The translations under genes and the position numbers were made by a program. A stretch of 62,775 bases of DNA, filler included, from Phoronis australis (Eukaryota > Animalia > Phoronida), in NCBI GenBank assembly GCA_002633005.1. It is 9 parts of 9 records of this genome, joined end to end, with 100 filler letters (N's around TTAATTAATTAA, not from the genome) between each part and the next. Parts side by side here need not be neighbours in the genome. Positions count along the whole stretch, not along the records: positions 37,358 to 41,402 come from NMRA01002732.1; 8 more parts are not named here. One strand, 5' to 3'. Below, piece by piece: positions 1 to 62,775 of this stretch (position 1 is the stretch's first letter; the number at the start of each line of letters is the position of its first letter). Below the pieces are notes generated by a model. The model was not told the origin of the DNA and did no database searches. It worked only from the letters and a program-made list of their open reading frames with translations.

Positions 1-1
1 G

Positions 2-384
2 CGATATCCCAGGCGACCGGCAGTGGCGCTGCGCACTACGACTCCGTTTCCGTCGTCTGCTCCACTGTGCAATGAAGAAAATTTACTTCATTTTTTAAAG
101 AAAATGGAACCTGAGTCTGAGTGACGATGAAAAACAGAAGCTGCTGGCAAAATGTGAATTTTAATCGAAGCCTTAGTGAATCACTCAGAAACTCGCAATA
201 CTCTCTTTGACAAACCTTATCCAAAGCTATCCCGCCTTATTGCCAACACGAAAAATGGATTTGGTCTTTTGGGCATTTGAAGACTATTTGAAATACGACA
301 AATTTGTTAAGAATTGATGGCACAAAATATAAAACGTGTAATAAGCATTACAAAAAGAAGTAGGTTTCGCGCGCAAACGCTGTG
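2..384 (+). repeat. Interspersed repeat, close copy of 45655-46049
   Basis: CGATATCCCAGGCGACCGGCAGTGGCGCT...GCGCAAACGCTGTG is collinear with 45655-46049, with scattered substitutions and small indels. Confidence 0.9.
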
Positions 385-427
385 GACCATAAACAAGTAG
401 GTCTTTTAATAAGTGATTAGAAGTTAA

Positions 428-500
428 GTCGTGGTGGTGTAGTGGTAACGCACGCGCTCTCTATCCGCCAGGTCGTGTGTTCGAGTCGTTGGTATCTGTA
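428..500 (+). mobile_element. tRNA-derived SINE head (degenerate)
   Basis: A box TGGTGTAGTGG (435-445) and B box GTTCGAGTC (479-487); no complete cloverleaf. Confidence 0.5.
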
Positions 501-699
501 GTTTTTCCTGTTTGACACGTTCTTTTTTGCCTTTTTTTCTTGGATAATACTTCAGGAATCAAAGAAAATGCTTCATTTTTAGAGGTAAAAACAGAAAAAT
601 TTCCGGCAANCCCCCCCCTTGTGATATCCTGGATTCGCCACTGGCATATAAGGTTGGCTACCACGAAGTCCAGTACGTACGGCATACTTGACGCCAATT

Positions 700-1128
700 A
701 AAAGTAATTAATTACATTTGACATGTGCCCATCGGCTCCAACAAAGCCATTACCTCTTCTACGTGTCTTCAGAAAGTTATCAACCATTTCCTCCGGCTCA
801 ATACACTGTAGTTTTCCTTGCAGGTTTACTTGGTCCGATCTGTCAACGGCCGGACCGAGTGCCGCTGTGACGTCATCGAACTTGCAACGGCTGCGACCAG
901 GACGACTTACTTGACAATGAAAAGTAATTAATTACATTTCACATGTACCCAGCAGCTACAGCAAAACCGATAACTCTTCTACGTGACTCATGAACGTTAT
1001 CAATCAATTTTTACGGATTAATACACTGTAGTTTTTCTTGCAGGTTTACTTGGTTCGGTCTGTCTGTCAATGACGCGGACCATAGATGTCTATGGGCCGG
1101 ACCGAGTGCGCTGTGACGTCATCAAACT
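700..1128 (+). repeat. Two diverged tandem copies of a ~220-bp unit
   Basis: AAAGTAATTAATTACATT...AATACACTGTAGTTTT.CTTGCAGGTTTACTTGG...GGCCGGACCGAGTG...CTGTGACGTCATC starts at ~701 and ~921. Confidence 0.8.
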
Positions 1129-1149
1129 CTTGGGAATCGGAATATTTCG

Positions 1150-2421
1150 TAAGTTAAGTCCAAGACAAGATGTAAAGGTGTGCAGAATGACCTTCACTCC
1201 TGCAGATGTTATGACCCTTAAGAAGAGGAACTGACTAAACGAAGGTACAGTGCATGACATTTTGAGACATTTTTCAGTCACAACGTATTTACTCCCACAG
1301 GTTGCACCGGCCAATGGTACAGTTGAAGTGTCTTATTTGATCAGAAAAAATGTGAATCATTAGCCTATAGTCCATATTCATGTTACAGCCATCAATGAAT
1401 AACAATATTCATTGGCCATCTATTAGACTTACAATTCAAATCATGTGACAAAACCAAATTAAAGGTTTTAAGCAGTGGACAAAAGGAGCACTATTAAACT
1501 TACTCAGGCAGGAAAATCTGTGATAGTTACTAAAGTTTCCAAACATCGCAGCTGACACACTGGCTGTTACGTTTCAGCCCACTGCATATGAGAAATCTGA
1601 TTGTCCACAACAGCTTTTTGGGACACTCAAAAACTGTTCAAGGAAAATAAGACAATGTTCATTTTTGACTGATCGAGCATTGTGATACTATTGTTTCGAT
1701 TATTGATCCCTTCCTTCGGGTGCTGATGGCATGTGATGTCAACTTTGAAGTTGAAAAGTGGAAGTCAGGCGACTTCAAAACATGCGGCAATTTAAAAAGG
1801 TAATTACAATGAGATTTCTCCAATGTGGGAAAGTGAAAAATTAGTTATACAGCTTAAGGTCAGAACATGTTTAAAATTGTGGAAAGAAACAACGTTGGCC
1901 ATCCAAAATTCAAGAATTTCCTGAAAGATGGCTAAATTACCTACTCTGTAGCTTGAAAACACGTTGTCCAAATTATCATGGTGAGGCGCAGAAATATCTC
2001 AAATTCCGTAAAATTCTATTTCTTTGGGAATCTCCATGTCCCAAATTCTAGAGACTGTCCCAAATTGAAGACATTGGAGATTTGAACTTATAATGCATGA
2101 CTTATGTGAGGAAGTGTCAGTGCACTACCGTACAAGTGAGATTGACACAAAAAAGACACAATGATGAATATGAACTATGGCAAGCCATCTTGTCAAGCAG
2201 CCGCAGATTCAGTCTTGCCCATGGAAATACAAACTGATAAAAATAATGTACTTTATGTAACAACTTCACTGCAGGTAAACTTTTCGGATTACAGGTGGGT
2301 TTTCATGCCAATCAACCTGAATCAAAGCCATTGGGTAATTCTAGTTGCCGACGTACAGCAGAAGACGGTAACAGTACTAGACTCTCTTGGCCATCACCAC
2401 AGAGTTGACATCATCGTGGAA
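1150..2421 (+). pseudogene. Ulp1/C48 SUMO-protease-like remnant, probably transposon-borne
   Basis: DVMTLKKRN*LNE (WLND-like motif with TGA in place of W, ~1205-1243). Exon 2275-2421 VNFSDYRWVFMPINLNQSHWVILVADVQQKTVTVLDSLG carries the catalytic His and Asp motifs; no catalytic Cys exon found. Confidence 0.65.
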
Positions 2422-4024
2422 GTATGTGAACAGCCATAAACACTTTTGCTACACGTGTGGAAGAATTAGTATGTCCTCTATCACTGTGTTTGCATAATTG
2501 TCCACAAAATATTCTTCACCTGTTTAGCACACTACAAAAGTGACAAGTGATTTTAATGATGGAATGGACTTCTTTTTCATAAAGACAAAAATTCAATAGA
2601 CGTCATGTGAATATTTTAGGTAATTCATGTCTACCAGTATAGTCAAGCTAATGGGGATTTGGTTGTGTGACATAGTAAGAGTTGGGGAATATGATTCGCT
2701 GACAATGCCCAAATTGACCTATACCGTTGTAGGTGATCAGAGTCCGCATTCAAACTCAAATTTCCAACAATTCTTCCATGTGGTGCATGTATTGGAAACT
2801 TGTCCCAGATTTAAAGAAACGTACATGATGCGATACACAGCCATGCAAAACGTTGTTTTCTGCAAGGTCATAATAGATGTAATCCTTGTCACAACTTTCC
2901 AATGCTGGTGGAAGTACCTAACGACACTATATCTGACATCTATGGTCAATGTGTACTGCATCTTTTAAACAGATCTCTGGAACATATTTTACTCCAAAAA
3001 CATACTCTGTGAACATTAAGGATATGCATGAAAATCGTGTAACGTGTTTTTTCAGGAGATTCATCAGAGAAAAAACACTACAACAAAACATGAGGTGTGG
3101 ACCGCGGTTCACACCAAATCTGGTCAACAGAGCGATGGCCACAGCTGTGAACCAATATTTCTACTCGTAAGTTTTAGTGTTGAATGAGTCTGGGACATGG
3201 GCAGTTTTTATCACTTTCCTTATACTCACGTTCATGTGGCATATAACAAACACTGAAATTATTTACTCCTTGCGATATACAGCGAGACACGCCCACATGA
3301 AAGACAGGAAAATTATGTTACCCAAACAAAATAAACTTAATATCTCATGTACCAAATAAATCAGGTCCTGGAAAATGTAAAGATAATGATAAATGAAACA
3401 CACGCTACTTTCACAAACCTGACCATCCTATTCGTGCCCATCCTCATATTGGTAAGTCCAGAAGGACTATCTGGTGCACCCGAATTTTAATTATGTTCTC
3501 TTGTCCATCTGTAGACCAATTTAGTGGAACTTAAAAAGACTTACAGAATTTACACACTGTAATGAATTCTAAAAACGTGTAAACTGACCATGCAGACACC
3601 ACTTTAGGTGATTTAGTGTCCAATCTCTAGACCAGATCCAAAAGTACACTGGAACTCCATTTTTGGAGGTTACATGGCATTTTTTTCTTCAGATATTGTG
3701 CTTTAGGGCCTTCCTTGGCAAAGGTCAACATGGGCCAGGGCAGAAAACACCCCTTATGTATCAAACTCATATAACAACTATAACTTCTGATCCTCAATAC
3801 AAGTTATTGATTTTAACTTAACAAAGTGAACATTACATACAGGCTCAATAACCTTTCTCTCAAAATGTGACTCACAAATTTGATGACAAAAATCAGGTAC
3901 CGGTAATTCCAAGCAGACTCAGGCTTATTATACTGATAACTTCTTGGCATGCCACCCAGTGGAAGAAATGTTATTAACAAAGTTACAAAAAGATACAGTG
4001 AATGTCCTCTTACAATAATTTTAA

Positions 4025-7000
4025 GAGTGACTCCATATAAAAACCAACAGGTAGAGTCTATACCCAAAATCACCGATTTTTTTGAAACTTAGCACATGAG
4101 TTTGGTTTGTTGAGATGTAGAAAAACCTCACTTTTTAAGAATTTTCATTCATTATTTTTCTTTTTATGACCTGTACCTCCATTTTGCAATAAAATTGGGC
4201 GTCGAAGTAGGCATGTTTGAATGCATTTTACTAGCATGTGTGGTAAGGTCGAAACAAATGAATAATACGAATGGAAAGGCCAATGGCTGAATAATTTAAA
4301 GGCATAACTTTCAAAATCTATTTTTAAATTTGTACGTTTTGAATTTGTGAGGCAAAAACGGCTATTTTTCAGGTTTTCACTGAAGCCATTTTCGGCCAAA
4401 TTTGTCACTCTGTAGCAGCCATAACGCACCTTTCCCGAAATTGACTTTATAATAATTTGTTCAGTCATTCTTAACCTGTTCATAATCTAAAATAAAAAAA
4501 TCTTGCCTCTAATGTAGTTTTTGCGTACGAAGCATTACACGAACTGCACTGCGTCCTTTTGCATGTTCTCAGTTGCCTCTGCTGCCAATAGGGCCGGGCT
4601 CTTGGAACATATAATTAGCTTGCGAAACACGACATAAAAACCTTGTATTTTGGAGAAAAGGCAGACAGCATTATTAATTGCCATTCTCTGAAAACGGCAT
4701 TGATGATTATTGCTTATTACAAAATATATTTACGTAAATCAACTGGCAAGCGTGCTTATAAATGATAGATGGTGCTGCTTTGTTTACGTGGAGACTGAAG
4801 TGCATCCGTCTAGAATAAGAGCAGTAACACGAGGACCTTGCTATAATTCGTAACTTCGCGAGATATTGCCCTGCATTTTAAATGAGAACACGTGGTTTTG
4901 GATAGATTTTAGAGAGGTTCTACTGTTACTGAACTCACCCCTGCCTTGTTTTCTATCTGCCTTGTTCGTGCCACAGGCAAAGGAAGGCACCCAAGGTGGA
5001 TATGGCTCCCTAGTGTTCAATGTAAAAAATCCTTCAACTTGTCAATAGTCATTGTGACTTTGGGTTCATATTGTAATGTCCCTGCTGGCTGCTACAAATT
5101 TTAGTCGCCACCAGTCGCCAAAAATCTGGTGTTCCCCCGGCACACATCGGGCACCTTAACGCTGAATAGTTCTGCCAGTGTGATCATCAGTGGTATAAAA
5201 AGGTACACATTCACATTTACAGTCAACAGAAAATAATTCACGAGAGACAATTTTATAAATGACTCATTCATGATAGACATGAAGTAAACAGAAGTAACGG
5301 TCTCGACTTCATATATCACACATCGTGGTATGCTACAAAACTAGGCTAAACGTTGAGCTCGTTTATCATTTCATTCAATAAATCTGACGACATAACAGCA
5401 TCTTCAGCAGAACTAGCATCGTAATAAACATTGCTGCAGACACCCTCGAAAAAATCCACCAATCTGCGATTCACTTAACATCACAGGTAAACACTTTCCC
5501 AGTGGTTTCTCGTAATATGTTTTCTCCATTTTGGCACTTCCGAGGGTGAACGTTTTTACCTGACTTATCTCCTTCATCGAATATGTTCGTCAGAAAGTTC
5601 TTAGGCCTTTGCTGAAAATTTTGTTAACATTTTACCTTTTTTCAATGCCTAACCTATTGCTTCAGCATTCGTCTCATCCACGCTGTACTCCGGCTGAGGC
5701 TGCCTCAAATGACGCTCCGGTTCTTGCATAGTGAGAGCATTTCTGACCACTTTCGTGCGATGTGGTCGTACGTGGTTTCCCTCTGTAAATTTTCAGTGTG
5801 GTCACCCACATCCAAATGCTGACCTAGTTCTGCGTCTGTAGTAAAAATTTCGAGTAACCTTGCTGGGTACAAGGGAACTTTTGTTGAGGCTCTTCACTAG
5901 ATACAATTAATGCCAACCTTAACTCCTGGTGTTGAAAATCCGCCATGTCAAGAGATGTTAGTGTATTTTAGAGAAATAGGTTTCCCATTTTCTCAGTATT
6001 TGTAAGAACTTACCGTCACCTACATGGAATGATTTCCACACGCGAATTCCTTGAGTGGAATAGTGGGAATTTGGGAATGTTCTTATACCAGGAACTGAGT
6101 ATTTTGGAAAAGACTTTGTTGCATGGACTGAACACTGCATACACATAACATCCCTTCACGCGGCCACTGGAAAGTAATGCTTCTTTCAAATCCAGAAAGT
6201 TTATGATATTGTTACCTTCGGCTACAAAGTACTTTGCATGTTGTTTGAGTGGCGGAGCGATCTTGCGATCACAGAGATCCTTTCCATTCTGTCTTTCACT
6301 TGTAAGTCATATCTCGAAACAGAAATGCCGGTAGAATTTGACAAGGCTGCTACGTTCAGGAGAGGAGCAGAGTGGTAACATCCAGCATTACCCGACTCTT
6401 CCATGACTGGTCCTGTTCAGTCAGAAATTCACCGACTCTGGGTAGTACGAGTCCGTACTCTGGCACAGGCCTTGCTTTGTGAGGTACTTTCCTGTATCTC
6501 AAATGTTCAGTGGTGTCTTTGACATAACTTATTAAAGCACAAAGCTTTTGTGATCGGATTTTATGCAGAATTAACTCTAAAGGAACATGAAGACCCATCG
6601 TCCGCCATTTTGTCTTTTTAAAATGCACTTGCTTCTCTCAAAACCAGTCATTACAAATATCAATTCTAACTCCTTTAATCTTAAAGGCATTTATTTCCAT
6701 TTAAAAGTTCTACAAAGTGTTTAAATTAATCTCATAATGTAAAAGAAATGAAAGAATACACGAGGGTTACACGTACATTTTTTATATATCCTCATGCTTA
6801 ACTTCAACTGAATCCCTCAGTGGGCAAAGGTCATGGGGTTCAGTTTTGATACTAGCCGCGTAATAAACCCGGAAAACATCTTGTTTTCATTTGAAAGAGT
6901 TTAGACTTGGTTTCTATAACTATTTAAAGCAGACTTCTTGCCTAAAAGTTTGTTCAAATGGCCGGTCTGTAAACTCTGCTTGTCATTTCCAAACTATGAA

Positions 7001-7537
7001 AATAGACAGTTTTGCAAGACAATTTTCAATTAAGTGCAAAGTTGAGGCAAGATTTTTTATCGATTAGTCATCAAGATTAACTCTTTAACTGTATGTTCAA
7101 AACGTCACATAAGTCTACAAGGTGTTTTATGGCAGTAAGAAGGTCACAAAAATGGCCACTAAAATTAGCCCCAAAAAGTGGTCTGTGGATTATCTCCCCT
7201 GTCTAGCACAAAACTGTTAGATTTTAATAAATGACACAGAATTATGCACAGCATACGTTGGTTATTTCAGCCATCAAAATATAGCTTTTGATCTATTTTG
7301 TATGTTACTCATTTTTGTTGCTGAAAACATGCGATTTTTGAGACGGTTAATATGCCCAATTGAGCCAATTTGAATTATCATGCTCCAGCGGCGAAATTAG
7401 GGGTCATTGAGTGCACAAGATTTGGCATTTGGGTTTTTGTTAGGATACCTACCCATGTACAAAAAAATGAAGTTGTTTTAAATTTTGACGTATAGACTGA
7501 TTTTTGAAAATCTACTGGTTATTATATGGACTGCCTC
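4025..7537 (-). mobile_element. Sola3-like DNA transposon, degenerate
   Basis: TTAA|GAG at 4021-4027 and CTC|TTAA at 7535-7541. Imperfect terminal inverted repeat GAGnnnnTCCATATAAnAACCA...AGTCTATAC. Contains a disrupted DDD-type transposase. GAG..CTC termini with a TTAA target are the Sola3 hallmark. Confidence 0.72.
5430..6628 (-). pseudogene. Sola3-like transposase pseudogene (frameshifts, stops, internal deletion)
   Basis: Across frames: SGNAGCYHSAPLL (SDNAGCYH-like), RYD..QNGKDLCDRKIAP.LKQHAKYFVAEGNNI, VPGIRTF..YSTQGIRVWKSFHVGDGK, G*ALKK, KNFLTNIFDEGDKSGK, QIGGFFSRV. Confidence 0.75.
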
Positions 7538-7744
7538 TTAATTGCCTATTTCCCAAGTAACTGTCCGAACTAAGTATAAAGGCTACTCCGGTTTTTGCTT
7601 CACTTCATGCAGTCAAGTAAACTGGAAGCACCTGGGGTTGAGGAGCAGACAAAAATGGACAATAATTTGTTCTGCCAATGGGCTATACCTGGTATAGCTC
7701 AGCAGTTCTGACAACTTTCAATCAGTGTTTGACACTTGACATGA

Positions 7745-7750
7745 TTTATT
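7745..7750 (-). terminator. Candidate polyadenylation signal (AATAAA) of CRYZ
   Basis: TTTATT on + strand about 270 nt downstream of the CRYZ stop codon. Confidence 0.4.
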
Positions 7751-8020
7751 GGTGTATGAACTTTCAGCTGCAAGCTGTTTGCATGATATAATTTTCAGTC
7801 AAAAATCATTCCAGCAGAATATAATGTAAATTTCTGCAGTGAAATCAAGTTCCTTCAACAGTGATCGAAGGGTAACATTGTACATGACGCCAACATGTAA
7901 TCTGGCACAATCAACCACAAGTTAGACAATCCCAACCTGACCAATTATGAATGAGAATAGCCCTGCCACCATTTATTATATGAGTCCAATCATTAGAATG
8001 AAAATGTACTCCAGAGTGTT

Positions 8021-11000
8021 CTATGGATTCAGTACAATATTCCCCTTGGCTCCAGATGATTGTATGATTTCTGTGTGTGCTTGTGGTGCCCTTTCAAGGG
8101 GTAATACATGGTCAACAACCGGTTTCAGCCAGCCTTGCTCGAGTCCAACATAAAGAAAGTCATTCATCTCTTGATACTCTGCCTACACAAAACAGAAATG
8201 AACAGGTAATTAATAGACTGCAACCATGCACATTGTTTTGTGTTAATGTGTAAAACATTGCTATTATGGTCCCATATTTGATAATTTCCCCATCTAACCA
8301 AACAGTAAATGACGAATAAGTGTCTATCTTGCAATTGAATTACGTCCTCTGAAGAGCCACCTAGCAAAATTAACACCACCCCCCCCCCCTAAATTTCTGA
8401 CAGTAAGACAAAAGTCACTCTGACCATACAACAGACCTATTACGAGATAAGAAGCAAAGTGTATTTTTATCCCACCTTCCTTTTTCTCGAGGTGCTAACA
8501 TTCTAGATACTGTTACTGCACCGTGGGAATTCACCTGATGGTTACAAGACCTCATGCTGGTTTTCCCCCTGCATGCCTATGTAGACCTCATGCAAGGTTA
8601 TGCTACAAGATTTTGTCCCAGTTTTCTTCTAAGTCAGCGAGTGAACTATTGCAAACCACAACTAACCCCTTTTACTGGCTGACAAGGAAGTCATTTTTGC
8701 CTATGCTGTCAAATGGACATCTCATACAAGGTATAATAAGAGATCCACCATCTTGCCATCTTGTGACGACCAGATCACAAAAGCCCTGCTGAATTTGACA
8801 AAGACGTACAGGTTTCACCCCAGGCTTTCTACAGGGGGAATCTAAAGCAGTTATTCCATGGGCGGCGCACCATAGGGAGCTAGGGGTGGCTTTTGCCCCC
8901 CACTTTTTTCAGTGCTACGCCGCACATGGTCTATAGGTGGTGCTGTCAATTAGTTGCAACACATCTTATTTCTCATTGCTCACTCTAAGGACAACTTACC
9001 TGTGTGGTTGAGGCATACCTTACACCAGCTATACTACAGTCCTTTGTCATTAACATTCGAGGAGTGATTTCAATGTTGCTGCGGCTTCCAATAATCTAAA
9101 ACATAACACAATAACACTTGGACATCATAACTCAATACCATAACTGATTACACACTTACAAATCCAAAATTAAGACGTATTAATTAAAATCCCATACTAA
9201 TATCAGTGCTATCACTGAATGTTCTATTCAGCTAAATTTGAGCAAGTTTGGTCCATACTGCAGCCAATAGTTCCCACAGATGCTGGCTGCCCCTGACAGT
9301 TTTACCAACCAAAAGCTTTCTTGGAAATTTGAAGTGTTCTATTCAAGTAAATCACAAAAATTGCAAGTGCTAAAGTATAGAAATATGTCGTTTCATGCCG
9401 CCACTTGAAAATCCGTAACAGATGATTCACTTTAAAGGTTTTGTAGAAGCTTAGAAAAATTAAAATTTTGGCCAAATTCTGAACATCATAACTCAGAAAT
9501 GGCTTGTCAGATTCACATGAAATTCTCAGATACTATGCTTCACGCAGTCCTCCAAACCCAAAATTTTGCTAGAAATTGTTTTTAAAATATTCCACTTTTG
9601 CATAAAATGAGAATGAATGAACGAAACAATAATTTAGAAAACTGTAACAGCATTTTTGAGACCATTTTATATATAATATTCTTATCATGCAAAATTTGGA
9701 AATGATATTGATCTTCTTATTTTGTTATGAATGTACTTTTCCTTTTTTACTAAATTTTACTAAAAAAGCACAGTCACGTGACCTAATTGATGGCAGATTG
9801 GTATATACTACGGTTCACTTAAATTCTGTTCTGCAGATATTTGGCTAAATGTAGTCTTGACGATATGGTCCTATATATTAACCTTAAATGTAGTTTATGA
9901 ATGCCCACGACCTCTGCCTTGATAGTGGCTTAGAGTTTTGCAGAGGTTTGCAAGTCATGGGCATGATCAACACACAATGCAAGGTCATTGAGAGTAGTTT
10001 TATGTGAACTTAGTCATACAACTGACCCAGATGGCCTGTACGTAAGCACAGCTTAACAAAGGGTTTATGGTCCTGTCTGAGAAGATAATTGTTTTATTAC
10101 CCTCTCAGGCATTTGAATAGCCCAGCCCCAAATGAGATTTTAGGGGCCCTAAGTTATAAAAAGTATGGGGCTCCCGTAATTTAAGTTGCATGACTGTGCA
10201 ACCCCTGTGCAAACATTTTGTTTGAAATAATTTCTACATCATGACAACTGCAAGTTGACCCGCACAGTATAAATGGTCAACTTTAAATAGATTGATGAGT
10301 TATGGAGCCGCTAAAGGAAATCTTAGAATCATCTAGATTAGTTTTTTTCTTAGTGTTGGAGGTATTTAAAGAGAACGGCACTATACCATGCCACATGTTC
10401 CGTAATAACATTCATTGTACTTTATCTCCTCTTCATATTTACCAAAATTTTCCCCATCTGTGCCACAAGGTCAAGATCTCTTTGCAAGTTGGCGTTGGCA
10501 AGCATCTCCAGAATTATGTTCATTCCCTCAGGACAGGCATCCTTAAAAACATTTGTAAGACAGAATTTAGAATTGATATAGTCATTAAAATATATAGCTA
10601 AGAAGCATTCCAATATCAGCCTTTTGATTTTTGCAAATAAACAATTCAGGAAGCACTTGGTAAATACAAAATTAATCATCTAACGTTTATCGAATACCAT
10701 GCAAAAATTTCTATTTTTTTTTCAAACAATTCACTGGCAATACTTGGTAAAATACAAATAGCCATCGAACGTTTTATTTTACGGCTGCGGCAAGTGTCAA
10801 CTGCTTTGTTTAGCGTAGACGATGTTCAAATAACATTGTCGTTTAGTTCCCGTAATACACTAGCATAGTTAGAAGCATGCAAACACATTCTTTAAAGAGA
10901 AGAACTGGAAGGTAACGACATGTATTCACCAAACTCTTAAATAATCTGTTGGACAAGCAGTTACTAATCTTAAACCTCTCGTCGACGGATGAAAAATTTT

Positions 11001-13770
11001 TGAGAACAAGCAATGATTTAACCTACATGGGTATAAGACTCAGGATGCATTAAGTATTGGTCCCTAATTGTAACAATACTTGAGTTACACTTACAGTATT
11101 TTCTACACGTCTACAGAATTAGCCTTCTGTCTAGTTGACCCAGTCTCCTTAACTGGTCACACACTGGTGTCATTAAGTCATTGATAGGATATTTACACTG
11201 CTACTGAGTTGTTAAAGCCCCTGAAAAGTTACGCCCCTGGTAATCATACCTTGATTTCCTGAACATATCCTTCCTTCCTGTGGTTGAACACCCTGTGAGC
11301 CCCACTCTCTCGTACGACCTCCATTCCCTCAGAGGTTCCAGCGGTACCGAACACCCTCAATCCTCGACTCTTAGCAAGCTGACAAGCAGCTAGCCCTACA
11401 CCACCGGAGGCTCCATGGACTAGCACTGTGTCCCCAGGCTTAGCATAGCCCCTGAAATGAACACGATTGAAAAGAATGTGGACAAGGTGATCAGAAGATG
11501 AGAAATAAACAAAGTAACCTAAACCAAACTGTATCTTTCATGTGCATAGAAGATTACATCCACATGTAGCTAACCATGTCTAAGGCAGCAGCTCAAACGC
11601 ACATGTTCCAATATAGCAACGACCTTTTGAAATAAACTGCATTGCTAAATGGCGTCGTGATTAAGTTTTATGGACAAACAATCAGTGTCACTTACACGCT
11701 ATGTGGACATGCATTTAGACCACCATGACTTTACAGCATTTTTTAAATTCTCCATGGCCATTATGCCTTCTGATAACCACCGCTGTGCAGTGAGATGTTC
11801 TAGTAACAAGTGCCAAAACGCAAACCTCAATATACATCAGATACAAACATGTCGCACGACTATAGGGATACATAAATGCTTATCTACATTTAAATACAGA
11901 TAGGCAATAGTTACAGGCGTCGAATGCATAAAGATCAATATTATGCCTTTATAATAAATCAGCCTAGATTCAAGCAAAACAGTGTTGGAATGTACTTCAT
12001 AAAATATGTTTTTCACATCTGGATGGAATATAAATAAATCTAGAATTTAAGGTTAAACTTACTTCAGGAATAAAGCTTTATACGCAGTGTAGTAAGGTGT
12101 GCCAATAGAAGCTCCTTGTTCATAGGTGACATTATTTGGGAGGAGATGACCCATGACAGAGTCCATGACACAGTACTGGGCATACCCACCACTGTGAGTG
12201 CCCTGGCTGAATGGGGCTTTTACAGCATAGACTCTGCTGCCAGGCTGAAAATAACATATAGTCACTGTTCAGTAAGTGTTACAGTCTCGAACTAGCAAAT
12301 GCGAAACCTACGCTACAAATTCCAAACGTATGGCCCCAAACCAATCACTACACACAAACCGACACTACCATATGCATTCACTCCAGTATCGAACCATTGA
12401 TGCATGAGTGGAGTTTAACCCCGGGTATGGAGTGTGTGGACTTGATAAGGGCACGAGTATGGAATTAGTGCCACAAGTTTGATGTTACGGCGAATAAGAT
12501 GACACGCTGTGACTAGTAGAGCCTGGTCTTGAGTAATAACAAGCAGTCAGTTCAAGCCCAGAAATCTCACCTATCATGACTATAGACGACTATTTGATAA
12601 AAAGTTCACAATGGTAAGTAGTCTAAATCAGTGCTTTTTGTGGTGAAAGATGGGCTTTATATGCTTAAAGACAATGCATTACCTTAAACTGTTTAACATC
12701 ACTCCCAACCTGCTCCACTTCCCCGGCCAAATCATTCCCTGGGACATAGGGCAGTGACGGGTTATAGCCCTGGCCTCCAGTGCGGATGTATGTGTCTCGA
12801 CGGGATTGACACCACAGGCCTTCACCTTCACCAGGATCTGCAACATGGTGTATGACATCATAACTAAGAACTCAGGGTTTGTCTGCAGCACGCTCTTCTG
12901 CAGAAAGACATGGATACGATTTTCTTGGGAGCCGCTCACTATACAGTCTATAACAACTTTGGCATCGCTCACGCACAGTACATAGCTTGCATTTCGTCTT
13001 GAAAATAACAAATAACAGAACTTGTATACCTCATCAATGTTAGTAAGTTATGGGGCACGTGTCACGACAGGAGTCACTACTTCCCACTGCCTTTTCACCT
13101 CTCCTCAAATTCCCTGTCATGATGACTGAGAGCAGGAATTCATTGCCATAGTAACTGGGGTGTTGTGTCATGGTCAGTTGTAACCAGGATTTTGTCAGTC
13201 AGATTACATACTTGAAATGTACTGTACATTCAAAAAATATTTAGACAAAATGACCCGGAATTCCCTGTCATGGCGGCTAAGTGGAAGCCAAATTCCTCAT
13301 CAGACTGTTGTTCCCTCGTGGCCGACAATGAAGGGGGACGAACACTGGGGAAAATTAGTATGGTGGCTAAGCTATTCTATAATTAGAATTCTGCCACACT
13401 AATAGTTGTTTCTAGTAATTCGTGCAGTTAACTGAATCAGTCAGAAAATGCTTTTTTGTCTGATTACTTTTGTCTTGTCCTGTACTATCGGTCTACTTAA
13501 TCAGAATACACGGATAGTTAGACAAGAATGTTTACTAAGCACAAGCAGAAAAAGCATGCACATAAAATACATCACTGGTAGTGTGTTCCAACATGTCTCA
13601 CACTTATAGGCTTCTAGGCACCACTTGCATGCCAATACTTTAGTTGAGAAATTATGAAGAGAACAAAAACAGACCTCAGTGGGTTTCAGTGCAGTGGGTA
13701 GAGCTTTCTGGACAATTTTTAAGACTTCTGGCCCTCCACATTGAGCAACTTCGATAGCAGAATACATCAT
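8021..13770 (-). CDS. CRYZ: Quinone oxidoreductase / zeta-crystallin; 7 coding exons: 13770-13675, 12837-12683, 12244-12063, 11451-11250, 10541-10443, 9095-9000, 8182-8021; apparent 2-nt frameshift in exon 2
   Basis: All introns are GT-AG. Translation gives [58 protein letters not shown]-like [34 protein letters not shown] (NADPH binding), [30 protein letters not shown] and GWLKPVV...[10 protein letters not shown]. Exons total 992 nt; removing 2 nt gives 329 codons plus stop. Confidence 0.93.
8857..8928. mobile_element. Short hAT-like MITE remnant (related end at ~38200-38313)
   Basis: CATGGGCGGCG...CGCCGCACATG inverted ends; CACTTTTTTCAGTGCT.CGCCGC.CATG is shared with 38287-38313; no clear TSD. 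Confidence 0.5.
9420..9885 (+). repeat. Old interspersed repeat family (related pieces near 22200-22260 and 51740-51975)
   Basis: Shared strings AAATTTGGCCAA, GATTCA.ATGAAA, TAGAAATTGTTTT, TTTTGCATAA, ATATTTGGCT.AAT and GGTCC.A. Confidence 0.5.
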
Positions 13771-14654
13771 AATGCCAGCCAACTACAAAGAAAGGAAAAA
13801 CACTCAACTCAGAACAGTACTGGGTGAATAGACACTGGTTGGATTAAACAGTCCTTAATTTTGAGAATTAGTTTGGTTGACACTATACCAGGCCCACGTA
13901 GCCAGTGATTGAATGGGTTTCAAATTCAGGCACCGTCAGTGCCCAAAAAGAACAGTGATTTACCAAAAGTCTTAATCCATGTTGCACAGGTGTGGGTGAA
14001 ACTATTTACATGTCATGATAGCAAGTAGCAGCATATGTAAATAAAAACATTGATGGATTTAAACTGGCTTGGGGATGGTGTTTCAATAAACGCCAAAACA
14101 TGTCAAGCCAGCTTAAATCCATCATTGGTTTAATCATTTTAATGTCTCTTTGGAAGTTTGGAGGGTGTTAAACCTATGCCATGATATTTATAAGTCATGT
14201 TATATTTTGCAAGTAGAACTAAGTCATTTAGTCTTTCTCAATGTTGAGCACTAAGAGGCAATTTTTGAAATGCATCAAGAACCAAGGACCTGTCAGTGTC
14301 ATTGACTCCAACCATGTTTTATGAAAATCCCGAAGTTCCTGAAGTTCAAAGGTTAAAGTCAAAACTTTGCAACAGAATAAATCTCCAGTGAACACCAAAA
14401 ATTTGAATTTCACCTCATCGGACACATTGCACAGTTGAGTTGCCGTCAAAACCATATAAATACGTATTACACGACCGGCTGGTCAAACACAAAGGTGCTA
14501 TGCTGTTTCATACAGCTAGCTGGCTGGCTATGCTGTAGCTGAGCAGGTGAGCATGACCGGCCCGGAAAATAAACACCAAACTAAATAAATACTGTACGAA
14601 ACACTGATTGAATGAGTCCTGATTAGTATTTACATGACTACTAAAATTACTCAC

Positions 14655-15360
14655 TTCAAGCTCTCAGTCCTGTCACAACTAATTACCCAAAGCACTACGG
14701 AAATCACAATTTTTTTTGAAGGGGGCTGACATATTAGATTTATCTCGGCGCCACTCTGAGGTGGCAGTCGGAACTATTAGGTGTCTCAGTATTGGTCCTG
14801 AAGTCAGAGTGTAGCGCGCAGTCAGCTTCGTGCACATGCAAGCCGAAAAATAATAATCAAATTCCTGACATTTTCTAGTTGGAATATGTCTCTTTGCAAT
14901 AACTGGGTCATAGACATCACAGTCTATGAACTGGACGTTGAAAAGCGAGTTCCTGACTACGGGTAGGCCTATATTCCGGCGGCAGTTGCCGTTCCTCGAT
15001 CGATGCGTTGGAATAGACACGTGTGACGCAGGTAGGCTCTAACACATTCTGCGACAACTGCTAATAGGGCCTACTACTAAAGGCTCACTATCATGCGCCA
15101 GTAGGACTTAGGTCATATTATGATGATAACCTGGTTCCCGGGCCTCACAAGTGACGTCACGGATTGCTTGTGAAGGCCCAGGTACAGCGCACTTGAATGA
15201 TGGTTTTCATTGGCTGTCAGCTGGCAATTTTTAACCAGGAAGTTTGCTCTGCGCATGCTGACATCCGGTATTACGTTCTCAGGTCGCTAGGTGTCGCGAG
15301 AGTAAAAGTTATTTTGAGACTGGGTCGAGTTTGCGGTCGGGGGAACTCTCTGGTGAGGTA
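14655..15360. promoter_or_regulatory. CRYZ 5' non-coding exon and promoter region, possibly bidirectional
   Basis: Minus-strand donor GTGAGT at 14654-14649. CpG-richer region with CRE palindrome GTGACGTCAC (15151-15160), NRF1-like TGCGCATGC (~15250) and a plus-strand donor-like CTG|GTGAG near 15352. Confidence 0.4.
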
Positions 15361-16331
15361 GCTGTTTATATCTTGTGATATTACCAACAAACTGTAGTAA
15401 GATGATGTAATTAACGATTCTTTACTAGGAAAATAAACCTGAATTAACAATGGCTTCAATCTTTTCACTTGGCATTTTTTCAGTTTCATTGTTTGAATGA
15501 AAGTTTGAATGCTTTTTATGAATTGAAAACGTCCCGAAATCCTGGATCTTCCCCTGCTGTAATATCTTACAGCAGGGGATGCCTCCAGGATTTTAGTTAA
15601 GGGGTAGGGGCAAGGGCAGAGTATTTTGCCCGTCAGACATTTGCATCCCCAAACTGCCAAATGGAATCTGGGAGAATTTTAGGCAGGGCCATGGCCCTCT
15701 TGACGCGCCCCCCCTTCCCCCTATCCGTCTTTGTACAGTGTTAAAGTAGACACTGCTGGCACCCAATTTCCACCACTTTGCAGCCTACACAGTCTTCACC
15801 TCCTAGAACAACACAATTTTCGACCCTTCAGGTAGCCAAAATACTCAAGCTACTCCCCTCACTTCGTTGACATACTAATTTTTTCTTCCCCATTTCCCTT
15901 TTTGAGATGGGACCCCGCACAACGTGAGGGTCCTAAGCCATTCAGATCACCTTGGGTATATTCGGGACCTCAAACTTCTCATTGTAGGTGAATTTAACCT
16001 GCGTGATTATCAAACTTAGTGGTGAATGATTGGCCATAAAGTTCGAGCATGCACTGAAAACATTAACTTCCAAGGGCATCCAGAACACCTCTGGTGTTTT
16101 CGTAACCTCAAATTTCACCTAATAGGTGAACGCTCTCTGCATGTGTGCGAACTTCAGTTAGCCTATTATTGTCAAGATTTGAAATCACGTGACTTGCCAT
16201 ATTTTGGACAACATTCATCTCCGAGAGGATATCTGAGGCTACGAAAATACCTAAAGTGTTTCTAAGAAAAATTTGTACATGTAAATAGGAAAATAGCCAG
16301 GAGCTCCAGATGTTCCGAGGGTAAATTTGTA

Positions 16332-16619
16332 GCTACTAAAATACCCGAGAGGTGTTTCAAATGGGCCCTAACCTTTAGTTTTGTGCATATCTGGTACTAG
16401 AAGAATCTACACCCATTTAGACAGTGGCTAAAAAAACATGTTTGTGGTCCGAGGTTTGGAAAATTGTAGCCTAATNGCTACTAAAATACCCGAGAGGTGT
16501 TCCAAATGGGCCCTAACCTTTAGTTTTGTGCATATCTGGTACTAGAAGAATCTACACTCATTTAAACAGTGGCTAAAAAACATGTTTGTGGTCCGAGGTT
16601 TGGAAAATTGTAGCCTAAT
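16332..16619 (+). repeat. ~144-bp tandem duplication around a single N (likely assembly overlap)
   Basis: 16332-16475 and 16477-16619 are near-identical, with N at 16476. Confidence 0.9.
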
Positions 16620-17096
16620 GTTTCAAATGCACAACCTTTTTATAAGAGCTAATGCTAACAACTGAATCCTTTCGCAATAATTCTTGGACAGCTGTCTTTT
16701 TCACCCATTAAGCTTGAAGGAGTCGGCTCAGAGATTCCTGTTGTCAAAAATGAGTCTGGTGTCCAAGGTTTAAAAATACAGGTATCATATTAAAACTCCT
16801 TTTTCAGTAAGAAAAAGGTACCATATGCAGTGTTTTTAACTTCCAGAGTGAAACCCGTTGTATTCATGGGAAAAAGTTTGCTTTGGTAGGGATTTTTTCA
16901 AGCACCATTTTGAAAAGAAATTGTTTGAGAAAAATCACCCAGTTGAATGTCGTATCTTGTATAAACCTGTGGGAGTACCCCCTTGGAATGGTTTTAGGAG
17001 GGTACTCTGAAAGCCCAAGTATGGTGGAATGAACCCTATCCCTATACCTAACAATGTGAGTTGAACATCTTGGAAAGTACAAGCACAATTGTTATT

Positions 17097-17196
17097 NNNN
17101 NNNNNNNNNNNNNNNNNNNNNNNNNNNNNNNNNNNNNNNNTTAATTAATTAANNNNNNNNNNNNNNNNNNNNNNNNNNNNNNNNNNNNNNNNNNNN
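17097..17196. other. Artificial contig linker N44-TTAATTAATTAA-N44 (also at 23793, 37258, 41403, 43885, 46316, 51549, 56022); plain N gap at 52803-53223
   Basis: Eight identical 100-nt spacers with a six-frame stop cassette. Confidence 0.97.
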
Positions 17197-18654
17197 CATA
17201 TTCTTAGTCATGCTGGCGAAGCTGGCTAATAACATCATGTGCTGTTCTTGTGTCTCCTTCCGCTTATTGTAGTATTCCAAGATGGACTTCTTTATCTTGT
17301 GAACTATGAGCAGTAACACGAATGGCAGTGGGCTGAACAGCAAGACCCACATGGCCATGGTGGAGATGACGTCAGCGTCCGGCTGCTCTAGAGTAAATCG
17401 TAGTGTTAGTAGCGCCAGGGCGCAATTCGATAATGCCGTTTCTGTTGCTAAAGTTTTGGCGATTGGTTTTTTTTGTCGAGCAATTATTGCTAGGAATCCT
17501 CCGGTGCCAAAACCGAGAAACGGCAGCGAGATGCCAGCGATGATGGCGAATTTGTCTATGACGTCAAACATGTACATGTTGATATAGATGCCGAGAGTGA
17601 CAAAGAGAATGGCTGCCAGGAGCAGCAGAGGTCGAATGACCCAGGTGAGCATGGCCTCTGCAACGGCAGGCTTGCAGTGTAACGTTAGAAGACCGAGTAA
17701 ATAGGGCACCACAACAGAGATGAGGCAAGCTTCCAAAAGGAAGAATGGGAAATCGATAGTGCCAGCGATGCTTGGAAAGAATTGTCCTAGGGAGTAGACC
17801 CAAATTGGAGCTATCACTGAAATCAAACAAGACAGGAATTAGCCAACGCAAAATCTGTGGTTGATTTGAAAAGGTTTGTGTTAACTGAGGTAAATTTAGC
17901 ACAAGTCTATAGTTTGGTGATGGACCTGTCAGGATTCGATACTCACATGATTAGTCTTTTGAAACTACATTCTGCAAATTCACGGTCCTGTCAAAAAGAT
18001 TTCCTATGGTTCGAGAATTATGAAAATCAAAGTACTACCTTAGTTGATAAGAAATTGTTCTGCCATCAGATGGAATGTCAAACTAGACGTCTTGCCTGTA
18101 ATGAGTCGCCTGTTGTAATTGGTTTGTTTCAGAAATGTCTCCAGATTTTTGGAGTGCAGTAAAAATTCCCCAGTTTGGGACATAATGTGGCGGACAGGTG
18201 AAATTTCATTTTGCTCTTATTTCTCTACAAAATAACTTTCCAGGAAAATTAGTTTTTTTTCTGTGATGTTTTAATGGGGGGGGGCTTTTAAAAGGACATT
18301 TTCCAAATAAATGCCCCTCTATTTGAACACTTAACACCAGAAGTTACAACACCAAAAAAATGCCCATGGGCGTTTATTTGGCATAATTTTCCGGGTGGGC
18401 TTATCTACGGAAAATCCTGGTACCATAATTTTTATTATTGGGAGGATCAAGATGTAATACTCACCAATTACAGCCGTAGTACTGATGAGATTCATGGCCA
18501 TACTGAGCTCTTTGTCAGCATTGCCAATGATTATGACTAGAAGATGACCCATACCGCCACCTGGTATGCAGGACACAAACAGCAGTCCAAGTGCTAGGTT
18601 GTTATGTAAGCTTCCTGGCTCCAGACTGAGTATTTGAGCAAGTGCAAATGCCAT
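17197..18654 (-). CDS. SLC10-family sodium/bile-acid cotransporter-like protein, partial; exons 18654-18465 and 17816-<17197 (runs into gap)
   Basis: Phase-compatible GT-AG intron. Multi-TM sequence with ALGLLFVSCIPGGG, DKELSMAMNLIST, IAPIWVYSLG, LPFLGFGTGGFLA and AKTLATETALSNCALALLTL, matching the SBF/SLC10 layout. Upstream exons not found. Confidence 0.85.
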
Positions 18655-19840
18655 CTGTGAAAAAAATTGAGCTTGGTTTTTATCCCACACTTGTGATGAA
18701 GCAAAACCCAAGAGACTAGTTCAGTAGGTTTAAGTGGACAAGATTTGATGATCAGTCCTTTGTGCCTGAGTTTTAAATCTCTTCAGAACATGTTTTGTCT
18801 ATTCCATGATTTTATCGAATTGCAGAATGCATTCCCTTGCATGTTACGTCATCAACAAAAGTGGCAGAATATGATTATGCTTGGCTAGTCAATATTATTC
18901 AGTGCGCAACTTGCTGTTGTGAGCTCTTCATTAATATTATGATGTAGGGTTTGGATCATATAATACTGGTATGCCTGCCTGCAAACAAATACTCACTAAC
19001 AAGATTAAACCATTTTTCTTTTAAATTGTAGCGGTCTGTCTTGCATCTCAGCTGGGATTTCCAAAGAAACAAGTCGAACAGCCCAATGGTTTGAGACATT
19101 GTAAAATGAAGAGAAGACAAATTTTGGCGATTATTTTTAAGCAAAGTTGTTGAGATTTCGTTGTAGCATAACAAATTAGATTCTGTTTCATTATTTCTTA
19201 AGTTATTAATGTGTTCTAAACAATGTTCTAGGAATTGTTCCAATTGTCTTCACATACATGATGTGAGTATCTATCCTGAACACCTGCCAATTACAAAGTC
19301 TGTGATTGCATGCTTTCACCACCTGTTCAATTCCCAAGTTCACGTACCATTGCTTGGCTGACAAAATTCAGGATTATTGATTGGTGAGCCTCTGTAGTTA
19401 ATAGGATACTATGTAGCAACCATGGGCATTCCAGGACAGACTCGACATGTTAAGTTTGTGAAAAGGAAGGGCTACTACCCAACTACACTGTTTGAGATTG
19501 TGTAAATAAATGAATATATTTATTTTTGTGAAAAATTTTGACAAAGTGGAACTTAATTCATTACTGGCTATAAGTAAATAACATACTTGAAGTTAAGTAG
19601 GATCGTAGGAAAATGTTCAAAGTTGGCTTAATTCGGAACATCTTGTGGCAGAAATGGCTGATCGGATTCATAAGAAATGTGCGGGTACTACGGTATATGG
19701 ACTGTTTTCCAGAACAGTGTCAGGTGTTAGCAATTATTGAATGTATGTTACTCATCCAGTTAAGGCATAATGCAAAACAAAACAAAAATAAATGAATTAA
19801 TAAAAATGATCAAGAGGAAATCTCAAAAATGTTGTTACAG

Positions 19841-21380
19841 TTTTTATGCGCCCACATATTTATATGTGGACGCATTATGCCGTCATCTCTGTCCGTCCGT
19901 CCGTCCGTCCGTCCGGGCGGCGTCCGGCGTCTGGCGTCCGGCGTCCGCTACTCTATCTCCAAAACCCTTTGACATACGTTCATGAAATTTGGCGCATATG
20001 TTCCATTTGTGAATGGGACGGCATGTGCGAACTTTCGGACGGATCCGACTACCAGTGTGCCCCCTAGTGGCAATTTTAGTATTTTACGCTTACCTTTGTA
20101 TCTTCAAAAGTCCTGAACGGATTTTCATGAAATTTGGTATGTAGGCACCTATTAGGGAGATGACGCTATCCTGCCGTTTTCAGATGGATTCGAGATAGTT
20201 TGCGCCACCTAGTGGCCATTTTTAGTGTTTTCGAGTCTGTTTTTGTGCGTCCACCCCTCTATCAACCAAACCGCTCAAAGGATGATTGTGAAAATTGGCA
20301 TGTATATGCTTACTATGTAGAGGACGGTTGACAATGATTTTCCGACGATTTCCACTACTGTGGTGCCTCCTAGTGGCAGTTTTGTTTTTTTTGCGCCTAT
20401 GGCTGTATCTCCTAAACCGTTCGCAGGATCTTTACAAATTGTGTAAGTATATTTATATGATGTTAACAACGGAAGATGACGACTTTTGGTCGGATCCGAC
20501 TACCGGTGTGCCCCCTAGTGGCAATTTTAGTTTTTTACGCTTACCTTTGTATCTTCAAAAGTATTGAACGGATTTTCATGAAATTTGGTATGTAGGCACC
20601 TATTAGTGAGATGACGCTATCCTACTGTTTTCAGATGGATTCGACGTAGTTTGCGCCACCTAGTGGCCATTTTTACTGTTTTCGAGTCTGTATTTTTGCG
20701 TCCACCCCTCTATCAACCAAACCGCTCAAAGGATGATTGTGAAAATTGGCGTGTATGTGCTTACTATAAGGAAGACAGCTGACAATGATTTTCAGACGAT
20801 TTGGACTACTGTGGCGCCTCCTAGTGGCAGTTTTGTTTTTTTGCGCCCATGGCTGTATCTCCCAAACCGTTCGCAGGATCTTTACTAAATTTAGCAAGTG
20901 TATTTATGTGATGTTGACAACGGACGATGACGACTTTAGGATGATTCTGATTACCGGTATGCCTCTAGTGGCAATTTTAGTATTTGCCTCTAGTGGCAAT
21001 TTTAGTATTTTACATTGACCTCTGTATTTTCATAGGTCTTCAGGTGTATACTTTGTGTTACTTCGTGACTGTGAAGGAAAAGTTCCAAGTAGAAATTTGT
21101 TTCTGGCATTCTAATGCTGTGCTAATCTCGTATGTTGGTAAATTTGTTTTTAATTCTATGTTTCTGTGGTGCTTTAAGCAACTGGTGTATAGGATGTGCT
21201 TGTATTATGAAGATTACTCACATTTTGCCCCTAGCCTATTGAGGAGACAATGACCATGCCTTTCCATTTTGCAAAGTATGCCCTCTGCTGGCCACTTTAT
21301 GGTACCAATAAACAACCCTAGAAGGATACCGTATGCGGTGCAATTGTGGGCGCATTTCAACGCTCTGCGTTGCTCTTGTT
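19841..21380 (+). mobile_element. Non-autonomous Helentron / DINE-1-like element with internal tandem repeats
   Basis: T-run, then subTIR ATGCGCCCACA (19846-19856), nearby partial inverted copy (19865-19875), (GTCC)n microsatellite (19891-19914), ~451-bp tandem unit x~2.1, 3' subTIR TGTGGGCGCAT (21345-21355) and terminal stem-loop CAACGC-TCT-GCGTTG followed by CTCTTGTT. Confidence 0.85.
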
Positions 21381-21383
21381 ATA

Positions 21384-21872
21384 TAAATGGTAACATAACG
21401 TCCCCACCTCTGAGACTTCTACAGATCATTTGAAGCCGAAGTGCTGTCGCGTCAGCTTTGAGGAGATTGTTGTCACGTGGGTTGTGACATAATTTCTTTG
21501 TTTGGTAACGCAATACATTATTCTAAACAGTACATCTCGGTCCTCCTCGTCTGTTGAGGTTGGGGGACTCAATTCTTTCTTGAACCCGCCTCTCTCATAC
21601 CACAGGAAAACCAATCCTCCTCAGTATCAAGATCACCACATTTTCCATAGAAAAATCATGGTCTTATGAGCAAAGGTGAATGAACTCAGCTGAGTCATAA
21701 TTATGTCCGTAGACAGGGCAACGGTGTTGATAAATCCTACTTTTATTTGACTACTAAGAAATTATGTCACAATCCACGTTTACAACAATCTCCCTCAATG
21801 CGGACACGTCAGCATTTCGGCTTCAGACGAACTGTGGAAGCCTCCGAGATGGGTACGTTACGTTACCATTTA
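21384..21872. mobile_element. Old MITE with ~115-bp diverged inverted arms
   Basis: TAAATGGTAAC...GTTACCATTTA ends; arm 21384-21498 is reverse-complementary to 21756-21872 (e.g. TTGTGACATAATTTCTT / AAGAAATTATGTCACAA). Confidence 0.75.
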
Positions 21873-23892
21873 CCGGTATATAAAAAAGTCCAGAAATTGA
21901 TTTTTGTCTTGCTGTTAGGATTAGTTTCTGAACTGGTCATGGAGGAGATATGAAGGAACTAACAAGTCGCATAAAACAAAGAACGACGATTCAGAAAACC
22001 GTAACAGTGTGTTTGAGATTTCATCTTGAACGCTTATATATTTACCGGTAAACAAAATTTATTGTTTTGCTATGAATGTAGCTGTCTTTATATTGATAAA
22101 TTTTACTTAAAAGCCATGGTTACGGGTCCCAATTCAAGGCAGATTGAGTGACATCAAAAATCAAATTCTGCAAGTTTTCTACTTTTTGGAAAAGTAGTTG
22201 AATTTTATAGTTTTTGTAGATATTGGCTGAATTGCCAGACTTGTCAATAAGGTCCTACATAAGAGTTACTATAGGCATAGTCTTTTAGTTGCATTTACAT
22301 GGCAGACAGTTGTCATGGAGCACCTAACATGGAACTGCTGATCAGGCACAAGTGTGTGTGTAAACATGACTGACAGAGCAAGTTAACACCGTGGCAGCCA
22401 TTGTTTATACTGGTTTGAGAGCTAAAGGGAGTTGCACTTAATCAGTTACTCCAGTTTCAATTACACACCTAAACACAACTGATGCAGGGTGGAAAGGGAT
22501 CATCTTTTAATGCACCTCCGCAATAATATATACGGTTAATCCACTGGCTTTCCACGTGGTTTGGACGTTTTCTATTTTTTATGCGAGCATGCCCATGTTA
22601 GTGACTCGTGCTGATCCAGTTTGCGATAAAACGTCAATAAAATGTTGTGTAAATGCGACTTAAGTGGAGGAAGTCGCGCCATGACAAATGACGCAGTGAC
22701 AACTCTCTGTATAAAAGTGGCTTTTATAAATGATACTATGTAGTTTTTCTGACACGTCCATTCTGTCTTATTGTTGTGATCTTTAAAAAGTGTAATTATT
22801 TATTTTCAACTTTTTGTTCGTCAACATCAATATTTTGATTGAAGTTTGATAAACTACGTAACATTAGTACACGTCTTTGTACTGTTTCAGTCATTTGGCA
22901 CACCTGTGTATGTACCATATATCACTTATTCACACGTGTTTGCGTGATTAATTGTTTTGGATGTATTGAATTGTTTTCATTTCTTTCAAACGAAAAATGA
23001 TGGTCATAAGTCTTAAAGGAGTGCTAAACCCCGAATTTCTATTTCTGATTTAAGCTGTACACTGACTAAAGATATAAAATCGATCTCACCATTGCCCCTA
23101 ATCAGGTTAGAAAATGATGTTCAGCATGTAAGACAACGATAATCGTCAAAATTGACCCTTTTTCGTTTTTATAAGCCTTCAGACTGATTTTGTGACTGGT
23201 CACAGTTTCTCTCAAAACATCTGATGGTAGCAATTGTGTAGAACTGCAGTGTTGAAGTATTTGTTTGGAGAACCAACTATGAGTTATACAATCAGGGGGA
23301 TGTTTTTTGAATAGTCTATTGTCTTATGGCTAAAAATTAGTCTACCGGTGGGTTTGCCTGTTTTGTGAAAACAGGCTAAAGCCCAATGTCAGAAAATCTG
23401 TTTATAACTCTAAGAAATATAAGACAGAAATCTAGATTCATGGAGAAACTGGTATGAATTCCATTGATGGTATCAGTTTCCAGTTGTTCTGAGAACAGGT
23501 TTGGTGTTGCAATTATAAAAATATAGTAATTGTTATTTTCCATTTTTCAAAAACTGGTTAGACTGCTTCCGATTATGGAAACTTTATCAAATGTTGTTTT
23601 GTGACATCTCCGTACTACAAACTATGCTGTTAATAGGCTTAAGTTTTCTTAATCTCTATTTTTGTCACAGTTAAACCTTTTAAAAATCTGGCACCTTGCC
23701 AACGACTTAGAGTTTATTCGCATGAAACCAGCAGCTAGAGAAGACCAACGTGAATTTTGAAAATTAAAAACCCATCATGTAGAGATAATTAGNNNNNNNN
23801 NNNNNNNNNNNNNNNNNNNNNNNNNNNNNNNNNNNNTTAATTAATTAANNNNNNNNNNNNNNNNNNNNNNNNNNNNNNNNNNNNNNNNNNNN

Positions 23893-24012
23893 AGCCTCTC
23901 TAACCACGCCTTCTCCTACAATATAGACATAAGTTGGTCACTCACAGCCTCTCTAACCCCGCCTTCTCCTACAATATAGACATAAGCTGGTCACTCACAG
24001 TCTCTCTAACCC
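23893..24012 (+). repeat. 53-bp tandem repeat at a contig end
   Basis: AGCCTCTCTAACC...GGTCACTCAC units start at 23893, 23946 and 23999. Confidence 0.85.
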
Positions 24013-25107
24013 AATCTTTTGATTCATAACCTATGAAATTGGTCTCCGTTTGTCACGCCGAGTCATTTTGTGTCGAGCAAGATCTCAAATAATAAAACTA
24101 CCAGAGCTCTTTCCATAGCCAGGAACTGTTTCTCATGTGAATAAATGACAAGTTGGGACCAAACTCATAGCAGTAAATGGTCTATCAAAAGTTAATTTCT
24201 TTGATGGAACGCAAGTTTTTAACAGCCTAACTATCTTTACAGTGCCCTACAAAATACTGACCGATACCAATGATACAACAAACTGGAAATGAATTAGAAA
24301 GATAGCAAACCTATGTGCACAAATGCATATACATGTTTGAACTAACATTTCTGATATAACAAAAGTATTAGCTTGTACATGAGTAAAGTTAACATTTTTA
24401 CCGTGTTTTAATTCTACTCTTTGATAACGCCTACTACTAAGCCAGGAGCACAGCAAGTCATTGCTCGCACCTGCAACAACCTCTTCACCCGACCACAGCT
24501 ATAAAATTCTTTTCCCCTTCGGCTTCAACAGGTCTGATAATCCTTTAGGTTCGGTTCAGGTGAAATTCTCAACCTTGGTTCTCCATTCTAATACACTTCA
24601 GTTGAAAGCTACTATGAACCAGCCTTCAGTCAAAAAGTAACTTATCGGCCACTCACTGTCAACTTGTAACTCGTTCCCTATTCGGACCTAGAATTACACG
24701 GCTTCTGGGCTTGGGAAAAACGGACGGATCCTCATTGCTCAAGACCAGGCTGGACAAGACAAACTTCTTGAGCACTTGTTGGATATAGTAAATCTTGATT
24801 CAGAGAACAAGGCAATCATTGAATATCAGGCCGGTTATTTCGTGGATGAAACCCGTTATCTAAATCAGGGTCCACAATATCACCCAGTGCCACCTCCTGA
24901 GCCTGGCCTCCAACCGTAATGCAGTATTTGCTCCTCCTAAGCATAGAAATCCCTTCTAATTTAAATAAAGAACAAGTTGAGACTTGTTTGTTCCATAACC
25001 GTAAGGATAAGCTGCCTAAATCAAAAATTAATAATTTTGACTGAAGACAAGTGCATATCTGCATATTTACAGTTATCTTTTCATTGCTGTTTGTTGGGCC
25101 ACGTTAC

Positions 25108-27616
25108 CTTTTGGACCTGAAGTACAAAAGCTGCCATTTCCTCCTCCTTTTTCTGAAGAGCGAGAGTGAATCCTTCGGACAACTTGGCACGGCTGGCTTG
25201 CTGCTGTTCATCAATCTCTTGGACCCGTTTGAGCGAGGCTGAAAATAGAAAGAGAATAACAATATCAAGCAGGTGAAGCGCCAACGACACACCTAATAAA
25301 ATAAGTCCACGACTGGAAAATTTGGGCACAGCCCCGAGTTACATCAACACACGACAAATTAGATCAACAGACAAAAGCAATCGAGCTACAGTTCAAGACA
25401 ATTACAGTAAACATTCTGGGCTGAGTTGCATAAAGCTTCAAAAGTTATCCGATGGATAAGTTAGATTGTTGCATGACGTCAGGTGCATTGTTCAATAATA
25501 ACAACATGACGCGTGATAATGCGACGTCATTGTTGCTATACGGCGTATAACTTTTATGCAACTAGGCCCTGTTGTGTGCTTCACTAAAAGCATTAGTCAT
25601 GCTTACTTGTTTAGCAGACTTTGAAAGGAGGATGTTAGAAAATTTTGGTAATTATTTTAGACAGAAATTGATGAGACTTTACGGTCCACTATCACATGAG
25701 CAATGAGGAACAACATAAGACCCGACACATTCAAGTTCCACCTTTCAACTACAGAATGATCTCTGGAAAATTACCATCAGTTTGTTTCTCCAGCGCTTGT
25801 TCTAACTTCTCAATCATCTTCACTTTTTCTTTTATAGTCGATGCATATTCTGAAAGACGAAGAAGCATGATTCCGTCAGCACAAATGGTACCATGTAGGT
25901 AAAACCCAACTCTTCAAGCTTTTGTTTTTCAACAGCTAAACAAAATGTTACACATGTTTGAAGTTAAGTTTATTGCTTGATAGAACATTATATTCAAATC
26001 TGGACAGTCCTCTTAATTAGTAACATCAAATAGTTCAACAGAACAGAACCAAAGGGATGCTTCTGACAGCAGTCCACACATTCTTCATGCGGAATATGTA
26101 GAACATGGAATGTTTTGGATGAATAGTGAAAAGACAGAAACTATGCTATCACGATACCATCAAGCTCACTGCATACATGACGTGACACAAGTTTAAATGA
26201 GATTAGCCATGTGGCATAGTGTGCAACAGGCTTTAAAAACATTCAGCAAATCTCCTATGAAACTGAACCTCCATAGTCAAGTGGTTATTAAATAATACTC
26301 AGAAGGCCAACTGACCGCTGATTTTTGATTCTAGTTTCTTCACTTGGTCAGTCCTCTTCATTAGCATAGCAAGCACCTCCTCTTTTGAGTTGGCCTATTG
26401 GATAAAAATCAATGACACAGCCATCAATCACTCAAATTAGCATAGGTAGCACCTCCTCTTTTGAGTTGGCCTATTGAATAAAAATCAATGACACAGTCAT
26501 TAATCACTCTAATTAGCACATAAGTCCTTCCCATTTGATGAAATCCTTCAGATCATTTCATAAAATCAGTTTCATGGGGCAGGTCTATACAAAACAATTC
26601 TGATCAGGTAAACGATTAGCAAGTTGCCAGAGAACAAATAGTTCATTAAGACAGCAAACTACTGAGTTTTGAAAAGTGGTGATTTGATAACTTTACATTA
26701 CTTGACTAACAGACAGAAATACCAAAACTTGTTCCAAGATAACACAGAATCTTAACCTTTCCAGAAACGTGACAAACAAAGAATAAACTTGGTAGTAATT
26801 TTTAAAAGAATTAATCAAAATGATCCTTACAGAAGACTGTGAACTGTCATGGGATGACCCCATACTGGATGCTGAGTCATTTCTCCTCAGATGTGTCTGG
26901 TCTCCTGATGTCATTAAAAAAAAACATTTATGTCAGAATAGAATTAAAGTAATATTTTTCTGAAATGAAGTCAGTCCAAAGTTAACCAAACTCCAGTCAG
27001 AATAACTGGACAAATTTGACTGATTGACCATACCCAAAATCACACATATTTTCTACCTCACAACATAAAAAAGAAATTCCTTTGGTACAGAGAGGGCTAA
27101 CTAATATTTATCACATCTCTTTGTGTAAAATGATCCAAACGTAACTTTTCATGAAGAATTAAATTTCTAAAGCCAAACAGTTTGGAAAAGTTATCAGTTT
27201 TAGTCCAAGATACATCAATTTATTTTACCCAGTGTGTTATTGACCTGAACCCGAAGTAATTGGTTTACTCCACACAACAGAACCTTTTATCAGATTCCTT
27301 GATAAGTAGGCCTCTTGAAGATAAAACAAATCTATTGACAAAATACAAGGTGCCATGAAACTGGTGGAGTCTCAAATGTTTTAAAACAATTACAGTTGTC
27401 ATAGTAACCACAAAGCTGAAGCACAGCTGAGTCACCTAGTATTTAGTTACCTGCAGAATTCTTGGCCAAAGGACTGGGTGCAGGTGAGGAATGGACAGCC
27501 ACAGGTGGTGCTGCCCTCTGTGGAGCAATCCTGTTGACGGGACTTGCCAATCCCGGACCGGACAATCTTCGGTCCCCATGCTCTTCCTGGATCTTTTTCT
27601 TTAAGTTGGCAAACAT
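25108..27616 (-). CDS. GOLGA1: Golgin-97 (golgin subfamily A member 1) N-terminal part; exons 27616-27451, 26904-26831, 26394-26316, 25849-25775, 25238-25108; 3' part not seen on this contig
   Basis: Starts MFANLKKKIQEE (golgin-97 MFAKLKKKIAEE). Continues SKEEVLAMLMKRTDQVKKLESKISEYASTIKEKVKMIEKLEQALEKQTDASLKRVQEIDEQQQASRAKLSEGFTLALQKKEEE, collinear with the golgin-97 coiled coil. All splice phases are compatible. Confidence 0.85.
25419..25568. mobile_element. 150-bp PIF/Harbinger-like MITE in a GOLGA1 intron
   Basis: 16-bp TIR GGCTGAGTTGCATAAA / TTTATGCAACTAGGCC (2 mismatches) flanked by CTG on both sides (25416-25418, 25569-25571). Confidence 0.7.
26360..26518 (-). repeat. 76-bp tandem duplication spanning a GOLGA1 splice acceptor
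   Basis: ATTAGCATAG..AGCACCTCCTCTTTTGAGTTGGCCTATTG.ATAAAAATCAATGACACAG at 26360 and 26436. Confidence 0.9.
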
Positions 27617-28086
27617 GATTACTGTAGGGAAACACAAGAAAATGCAATGGAGAATTAGAAATTCACCAGGTGGCACTAGTGTAGCCCACAGAAATGCCTG
27701 CAATCAGGTACTTGTGTGGGTTCCTCATTCCACAAGCACTGAGGTGCTTTCTGACATCAATCTGTTCAGATATTGAATAGTACAACCTTCTTTCCTTAGC
27801 GCCACCTGGTGGATATCGAGTCCTCCATTCAACAACTCGGTGATGCAGGTGGAGGTAATCAATCCCTTATCAAATATACCAGGGCACTAACCTCGAAACC
27901 CTTACCACCCAAACAAACGTTTTGGTACGATGTGCTGCATGAATAATTACCATGCTCAATGAACTGTTACCATACACAGTTTTTAGAGTGAGAGCCCAGC
28001 AGTACATGGTAAGTGCGCTCGTATGTAGTATCACTTCTTCAAGCGTGTTGAGCTTGGCACATGTTGTAACTTGTAGCAAGTGGTAA

Positions 28087-28210
28087 GGTACTGCTCTCAT
28101 GGTAATGGTACTGCTCTCATGGTAATGGTTCTGCACTCATGGTAATGGTACTGCTCTCATGGTAATGGTACTGCTCTCATGGTAATGGTACTGCTCTCAT
28201 GGTAATGGTT
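28087..28210 (+). repeat. 20-bp minisatellite (GGTAATGGTACTGCTCTCAT) x~6
   Basis: Directly visible tandem array. Confidence 0.95.
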
Positions 28211-31064
28211 CAGCTCAGAGAAAAGAGCCAAGCGGCCTGTTGCAAGGGTTTGTTTCCACTCAACATTCATTTGACAAATAGTTTACACCGACTGTTTGAC
28301 AATGAGGTGTAAGTTAAGACATTGATTTGCAGCAGGAAGACATTTTCCAGAACCGGACACTAAGTCTGGCAATAATGATGTGTCAAACATGGTCCAAGAT
28401 TAAAATTTCTGTACCTTCAACGATTTTTATTAAGAAACTTTGCTTAATAAATAAAATTTCTTAATTTTGTTGGCATGCAACTTTTGTGAATTTTGTCTTC
28501 CCAGGTTACTACCTTTTGACGCGACACCAAATTAAAAACTGCAGGTCAAAAAAAAAATTTGTATCATTCGAACTTTTGATAGATTCTTTACTCACAAACA
28601 CAAATACTGGTAGTCAGGAGTACCAAGCTATATACTAGTACATATCAGTGCAGTCGCTGTCATTGGTTCAGTTAGTAAATTTCTGCTAACAAGCAAGTTG
28701 TAACTTAAAATTTACCAGACTTACCAGACTTTTTCAGTTTGGGTTGACATAAGAACTAAGTAAACAGAACTTCCATCACAAAAACAAATTTTGTTTTACT
28801 ACATCTACCATAACAAAATAAGTCTCAAGTTGCTCCATGTTCAAACTGAAGGTGATTTCAGGGCTTCCAAAAATTGACATTTTGCTGTAGTTGCTCAAGA
28901 CAAGGCTCTACAATTCACAGTATGTAATTTAATACAAAGATCACGGTCTTTTATACATATTACATATTTATTATCATTGATGAACAAGTACAAGAACAAA
29001 AACATGCACTCATACACGCATGCACATCTCAGGAAAAACCATTCTCGCATAAAGTAAACAGCTGCTATATGGAGACAACGTGAACAATAAAATTTTCCCA
29101 TTTCCCAGAAAAGCTGCCATACACAAAACTTTTATGTGCAATAAATTTTTCAGCATTACAGTAATTGTGAGTATATGAAAGAAACTTGTGAATTTTTTAA
29201 GAGACATATCCTTGTAAATATCAAGTGTCTCATTAACCGAGTAAGGTCTTAACGAAAAATAAAATGCCAGTTCCTTGTAAACCCAGAAATCACATAGTTG
29301 AGACTAACAGGAATTTTAGAGCCATAAGTAGCAGAAATTAAAAGTTCCTTTCTTAGACATCATGAGGATTCAGCTCAGTATCAAGAAAATTTAGTAATTT
29401 CAACATTAACTTGTCTTACTACCAAAACAATAACGTTAATTAAATCTCCCGGTAGTGTTTGACCTATGTCATGAAAAGCTTTCTAGTCAGTTAGTATTAC
29501 CCACACGCAAGATTTCTTGTGATAAGGATTCATAACCTTTTTAACTGCTTTTAAATGTTTCTAACACATCAAAGCAAGTATGTTATGCATCAAAACAATT
29601 TATATACTTAGGATGTCAAAGCACCCAAGTAATAAGCTTACATTGTCTTTGTAACATGCAATTAATTGCCTACTTCCCTCTTTCTTATGTAATTTTACAT
29701 GGGTCCTGTTGTATTATACATGTAAACTTAATGTCTTAGACTGCATGGAGGTTCTATAACACAGTAGCACCAGCACTGTCAAGATCAGTTCTGTTCTCAT
29801 AACCGCATTTGTTTAATAATGAACAGAATTCATTTTCTTTTGAAAACTCGTATTTTCGTGCTGGAGAAAAGGAACGCTGTTCATAAGTAAAGAATGCGAT
29901 TGGTGAGAAATGAACTGAACTCAGAATAGAATTTCTTAGAAAAAGAATTGTGAATACAATATGGCGGACAAGTGAAATGTTTTATTTTGTCATTTTTGTT
30001 CGTAAAAGATGAGCAGCACAAAATATGATATATAATTTCCAAGCTGTGTACCATAGCCTTGACTACCCCCAACACAATAAACATTTTAAAAAGTGTGTCT
30101 GTTCTCAACAACCTAAGAAGCCCATGACATGAAATTATTTTTATCTGAAATTGATCAAACTTTACCGTATGATAAAGAGGCAGTATGTTATTAATGAAAA
30201 CATGCATACGAACTGCGATGAGGTCATCCTCTATAATGATCAAACAACCAGAGGCAGAATAGAATCCATCTCCCACCTCTCTGTAATATACTTGTTCAGA
30301 ACAATATGCAAATCGCCCTGAGCCACTTTCACATGGTAAATCAATTAATATAATGCAGCACGATTTTAGTATTCACCATGACCTGACCACCCACATACAG
30401 GTACACATGCTTAGAAAGGCATTAGACCTTTACACAAACCAACTTGCACTAAAGGAACACGATGGGTGCCTGTTCAGTTGCAAATACGTGAATTCCGAAA
30501 AAAAAAACATCCAAATCAAGTGATTGACTTAAGGGATACTAATCCATGGTGAATTCAAATAATCCTTGTTCTGTCACTGGAAATGCATCACTGGCAACAA
30601 TTTTCCAAGTTTAAGGCAGGAATCAACTAAAAATTAACACTCCCTATGTCACAGATTGGATATCATGATTCTTGGTGGATTTTCTTTCCTCACAGTTGCC
30701 TTGTACTTCACTAAAAGCGCAGGTCACGCTTGCCTGTCTAGCCGACTTTGAAAGGGGTTTTCAAATTTCCTCAGAGGGCTTTTACAGACCATTATCTTAT
30801 TTCAGAGAATTGGGTGGAATATTGATTTTCAATACGAATTAACAATGTTAAAATCAGGGTAGACAGCTTTTAATGACTGACAGTAAACACAAATAAAAAC
30901 ATTTTTACTTACAGACACTCGATGACTAAACTCATTTTGGGAGAACGTGCAAGCCTTCAAGAAATTTAACCAATACTTCAAAAGGGCAGCTAAGAACTTA
31001 TGGAAATTTTTAGAAAATAGGACCATGGGTATAAATTTTCGGGGAGCTTGTTTACAAAAATACC

Positions 31065-31170
31065 GAGGAGGCAGTGTGGCCTGGTTGATAAGTGCCCGCT
31101 TTCTTCACTCGAGGTCGTGGGTTCGAGTCCCACCAGGTCACACTGCTAAGCCCTTGAGCCAGGTTTCTAG
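31065..31170 (+). mobile_element. tRNA-derived SINE fragment
   Basis: A-box-like TGGCCTGGTTG (31077), B box GGTTCGAGTCC (31120-31130), then CCCTTGAGCCAGG resembling a conserved SINE central-domain motif. Confidence 0.6.
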
Positions 31171-31230
31171 CTCCTCAGCTCGGTTTTAACCATATATTAA
31201 TAAAGCATGAAAATATTTCCAGTTGATCAG

Positions 31231-32903
31231 TGCAATGGGCCCACATGCGAGGCCTGCGCACATCTGGTACAACGTGTATCAGACCGCCTGCAATTATTTT
31301 TTTTTACAAAAATACCCACTAATCGTAAGCTTGAGCCAACACACGATGGTTATAATGGAGGCCAATTCCTAATCAAGCAGACACCTGGATGGTTTGATTC
31401 ACAGGTCAGGCATCGAATCTGACTCAGTAAATATCATACCCATGTGGGTTCATGCATACCCATGTGGGTTCATGCACAAGGTATGTGTATAAAGAAACTC
31501 GAAAATCAGTGACGAGTTTGGCTTAGACCTACTCCCATCGAGTTTGAAAACCTATACATTAACAAATTTGAATGAGAGATCCGTAAAGCAAATTAAGACA
31601 ACTTTGATTTTTGGCATCAGTTCCATTCACTTATTCCAAGATACACAAACTCCACACACTTAGGAAATGAGGCCAGAAAAGAAAACTTATAAACTAAGCT
31701 AACAAAGACAAATTTCAATTTCTTAGGGTCTGTGAAAAGACTAAAAAACAGTCAAATAATGAGCACTGTAAATAATCATGGAGTTAGGCAAAATAAAAAT
31801 GGCCAGGGGTGAATCATTATCGAGGTCAATGGGAAAAACTATCAAAATTGCCTCCAAGATAATGTGCTCATAAATTCAGTGCCTCTTAAAAATAAGGTCA
31901 TGAAAGACCTTATTGTAGTGAGGCGTTATTTGACTACTCTCACTGCTGCGCTGGCCTTTAGCCGCGCACACCTTCTGTTGGCATCAGAAGTCGACTGTTG
32001 TGCGTTTTGGTGATTGCCACCGTTGGCTGTCCCAGCTCTTATGCCAGCGCTGGCCAATGAGGGCGCTACATGAATATTCAATGGCCCTTCTGCGGCCGAT
32101 ACAAAAGACTGGCGCAAGGACTGGACCGGGGCTTTACGAATAATGATGATTGAACTCAACCGACTCACATATTGACCCTAGGAACCTAGGAGCACCTATA
32201 GTGTTATTACAAGGTAAGACACTTTGGAATTTACTACATTATTGACAAGTCCGTGCATTCAATTTGTTGTATGTGAACCTGGAATCCTAGCTACTTAATC
32301 TTATTTACATCAGTCTGGGAAGCAAGTTGAAAGTTTATTTATCCTTGCAGCTGTTTCTAATGTGTTAAATGGGTACGATTCAATGAATTAGAATTTAAAT
32401 GTCTGTCCTAATCAGTTGATAGATGGAGTCTGTGGCACTGGTCGAAAATAAACTAGAGAATTAGTGATGACAGCAGTCCCTGTTTTTGAGAACCAGTTTC
32501 ATCCCCGTATTCCATAACAGGCCCCTTATTCAGTGGGTGTCTAGCCATGTTCTCAAAATCATATGTCGCCCCCTCTGGGTACTGGCTGGATAGCGGTCCC
32601 TGATCTAAAGAACCAGGCAACCATTGAGTAGAGGACCAGTTCTGTAGTGGATGAAACTAGTTCTCTCTAAATCAGAGACTGGTATATCCGACCAGTGCTC
32701 ATTACCTCCCCAGTAGTCGGATAGGTGGGGTCCCCGATTTAAAACCGATTTGAGAACCAGTCACTCCCACTGAATAAGAGGCATTATTCAGTGGGAGTAA
32801 CTGGTTCTCAAATCAAAAAGTTATGCTCTTAGTATCATTAGACGTGGGCAGGGTGGAGGGGAATTTGGTACAGCCATGCACTCAGCTCAATCAAGTCGGA
32901 GGT
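31231..32903 (+). repeat. ~1.7-kb direct repeat, copy 1 (copy 2 at 33911-35649)
   Basis: Collinear from TGCAATGGGCCCACATGCG to TCAAGTCGGAGGTT, with scattered SNPs and indels. Confidence 0.95.
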
Positions 32904-33385
32904 TTGTCCCTCTGTTACAGATCTACACGTCAAGTGACAAGTTAAACATTGTTCGATTGATTCGGATGTTAGGCTTTTGGATTATGGTAAAACGAAATAT
33001 GAACTAATCACTAAGCTGCTTCAGTGTAACCTTATTCAAGTGATAAGCATATTTTGCAATTCCAACTTTCAAACCGTGTGAAACACTGGCTTCCAAGTTT
33101 TATTTCCTACTCACCGACTGTAAACACAGCCAACTCACCACCACATTGGATTTCACTAAAATGCGAAGTATACTCTCCGCTTGTTGTCATTTACCTTTTT
33201 GTTGCTGTTGTCGTTGTCATTATTAATCATTGTTTTTGATTTTTTTGAAAAACAAAATTTTGTGTTTAGTCATGGATGTTTTGTAATATTCTATGCACGG
33301 CGTTGGTCTTTTATAAAAAATATGAAATTGGAACTGTTGCCATCTATTGTGAAACTCTAAAACTAAATGCTAGCACCTGACACTA

Positions 33386-33444
33386 CTCGCTGGTTCCCTG
33401 CGTGCCGCTAGATGGCTGGGCTAAGCACGCAGGGAACCAGCGAG
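33386..33444. mobile_element. 59-bp micro-MITE with perfect 20-bp TIR and 9-bp target-site duplication
   Basis: CTGACACTA | CTCGCTGGTTCCCTGCGTGC - 19 nt - GCACGCAGGGAACCAGCGAG | CTGACACTA. Confidence 0.85.
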
Positions 33445-33910
33445 CTGACACTAGTACTGAAAAACTTGAAGCCTTCGAAAAAGCTGTGCCGCCGGGGTGG
33501 TCAGGCGGCGGGTTGAACCCGCAAGTCGCTGGGACCCGCGCCACTGTGCAAAATAATCTATCGGAAATCTGAATAAAGAGCTATTTTGATTAGAAAAAAG
33601 CGTTGTTGTGCGTTGTCGAGCAAGTGCTCATTCTCAGGCACAGATGCACGGCAAGTAACGGGCACCGACGGCAGACGGTCCGACAAAAACTTGATTTGAC
33701 TTTACTTGGCCCCCTGACGGCTCGCCGAAAGCCGCTCCGGCTATTTCAGAAATAGCAAATCGGATTCATTCTTATACATTGTTTAAACTGTTCCGACTTT
33801 GTTATGAAGAGGGCGGGCTATCAAATACAACTTTTGGCCTTTGCACCGACGGAAACGCCGAATCAGTGGCAGCTACGTACTGAAAAGGCGTCACTGTCAT
33901 TTGTGAGATN

Positions 33911-35649
33911 TGCAATGGGCCCACATGCGAGGCCTGCGCACGTCTGGTACAACGTGTATCAGACCGCCTGCAATTATTTTTTTTTACAAAAATAACCACT
34001 AATCGTAAGCTTGAGCCAACACACGATGGTTATAATGGAAGCCAATTCCTAATCAAGCAGACACCTGGAGGGTTTGATTCACAGGTCAGGCATCGAAGAA
34101 TCTGACTCAGTAAATATCATACCCATGTGGGTTCATGCCCGTCAGTAAATATCATACCCATGTGGGTTCATGCACACCCATGTGGGTTCATGCACAAGGT
34201 ATGTGTATAAAGAAACTCAAAAATCAGTGACGAGTTTGGCTTAGACCTACTCCCATCGAGTTTGAAAACCTATACATTAACAAATTTGAATGAGAGATCC
34301 GTAAAGCAAATTAAGACAACTTTGACTTTTGGCATCGGTTCCATTCACTTATTCCAAGATACACACACTCCACACACTTAGGAAATGAGGCCCGAAAAGA
34401 AAACTTATAAACTAAGCTAACAAAGACAAATTTCAATTTCTTAGGGTCTGTGAAAAGACTAAAAAACAGTCAAACAATGAGCACTGCAGATAATCATGGA
34501 GTTAGGCAAAATGAAAATGAACAGGGGTGAATCATTATCATGGTCAATGGGAAAAACTATAAAAATTGCCTCCAAGATAATGTGCTCATAAACTCAGTGC
34601 CTCTTCTTAAAAATAAGGTCATGAAAGACCTTATTGTAGTGAGACGTTATTTGACTTGTCTCATTGCTGCGCTGGCCTTTAGCCGCGCACGACTTCTGTT
34701 GGCATCAGAAGTCGACTGTTGTGCGTTTTGGTGATTGCCACCGTTGGCTGTCCCGGCTCTTATACCAGCTCTGGCCAATGAGGGCGCTACATGAATATTC
34801 AGCGGCCCTTCTGTGGCCGATACAAAAGGCTGGCGCAAGGACTGGACCGGGGCTTTACGAATACTGACGATTGAACTCAACCGACTCACATATTGACCCT
34901 AGGAACCTAGGAGCACCTACAGTGTTATTACAAGGTAATACACTTTGGAATGTATTACATTATTGACAAGTCCGTGCATTCAATTTGTTGTATGTGAACC
35001 TAGAATCCTAGCTGCTTAATCTTATTTACATCAGTCTGGGAGGCAAGTTGAAAGTTTATTTACCCTTGCAGCTGTTTCTAATGTGTTAAATGGGTAGTAC
35101 GATCCAATGAATTAGAATTTAAATGTCTGTCCTAATCACTTGATAGATGGAAACTGTGGCACTGGTTGAAAATAAACTAGAGAATTAGTGATGATAGCAG
35201 TCCCTGATTTTGAGAACCAGTTTCATCCCTGTATTCCATAACAGGCCCCTTATTCAGTGGGTGTCTTGCCATGTTCTCAAAATCACATGTTGACTATACT
35301 GGCAATGTCGCCCCCTCTGGGTACTGGCCGGATAGCGGTCCCTGATCTAAAGAACCAGGCAATCATTGAGTAAAGGACCAGTTCTGTAGTGGATGAAACT
35401 AGTTCTCTCTAAATCAGGGACTGGTATATCCGACCAGTGCTCATTACCTCCCCGGTAGTAGTCGGATAGGTGGGGTCCCCGATTTAAAACCGATTTGAGA
35501 ACCAGTCACTCCCACTGAATAAGAGGCATTATTCAGTGGGAGTAACTGGTTCTCAAATCAAAAACTTATGCTCTTAGTATCATTAGACGTGGGCAGGGTG
35601 GAGGGGAATTTGGTACAGCCATGCTCTCAGCTCAGTCAAGTCGGAGGTT
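33911..35649 (+). repeat. ~1.7-kb direct repeat, copy 2; starts immediately after a single N (33910)
   Basis: Same sequence as 31231-32903. The N junction suggests an uncollapsed allele. Confidence 0.95.
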
Positions 35650-36561
35650 AGGCAATGACCATCGCCTCTGTTGGCCCGAACCAGAGGCGATGTAGAGGCT
35701 ATAGGCGCTCTGTACGCCGGAAGCTTTTCGGCGAATTATGCCTCGCACCGACTAAACCATCACAGTCACGGTGTTATAAATACCTTTTGCGCATAGAGGA
35801 ACACCTTAGGAGGTTGTCGATGTGTTTAAGTTCTTCCAACTCGAACAAATACTCCCGTTATGAAACTTTTTCTTCGAGCAGTACCTATTTCAGTTTCCAA
35901 AATCGTGAAATCAAAATTTTCATTTTTTAACCAGGCCAAAGGTCAGAAGTTGCGATCCTACCGGCGAACTTTGAAAGCTGAAGTTCCCGCCCTTTGCGTA
36001 CGTGTTGCCGGGAACCAGCCGTGCATTTGCCGTGTTGTTAAACATTAAAATGTCAAATATGTGCACAAAGACTTTTAAATGTTATATCAACAGCATTTAT
36101 TTTTATCAAATACAAACAATAATTCATTGAAATACAAACAGTTTCAAGTAACGCCAATTAAAGACAAGTATAAGTGGTGGCATTTTGGAAACGAACATTT
36201 GACTGACAAGACCGCAATGGCTCACCTTTGGCCTATTTAAAGATTGAGGTCATGAATTCACATCACCTAGCGAGCGCGGTAAAAATTGGAGCGTGCGCAG
36301 TATAAAAATGGTGAGTTCACGATTTTGGGAACTGAAATAAGGACTGCTCGAAGAAAAAGTTTAATAATAGGAGTATTTGTTCGAGTTGGAAGGAATTAAA
36401 CACATCGACAACCTCCTCAGGTGTTCCTCTATGCGCAAAAGTGACTTTGATGGTTTAGTCGGTGCGAGGCATAATTCGCCGAAAAGCTTCCGGCGTACAG
36501 AGCGCCTATAGCCTCTGCTTCGCCTCTGGTTCGGGCCAACAGAGGCGCCGGTCATTGCCTA
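35649..36561. mobile_element. ~910-bp MITE with ~250-bp inverted arms (possible TA target)
   Basis: TAGGCAATGACC...GGTCATTGCCTA ends; 35649-~35910 is reverse-complementary to ~36316-36561. This explains the mirror ORFs 35655+ and 36555-. Confidence 0.88.
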
Positions 36562-37357
36562 TCCGACAAGTCAAGTGCCCGGTCCCAGAAACTGACGTGT
36601 TACACGGCTTCCAAGTTAACAGGTTAAAGATAATTCAAAAAGCAATCGCTGCATAATTTTACTATCCATGTGCTCACCTAAAATTCAGAGCTTCAAGGGC
36701 AAACAATCAAGTTACTGCCATTTTGTTACAGCTGCGACAGTTTGTAAACGCCCGCACACCTACTCCTATTCTGTTTATGTACAGTGAAAGTCACTTGACC
36801 AACAACCGGAAGCTGTTCTTTCAGTTTCTGACAATCGAACAACCATTTATGTCCACTGATAGTATAACCAATGCGTCTTCATTCCGTATAGAATAATGCG
36901 TTTTCCGGGAGGAAAATTATTAGGCGTGCATCGGTCCCTAGCAGCGCTCTCAGAGCTATACTCGCTGGTTGCTTAGTGAGCAGGGGCGGATCGATCCAGG
37001 AAGTTTTGAGTTAGGAAATGGGAGGGTCAGGGCACAGGAATAACCAGAATTTCGGCAGATGCGCGCGGCAGCCTAAAATTTAGGGATGTAGGGGTACCGA
37101 ATTTTTGGATTTTCGGACCTTTTGACTAATAAAAAACAGTAAACGGGGTTTGTTGAGGGCCTACCGGTATGCATTATTCACCGCCCGAGCGAGCCCCCTG
37201 GTTGCGCGTGCTACTTAGCAATTCGCACCCCAATAGGCGGATTTAGGGGGGGGGGGGNNNNNNNNNNNNNNNNNNNNNNNNNNNNNNNNNNNNNNNNNNN
37301 NTTAATTAATTAANNNNNNNNNNNNNNNNNNNNNNNNNNNNNNNNNNNNNNNNNNNN

Positions 37358-37404
37358 GTATTCCCAGGCGCTCACCCATCCAAGTACATAACCGGGCCCT
37401 GACC
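37358..37404 (-). rRNA. 5S rRNA-derived fragment (approx. 5S nt 55-102, diverged), not a complete gene
   Basis: Minus strand GGTCAGGGCCCGGTTATGTACTTGGATGGGTGAGCGCCTGGGAATAC versus invertebrate-type 5S ...GTCGGGCCCGGTTAGTACTTGGATGGGTGACCGCCTGGGAATAC. Confidence 0.8.
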
Positions 37405-38545
37405 AGCCAATCGCTGAGCCCTGTTAAGCACGGGCATTTCCTTAACAGGCCAATCGCAGTGCTCTGTTAAGCAAGGGCCTTGCTTAACAGCGCTTAACCA
37501 TTGGCTCGTTCGGCTGACGTCAAATTCCAATATGGCTACCACCTGCCACGAAGTCGTCGCTTCAAAAGTTTGAAGTCGAATAACGTCGCAAATACGTACG
37601 TATGGACATCAATATTTGGACAAATGTGGGAGGCCTAAGGGTAGAACAAGTGCGTCTACTTTAATTTTACTCATTGCCTCTGTATTTTCAGTTATTTAAC
37701 AAAGTTGTTCCTCTTCCGGCGAATTAGGTCATTTAGGTCATTGTCATGGTTACGCCGGCTGACCGGGTTGGGCCGTAAATTAAAATTGCAAATATTAGCG
37801 AAAGTACGCAAAGTTGGATTACTTCATTTGAGTGATCGTGAGATGGGGTCAGCTAGGTTAATTGAGCGTAGTCAGATTTTTCTTCATTGCCTTAGATTTG
37901 GTGAAATTAATCAGTTTTCCGTTCACTTCCGGTTTCAGTGCCGGCTTCGCCGACGGACGCTTTTTATGCAGTTTTAAACACTCGAATTTGCGACCAATTC
38001 TCCGTGAAACATTCAGTTACCGATTCGCACCGATCCATCCGTATGTCTATGAACAAAGAAAACCGTTAACACCATAATGGAATTCTCCAAAAACACAAAA
38101 TCCTTTCGTAAACTTTGGCACTGTTCATTCATGTTGTCATCGATCAGCTGATTTCTGCTCTGAACCAAATTTAGTACATTACATTGGCAGTTTATCATAG
38201 GGGACTACATGAGGGGGCTATAGTCCCCGTGGTCTGCGGACGATGCACGGCGGGTTGGCTGGGGGTCTTTAGCCCTCCCCCACAACACTTTTTTCAGTGC
38301 TGCGCCGCCCATGCAATATCGATGCTTTTTGTGTTTTAGAATTCATTACCTACAACTGTCAATTTTGACTCGACACATGAAAATTCACAAAGACGGGACG
38401 GGCTTCAAGTGCGATCCGAACTTCCTAGCCATCCCTGCAGTAAACTCACCACATTAGAATCACGGTATTGTTTTACTGCTCAATGGGTGCAGTGTTTTTT
38501 ATGTAATGCTAAAGTGAGTTGTTCGTATGTTGTTAAATCTTGCAG

Positions 38546-40007
38546 GAGACAGCATGTGAAATCGAACGAATTCTCGAGGAGTTCAAGGGACCCGCGGGCC
38601 TGGACGTGGATGGTATACCCCTGTTCAAGTCCCTTGAGGCGGTCGAGTGCCACTGGACAACAGCTAGCAAGCACTTGAGCTGCATGCAGGTGGGTATCCT
38701 TTGAGTGCATAGTCTATTCGGCTATCCTGGTGCAAGCAGAGTTAACTATAGTGACGTGTCATTCAAAGCTAGTGTCCGTGGTGGGTACGCAAAATATTGT
38801 TTGATTGCTGGTCGGTCGGCTTGTCAGAATAACACTGTCCCACAAGTCGAGCACAAATCCAATACCCCATGCTTATTGTATAGCCATCTGTTCTCTCAAA
38901 ACTGTCCACTCTGTGATGACGCTGGTTTAATCTTGTTTGTAACTTTTCTAACTGCTCTCCAGGATCCACAAGGGATCCAACTGTATGTGTGTACAAAAGT
39001 GGTGACAGTTAACGGTGTTGAGCTGAAGAAGTATAGATGTCGAAGAGGTACCAATTCACTGGAGGGTCTCCATTCCCACTTGTACAACGCTGTGCCATCG
39101 CAACGATGCGGTATTACACCGTTCCAGGTAATCACACCTGTCTGGCTATCGGACGTGTTAATAGAGAAAGATTTCTCCTTAAAACTTTCCCTTGTGCGCT
39201 ACACGCAATATCTCAGTAGGACATCTGATGTAGAATAAGTGCGTGGTTAACGTTGTTCTTTGTAGCTGTACATTAAAGAATTTCAATGTGCTGGAAAAAC
39301 ATATCCTTCTATGTTGCCGTGTGTTTCAGGTGTACCTCATTGCGTTCGCGGTACAGTGGAACCAGCGAATGGAGTCGCTTCGTGTAGCTGGAGGTCGGGG
39401 CCGACTGACGTCGTGCCTTGATCCAAGGCTCATCCAACGGCTCAACCAGCACTCTGAGGTGCTCTTTGGGAAGGGCCACCTCTTTGATCCGAACTTCCCG
39501 TCCCCATGCCGTACCCACAGCAATACACCGACCCAGAAGAGGAGGAACTCTTAGGCGTAGAATACGCGTATTGTCAGTCTACCAGCTTCAAATCCAAGGA
39601 ATATTATGTCGAGAAGGGTGAGCAGACCTGTGCTGCGTAGCTGAATTTGCCACTGAATAGAAATTAGCTATGCCAAATTAGTGATAGCACTGCTTTGTAA
39701 CAACATGCTCTTTACGGTATATCATAAGAATACTTTAATTGCCATTTCAGTGGATGAAGAGCAATCGCACCAAGAGCCAGACGAGAGCGAGTCGGAAGAC
39801 GAGGGCGTAGAGGTTGAAGAGGCGGTGGTTGACGATGACCTCATTGATCACGTGAGCTCCAATGCTGCACTCACGACTTCGGAAATGGTCACTGCAGAGG
39901 AAAGTCCCGCACTCCAGGATGTTTTAATGTCCGTTCGACACCTCCATCTCCCCGGCTTTGAAGAAGTTGAGGCATTGGCACTTGCACTGTTAGAACTAGT
40001 AGATGTT
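38546..40007 (+). pseudogene. Dada-type transposase, C-terminal half; exons 38546-38689, 38963-39127, 39330-39617 (1-nt frameshift near 39498), 39751-~40007
   Basis: GT-AG exons encode ETACEIERILEEFKGPAGLDVDGIPLF...HW...KHLSCMQ|DPQGIQLY...ELKKYRCRRGTNSLEGLHSHL...FQ|VYLIAFAVQWNQR...PNF/...ELLGVEYAYCQS|acidic EDEG tract...LPGFEEVEALA. The QDP-G-LY, YRCxRGTxSLExxH, WN and ELxGVEY motif order is that recalled for Dada transposases. Confidence 0.78.
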
Positions 40008-40009
40008 GG

Positions 40010-40237
40010 TGAGACAGTGTGGTCATTCGGCAGACACATGTCAAGTACGGTCTGTTTGTGAATTTCCTGGCAGGGGCCGTCCTTGCTTACAACAAGGACG
40101 ACATGATGCTGTTAGTGAACGCTGTGAGAAAAGGGAGTGAGAAACTGTATACTGTGGACACCGATATGCAGACGATAACATTCCTGAAGCCTTCGAAGCT
40201 TTTGTCCTATCTTCGGCATGTCACTTGCTTAGTTGAG
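40010..40237 (+). pseudogene. Displaced Dada transposase exon fragment (normally upstream of the 38546 exon)
   Basis: VIRQTHVKYGLFVNFLAGAVLAYNKDDMMLLVNAVRKG...LLSYLRHVTCLVE then a GT donor. Resembles the HxxYGxF...DxxxLxxAxR...RxxTRGxE block that precedes ET...GxPLF in Dada transposases. Confidence 0.55.
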
Positions 40238-41381
40238 GTAAAAATGTGATGTAATGTTAAAGAAGCTAGTAAATCATTTCTTAAGGCTTGTCCTTGACGA
40301 GGAGTTGGCAATAGTTATTTCAAGGTAGTATATCCATTAGAAGTAACTTGCTGTGGTTGACTGTCGTAGCCAAGAGAATGTTTAGACCAGTTTGATAATG
40401 TTTTAGTCTGTTTACATTATATGAATGTGTCTTTACCTGCAGTTGTTATCAGAGACTGATGATGATGTTATTGTACAGTTGACATTAGAGGGATGGCAGT
40501 CTTTGGAATATTTCTTGGTAGTGTTGTTTTTCTGATTTTCTTTCTCTCAATGGCTTTCCGTGCCAGTGTGTGTTGTATCACGCCAGCTTTGTAACAAGCT
40601 ACTGTGTATAACTTGCATTCCATCTTGCTGAGTAACCATTGTGTATCTGTTTATGTGGTTAACTCTTGCTTTGGTCATTGTAGTGTAACTCAACAAGTAC
40701 AAGTGAACTTGGCAGCAGCGTTGTATTGTGTGTTGACTGTCTCGGTATGTCAGTGAGATGGTTGTATTCAGTAACTAAGTGTAGAACACTCAAGTACACT
40801 CATAGCAGCAAAGTGAGGACTATCTTTATTAGACAAGTGAGCCGTTTATGTACAAGTTACTGTAAACATGAAAAGTCTGCTAGGGAAGTAGTATTACCAA
40901 TACTGCTATCAAACCAACATACTTAGTAATTAACATATATCTTGAATATATAACGCATTTCATGACAGTTGTATTTGTAAATAAAAGCTGAGGTAACACA
41001 GCCATATTGAACGATTATGTTCACTCTTTAGAAAGGCACAACGTGATGTTATGGATCGAATCCTGGCGGCTGGCCGTGCCTGTTACCTCAGCTTGAATTC
41101 TCTTTTAAATAATTGCTTTTCCTCTTCAATCATGAGGAACAAATATATCTCATACCTTGTTCATATGTATTTATATAAAATAAATTAATGGAAAGGCTGT
41201 AAAAATCAACCAACTTTAATAATTTAGTGCATTACACAATATATTTATGATAATATGGTAAAGAAAGATTGTCAACATCAAGCACCTTGGCTTGGGCCTG
41301 CTTTGGTCATCTAGAAGCAGCGCCATCTTCTGGCGCGTGCTTTCAAGCATGACCCATATGTACTTCCAGGGGCACCTGCCC

Positions 41382-41402
41382 ATTCCCAGGCGGTCACCCA
41401 TC
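41382..41402 (-). rRNA. 5S rRNA gene fragment (C-box region) running into the gap
   Basis: Minus strand GATGGGTGACCGCCTGGGAAT, 21 nt identical to recalled invertebrate-type 5S rRNA. Confidence 0.7.
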
Positions 41403-44400
41403 NNNNNNNNNNNNNNNNNNNNNNNNNNNNNNNNNNNNNNNNNNNNTTAATTAATTAANNNNNNNNNNNNNNNNNNNNNNNNNNNNNNNNNNNNNNNNNN
41501 NNAAATAAATTTCCTATTTCATTTTCCGATACTCAATATCACCTTCAGAGAATTTTGGCATGTTTTGTATTTTGACGTAACCTTAACAGCACTCTAAAAT
41601 TGAGAAAACAGAATTTCGGATTATGTCGGAGTGTGTTTTTCTATAACGGAAATTAAAAATTGTTGTGCATACGTTTATCTTATTGATGAAATTTGACCAC
41701 CTTCGTATACTTTTTTCACGACACTAAGTCAGCAAGTGATAGGTAAAACCTATAACCGGATTTGAATCTACCTGTCTCTTTGGTCGACCTGATTATAACA
41801 CTCACACGCAGCACCTTGCAAGCGTGCAGTTGAGGATTCTCCTCCGAACACCAACAAATTTCCCAGCAACTTTTGCGCGTATCAAAATGGCGGCGATCAA
41901 CAAAGAGGTATATCGCATGTCTGTCTGTTCCCTACGTAAGAATGACACGGCAATACGTTGGCGTGCATTCCACAATGTGTACGATTTTCAAGTGTTTGGA
42001 GGCTTGCTATCGATCCCGGCAATTAAATAGACACAAAAAATGCCTCCGCAGCCACCTCGCAAGTTCATTTTGACACTCGCCATGTTCTTTCCAACGTTTT
42101 CAAGTTGTCTTAACAAAATTTAGCACAGTAAGTCGGTAAAAATTTGTTGAGTACACCAAACTAGCAAAAATGTTAAAATTAACTAACGTGACATTTCCTT
42201 GATTTCACGCCAATAACCATTTTCCACTTACCTTAATTTGCTAGAATGTCTGTGCTTTGTACATTCATTGGATTTAAAATAAATCATCAGTTGAAAAATG
42301 ACTATGCTCTGGTGAATTTTCTGTAATGGAGACAAATAGAGTACTCAGGACAGCGATCAGCCGGTTTCAATAACAGGAGTTTTGCATATGAATAATAGGA
42401 AATGAGAAAGAACACTTTCATTTTTAGAATCCACAGCACACACTCCGATCTCCTGCCGTTGGTGTTAAGATAGTTTTGTGTTTGTTGAATAACCGGAGGA
42501 TGGCTTTAAGGACATGTAGAACCCTAGATAAATGTTCAAATTTGATTACCTTCTAAAAATCATAAAGACTTCATCTTGAACATTTATCTCGAATGATACT
42601 TGATCATGTTAACGATATCGTTGTGTAGCTATCGATGTAACTTTATTGGTGCTGAATTTTACTAAGCGGCACAGTGCCGTGACCTTATTAATGGTAATTC
42701 GGTAAAAAGTCAAAACTCAAATTCCGAAAGCTTTCTACGTTCAGAAAATGATTACTTTTAAAAAATTAAGATCAAAAGTTTTGTTCTTATTTGGGTAAAT
42801 ACACGCACTTGTCAATGTCGTTCTACATATCATTAAAGCTTAATAAATGTGAACATGTAAGCGTTCCCCAGAACCCCTTCATCCAACATTCTGCGTTTAG
42901 GAATCCACAAAACCAGGCAAGACTGCCTACAACCGAAAAGAATATATAAATATGGGTTTTCGTAACATCTGAACTTAAACTCGCGAATTTTCCAAGCTGT
43001 GTTTGCCTTTGTCACAGCATATGATGTGGGCCTGGTATCCATTTGATCAAATATGAAGCTTCTGTTAGAATAAAAGCTCACTTTTATAGGTGTGGTGGTC
43101 AAAGATAAATTGCCATTGCCCTTAATTGAGAAAATGTGATTTGAGCTAATTATGCGTGTTATCAACTAAAGCGACATTACACAACGTTCGTTGCCGGTTA
43201 TCAAAATATTTTTCTAGGGGTCTTTTGGCGTCCTGGATACACTTATAAGCTGAATTACACCCAACGTGTTCTAAAACAAACTTCGTTTTGCTTTTGAACG
43301 AAAACATGCCTTGCGTTACCGTGTGTCTTGATAATTAATCTATGACTCGTGTTCTTATGTCAAAAACGATTATATCACAGTCGTGTTTGGGCTTCCAGAC
43401 TAAACGTCACGATCGAGTTCTTAACGCATTGGAATCGGTTGCGTTAAAACATTGAAACCTTTTTACGGCCAAATTATGCCGCCGTGATAATCAAACGTTA
43501 TGAAGCCGGTGTGCAACATTAATGACCTTCCACTTGTTCTCAGTCGTTAAAATAATTTCTACTAAAGCTGCGAAACGAATAACATAGACTAAATCGAGAG
43601 TTCTTTGACAAAAAATGCGAGCTTTTTGCACCTTTAAATAAAGACGACAAACTTTACTTACCTGTATACTTGTTTCACCGCAGCATACAACTTGTAAACT
43701 TTCACAAAACTGTTCGATCAGAACAACACTAATTTATACTAATATTAATAGGAACGCAGAGTCAATTTGAAAAATACTGTCTCGGAAATGAACAACATGG
43801 GGATTTACCCAAAATCAATTATCATTAATATTTGTAAGAAAGCGACTAGCACTAACGCTTCTCGGATGTCACCGAATTAACATANNNNNNNNNNNNNNNN
43901 NNNNNNNNNNNNNNNNNNNNNNNNNNNNTTAATTAATTAANNNNNNNNNNNNNNNNNNNNNNNNNNNNNNNNNNNNNNNNNNNNCCGTAATTGAAAAACT
44001 TAAACTTTAGCGCTGACTGATTTTGTCGTCTGCTTTCACACAGCGGCATATAATTACTCCGCACAGTTTGGGACTCAGGGTTCATGTACTGACACAATTA
44101 CAAAAGTGTATTTGTGCACAAATTATTAGGAACATTTATGACTGCAAAAGGTGCATATCTAATGTTTATGTTTCAGAAATATATCAATTTTGTTCCAATT
44201 AAGAATGCGAAACAGAATGCACAACAAATTCACTAAGTCTAACCTCAGTCGGTTATAATTAAACATTCTTAACTGAGCACTTCTGGGAAGTGTTAAGTGA
44301 TCCTTAAAGCGCCGTTGGTCATACTGTGTGTGAGCCTTAGGTATCTGTACTGTGAATAGGTCTTTAAAAGAACAGATGTATACTTCAACACAAATCACAC

Positions 44401-45169
44401 AGTATACAGTGCTCACTCTTTTTCATTCAAATTTTCATCAGGAAAGGTTGGATGAAAACAAAGATGATGACAAATTGACAACATTGATGACAGTTCTAAT
44501 ACCTTAAATAGATGTTACCGTTCACCTATGTTGTCACGAACCCTGGCTTGTTCAATTCTTGTTCCTGGATACACAAGTAATTCTGAACCTTAGGGAAAAA
44601 ACAGACAACATATCGAATCAAATTTTGAAAGTCATCACCTTCGTAGGATTCTGTGTTGCTATCACCAGACTGAAGCTCTTCTCCAACATTCATGACGAAA
44701 ACTGACGTGGCAACTGACGGAAAATTGCATGCGCTCTTGTCCTTTGTTTCTACCCCCACCCATTTTTTAAGAAAGGGGTGTTCCATTTTTGACTTCAATT
44801 TATGATGTATAATTTTATTTTAACAATGCATTAACCATGCTGAATACATTTAAATGAACTGGCCTCATTGATTTCGAGCGCACACCCAGCCTAAAATGTA
44901 GGCGTATGTGGATCTTTTACTGAAAAAAAATTAAAAAAAAAACGGGGCCACCAGGTTCAGGCCTACGAATTGTGCATCCATTTGCTCGGACCTTTTGTTT
45001 AATAGAGGCAGACCTTTTGCCCAATTCGCCAAATTGGGGAGCTTGTTCAAGTCCCCCGAGCCCACTGAGCAACTGGTTATTTTTACACTGATCGCGTCAG
45101 GGGATATGACATCATTCTCCTGGCCAATGCAGTTTAAAAATGGCCAGTTGCCGTATTTGGCAACTGAAG

Positions 45170-45350
45170 GAAGGACTGCTAAAATGTTTGATTATGGGAA
45201 TATTTGTTCGAGCTGAAAGGAATTAAAGACATCGATGGCCCCCGAAGGTGTCCCTCTATGCACGAAATGTTCTTATAAGTATGTGACTTTGACAGTTTAA
45301 TCAGTGTAAGGCATAATTTGCCAAAAAGTTTCCGGTGTATGAAGGCCTCA
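45170..45350 (+). repeat. Diverged arm fragment of the same MITE family as 35649-36561
   Basis: TATTTGTTCGAG.TG.AAGGAATTAAA.ACATCGA...GGTGT.CCTCTATGC...GGCATAATT.GCC.AAAAG.TTCCGG aligns to 36340-36510. Confidence 0.75.
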
Positions 45351-45654
45351 TGCCATGGGATGGCCAGTCTCTACTGCTATAGTTGAGACTGTGGCACTGA
45401 TCATAGGCGGATTTAGGGGGGGGGGCAAGGGTGCCCGGGCCCCCCCTTGGCTGCCGCAAAAAAAATAAAACAGTAAGAGCGTAGGGAAATGTTGAGCTTA
45501 TTAATTAACCCCGGTAATTAAAATTATACGGACGAAAAAAGATTTAAATGTGTGCAGTTTTAGTGTTGGGGGCGGGCTCAAATCCAATTTCAAGTGTCAA
45601 ATTTGGAACACGGCGTATTCTTAACGGAACTATGGCTAAGTATAGGCTCTCCCA

Positions 45655-46049
45655 CGATATCCCAGGCGACCGGCAGTGGCGCTCCGCACTACGACTACGT
45701 TTCCGTCGTCTGCTCCACTGTGCAATGAAGAAAATTTACTTCATTTTTTAAAGAAAATGGAACCTGAGTGACGATGAAAAACAGAAGCTGCTGGTAAGAT
45801 GTGAATTTTAATCGAAGCCTTAGTGAATCACTCAGAAACTCACAATACTCTCTTTGTCAAACCTTATCTTAAGACGATTTCCAAAGCAATCCCCGGCGTC
45901 ATTATTGCCAACGCGAAAAACGGATTTGGTCTTTTGAGCATTTGAAGACTATTTTAACTACGACAAATTTGTTAGGAATTGATGGCACAAAATATAAAAC
46001 GTGTAATAAGCATTACAAAACGAAGTAGGTTTTGCGCGCAAACGCTGTG
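45655..46049 (+). repeat. Interspersed repeat, close copy of 2-384
   Basis: Direct sequence match to the window start. Confidence 0.9.
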
Positions 46050-49000
46050 CATAACGCTAAACCCTCGTGAGAGACCGCCCCGAGATGGATGCTGGAGCAA
46101 CTCGGGGCGGTCTGGGATCAAGCGGAAAAACCACAGGGTAAATCTGTGGTCGACGAATCTATTCGGTCGATTACATTTTATTGCCCGTGAAGCCGCTAAG
46201 GGCTGCCTGAAGAAATATGACTCGCGCGTTTGTATTTTCGCCTTTTTCAATAACATGTAAAAGATTCATCAACAAATTCCTCGTAAAATTCTGAAAACAA
46301 GCGTTTTTCTCCCACNNNNNNNNNNNNNNNNNNNNNNNNNNNNNNNNNNNNNNNNNNNNTTAATTAATTAANNNNNNNNNNNNNNNNNNNNNNNNNNNNN
46401 NNNNNNNNNNNNNNNCTCGGAACCCAATCAGGCCCGTCGCGGCCGAACTGACTGCTTAACCCCGGCCTGTGGCTCGGAACCCGATCAGGCCCGTCGCGAC
46501 AGCCTGGACTTGCATGAACATAAACCAGCTTGAGTTGGAAACTAAACCTCCAGTCACAAAAAGACTACAACAGTGAGCCGAAGAAACAATGTGGACGTAA
46601 TTATTTATGTCAATTAACCACGAACTGGCGTGTTCAACGGTGGAAAAATAACGCACTGACTGAAATCGGACGCCCCCCTTACAGCTTTCAAATGTTCAGT
46701 TAAATGAGAAAGATAATTGAACAATGTTAGTGCCGTGTACTGATACTTGTGTGATTTTGTATTTTTAATCAATAAATGTTTGCTATTACTTTAGTAGTCT
46801 ATACTAAAAGATTGTACACGTAATTGAACAAGTGGTTGCAATTTGACTAAGGTAGTTACATAATCACGGTGGTAACAAGTTTGATTACCATAACTTTTTA
46901 TTCTTTCACAAACTTTAAGGCGAATGGTACTCAGTAGCTACAATCGATATTCGCTAATTTTCTACAAGTTTCAAGAACGCACCACTTCGCTTTCCAAGTG
47001 AACAAAGGATAATTTTGTTCTAAAAGAAGATTACTCACGCTACCGTTCTGTACAGACAACCTTTTTATGAAAAGGCAATGCTATTTGAACATAATCTACG
47101 CTAAGCAAAGTGCAGCTGTACTCATTCACAAGTTGTAAATGTGAAAACAAAAAAATCTGTAAATAGGTGACCTTTGCACTATTGACGTACCTTGCGGGCT
47201 CACATAGGTGGCATCATGCAGTGTTATTCCTCTGCACCACGTCTGGACACAGTTAAGTGATTTACAGCGGATACCATTTAAAAACTCGTTCTGAAAAACA
47301 TTTTGCAATGTTCAACCTACTTCATACTCACATCGTCGCTATGCCAACCTGTATGTTGTGTTTGTAACTAATTTGACCATGCAATCACAGAGATTGAGTA
47401 TTACCTTGCGAGTTCACTTTAAGGGTCCCGGGGGTAGTTTTCGGACCCTACACACTAGCAACATGGATCACACCGATACAGTTAAATATTCCGGGCTACC
47501 ATCGCGAATCAACAAGGAGCTAATACGGACGAAGACAGTGCCAAAAAGACACTCACGATGGAAATACGACAGATATAATGAGTTCCACGGGAGTTTTCCC
47601 AAGTTTGTNCAGATTGCATTTTCTCTGTCATGGGGCCTTTAGTGATCAGTGAACTGTATCGAATAACATGGAATTGGTTTTGTGTGGTACCACGAATCTA
47701 TGAGGTTGCTCATTTTCGGGGGTCTTTTTGGCTTCTTCCGTAACCATTCCATAGTGCAATTTGTAAAGATCAATGTTCTGGCGCAGTCTCAGCGAACGAT
47801 TGAGAGAAACACAGGTGATTCTACGTACAGCCTAATTCTTTTATTCGAGTGCCGTCAGTACATAGATAAACCCGTAAACTGAAGTAAACAAAATCCCGAG
47901 TAACTACTACGAAATATAATACGAGCACAGGCAGTGGCAATATATACAAAAACCGTTATTTACATCAACGAAGAAAATATACAAGTAACGAAATGGCTAC
48001 ATAAGATAAACTGATTTTTATATGAAAATACTAGATACAAAAACGAACCTAATTCATACAAAATTCTGCCGTGAGACCGTGACGCAAACTAGATATCAAG
48101 TCACGCTAAACAATTACAATAATATGAGCTAGAAACAGACTGGTTTGTGAATTGCAATCTCAATGTCGCAGCGAACAACGCCCGAACCCTGGACAAGAAC
48201 CACAAAGGACGAAATACGGCGAAGTAAATATAACGAAAATACTGAAACTACGCGGGACACGAGAGAATGCATTGCACAAACCAGAAATAACGATAAGCAA
48301 AAGAACAATACTTAACACAGATAAGAAATACGAAAGAATGGAAATGGCGGGTAAAACGCTTTTAAATGTCAGTACCACGTGACAAGTTCACAATCTGGGG
48401 GGTACTTGAAAATGGAAACAGGAAACAATACTAAATACACACAGGCAATATGAATGATTGCGTCTGCAGTAACAGGTCATTTGGTGTTCAGTGGGGTTCT
48501 GTTGTCCGTTTTAAATCAGTTTTGGCCGGTACCTCAAATATCTACTCTAGCTCATTTTTAGCTCCCTTGTAAGGTCCCCAGGGGTCACACCCAGAGTGCA
48601 GACAACGGCAGACGTCCATCGTTCACTCTTGTACATACTGAAGTGGACTGTAAGTGCTCCTATCGTCAGATGGTGGTACCTCGTTCATCTATGCTAAGTG
48701 CTCTGGGTTGCCGGTCTACATTTTCCTTATCATTTGAACACTACAGTTTTATGAAAGTTTAAACACTTAATGTACGCCCGAAACACTACACGCATTCATC
48801 ATCACAGGGATGGTGTCTGGCGCAAAGGTCACGGGCACATAACTTGAAGCACAAGGTGGGCTTGAGATTAGTACAAAAAGTTACAGAACGTGCAACACGG
48901 TTGATCAATGCTTGGCAGGAATCGGGTGCATTGTAGATATATTTAATGGAGAAACGAGGCGTAACCCGTTTGCTTCTTATTTGTAAGTATGGTTTCGATC

Positions 49001-52000
49001 ACGTTCCTGTAATTTTCTCTTCCTTTATGCAAGCCAGTAACTTTCTACTTAATACACGAACCACGCCAATTCTGAGTATAAGGGTGACAGATGTATACTT
49101 TCGAATACTGACAAGAAAGGAATGTTCCTATTCAGTTGTTTTTTCCTGCCATTGTCTTCAACGTACCGAGCGTTGTTCGAGTAAAACAGTACTCGGGGAT
49201 TTGGTTTAACATGTCATAGTCTAACCTGAGCGACTTAGCAAATTAGGTATTACCTAGTGGTAATGATTAAAAGGTTTTGGCCTTAAATTTCTATTTTTGT
49301 ACTTGAACAACAACGGAGGAGGCTATGCTATTGTGACACCATTAAAGGCAAAGTTGCGCGCAGCTTACTTGAATTGAAATGATAATAATATTGATCTAGT
49401 CAAATGTTGGCAGAGATTGCTCAATAAATAGCCAGTTTGCTACTAAACTCGGTGACGTGTAACTTTCATAAGGTAAGTGGCTCCACAAAAATGGGTCATT
49501 TGACAAGTGTCGATTGTTGGCAAACGACCCTGGAAACTACAGGACAGTGTAATATTGATTATTGGCAAAGTATTGGACGGCAAGACTCTTCGCTTTTATA
49601 GGCTAATAATAAACATGCTGTGTGAAATCCCTCCAGACAAAAAAAATGTTCCAAAATCCCCTTACTGTGTCAATTTCATTCCCTCAAACTTAGTAACGTG
49701 GTTTGAATCGTGTGTAACTCTCACTGTAATCTTAAAAAGAAGTAAAGCTTTGAGTTTGTGTATCAGCTGGCGTGTAAAAAATTTGCGTGAGATAGATCAC
49801 CGTCAACTTGGTTGGCCAGTGTCTTGTACTCGACTTGTCATTAATTACGGTTGTAAATAGCGTGTGCCCGATAGCAACTCCACTTCCAATGAAAGCAACT
49901 GACCACTGTCTTCGAATTTTCGAAATCTGTACACTGCAGGGGAGGTTACTGAGAACAATTTAGTGCAACACAACTAGTATCTTGTGACGTTGTTCCAATT
50001 GTGAGCTTTATGGCACTCAGCATGCTGGGCAAGTTTATAAAATTCATGAGGATATCAACCGGGAAGCTATGTTATAGCGCTGTGACAGATAACACAGTTT
50101 TTGCATGTTATATTGAAAATCCAATTGTTTAAAATGATCCAATATATTGACGTCCTAAGTAAGAATTAGTTTTGTTACCCAAATTATAATTGGGTTGTTT
50201 TAGCCATAACTTAACACATGCTTTACGTAATTAGCCAATTACGGGAAGCTTTGTTGAGTTGACATTGAATAATATGATTCACTTCCATCATTCAACTTGT
50301 CTAAAATAACAACGTTTGGCGTACTTGTTAGACCCAATGCAAAAGCAACCTAGCAGATTTCGGACGCACTGTTTTGAGTTCTTTAAGAATAGGGTCGCCA
50401 TCTTTACAACAAAACTTTAAAAAAAATGATGATGTGGTTTGGAACTAGAGGTTTTGAATGGCGTCTCTTTTCCGACAAGGTCAGTTGGCCCTATGCCGGT
50501 GAGGCCACGTTCGTTTCTAATCAGTATCATTGGATTGCTATTCAGCTTAGAAAACCGATGAAGTGAGTGTTTTATTTCACCACTTTAATGTCATAAAAAT
50601 GTTAACCTTTTTCAAAAAGTGCTATTAACAAATCTGCTATTTCTTGCCATAGCCCTTGTTAGCTAACAAATGAGAAGTTCTGTATTAAGCGCGTAGACCA
50701 ATGACATCACACGATAGTTATACCATGAGTGGTTTCCTTCCTGCACTTAGTGATTTCCGACGCCAATTTGTAAATTGGACGTCATTGACGACAACGGAAA
50801 GAGCAGATTCACAACGCCGAAGCAAAGTAGCTTACTATATACGTGCACAGCATTAGTTGCTTCGGGAAAAAACATGATGTCCTACGAAAACTTTGCAGTC
50901 GTATAGTCGACTGTTTGAAGCAAAATTCCAGATTTGTCGAAGGTGTTGTTCGGAGGAAAACGTTTTTTATAATTTTGGACAAAAATCGACTAACGCAGAA
51001 CCCTGGGAATATGTAAGTATTATCTTAACTGAGAGCAAAGATAGTAAAACAATCTTTCGTCAATTTGCTTACCAATTTTAAATTTCGATTTTTTCCGAAC
51101 GACTATACATGTAGTCCTTTCTCCGCAAGAGATAGCTCCCCTGGACCGACGGTGGCACCACTATTGTTCCCATTTTAGGTTATCTCAAACCTTATTTAGT
51201 AGGCTCCATTCTAACACGTATATCGAAAAACTAAGGTTTGTTAACTAGGAAAAGTATATAGTTCATTAAAGAAAAGGATCAGGGACTTTAAAGCCTAACT
51301 TCAACGGAATTTTGTTATTTTACGTCTGTTGGGCTAACCAGATATTCCTGCCAAAAGAAGAAAACGCGCTTTCAATCACGCAAATGTAAACCTGTTTAAT
51401 GATACAGAAGCTGTCTTTTCGTGCCATGTTGCGTAACCGCCAGATCCCAGCAGAACCAACAGAAGACCGATAACAGTGGTATTGAAGAGACAATCTGGAT
51501 AGAACACCATTGCGCGCAGCTCGGTGTTTGAATTAAAAGGTGATTCTCNNNNNNNNNNNNNNNNNNNNNNNNNNNNNNNNNNNNNNNNNNNNTTAATTAA
51601 TTAANNNNNNNNNNNNNNNNNNNNNNNNNNNNNNNNNNNNNNNNNNNNCAGTTGATTTTGGGGAGAGACAGTCGCCAGAAGATACTAAAAGTCAACTGAA
51701 CTACCGTGCTCTATGTCAACTCTTGCAAAGGTTATGCAGGACTAGAAAAATGCCCAAATTTGGCCAACGTTAGAAACGGCAGTTCGGATTCATATGAAAC
51801 TTTCACACAACCAGCATTATGCACTGATATACAAAATGCTTTTAGAAATTGTTTTCTATGTGTCCAATTTTTGCATAAGAAGCTTTCAAAAATATGACAT
51901 GATTTTTATGAAAAAATTGCATTTTCTACGTATTTGGCTAAATATACAGACTAGTTGATAAGGTCCCACACAACCCCAAGTGCTGTTTCATCAGTATGGG

Positions 52001-52474
52001 AGGGGGAAGACACTTGGATTATAAAAATTGTGGGCGATTGTGCTTAGAACAAATAAAAAATTACTAGTTGCCGTTTGTGTAAAAAATAAAATTTTACAGG
52101 TTGTTGGTGTTTTGATAATACGTAAATTTGCAATGGTAGGAATTATCACCCATTCCATTCAACAACTACAGGTTCACCAAACCCAATCTTATACGGTATT
52201 TAAAATGAATTCATGTTGCGTTACAACTTATAACTGGTAAGTTATCCATACTAGCTTGGATCTGAACACAAAAACCATGACTGGCTCTGGTGAGTTTGAT
52301 AGATAAACAGCGAGAGAGGGCAATGTTGCGTCATCAAATCCAGTAGTACATGGACTAAAGTGTCATGAAAAGCATATTGGCCGAGTTCAGGGGAAAACAC
52401 AAAGTGGTACTTCAGGGATTTCACCAAACACCAGAATTCATTCAGCACACCTCATGAAGCCATACAGCCAATAC

Positions 52475-55118
52475 CTTGTTATGGTAGTTGCGTATTTCAC
52501 CCTGTAGCTTCTTGATGATTTCATTGGCTTTGATCAGCTCTTCGGACATTGTCTTAATTGACGACTCCATCTTCGATATCTGTCGCTGCTTTCGTTCAAG
52601 ATCATCTTCGTATTTTTTCTATACAAAATAAAAAGTCTCCGCACTTAACTCCTCAGAGTTATCCAAACATTAATAAGGCCAAAGAAAGTAGAATAACTGG
52701 TTCTGGTCTGTGCTTCTTTAAAAATAGCTACAGTGATTTAGTATTTTTAGTAGTCCATTTACTCAAAAAGAAAGTCAACTGATGCCAGCTGAAATGTGTC
52801 AGNNNNNNNNNNNNNNNNNNNNNNNNNNNNNNNNNNNNNNNNNNNNNNNNNNNNNNNNNNNNNNNNNNNNNNNNNNNNNNNNNNNNNNNNNNNNNNNNNN
52901 NNNNNNNNNNNNNNNNNNNNNNNNNNNNNNNNNNNNNNNNNNNNNNNNNNNNNNNNNNNNNNNNNNNNNNNNNNNNNNNNNNNNNNNNNNNNNNNNNNNN
53001 NNNNNNNNNNNNNNNNNNNNNNNNNNNNNNNNNNNNNNNNNNNNNNNNNNNNNNNNNNNNNNNNNNNNNNNNNNNNNNNNNNNNNNNNNNNNNNNNNNNN
53101 NNNNNNNNNNNNNNNNNNNNNNNNNNNNNNNNNNNNNNNNNNNNNNNNNNNNNNNNNNNNNNNNNNNNNNNNNNNNNNNNNNNNNNNNNNNNNNNNNNNN
53201 NNNNNNNNNNNNNNNNNNNNNNNCTGAAATCCAGCTGAACACTGGCTCTCCATATACACACAACAGGTTATCACATACCTTTTGCTCCTGTTCCAAGCCT
53301 AGTAAATCTGAACTCCTGGACAACACTTGGTCTTTGTCTCGGCACTCCTGTTCTAGAACAGCCACACGGGTCTTTAACTGGTTGGTCATCTTTTCCTATA
53401 ACCACGCACAAAGACAAACACACTAGGTCACAGATCTAGTACTTACAGATGTACAGAGAATGACACATAGAAAAACAAAATATTTCTCCCTGATCCACTT
53501 ACCCACAGAGGGAGCCAGGGTAGGGCAAGAGGACACAAAAATAATTTAAAACGACCTTATTTAATTAAATGACAAGCCAAGACGCGATGCGTATGTCCCA
53601 CCCATTTCATGTTCAAAATGGCAACTTACTGCAAAAAAATTCTCAAAACTTGTTTCTAATTCAGACAAGAAGTAATTTCTACGCTCGGAAAGAGACAACA
53701 GCACATTCTTTCTGGTGACCAAGCTGAATTAGCTGGCCATTCTTGGTCATCATTTTAACCTATTCATTATAAAAAATACCTGCGTAGGTACGTGCGCTGA
53801 AATAATACCCCTCTATTGAAATAAATATGCCGCGTTCACAGGCCACTTTCCAATTGCCACCAGATGCCACGAAGTCAAGCACAGCATACAACCTCTGACA
53901 TGACCTCACCTGTTCATGAAAGTCCCTGTCTAACGAGCTGTTTTCCTTCCGTAGGACTTGCACTTCCTGTTTCGCTCGCTGGTGTTCTTCCTCCAGGCTC
54001 GACAACCTCCCTTTCAACTCTCGTATGGTCGAATCAGAGCGATACTTCTTGTCAGTCAAATCCTGAAACGCACAACAGGGTACGTGGACTTTCAAATGCA
54101 CTAGGTGGCGCTAGGGAAACTACTATCCTCCCTGTAGTAATGCATGCATTGAGATACCATGGGACTCATGTCCCACGACTGTTGCCAAGCTGGTATGCAG
54201 AGTTGTGATGACAATCAATTCAAATGATGAAAATCAGCTCCAGTGTTCTGTTTCAAGAAGAGTCTATTGTTTTTCAGCTAAACACCAGTCTACGTATGGC
54301 TTAGCCTCTTTCACAAAATCAGGCCAAGGCTAAAAGCCAGAAAATTTGTCTACAACTCAAAGCCAGAAATCTATAGCCTTCGTGGGAGCAGACTAAATGC
54401 CAAAGCAGAAAGTCAAGCCTCCACTATACACTCTTTGAGCAATAGGTTCCCGAGCAATACTGGGTCACTCGTTGTGGAAACTAGTGTAAACAAAATATTC
54501 CTATAGTCCTTCCAGACAAAATTTCTATAAAAGGTAGAATAGATTTTTCTTAGTTTTCGCTCTGCACAGATATGTATTTACTTTGTGAACAATGGCTTTT
54601 TGTTTTTTGGAAGCTATGAGCAAGCTTTTAAGTCAAAAGCATATTTTTTTTACTTGGAACTGTTCCAAGATGGATTCTAGAGACACAGGTACATTCACAG
54701 TCAACAGATATCCTCTTATTCTGGACTAGTGTTGAAGTTCACGGAATAAGTTTTGGTGGAAGTTCTATTAACTGCAAGGAGGAACTGACTCTTAACATTT
54801 ACAAACACTTCTCTTGTTTACAACACACAAAATCAACAATGTCACATGAAATTTAATCCCAATATTGGACTTAAATTTTACCCTATTGGCTGCCTCATAT
54901 TCCTACTCTCACCCTATTGGCTGCCTCAGATTCATACTGCTATCTTATTGGCTGCCTCACACTCATACTCTTGCATTATTGGCTCAAACTAGTGCTCTTA
55001 CCCTACTGGCTGCCTCAGTCTCATACATTTTCGCCTCCAGCTGTTTAACAATCTTTAGATGAGCCTGCTCCAAGTCGCGTTTCTCACGCTCGTATCTCTG
55101 TTGTAAATCAGTCTGGGA
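52475..55118 (-). CDS. SASS6: Spindle assembly abnormal protein 6 (SAS-6), internal coiled-coil exons 55118-55002, 54062-53910, 53395-53279, 52618-52475
   Basis: Phase-0 GT-AG exons encoding ETEAASR|[20 protein letters not shown]...|[24 protein letters not shown]...|...[22 protein letters not shown], matching SAS-6 ([47 protein letters not shown]). Confidence 0.92.
54876..55026 (-). repeat. ~31-bp tandem repeat (x5) built from a SASS6 exon 3' end and splice donor
   Basis: Minus-strand units GTATGAnnnTGAGGCAGCCArTAGGGTrAGA; the first unit is the real exon end and donor. Confidence 0.85.
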
Positions 55119-56121
55119 CTACAATTAATAAAAAACTCAAACAGTTATTTGTGCTCCAGACATTGAGAATTCACATTTAGATGCCTCAGTCATGAATAAA
55201 TTTCCAAATCCAAGGATAGACATCAAAAATAGCACCTATTGGGGGGGAGGTCTTTTAACCATGACAAAAGTAGACCTAGGCTTACTTTCAAAAATGGGGG
55301 AACAAATTAACAAGTGCTTTACTTGTATGTAAAATGTATGCATACGTACGCATATTCAACTGTGCCTGATAGGTGAAGTAAGGGTAACTATTCATTGTCA
55401 GCATTTTGTGGAACAACAAAGATCATCGAAACGATACAATTCAGCAAGTAAACAAAACCAAATGGTCAGAGACGCATTTTGCCAACAGATGGGGCTTACT
55501 ACTACTTACTACAGAAAGGCCCACAGTGCATACAGAAACCATGCTAACATTGAAGTCTTACTTGCAACAATCGTTCTTTCTCTGACGCCAGCTCATGCGC
55601 ATGTTTTGACGACAAGTCATTGGTTCGTGAACTCAGCTCTCCCCTTATATTATCCAACTCTACAGTTCTTGATGAGAGAGCCTAGACGACAGACAGAAGA
55701 CTGAGACAACGAAATCAAGTGGTGAAAACAGGGCTGCAATCTGTAGATGCAAGATACTCGTGAAAACGCAAGATTACGCAAGTTTTTGCATGACACTGCT
55801 ATGCACCACAGACGAAAAACGTAATCATGCTTTTCTCATGATCGTCTTGCATGATTGTATCATGGCTTGGAATGACCAACGGCGAGAAAACGCAGACATT
55901 TTTACAGCCCGAAACAAGTGCGCAACCAGCCTTGAAAAAGTCGGTGTGGACCTTTTGCCAACAAAAATCGAGAGGACTAAAAAAAAACAATAAAAAACCG
56001 TACCACCTCTGGAAGCGTGCGNNNNNNNNNNNNNNNNNNNNNNNNNNNNNNNNNNNNNNNNNNNNTTAATTAATTAANNNNNNNNNNNNNNNNNNNNNNN
56101 NNNNNNNNNNNNNNNNNNNNN

Positions 56122-56158
<37 letters not shown>

Positions 56159-56647
56159 GGGGAAATACATCAGCAAATCTTACGCCAACAGGATTTGCAC
56201 GCAAGTGGACGAGAAGCGTGCACTGCTTACCCCCAAAGTACCTGGCATCGAAGTCCTCGACACATCAAAGGCTTAATGGCGCTGTCACGGATTAAAGTGA
56301 GTGAACGTGCTGGATGAGATAATTGCGATCTGTACCAAATCGCCTGTTTAGCGTAGGAGTTTCAAAGTAAAAAAAGAACAACAAGTGAGGCAAACGACCA
56401 ACATGACTGTTTTTAAAATCGAAAAGTAAATAGTAGCCCAAATCGATTCATAGGTTTTCTTGAACATCGCGGCTAAGCCAACACGAGCAATCTTTGATTC
56501 AGCTGTGAATCGATTAGGACGGGTCTGGCTTAGGTCTTGTAAACGTAACAAAACCTCGGCCAAATGTTTGCGTACTAGGAGTTGTCATGTCGTGGTGGCT
56601 GTTTACCTTAAGTTTGCAAATGTAGGTTCCAATCCTTTGAAAACAAA

Positions 56648-57728
56648 ATATGAATTTACACCTAAAACAACTGTGTTCTAATAAATGATTGTAGCCTTGC
56701 CTTTCTTCGACTCACTGACACTCACTTGCTTGCACTGATTATTTTGGAGAAAGTTCCGTAGCGGTAGGCTGGCTACGCTCCTCAAGGCATGTTGTCATTG
56801 CCAAAATGCCAAAACGAGTGTTTTTAACAATTGAAATTGTTAACACAGGTGCGCCCTAAACATGCAGGGGCCCACATATGCGCTCCAATTCATAGATGGT
56901 GTTGTTTCCTGTGAGGAGGTTATATGTGACTCGTGATTCTCCTACTCATTTCCACCGGGCTGGGGTAAGTGAATATGGGACTAGCGGAGGCTTCACGAAC
57001 CTGGACGCTTGAATTTGATACCAGGCATTATTACTGTCTATAGCCAAAACAAATTAAAAACTCGGCCCTATCCCCCTCCCTCCCGGGCCAGGTTACGTCT
57101 TCCTGCAGCAAACCAGTGAGTCAACTTCATCTGTATTATAAACAACAAAACATTGTAGCCTGAATATATGAATTTACACCTAAAACAACTGTGTTCTAAT
57201 AAATGATTGTAGCCTGAATATATGAATTTACACCTAAAACAACTGTGTTCTAATAAATGATTGTAGCCTTGCCTTTCTTCGACTCACTGACACTCACACT
57301 TGCTTGCACTGATTATTTTGGAGAAAGTTCCGTAGCGGTAGGCTGGCTACGCTCCTCAAGGCATGTTGTCATTGCCAAAATGCCAAAACGAGTGTTTTTA
57401 ACAATTGAAATTGTTAACACAGGTGCGCCCTAAACATGCAGGGGCCCACATATGCGCTCCAATTCATAGATGGTGTTGTTCCTGTGAGGAGGTTATATGT
57501 GACTCGTGATTCTCCTACTCATTTCCACCGGGCTGGGGTAAGTGAATATGGGACTGGAGGAGGCTTCACGAACCTGGACGCTTGAATTTGATACCAGGCA
57601 TTATTACTGTCTATAGCCAAAACAAATTAAAAACTCGGCCCTATCCCCCTCCCTCCCGGGCCAGGTTACGTCTTCCTACAGCACTGAAACCAGTGAGTCA
57701 ACTTCATCTGTATTATAAACAACAAAAC
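56648..57728 (+). repeat. ~505-bp tandem duplication with an extra ~54-bp junction copy
   Basis: 56648-57151 matches 57220-57728; ATATGAATTTACACCTAAAAC...TGTAGCCT occurs a third time at 57166. Confidence 0.9.
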
Positions 57729-58427
57729 CTTATATGAACGTGTAGGACCACGGTTTATCATGACAAGTGTAAAGCTTGTACACTAACTGTAATGCAAAAG
57801 GGCTTGTTTAGACAATTGTTTAGACAACTGTTTTTCGTACGTTAATTTCAGTGTCGTGGCCTCAGTGTATGCTCGGACCAGTTTGGCGAATTGGTCAAAA
57901 AATCAAAGTAAACGAGACAAAAGTCCTCAAAATTCCAAGGGAAGTCGGCGCAGATGCACAGTTCGTGAGCCTGAACTCAGTGGCCCCGTTTTTTTTAGTC
58001 CTCTTTGATTTTTTCACTAAAAGGTCTGCACACCGGAAATTCGAGCCCCCCCTATATACTTTAGGCTGGGTGCGCGCATGCTCTACCCGGGCCTCAGTTG
58101 CGGGAGGTAGGTACCGGTATAGCAAATTTAATGCTAAGTGGTAAAGTCAGTTGCACAGAGAATGTTTAAAAGGTTAAAATAATTTTTTTCATAATACCAA
58201 TGAACCACATGTAGAGACCGAACTAATGCGCGACCAAAGTATCGGCAATGTTTGTGGGTTGCGAGTTTTCGTTCGACGCTCCAATGAGTCCTTATTTAGT
58301 CCGGCTCAGCAGTCAACTCAGTGCGATCAGCAAAACTTTTCAATCAGCACCATTGAGAGTTTGTGGCAATGAGCAATTTCAGTATCAAAACTTTCACTGG
58401 TGTTATACCATGCGCGTACCCAGGGGA

Positions 58428-60053
58428 CTCGAAGGAGCCCCTCCCCCATTTGGCGGCGAAGTGGCAAAAAGGACCGCCTCTGAGAAACAAAAAGTCCGAG
58501 AAATGAGACAAAAGTCCTCTAAACAAGCACAAACGCACAATCCACAGTGGTGCCCCCGTTTTTTTTAGTCCGCCCGCTTTTTTGTTACCAAAAGGTACAC
58601 AACGTCAGGAATTCGAGCCCCCCCCTCCATATTGAAGGCTGGGTGCGCACATGTATACGGTCCTAATGCCACAAACCCACAGGTGTCGAAGAATAATGAG
58701 GTTACACAGCGCGTGCAAAACGCCAGTGTTATAGCTGTGGTCATCAGTTGAGTCAAAAAATAATTTTCACCTTCGATGAGTGTGACAACGTGACGTGTCC
58801 GTGCCGAGTGGTATTTATATAATTATGAAGAATATGTCCCTCAGCAGAGCTTTGAATTTGGCTTTTCACACTTGGGCTTTAGAAAACTGTACGGCCAAAA
58901 GTTCTCCCCCTGCATCGGAAATTCTAGTCAAAAGGCACCGCTTTCCCAAAAACAAGCAACAGGTTTACGCATGCGCCATTTTCAACTACTAAGCATTACA
59001 TATGCCGTTGCCTGAAGACCACACATCAATCGGGACTACTTCACTTCGCACTTAAGTTGATATTCATAGGCTTACGTACGTGTGCCGTCATAGAAGTGCC
59101 ACTAAATGCTTGTTAGTGTGAGCTCCCTAGAAGTGTGGTTATTCACACATTTCCCGGAGCAGATGCCTGGGCACACACTCATCCTGTCGAAACAGTATAT
59201 GGATAGAGGGACAATAGTTCCTTTAGTACTTAATAGTCTTTNCTCGAAGGAGCCCCTCCCCCATTTGGCGGCGAAGTGGCAAAAAGGACCGCCTCTGAGA
59301 AACAAAAAGTCCGAGAAATGAGACAAAAGTCCTCTAAACAAGCACAAACGCACAATCCACAGTGGTGCCCCCGTTTTTTTTAGTCCGCCCGCTTTTTTGT
59401 TACCAAAAGGTACACAACGTCAGGAATTCGAGCCCCCCCCTCCATATTGAAGGCTGGGTGCGCACATGTATACGGTCCTAATGCCACAAACCCACAGGTG
59501 TCGAAGAATAATGAGGTTACACAGCGCGTGCAAAACGCCAGTGTTATAGCTGTGGTCATCAGTTGAGTCAAAAAATAATTTTCACCTTCGATGAGTGTGA
59601 CAACGTGACGTGTCCGTGCCGAGTGGTATTTATATAATTATGAAGAATATGTCCCTCAGCAGAGCTTTGAATTTGGCTTTTCACACTTGGGCTTTAGAAA
59701 ACTGTACGGCCAAAAGTTCCCCCCCTGCATCGGAAATTCTAGTCAAAAGGCACCGCTTTCCCAAAAACAAGCAACAGGTTTACGCATGCCCCATTTTCAA
59801 CTAGCATTACATATGCCGTTGCCTGAAGACCACACATCAATCGGGACTACTTCACTTCGCACTTCAAGTTGATATTCATAGGCTTACGTACGTGTGCCGT
59901 CATAGAAGTGCCACTAAATGCTTGTTAGTGTGAGCTCCCTAGAAGTGTGGTTATTCACACATTTCCCGGAGCAGATGCCTGGGCACACACTCATCCTGTC
60001 GAAACAGTACATGGATAGAGGGGCAATAGTTCCTTTAGTACTTAATAGTCTTT
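58428..60053 (+). repeat. ~812-bp tandem duplication around a single N (likely uncollapsed alleles)
   Basis: 58428-59241 and 59243-60053 are near-identical, with N at 59242. This explains the duplicated ORFs. Confidence 0.92.
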
Positions 60054-61120
60054 GACTTCAACACCTATAGCTAAAGCGTCAATAAACCCACTATCCATCA
60101 CCAAAACCACTTTTAATTTAGACCACTCTCAGAGTTGCGGAAGAACTGACAGTTGGTTACTGTTAGAGATCAGCCTGCTTCATAAGTTGTCATTTTATGC
60201 CCCGCCCATGGACTCAGGGAGAAACGAATCACTGTTGTTGGCAAACACCGACTCAGATCTCTGTAACAAGTTCAGATTAATCACTATCAGTTCTTCACAA
60301 ACCGACTGATCTCTGTTGTAACATTTACAGATTGATTTTATATATAGCGATAAGTTGTCTAAATCAAATGTTCACTTCTCCGACCAAACGCGGGTTTTCA
60401 TAGCCGCGGCAAGATTTTTTATTTTGAAGCTCATGATCACGTGGCTCTTCACAAAACTGACAAAACTAAGCAAAAATCTGAGATTTTACCTTGGGCACTG
60501 GTGATGCGTCATCTAATCCTTGTTGCAGACGATATTCACGCCTTTTCTTCGCCAAAAGTTTCCCTTTCTGAATCTCCTGCAGAACGCTGCCACTATCTTG
60601 TCTTAAAAACGTCTCCGTCTTGCACACGTTTACCAAGCCTTGCATCTCCCCAAGTTTTCAATTCACAGTTTGATGCAGACGTTAACAGTCGTTCATTTCT
60701 ACTGTCGTGGATCGATTTCAATTATTCTTTACCTGAAATACCTCGGCGATGTTTGTGGCACATCGTTAAAAGTTTACTCGTTCATACGGTGAGTTTTTAT
60801 ACATGAAAATCAATTCCTGCCAGTTTATTCCCACGGCGGTACGTTAATGTAAGTACATAGTGCCAGTCCGTGACCATCCGTTCATTTTCCGAGTCGTCTA
60901 ATAATGAATTGAACCAGGAACGCAGTTACCAACAAAACTTTTTAACCGTGACACATTGCTGTCCCATAACGACACCTTGACCATGTCTGCAATTTACAGG
61001 ATGTTCTGTGCCGTGCTTACGCGACACCTAATAACTAATTTACAGAAAGTATGCTTTTAAGTATACATTTGCTTCCGTGATAAAATTGCGTTGTATCGGA
61101 CATTGAAAGACAAATTGGAG

Positions 61121-61287
61121 GTCAAATGACTCCAAGACACATAACTTGTCAAATGACTCCAAGACACATAACTTGTCAAATGACTCCAAGACACATAACT
61201 TGTCAAATGACTCCAAGACACATAACTTGTCAAATGACTCCAAGACACATAACTTGTCAAATGACTCCAAGACACATAACTTGTCAA
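61121..61287 (+). repeat. 27-bp perfect minisatellite (GTCAAATGACTCCAAGACACATAACTT) x6
   Basis: Head-to-tail identical units with no spacers. Confidence 0.97.
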
Positions 61288-62029
61288 TTAGATCGTCTCC
61301 GAAAGTATACAGACTCAATGAAGCTTATATATTCCACGAACAATCAAACGCTAAGAGGGGTGTTTATTAATTTAAAGTGCACCCCAATTTAATTAAAGTC
61401 ACTTGTCAATGGTTTTATTGTCAAAAACACATTGAGCAGACGGTAAAATCTTACCGATATAGAACACAATATGGCCGACAAGTGACATTTTATTTTTCAT
61501 TCTTGATAAAGACAATTAACAGACACAAAATATAGAACTACCACCATACAATAATTTTGAGAAATCGTATTGTCATGTCTTTGTTAGTCTTTAACAAGTG
61601 CAACATGGAGCATTGACATGCCCCACCTTGTGCATCGCATATAGCAGATACAAGGGAGATGATTACTACTTTAAATATGCTCATTAAATGAGGCTGCTTT
61701 CCTGAATAGGAACACACCTGTCAAAACCATAAAAAAGTAAAACAGGCGACATAGCTCGAGGTAGTCAGATACGTCCAAACGTCGTCCGTCACCTGTTGTC
61801 ATTTTCACAGAAACACTCTTGCCACTTGAAATTTCACAGATCCTGCACGGAAAAACACCTGCAGATGCCAAAAAATCAAACTGCCACCTGGGGGGGGGGG
61901 CGACACAGGAGTCAAACTGTCCAATATAGTCGACCATGCTCTTCCCAGTAGGAACACATTTACAATTTTCTTAACTATTCTTATGGCAAATAGCGAAATG
62001 TACGCCAAAAACACACCAACAACATAACA

Positions 62030-62775
62030 AACAAGAGCAACGCACATTGTTGAAATGCGCCGACGAATGCATCGCAAATGGTGTGCTTCTAGGGTTGTTT
62101 ATTTGAGTCATAAAAATGGCCACTAGATGGAATATGTCATTACGTCTTTAATAGAAAGCTACACACTAAATTTCATAGAAATCTGTCACGGAACTTCGGA
62201 ATTGCCACTAGGGGGAACCCTGTTCATTGGAAAAGGCTGAGGTCGTCACTGTCTGTTGTTAGCTTCATATAAATACACTTACTAATCAAAGTTAATAAAG
62301 ATCCTGCAGTGGGTTTAGGAAATACAGCTATGGGCGCAAAATAAAACTACCACTAGGAGGCGCCACAGTAGTCAAAGTTGCCATCGTCAACCGTCCTCTT
62401 CACGAGACACACTGAGAACATGTTATACGCCTATTTTTTGAAACCATCCTTAGAAGGAGTTGGTTGATAAAGGGGTAGATGCCAAAAAACAGACTAGAAA
62501 ACAGCAAAAATGGCCACTACGTGGTGCAAAATACATTGATTCCATCGGAAAAGAGGATAGCGTCATCTCACCAATAGATGCCCCCATTCAAAATTATCTG
62601 AAAACTCGTTGAGGACCTTTGAAGATATAGAGGTAAACGTAACACTAAAATAGCCACCAGAGGGCACACCAGTAAGCATATCCATCCGAAAATCGTCATC
62701 ATCCGTTGTCAACATCCTATAAACACACTTGTTAAATTTATAGTAAAGATCCTGCTAACGGTCTAGGAGACACAA
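62030..62775 (-). mobile_element. Second, more diverged copy of the Helentron/DINE-like family (3' end plus tandem units; runs off the window)
   Basis: AACAAGAGCAACGCACATTGTTGAAATGCGCC is the reverse complement of the 21350-21380 end. Following units match the reverse complement of the 20040-20940 repeats. Confidence 0.82.

Follow-up and report, generated by a model that had tools for sequence, protein, structure and literature searches.

The contig at positions 37358-41402 of the window (the whole stretch of Phoronis australis DNA that we analysed, 62,775 nucleotides) very probably carries a defective cut-and-paste Dada-5S transposon, lying between two stretches of 5S rRNA sequence at the base used in fish. 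The host is likely an invertebrate, and the copy is rearranged and would depend on a helper. The Dada-5S family was already known, so far published from fish only; its likely occurrence in an invertebrate is the part that is probably new.

A probable insertion in a 5S gene

The element (Table 1) is 4016 bp long, given a 6-bp duplication, and its transposase is antisense to the 5S gene. As a reference we used L009, a metagenome contig with a full-length fish element. The coordinates and junction letters in the initial annotation were reproduced in the sequence. The duplicated ATTCCC (37360-37365 and 41382-41387; GGGAAT in 5S sense) is also present in L009. The next base, A, is common to both copies, which gives 6-7 bp, the length expected of a Dada element; counted as 6 bp, the duplication leaves the sub-terminal repeats symmetric (16/16), both here and in L009. 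The insertion is antisense at ATTCCC(A)GGCGGTC of 5S sequence, as in Dada-5S, with junction positions identical to those of L009. The window holds a single occurrence of each junction pattern, against 0.01-0.02 expected by chance.

The word shared by the two junctions, CGCCTGGGAAT, does occur exactly twice in the 62.8-kb window, as first noticed (minus-strand copies at 37360-37370 and 41382-41392; a mean of 0.01 is expected by chance, and 0 of 100 shuffles reached two). But it is not an 11-bp duplication, since alignment with the left end of L009 assigns the five surplus bases to the element's own end. Similarly, the 5S gene had been read as resuming at 37370, but 37366-37404 is the left end of the element, colinear with that of L009. 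The sole host DNA on the left side is 37358-37365 (GGGAATAC in 5S sense), so just two host 5S bases lie past the duplication there. Overall, the flanks are 21 and 8 bases, of which 15 and 2 are beyond the duplication. The contig terminates right at both 5S pieces (37358 and 41402). These ends had been taken to fall into gaps, but the gaps are artificial spacers between parts throughout the window, so the flanks stop at contig ends and not at genomic gaps. (Four DNA records and six RNA reads run past these ends.)

Table 1. Features of the contig, in coordinates of the window
Feature	Position	Strand	Basis or remark
Interrupted 5S gene, 3' part, including left duplication copy 37360-37365 (GGGAAT, 5S sense)	37358..37365	-	letters match L009 junction
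Dada-5S element, rearranged non-autonomous copy	37366..41381	+	ends align to L009 ends; protein pieces in 5S clade
Left end, near copy of what we take to be the 5S intermediate element and C box	37366..37404	+	comparison with L009 5S target
Left sub-terminal inverted repeat AAGTACATA	37382..37390	+	16 nt from duplication
CCAAT-containing direct and inverted repeat array	37397..37510	+	5' of exon 1
Exon 1, approximate start, no long frame	37500..37595	+	donor 37595; 5 X7 reads splice 37595 to 38546, GT-AG
Nested high-copy short repeat in intron 1, unrelated to element	38200..38322	.	depth in thousands
N-terminal C2H2 finger exon remnant (finger 1 second half, finger 2 start)	38358..38418	+	
Transposase exon C (reference P0009 aa 763-812)	38546..38689	+	protein match, profile, RNA splicing
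Transposase exon D, with presumed catalytic Glu (GTNSLEG, codon 39062-39064)	38963..39127	+	protein matches
Transposase exon E, frameshift near 39498	39330..39617	+	donor spliced in 3 RNA runs
Transposase exon F, truncated at rearrangement joint ~40012	39751..40012	+	profile and frame analysis
Displaced exon B, 3' part (reference aa 690-764, directly after DxxH), GT donor kept	40013..40237	+	
Right sub-terminal inverted repeat TATGTACTT	41357..41365	+	16 nt from duplication
Right duplication copy 41382-41387 and 15 bases of 5S gene 5' part	41382..41402	-	L009 flank match

The right flank is identical to the L009 5S flank at 20 of 21 positions, and Rfam calls the latter RF00001. An Rfam scan of the window gave no 5S match, as the 5S pieces are too short. 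We consider it unlikely that the flanking bases belong to a 5S pseudogene, to a 5S-derived SINE, or to an adjacent Dada copy whose left end resembles 5S, instead of to a working 5S gene. Such a reading draws on the shortness of the flanks, the empty Rfam scan, the resemblance of the element's own left end to 5S, and published Dada copies with non-target sequence on one flank. However, at the position where the element's left end departs from 5S, the right flank agrees with 5S (14/15 match), the left flank goes on with the two 5S letters of L009 and not with a right end, and both contig ends are within bases of a junction, as expected for a collapsed repeat. The breakpoint and the 16/16 geometry are also those of L009, a full-length element in a 5S gene called by Rfam, and we counted this in favor of a Dada-5S insertion. 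A single locus, and so a single insertion, stands behind 5S site specificity in this host.

Ends that echo the target

Dada elements have no terminal inverted repeats but do have sub-terminal ones that are echoed equidistantly in the target, and this is the arrangement here. The two sub-terminal repeats form a perfect 9-bp inverted repeat, and L009 has an identical ATATGTACTT at the corresponding offset of its right end. The 5S gene of L009 carries AAGTAC at the offset seen for the sub-terminal repeats of the element. For the window element and L009 alike, the target and both ends have the GTACTT motif at 16 nt from the duplication.

The left end goes further and is a roughly 90% copy of 5S (36/40 by blastn). 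Its first 22 bases match the L009 5S target at 20 of 22 positions, compared to 16 of 22 for L009's own left end, and none of 2000 shuffles reached its score against the target. The CCAAT array that follows has a homologous counterpart in L009 and can also be seen at the 5' ends of four fish Dada-5S elements. It is likely to be the transposase promoter, as RNA depth starts in the bin 37493-37627.

Placement in the Dada-5S clade

The protein pieces are homologous to Dada transposases (E = 1e-23 to 1e-14 to 22 proteins). Compared with L009 across 369 columns, they show 62.9% identity; the values are 52-68% for 22 5S-clade proteins and 34-38% for 13 U1-type proteins. The initial annotation had asked for a transposase tree; in both trees that we built (35 and 92 rows), the window protein groups with Dada-5S and not with Dada-U1 or others, and the 5S clade has SH-aLRT support of 100 (35 rows) and 99 (92 rows). 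(Support is SH-aLRT only, without bootstrap; the anchors are L009 and two labels read by eye; and P0027 and P0069 were omitted from one of the trees because their alignments are short.) The clade is apart from the U1-type clade and holds the 5S-inserted L009 and a Labeo protein that matches Dada-5S_LaRo. (P0009 and P0010 match the coding start of that family, as read by eye in the supplement.) By protein tree it also includes echinoderm, brachiopod, and amphioxus proteins, from the genera Lingula, Strongylocentrotus, Apostichopus, Acanthaster, Antedon, Anneissia, and Branchiostoma. Among the fish, Eleginops groups with amphioxus. Within the clade, the window protein is beside the brachiopod and echinoderm branches.

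The initial annotation proposed a 5S-specific Dada lineage outside fish. The clade, the insertion base and end geometry, and a likely non-teleost host all agree with this, with the qualification that the window element shares its lineage and site with fish Dada-5S and does not form a lineage apart.

N-terminal C2H2 fingers are found in 9 of 13 5S-clade proteins and in 0 of 10 other Dada proteins. An origin of these fingers from TFIIIA was unsupported: TFIIIA was not among the best 60 of 314 PDB matches, and the Pfam TFIIIA model gave a sub-threshold hit on a 20-aa remnant (E = 0.034) and none on three full proteins.

A rearranged, spliced transposase

The exon order in the contig is C-D-E-F-B, and the proper place of the exon B piece is upstream of exon C. 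Of the 1289 positions of the transposase profile, the contig covers 649-1017, and the stretch 649-724 comes at the end. Except for the finger remnant (tblastn E = 0.25 to P0011 6-39; Pfam zf-H2C2_2 E = 0.004, below the cut-off), positions 1-648 and 1018-1289 are uncovered, including the motifs CIDG (540), YADN (609), and DIRHW (640). Both catalytic Asp, the DxxH, and the C-terminus are absent, the N-terminal CCCC and C-terminal zinc-finger regions are deleted, a frameshift interrupts one exon, and another exon is misplaced. From the DDE triad and DxxH, the Glu motif alone remains; its catalytic role is presumed from its spacing relative to D567/D635/E811 of Dada-U6_DR. Pfam found nothing above cut-off in nine single frames. 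The copy is not autonomous, yet it is still a Dada because non-autonomous Dada are described.

Spliced exons with Dada motifs had been reported from the sequence; the Dada exons and their GT-AG introns stand, but the sole catalytic motif is the presumed Glu. Three RNA runs show splicing of two coding introns, and a single run adds a third joint, which leaves from exon 1; splice positions in the coding sequence equal those of L009. The D-to-E splice is absent among the joints listed from RNA. (X7 RNA depth falls to 0 at 39076, and run X8 covers repeats only.) A fuller sister copy is expressed, as seen in short RNA reads from X5: seven reads run from exon 1 to an exon, absent here, that starts with ATG and Cys-x2-Cys, and three of them rejoin the contig at 38358.

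That the scrambled order is a misassembly of a normal intact element is very unlikely. The assembly is fragmented, the contig holds several high-copy repeats (the one in intron 1 has many dissimilar loose ends in all four DNA runs), and no single contig or read spans the full 4 kb. Still, independently assembled contigs cross 40012 gaplessly in 4/4 DNA runs of one sample. RNA from another study (X7) covers this joint at a depth of 11 and joins exon 1 straight to exon C. Also, 96 of 139 RNA reads are at least 99% alike, and the reads list no indel at the frameshift.

We see little chance that this truncated copy was retained for a function, by encoding a peptide repressor or acting as a regulatory RNA, in the manner of the domesticated dDada of carps. 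Sense-strand spliced RNA in 3/3 raw-read runs and the presence of the rearranged form in samples of two studies would fit. But the longest ATG frames in the spliced form (with the D-E joint assumed) are 131 and 140 aa and are split by the frameshift, RNA depth is about 10 reads, antisense reads in X5 and X6 are as many as sense reads, and the copy resembles an ordinary non-autonomous one in that its two ends and the 5S site are intact.

Host and other copies

The host is likely an invertebrate. A host CRYZ exon from another contig (67 aa) is 63-67% identical to six teleosts, which are 70-82% identical to each other. The best named match to one host exon reached 70%, which does not point to any one phylum. 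If the contig came from a fish, as host or contaminant, nothing would be new, and the best single-exon matches are indeed named fish and amphioxus proteins (75-81%). A fish origin is nevertheless highly improbable: the window protein is outside the fish-plus-amphioxus clade (support 99.2), the flank is one base off fish 5S, the host exon is unlike teleosts, and the element is also present in three RNA samples from a second study under the same species label.

Searching metagenome contigs for the junction pattern gave 11 matches, 0 of them invertebrate-type: three (L002, L006, and L009) are one fish-type 5S-Dada junction, and eight are without upstream 5S and without a transposase match. Viral and prokaryote collections gave 0 and 0 junction matches, and protein-alignment scans confirmed 0/53 and 0/84 candidates. 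Outside Repbase, which was not part of the search, we found no paper that places Dada-5S outside fish. Dada-5S was described from five fish species in a survey limited to vertebrates (Kojima, 2022, PMC8869645).

Possible mechanism and comparison to known Dada

We propose that the transposase would bind a single motif, GTACTT, at either end of the element as well as in the target, and would cut with a 6-7 nt stagger. Because its left end restores the target, an inserted copy would be preceded by the next one to arrive. Deletions in the resulting head-to-tail dimer would leave the exons in the order C-D-E-F-B. An overlap between the halves of the B-C intron would favor duplication over permutation; only chance-level matches of 11-16 bp were found. 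In 4/4 DNA runs, position 41365 is connected to 37400, in one or the other orientation, with 17 other letters at the joint. Lacking two of three catalytic residues, the window copy would require the transposase of a fuller sister copy to move.

The fish families (Dada-5S_ClH, _LaRo, -A/-B_CaAu, _NoCe, and _OrMe) are all actinopterygian (Kojima, 2022, PMC8869645). The window element shares with them the target ATTCCCAGGCGGTC, the insertion base, the orientation opposite to the gene, the AAGTAC sub-terminal motif 16 nt in, the CCAAT repeats at the left end, the intron positions, and 63-65% protein identity. In contrast, it is in a likely invertebrate host on a branch outside the fish-plus-amphioxus clade, its left end is much nearer the 5S target, and it is 4.0 kb instead of about 8.2 kb, having lost the catalytic core and with an exon out of place.

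Dada-U1, a sister lineage, has a similar target word, target-echoed sub-terminal inverted repeats, and tandem insertions (Kojima and Jurka, 2013, PMC3706591; Kojima, 2022). Besides the low protein identity, it differs in its repeats (GTGCAA/TTGCAC versus AAGTAC/GTACTT), and the three U1-type proteins examined are without N-terminal C2H2 fingers.

How Dada locates its target was left as an open question by Kojima (2022, PMC8869645). Dada-U6 had been the one target-specific lineage with members in several phyla. Given the identical base and the distant branch in a likely invertebrate, 5S targeting would be the second Dada specificity to have lasted long or been transferred widely. Our data also offer two handles on target finding: an end that nearly copies the target, and C2H2 fingers that, in the set of proteins tested, occur in the 5S clade alone. 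Each is open to direct test and relevant to site-specific insertion tools.

A more speculative and rather doubtful reading is that Dada-5S is animal-wide (fish, amphioxus, echinoderms, a brachiopod, and this host), having stayed on one 5S base for over 500 My, with some jumps between phyla, and with a left end captured from the target. A pair of lineage-specific N-terminal C2H2 fingers would then read the 5S control region, which is the region bound by TFIIIA. A single module for reading DNA would act on the end and on the target, and exchanging the fingers together with the end would redirect a sequence-specific DDE transposase.

The window copy itself is dead weight, and its value is the lineage. 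It resembles the non-autonomous Dada-U6N1_DR of zebrafish (PMC3706591) in having kept both ends and the target site without a working transposase. However, Dada-U6N1_DR was described as a simple internal deletion, whereas the window copy adds a displaced exon and is still spliced.

A new Dada-5S element

The finding occupies one entire contig (window 37358-41402) among eukaryotic contigs with artificial spacers between them. Each end of the contig carries one copy of CGCCTGGGAAT, and the window contains no other copy (the mean expected by chance is 0.01). The junction letters agree with the initial annotation. That annotation proposed a Dada transposon inserted in a 5S gene, which holds, but the duplication is shorter than the sequence it gave as shared by the junctions and the element is defective. 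The element is a new member of the known Dada-5S family. Its interest lies in the extended range of the family, in a left end that resembles the target, and in clade-specific zinc fingers.

The Dada superfamily was defined by Kojima and Jurka (2013, PMC3706591). In the available text of Kojima (2022, PMC8869645), a survey of vertebrates only, Dada-5S targets ATTCCCAGGCGGTC, includes six families from five fish species, and is sister to Dada-U1. A literature search of available texts, including a 2026 review (PMC13565253), found no invertebrate Dada-5S, and the name Dada-5S itself turned up in a single paper. Repbase, Dfam, and subscription journals were outside this search, so an entry there is possible.

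Ends, duplication, and target

We scanned metagenome contigs with the junction pattern and obtained 11 matches (three 5S-Dada junctions and eight unrelated). As the anchor for comparisons, we used the metagenome contig L009, which has a complete element within a 5S gene (Rfam calls the gene RF00001) and whose ends agree with the printed ends of Dada-5S_ClH. Another fish-type copy (L002:1372-5145) lacks reference amino acids 655-979 or so; it is either a form of the L009 element with an internal deletion or a shortcut taken in the contig.

5S sequence is interrupted at the identical base by the window element and in L009. Both have a repeated GGGAAT, with GTACTT at a distance of 16 nt from it in the target and at both ends. 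Because this spacing is symmetric, we favor a duplication of 6 bp, and 7 bp would also fit. (The Dada-5S sequences in the available text of PMC8869645 begin one base later.) The 11-bp repeat is apparent only and results from the left end being a copy of the target. Of the first 22 bases of this end, 20 are identical to the 5S gene of L009 (L009's own left end matches at 16 of 22), and the resemblance to 5S extends to about 38 bases. The window left end is also colinear with the left end of L009, ungapped, over 73 columns that reach the CCAAT repeats, which shows that the stretch belongs to the element rather than to the host. Thus, just 15 bases of host 5S remain past the duplication on one side and only 2 on the other, and the shortness of these flanks is the weakest point of the case. 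The flank differs from fish 5S at one base, a variant that is common in invertebrates.

The host of the element is likely an invertebrate. A host quinone oxidoreductase exon is 63-67% identical to those of six teleosts (which are 70-82% identical among themselves); its identity to a tunicate is 64%, and to a scorpion 61%. All of the DNA and RNA runs share one species label.

Features of the element and of host sequence in the window
Feature	Window coordinates	Located in	Basis
Perfect 9-bp inverted repeat containing the GTACTT motif	37382-37390, 41357-41365	Window element	
Finger remnant	38358-38418	Window element	
Exon C	38546-38689	Window element	
Exon D	38963-39127	Window element	
Exon E	39330-39617	Window element	
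Exon F	39751-40012	Window element	
Displaced exon B piece	40013-40237	Window element	
Short high-copy host repeats	38200-38322, 40725-40870, 40975-41110	Nested in element	
Quinone oxidoreductase exons	10425-13782 (-)	Host	Sequence matches
SLC10-like transporter exons (putative)	17300-18720 (-)	Host	Label by eye
SAS-6-like piece (putative)	53763-54110 (-)	Host	Label by eye

Protein relationships

The window protein pieces are 52-68% identical to 22 5S-clade proteins and 62.9% identical to L009, as against 34-38% to 13 U1-type proteins, and a single-exon query gave 22 relatives at 75-85% identity. When read by eye, the coding start of Dada-5S_LaRo agrees with P0009 and with the Labeo protein P0010, and that of Dada-U1_EtSp resembles P0053. 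In both trees (35 and 92 rows; support is SH-aLRT only), the window pieces fall within the 5S clade and outside a fish-plus-amphioxus group (support 99.2). They lie close to branches of brachiopods and echinoderms, and no closest relative is supported. By tree or identity, the clade also includes public proteins from Lingula, Strongylocentrotus, Apostichopus, Acanthaster, Antedon, Anneissia, and three Branchiostoma entries.

One 5S-clade protein from a fish, Eleginops maclovinus, clusters with those of Branchiostoma (P0021, P0014, P0019; 80% identity, support 99) and not with those of other fish, to which it is 70-77% identical. Fish as a single clade were rejected (p-AU 3.2e-6), for a group chosen once the tree was known. 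Possible explanations are horizontal transfer, old paralogues, and contamination. Public databases label Dada transposases as uncharacterized DUF6729 proteins, and a literature search for DUF6729 found no paper; one Dada transposase (P0056) has an unrelated, apparently wrong name.

Where at least 430 residues precede the core, N-terminal C2H2 fingers are present in 9 of 13 5S-clade proteins and in 0 of the 10 other proteins; Pfam confirms them in 3 of 3 versus 0 of 2. The four 5S-clade proteins without fingers may be gene-model errors. Zinc fingers are not mentioned in the available text of the 2022 survey (PMC8869645). Our hypothesis is that these fingers recognize the 5S control region; an oligonucleotide that serves as a TFIIIA binding probe overlaps the stretch that is targeted (PMC13345412, available text). 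An origin of the fingers from TFIIIA was not supported.

Lesions and transcripts

The window copy covers only 649-1017 of a 1289-position profile; it lacks both Asp motifs, DxxH, DUF6729, and the C-terminus, and its exon E has a frameshift near 39498. Profile positions 649-724, which normally lie upstream of exon C, follow 931-1017, and contigs from four runs of one sample bridge this joint. Sense-strand GT-AG splicing at two introns was seen in all three raw-read RNA runs (from a second study), and in one of these, X7, exon 1 is spliced directly to exon C on the sense strand. The longest ATG frames of the spliced copy are 131 and 140 amino acids, with one joint assumed. RNA depth over the window copy is low, with as many antisense as sense reads in runs X5 and X6. 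In X7, the depth of 7 within exon D drops to 0 (window 39046-39330; zero at 39076) and no D-to-E splice joint is listed. Either a cryptic donor near 39048 or a deletion in one allele could account for this.

The X5 reads show that the same species also expresses a fuller sister copy: seven pass from a divergent exon 1 to an exon that opens with ATG and Cys-x2-Cys, and three rejoin the finger remnant at 38358. A diverged sister copy supplies most of the exon-1 reads in X5. It is also seen in DNA at window 37540-37597, with several fixed differences and upstream sequence that is homologous but different.

Proposed mechanism

Beyond the observed boundaries, duplication, shared motif, clade, lesions, and splicing of the window element, we propose, on the basis of the Dada literature and the geometry of the ends, that a DDE transposase would recognize one motif, shared by both ends and the target, and insert with a 6-7 nt stagger. 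The window copy would be mobilized in trans. Tandem copies would be expected to form because the left end would rebuild a target, and tandem insertions have been published for Dada-U1 (PMC3706591, available text). A dimer followed by deletions could give the observed exon order. Template switching during gap repair, which occurs in other DDE elements, would explain the displaced exon equally well. A contig that joins 41365, where the right sub-terminal repeat ends, to 37400 via 17 other letters was found in 4 of 4 DNA runs; it possibly represents copies joined tail to head, in tandem or as a circle. Two of the four runs also skip 37431-37541 (37430 is joined to 37542), at equal depth. The leftmost of the three nested host repeats is palindromic and MITE-like.

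What the first reader, a model, noticed from the sequence alone, without database searches (positions are those of the whole stretch)
37358..37540. Element terminus carries a diverged 5S internal-control-region copy plus GTTAAGCA palindromes
Seen: the left end has ~45 nt of 5S-like sequence, far longer than a TSD, differing from the right-end 5S (GCGCTCACC vs GCGGTCACC) and with small insertions relative to recalled 5S. It is followed by two 43-bp tandem units, each GCCAATCGC plus a hairpin. The second hairpin is the perfect 13-bp-arm palindrome CTGTTAAGCAAGG-G-CCTTGCTTAACAG (37464-37490), whose core resembles the 5S box A (AGTTAAGCA). Inference: the element end mimics its own target. This could provide transposase binding sites, TFIIIA/Pol III tethering or a landing pad for tandem insertion. 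The CCAAT, CRE (37516) and AATATGGC motifs may instead be just the transposase promoter.
Basis: partly seen in the sequence, partly recalled or inferred. Interest (0 to 1): 0.7.

Follow-up and report, generated by a model that had tools for sequence, protein, structure and literature searches.

The report
Dada-5S transposon end resembling its target
This is the left end of a broken copy of a known kind of DNA transposon that inserts into 5S ribosomal RNA genes; its first 37 bases match the 5S gene far more closely than those of its fish relatives do, and the hairpins behind them are conserved end repeats that likely form the transposase promoter and likely bind the transposase, rather than a captured 5S promoter.

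Summary
37367-41381 is a scrambled, internally deleted Dada-5S DNA transposon in a 5S gene, with a 7-bp duplication (ATTCCCA) at the published target. Its left end matches invertebrate-type 5S (+61 to +95) in 34 of 37 columns. All three differences are element-type letters: the extra A completes the subterminal inverted repeat that pairs with the right end, the C occurs in carp-family Dada-5S ends, and the extra T keeps the end in gap-free register with fish elements. End-target likeness at this inverted repeat was published for Dada-U6 and Dada-U1; new here are its extent (fish ends: 9 of 15 before the repeat, window 14 of 15) and a likely non-fish host. The CCAAT-plus-hairpin block is homologous to fish Dada-5S ends (CCAAT +41, GYTRAGC +47 and +57) and lies just upstream of spliced transposase RNA that begins at 37518 or earlier. 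It likely serves as promoter and transposase-binding array. A Pol III or TFIIIA role is not supported: box C is broken, box A-like sites lie 107-117 bases from it instead of 30, and the fish homologues fail the box A consensus. Tandem landing pad: plausible, untested.

The parts
37358..37366 (-). 3' part of the interrupted host 5S gene (+96 to +104); 37360-37366 is the left copy of the 7-bp target duplication ATTCCCA
   Evidence: Sequence; same duplication around the full-length element in L065; numbering from L122
37367..37403 (-). Left terminus of the element, 5S-like (+61 to +95: intermediate element and box C region, no box A), 34 of 37 columns identical
   Evidence: gap-free register with L065 and L060 left ends
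37382..37390 (+). Left subterminal inverted repeat AAGTACATA, 15 nt inside the duplication; carries the extra base relative to 5S
   Evidence: I21; same place in L065 and L060 (by construction of the search pattern) and in 4 of 4 intact published left ends (counted by eye)
37407..37449 (+). Unit 1: CCAAT box (+41), GYTRAGC repeats at +47 and +57, hairpin with 9-bp arms
   Evidence: same positions in L065 and L060
37450..37490 (+). Unit 2: CCAAT box and the perfect 13-bp-arm palindrome (37464-37490), two GYTRAGC repeats in inverted orientation
   Evidence: aligns to the imperfect hairpins of L065 and L060
37492..37504 (-). Third CCAAT-N3-TAAGC unit, reverse orientation; one base from the unit of L065
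37515..37522 (.). CRE-like palindrome TGACGTCA at the 5'-most RNA read starts
   Evidence: read starts; function not tested
37518..37595 (+). First exon of the transposase transcript (5' limit is the furthest read start, so a lower bound on its length); GT donor at 37596; its ATG opens only 13 codons in this copy
   Evidence: X7: 6 of 6 reads laid run on into the exon at 38546; X6 4 reads and X5 7 reads run on into an exon missing from this copy
38546..40237 (+). Remnant exons of a Dada transposase, incomplete and out of order
   Evidence: tblastn 59-75% to P0005; residues 690-764 lie behind residues 1009-1029; GT-AG joints 38686>38960 and 39616>39750 in RNA
41357..41365 (+). Right subterminal inverted repeat TATGTACTT, 16 nt inside the duplication
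   Evidence: identical letters and distance in L065, which the search pattern did not ask for
41382..41402 (-). Right copy of the duplication (41382-41388) and host 5S continuing towards its 5' part; holds the published Dada-5S target ATTCCCAGGCGGTC
   Evidence: PMC8869645; exact match in 291 5S copies

Best explanation
37367-37540 is the left end of a Dada-5S DNA transposon inserted in a 5S gene: a target-like terminus with the subterminal inverted repeat, then an array of CCAAT boxes and inverted GYTRAGC repeats just upstream of the first transposase exon, which likely acts as the Pol II promoter and likely as transposase-binding sites. Shown: target, 7-bp duplication, paired subterminal repeats, transposase remnant, positional homology of the array to fish Dada-5S, and spliced RNA starting behind it. 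Inferred: the transposase binds the same AAGTAC-TA-type motif 15-16 nt from the cut in both ends and in the target, which is why the end looks like 5S; the CCAAT boxes recruit NF-Y (recalled assignment) and the GYTRAGC repeats bind transposase as subterminal repeats do in hAT elements, perhaps also damping its promoter. The extra likeness of this end (34 of 37) most likely arose by recombination or gene conversion with the surrounding 5S array, with only the element-essential letters kept; retention of an ancestral target-derived end is the alternative.
For: Target equals the published Dada-5S target. L065, whose ends match published Dada-5S_ClH (by eye), has the same duplication and the same right repeat. 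The window's exons match proteins that carry DUF6729 and C2H2 fingers at 51-76% (21 of 21 hits) and L065 at 55-76%. C at +91 and AAGTACATA occur in 0 of 19 distinct 5S segments (291 matches), and the window's own right-flank 5S lacks the C. The same C is in Dada-5S-A_CaAu and LaRo left ends. The first 73 nt align without gaps to L065 and L060, with CCAAT at +41 and GYTRAGC at +47 and +57 in 3 of 3; 5 of 7 GYTRAGC sites of the window element and 5 of 9 of L065 lie in the first 150 nt (p about 1e-6 and 2e-7). Dada-U1 left ends have the same layout with another repeat (CCAAT or ATTGG in 12 of 12, GTCTAC/GTAGAC in 11 of 12, by eye), as do Dada-tA and tS with their own. RNA starts at 37518-37550 and is spliced. 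Subterminal repeats bind hAT transposases (PMC4890040); Dada shares the C/DxxH signature with hAT.
Against: No binding or promoter assay. Only one genomic copy of this left end could be read letter by letter; no DNA contig of X2 or X3 covers 37403-37477, and the only bridge from the 5S-like part to the hairpins outside the assembly is 2 reads of X6, perhaps one molecule, letters not printed. A 99-nt contig in X2 and 6 reads in X6 hold the same diverged 33-36 nt without the duplication, in what looks like a decayed 5S: this could be a host pseudogene rather than an element relic. The GYTRAGC array is at the left end only, whereas hAT repeats lie at both ends, which favours promoter over end-binding. 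The host's full 5S sequence was not obtained.
Confidence: 0.75

Rival explanations
1. The 5S-like 37 nt are copy-specific: a host 5S pseudogene fragment, a single recombinant, or an assembly mix of 5S and element reads at a contig end.
For: The segment lies at a contig end next to a gap. A second locus holds the same diverged letters in a 5S-relic-like context. Fish ends show no such extent of likeness.
Against: All three differences from 5S are element-type: the extra A makes a perfect match to the right repeat, the C occurs in two published ends, and the two insertions together keep CCAAT at +41 as in L065 and L060. The diverged letters exist joined in DNA and RNA of two samples, and the second locus also shares GACCAGC with the element. 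0 of 19 distinct 5S segments have either change.
Confidence: 0.13
2. The target-like end is selected as a landing pad: duplication plus left end rebuild the target, so new copies insert in front of old ones and spare intact 5S genes.
For: The left junction matches the published 14-nt target in 13 of 14 letters and keeps the repeat at the right distance. Tandem Dada-U1 copies separated by the duplication are published. A contig in both DNA runs laid (X1, X2; one sample) joins 41365 to 37400.
Against: That joint has 17 other letters and no duplication, and its orientation is not shown. Dada-U1 makes tandems with only short end-target likeness. The one mismatch lies inside the published target. 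Tandems could be a by-product, not a selected function.
Confidence: 0.2
3. The end is a captured 5S control region that binds TFIIIA or drives Pol III, tethering the element to 5S arrays, as Cassandra elements use a 5S promoter.
For: The segment covers the intermediate element and box C; TGTTAAGC fits the short box A consensus (4 sites); box C recruits TFIIIA (PMC8789306).
Against: The substitution hits an invariant C of the box C consensus (0 matches, 1 when relaxed). Box A-type sites on the 5S-sense strand are 107 and 117 nt from box C, against 30 in 5S. The homologous fish repeats read GTTGAGC or GCTGAGC and do not track fish box A. The box A consensus is loose: 7 hits in 203 nt. Other Dada lineages have the same layout with unrelated repeats.
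Confidence: 0.07

Closest known systems
Dada-5S (Kojima 2022, PMC8869645): Dada-5S_ClH, -A_CaAu, _LaRo, _NoCe
   Same: Target ATTCCCAGGCGGTC, orientation, 7-bp duplication, subterminal repeat at +16 and 16 nt from the right end, CCAAT-N3-TGAGC units, short first exon, transposase 55-76% identical to L065.
   Different: Left end matches 5S in 14 of 15 before and 9 of 9 after the repeat (fish 9 of 15 and 3 of 9); repeat mostly GTTAAGC instead of GTTGAGC; invertebrate-type 5S target, whereas the six published families are all from ray-finned fish; this copy is 4.0 kb, deleted and scrambled.
Dada-U6 and Dada-U1 (Kojima and Jurka 2013, PMC3706591)
   Same: [quoted passage not shown]
   Different: Published likeness is 7-9 bp; here it extends over 37 nt. 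The CCAAT-plus-repeat array is not described in the text read.
Subterminal repeats of hAT transposons (Tgf2, Tol2, Ac; PMC4890040)
   Same: Short repeats in both orientations near the end, next to an N-terminal zinc-finger DDE transposase gene.
   Different: hAT has terminal inverted repeats, 8-bp duplications and repeats at both ends; binding is shown for hAT, not for Dada.
Cassandra TRIM retrotransposons (bioRxiv 10.1101/2023.07.14.548913, abstract read)
   Same: 5S-derived sequence in the terminal region of a mobile element.
   Different: Cassandra keeps a conserved 5S internal promoter in its LTRs; here box A is missing from its place, box C is broken, and the element is a DNA transposon transcribed from the other strand.

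Membership tests
Dada-5S | Insertion at ATTCCCAGGCGGTC in a 5S gene | tested here: met
   Right junction 41382-41395; flank matches 291 5S copies exactly. Flanks are short (9 and 21 nt) because of gaps.
Dada-5S | 6-7 bp target duplication | tested here: met
   ATTCCCA at 37360-37366 and 41382-41388; same in L065
Dada | No terminal inverted repeats, short subterminal inverted repeats also found in the target at the same distance | tested here: met
   9-bp pair 37382-37390 / 41357-41365; 8 of 9 columns to 5S at the same offset
Dada | Dada-type DDE transposase with DxxH motif and zinc fingers | tested here: inconclusive
   Remnant exons are 55-76% identical to L065 and 51-76% to 21 proteins, but the copy lacks most of the gene and Pfam gave no significant family on 5 of 5 window pieces scanned. 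The catalytic triad was not mapped.
Dada-5S | Transposase groups with Dada-5S rather than Dada-U1 in a tree | not tested
Type 1 Pol III promoter (5S control region) | Box C consensus | tested here: not met
   0 matches to the consensus of PMC3369914; 1 match when its invariant C is relaxed
Type 1 Pol III promoter (5S control region) | Box A about 30 nt upstream of box C | tested here: not met
   Nearest consensus sites 107 and 117 nt away, 30 in L122
Type 1 Pol III promoter (5S control region) | TFIIIA binding and Pol III transcription | not testable with these tools
   Needs EMSA, ChIP or small-RNA data
Ordinary 5S gene variant | Same letters in intact 5S genes | tested here: not met
   0 of 19 distinct segments from other organisms carry the C or the extra A; Rfam finds no 5S in the window; the host's own full 5S was not available

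The most novel reading that the evidence does not exclude
Dada finds its target because the target looks like its own end: the transposase reads both the subterminal inverted repeat (5S loop E and box C region) and the GYTRAGC repeats (5S box A) in the gene, and in this invertebrate lineage the left end is kept 5S-like by exchange with the array, so that each insertion rebuilds a target for the next. Target choice across Dada would then be predictable, and perhaps reprogrammable, from the end repeats.
Probability: 0.18. Interest if true: 0.65.

Novelty: new variant of a known kind. Interest (0 to 1): 0.33.

Why it matters
Dada is one of few DNA transposon groups with strict sequence targets, proposed as a site-specific gene-delivery tool, and its recognition mechanism is untested in the papers read. 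This end adds three testable points: a Dada-5S that likely lies outside ray-finned fish, a terminus with 37 nt of target likeness, and a positionally conserved CCAAT-plus-repeat array that defines candidate minimal ends and binding sites. It does not show a new kind of system or a captured Pol III promoter.

Tried and rejected
No whole genome is held, so copies could not be aligned. Rfam: nothing at gathering score in the window, and one chance hit (Plasmid_R1162, E 2.8) on the palindrome. The metagenome scan for left junctions gave 69 loci; 66 were dropped as chance matches after reading their context, 3 kept (L014 and L065 are the same element, L060 another); none was a close relative of the window end. 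The scan of genome contigs gave 94 overlapping loci with eukaryote-type 5S arrays but no Dada junction and no transposase; 0 of 5 of those genomes matched P0011. Viral contigs: nothing. Host clade: one host exon found no hit, another only a 38% flatworm hit, so 'not a fish' rests mainly on the 5S type. Three look-ups in earlier findings were empty. Two searches for a paper on single-base TFIIIA contacts gave none that I used. Rejected: 45-nt duplication (the duplication is 7 bp); restoration of the interrupted 5S gene (positions +1 to +60 are absent); AATATGGC as the transposase start (13 codons only). No structure or complex prediction was run.

Full report
1. The observation. The finding sits at the start of a 4,045-nt contig (37358-41402) with scaffold gaps on both sides. 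The 5S-like start, the two 43-nt units (79% alike) and the perfect 13-bp-arm palindrome at 37464-37490 are all there. The palindrome is the only one with arms of 11 bp or more in the window apart from a TA microsatellite (0.003 expected), and 37400-37510 folds better than 200 of 200 shuffles. The CRE starts at 37515.

2. The element. Both contig ends carry ATTCCCAGGCG, and the right end holds the published Dada-5S target ATTCCCAGGCGGTC (PMC8869645). A metagenome scan for duplication plus subterminal repeat gave 69 loci, of which 3 are true junctions by context. L065 is a full 8,217-nt element inside a 5S gene; its ends match published Dada-5S_ClH by eye. It has the same 7-bp duplication, ATTCCCA, and the same right repeat 16 nt from the end, a feature the pattern did not ask for. 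The window element is therefore 37367-41381. Its exons match L065 at 55-76% and 21 of 21 database hits at 51-76%, from fish, amphioxus, sea urchin and unnamed records. The copy is defective: most of the gene is missing and residues 690-764 of P0005 lie behind residues 1009-1029. Other copies exist: DNA contigs show hundreds of variant places and RNA reads splice into an exon that this copy lacks.

3. The 5S-like end. A scan that allowed C or G at the disputed base fetched 94 overlapping loci with 291 matches and 19 distinct 5S segments, eukaryote-type arrays lying in prokaryote genome bins. None has the C and none has AAGTACATA. The best aligns to 37367-37403 in 34 of 37 columns, covering 5S +61 to +95. 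Each difference fits the element rather than the gene. The extra A completes AAGTACATA, the exact reverse complement of the right repeat. The C stands at the same place in the goldfish and rohu left ends. With both insertions the first 73 nt align without gaps to L065 and L060. So the segment is the terminus itself. [quoted passage not shown] What differs is the extent: 14 of 15 before the repeat and 9 of 9 after it, against 9 of 15 and 3 of 9 for both fish ends. Even at the fish level of likeness, 14 of 15 has p 0.005, and the 9-nt run 2e-6.

4. Is it fixed among copies? Only partly shown. No contig of X2 or X3 covers 37403-37477, a hole that proves nothing. Two reads of X6, a different sample, lie whole on about 37383-37534 and join the second half of the segment to the hairpins; they may be one molecule and their letters are not printed. 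A 99-nt contig of X2 and 6 reads of X6 carry 33-36 nt of the diverged segment without a gap, but with other flanks that look, by eye, like a 5S gene with deletions and lack the duplication.

5. The hairpins. CCAAT stands at +41 and GYTRAGC at +47 and +57 in the window, L065 and L060; the pattern that fetched them did not include these. GYTRAGC sites cluster in the first 150 nt (5 of 7 in the window element, 5 of 9 in L065). All 4 intact published left ends, of 6 families, show the same units (by eye). Dada-U1 ends have the same layout with GTCTAC/GTAGAC (CCAAT or ATTGG in 12 of 12 printed, the repeat in 11 of 12), and Dada-tA and tS have their own repeats. The palindrome is thus two inverted copies of a lineage-specific subterminal repeat. 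The libraries are stranded (spliced reads 0 versus 3 and 0 versus 8). Plus-strand reads begin at 37518-37550 and splice at the GT at 37596, in X7 (6 of 6 reads) to 38546, in X5 (7 reads) and X6 (4 reads) to an exon whose first letters read, by eye, as a start codon and a CxxC pair like the C2H2 finger that opens P0005. The block lies 15-110 nt upstream of these starts, where a Pol II promoter is expected. That CCAAT boxes bind NF-Y is recalled. Binding of subterminal repeats by zinc-finger transposases is shown for hAT elements (PMC4890040) and inferred here.

6. Pol III and TFIIIA. The substitution removes an invariant C of the box C consensus (PMC3369914; 0 matches). Sites that fit box A on the 5S-sense strand are 107 and 117 nt from box C, against 30 in a gene. 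The fish repeats fail the box A consensus although fish 5S meets it. In 5S the reversed box A starts at +39, while the ends have their first repeat forward at +47. A common root of GYTRAGC and box A is not excluded, since each fish form is one base from a box A; this is kept as the novel case.

7. Landing pad. Duplication plus left end match the target in 13 of 14 letters, and tandem Dada-U1 copies are published. A contig in X1 and X2 joins 41365 to 37400 through 17 other letters; it is not a clean tandem junction and stays unexplained.

8. Host and novelty. The target has the 5S type found in the 19 segments (best match) and not the fish type of L065 (13 of 15 and 8 of 9); a host gene found only a 38% flatworm hit. 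The host is likely an invertebrate. 'Dada-5S' occurs in 1 paper of the library, which lists fish only; searches for invertebrate target-specific Dada (0 papers), Dada subterminal structure (4 listed, none on it by title) and later Dada papers showed no description of this end. Repbase entries and the papers' figures, which print termini beside targets, could not be seen and may already show part of it.

9. What was read. PMC8869645: whole main text and supplement passages. PMC3706591: parts 1-3 of 4 and supplements S2, S3. PMC3369914, PMC8789306, PMC4890040, PMC10245719, PMC13565253: passages. Cassandra preprint: abstract and outline; its supplements are closed.

10. Verdict. A real, conserved transposon end of a known lineage, with an unusually long target likeness and a likely new host group. 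Interest 0.33.

Noticed in passing
window 41365 joined to 37400 (contig in runs X1, X2): A right-end piece and a left-end piece are joined through 17 other letters, at a depth like that of the element body: a tandem or circle junction with loss of both termini, or the end of a sister family.
   Followed up: partly
window 37364-37399 (X2 record 1, X6 reads): A second locus holds the diverged segment in a 5S-relic-like context without the duplication and is read in RNA in the 5S-sense direction (6 reads).
   Followed up: partly
window 37595 spliced to 38546 (run X7): A deleted, non-autonomous form like this copy is transcribed and spliced in another sample.
   Followed up: partly
window 40013-40237: A transposase exon lies behind exons that follow it in intact proteins: rearranged copy or misassembly.
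   Followed up: partly
L065 1-8481, L014, L060: Fish-type Dada-5S insertions in metagenome contigs; L065 is full length with both 5S flanks, and L060 has a left end not among the four intact published ones seen.
   Followed up: yes
P0009, P0011, P0014, P0017, P0018: Amphioxus and sea-urchin proteins are 75-80% identical to the window exon, as are fish proteins: possibly more invertebrate Dada-5S, or horizontal transfer; no genomic context available.
   Followed up: no
Dada-tS left ends in the supplement of PMC8869645: Their subterminal repeat (TCCGAAC/TCCTAAC) resembles, by eye only, the reverse of the tRNA B box printed; a lead for the idea that end repeats mirror target motifs.
   Followed up: no
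window 38170-38440 and 40730-40870: Very high contig depth (thousands): short high-copy host repeats inserted in the element.
   Followed up: no
window 11244-13782, 17197-18720, 52700-54110 (minus strand): Host exons on other contigs that look like a quinone oxidoreductase, an SLC10-type transporter (PF01758 hit) and SAS-6 (first and last names recalled).
   Followed up: partly
L070-L163: Eukaryote-type 5S tandem arrays inside prokaryote genome bins, likely host contamination.
   Followed up: no
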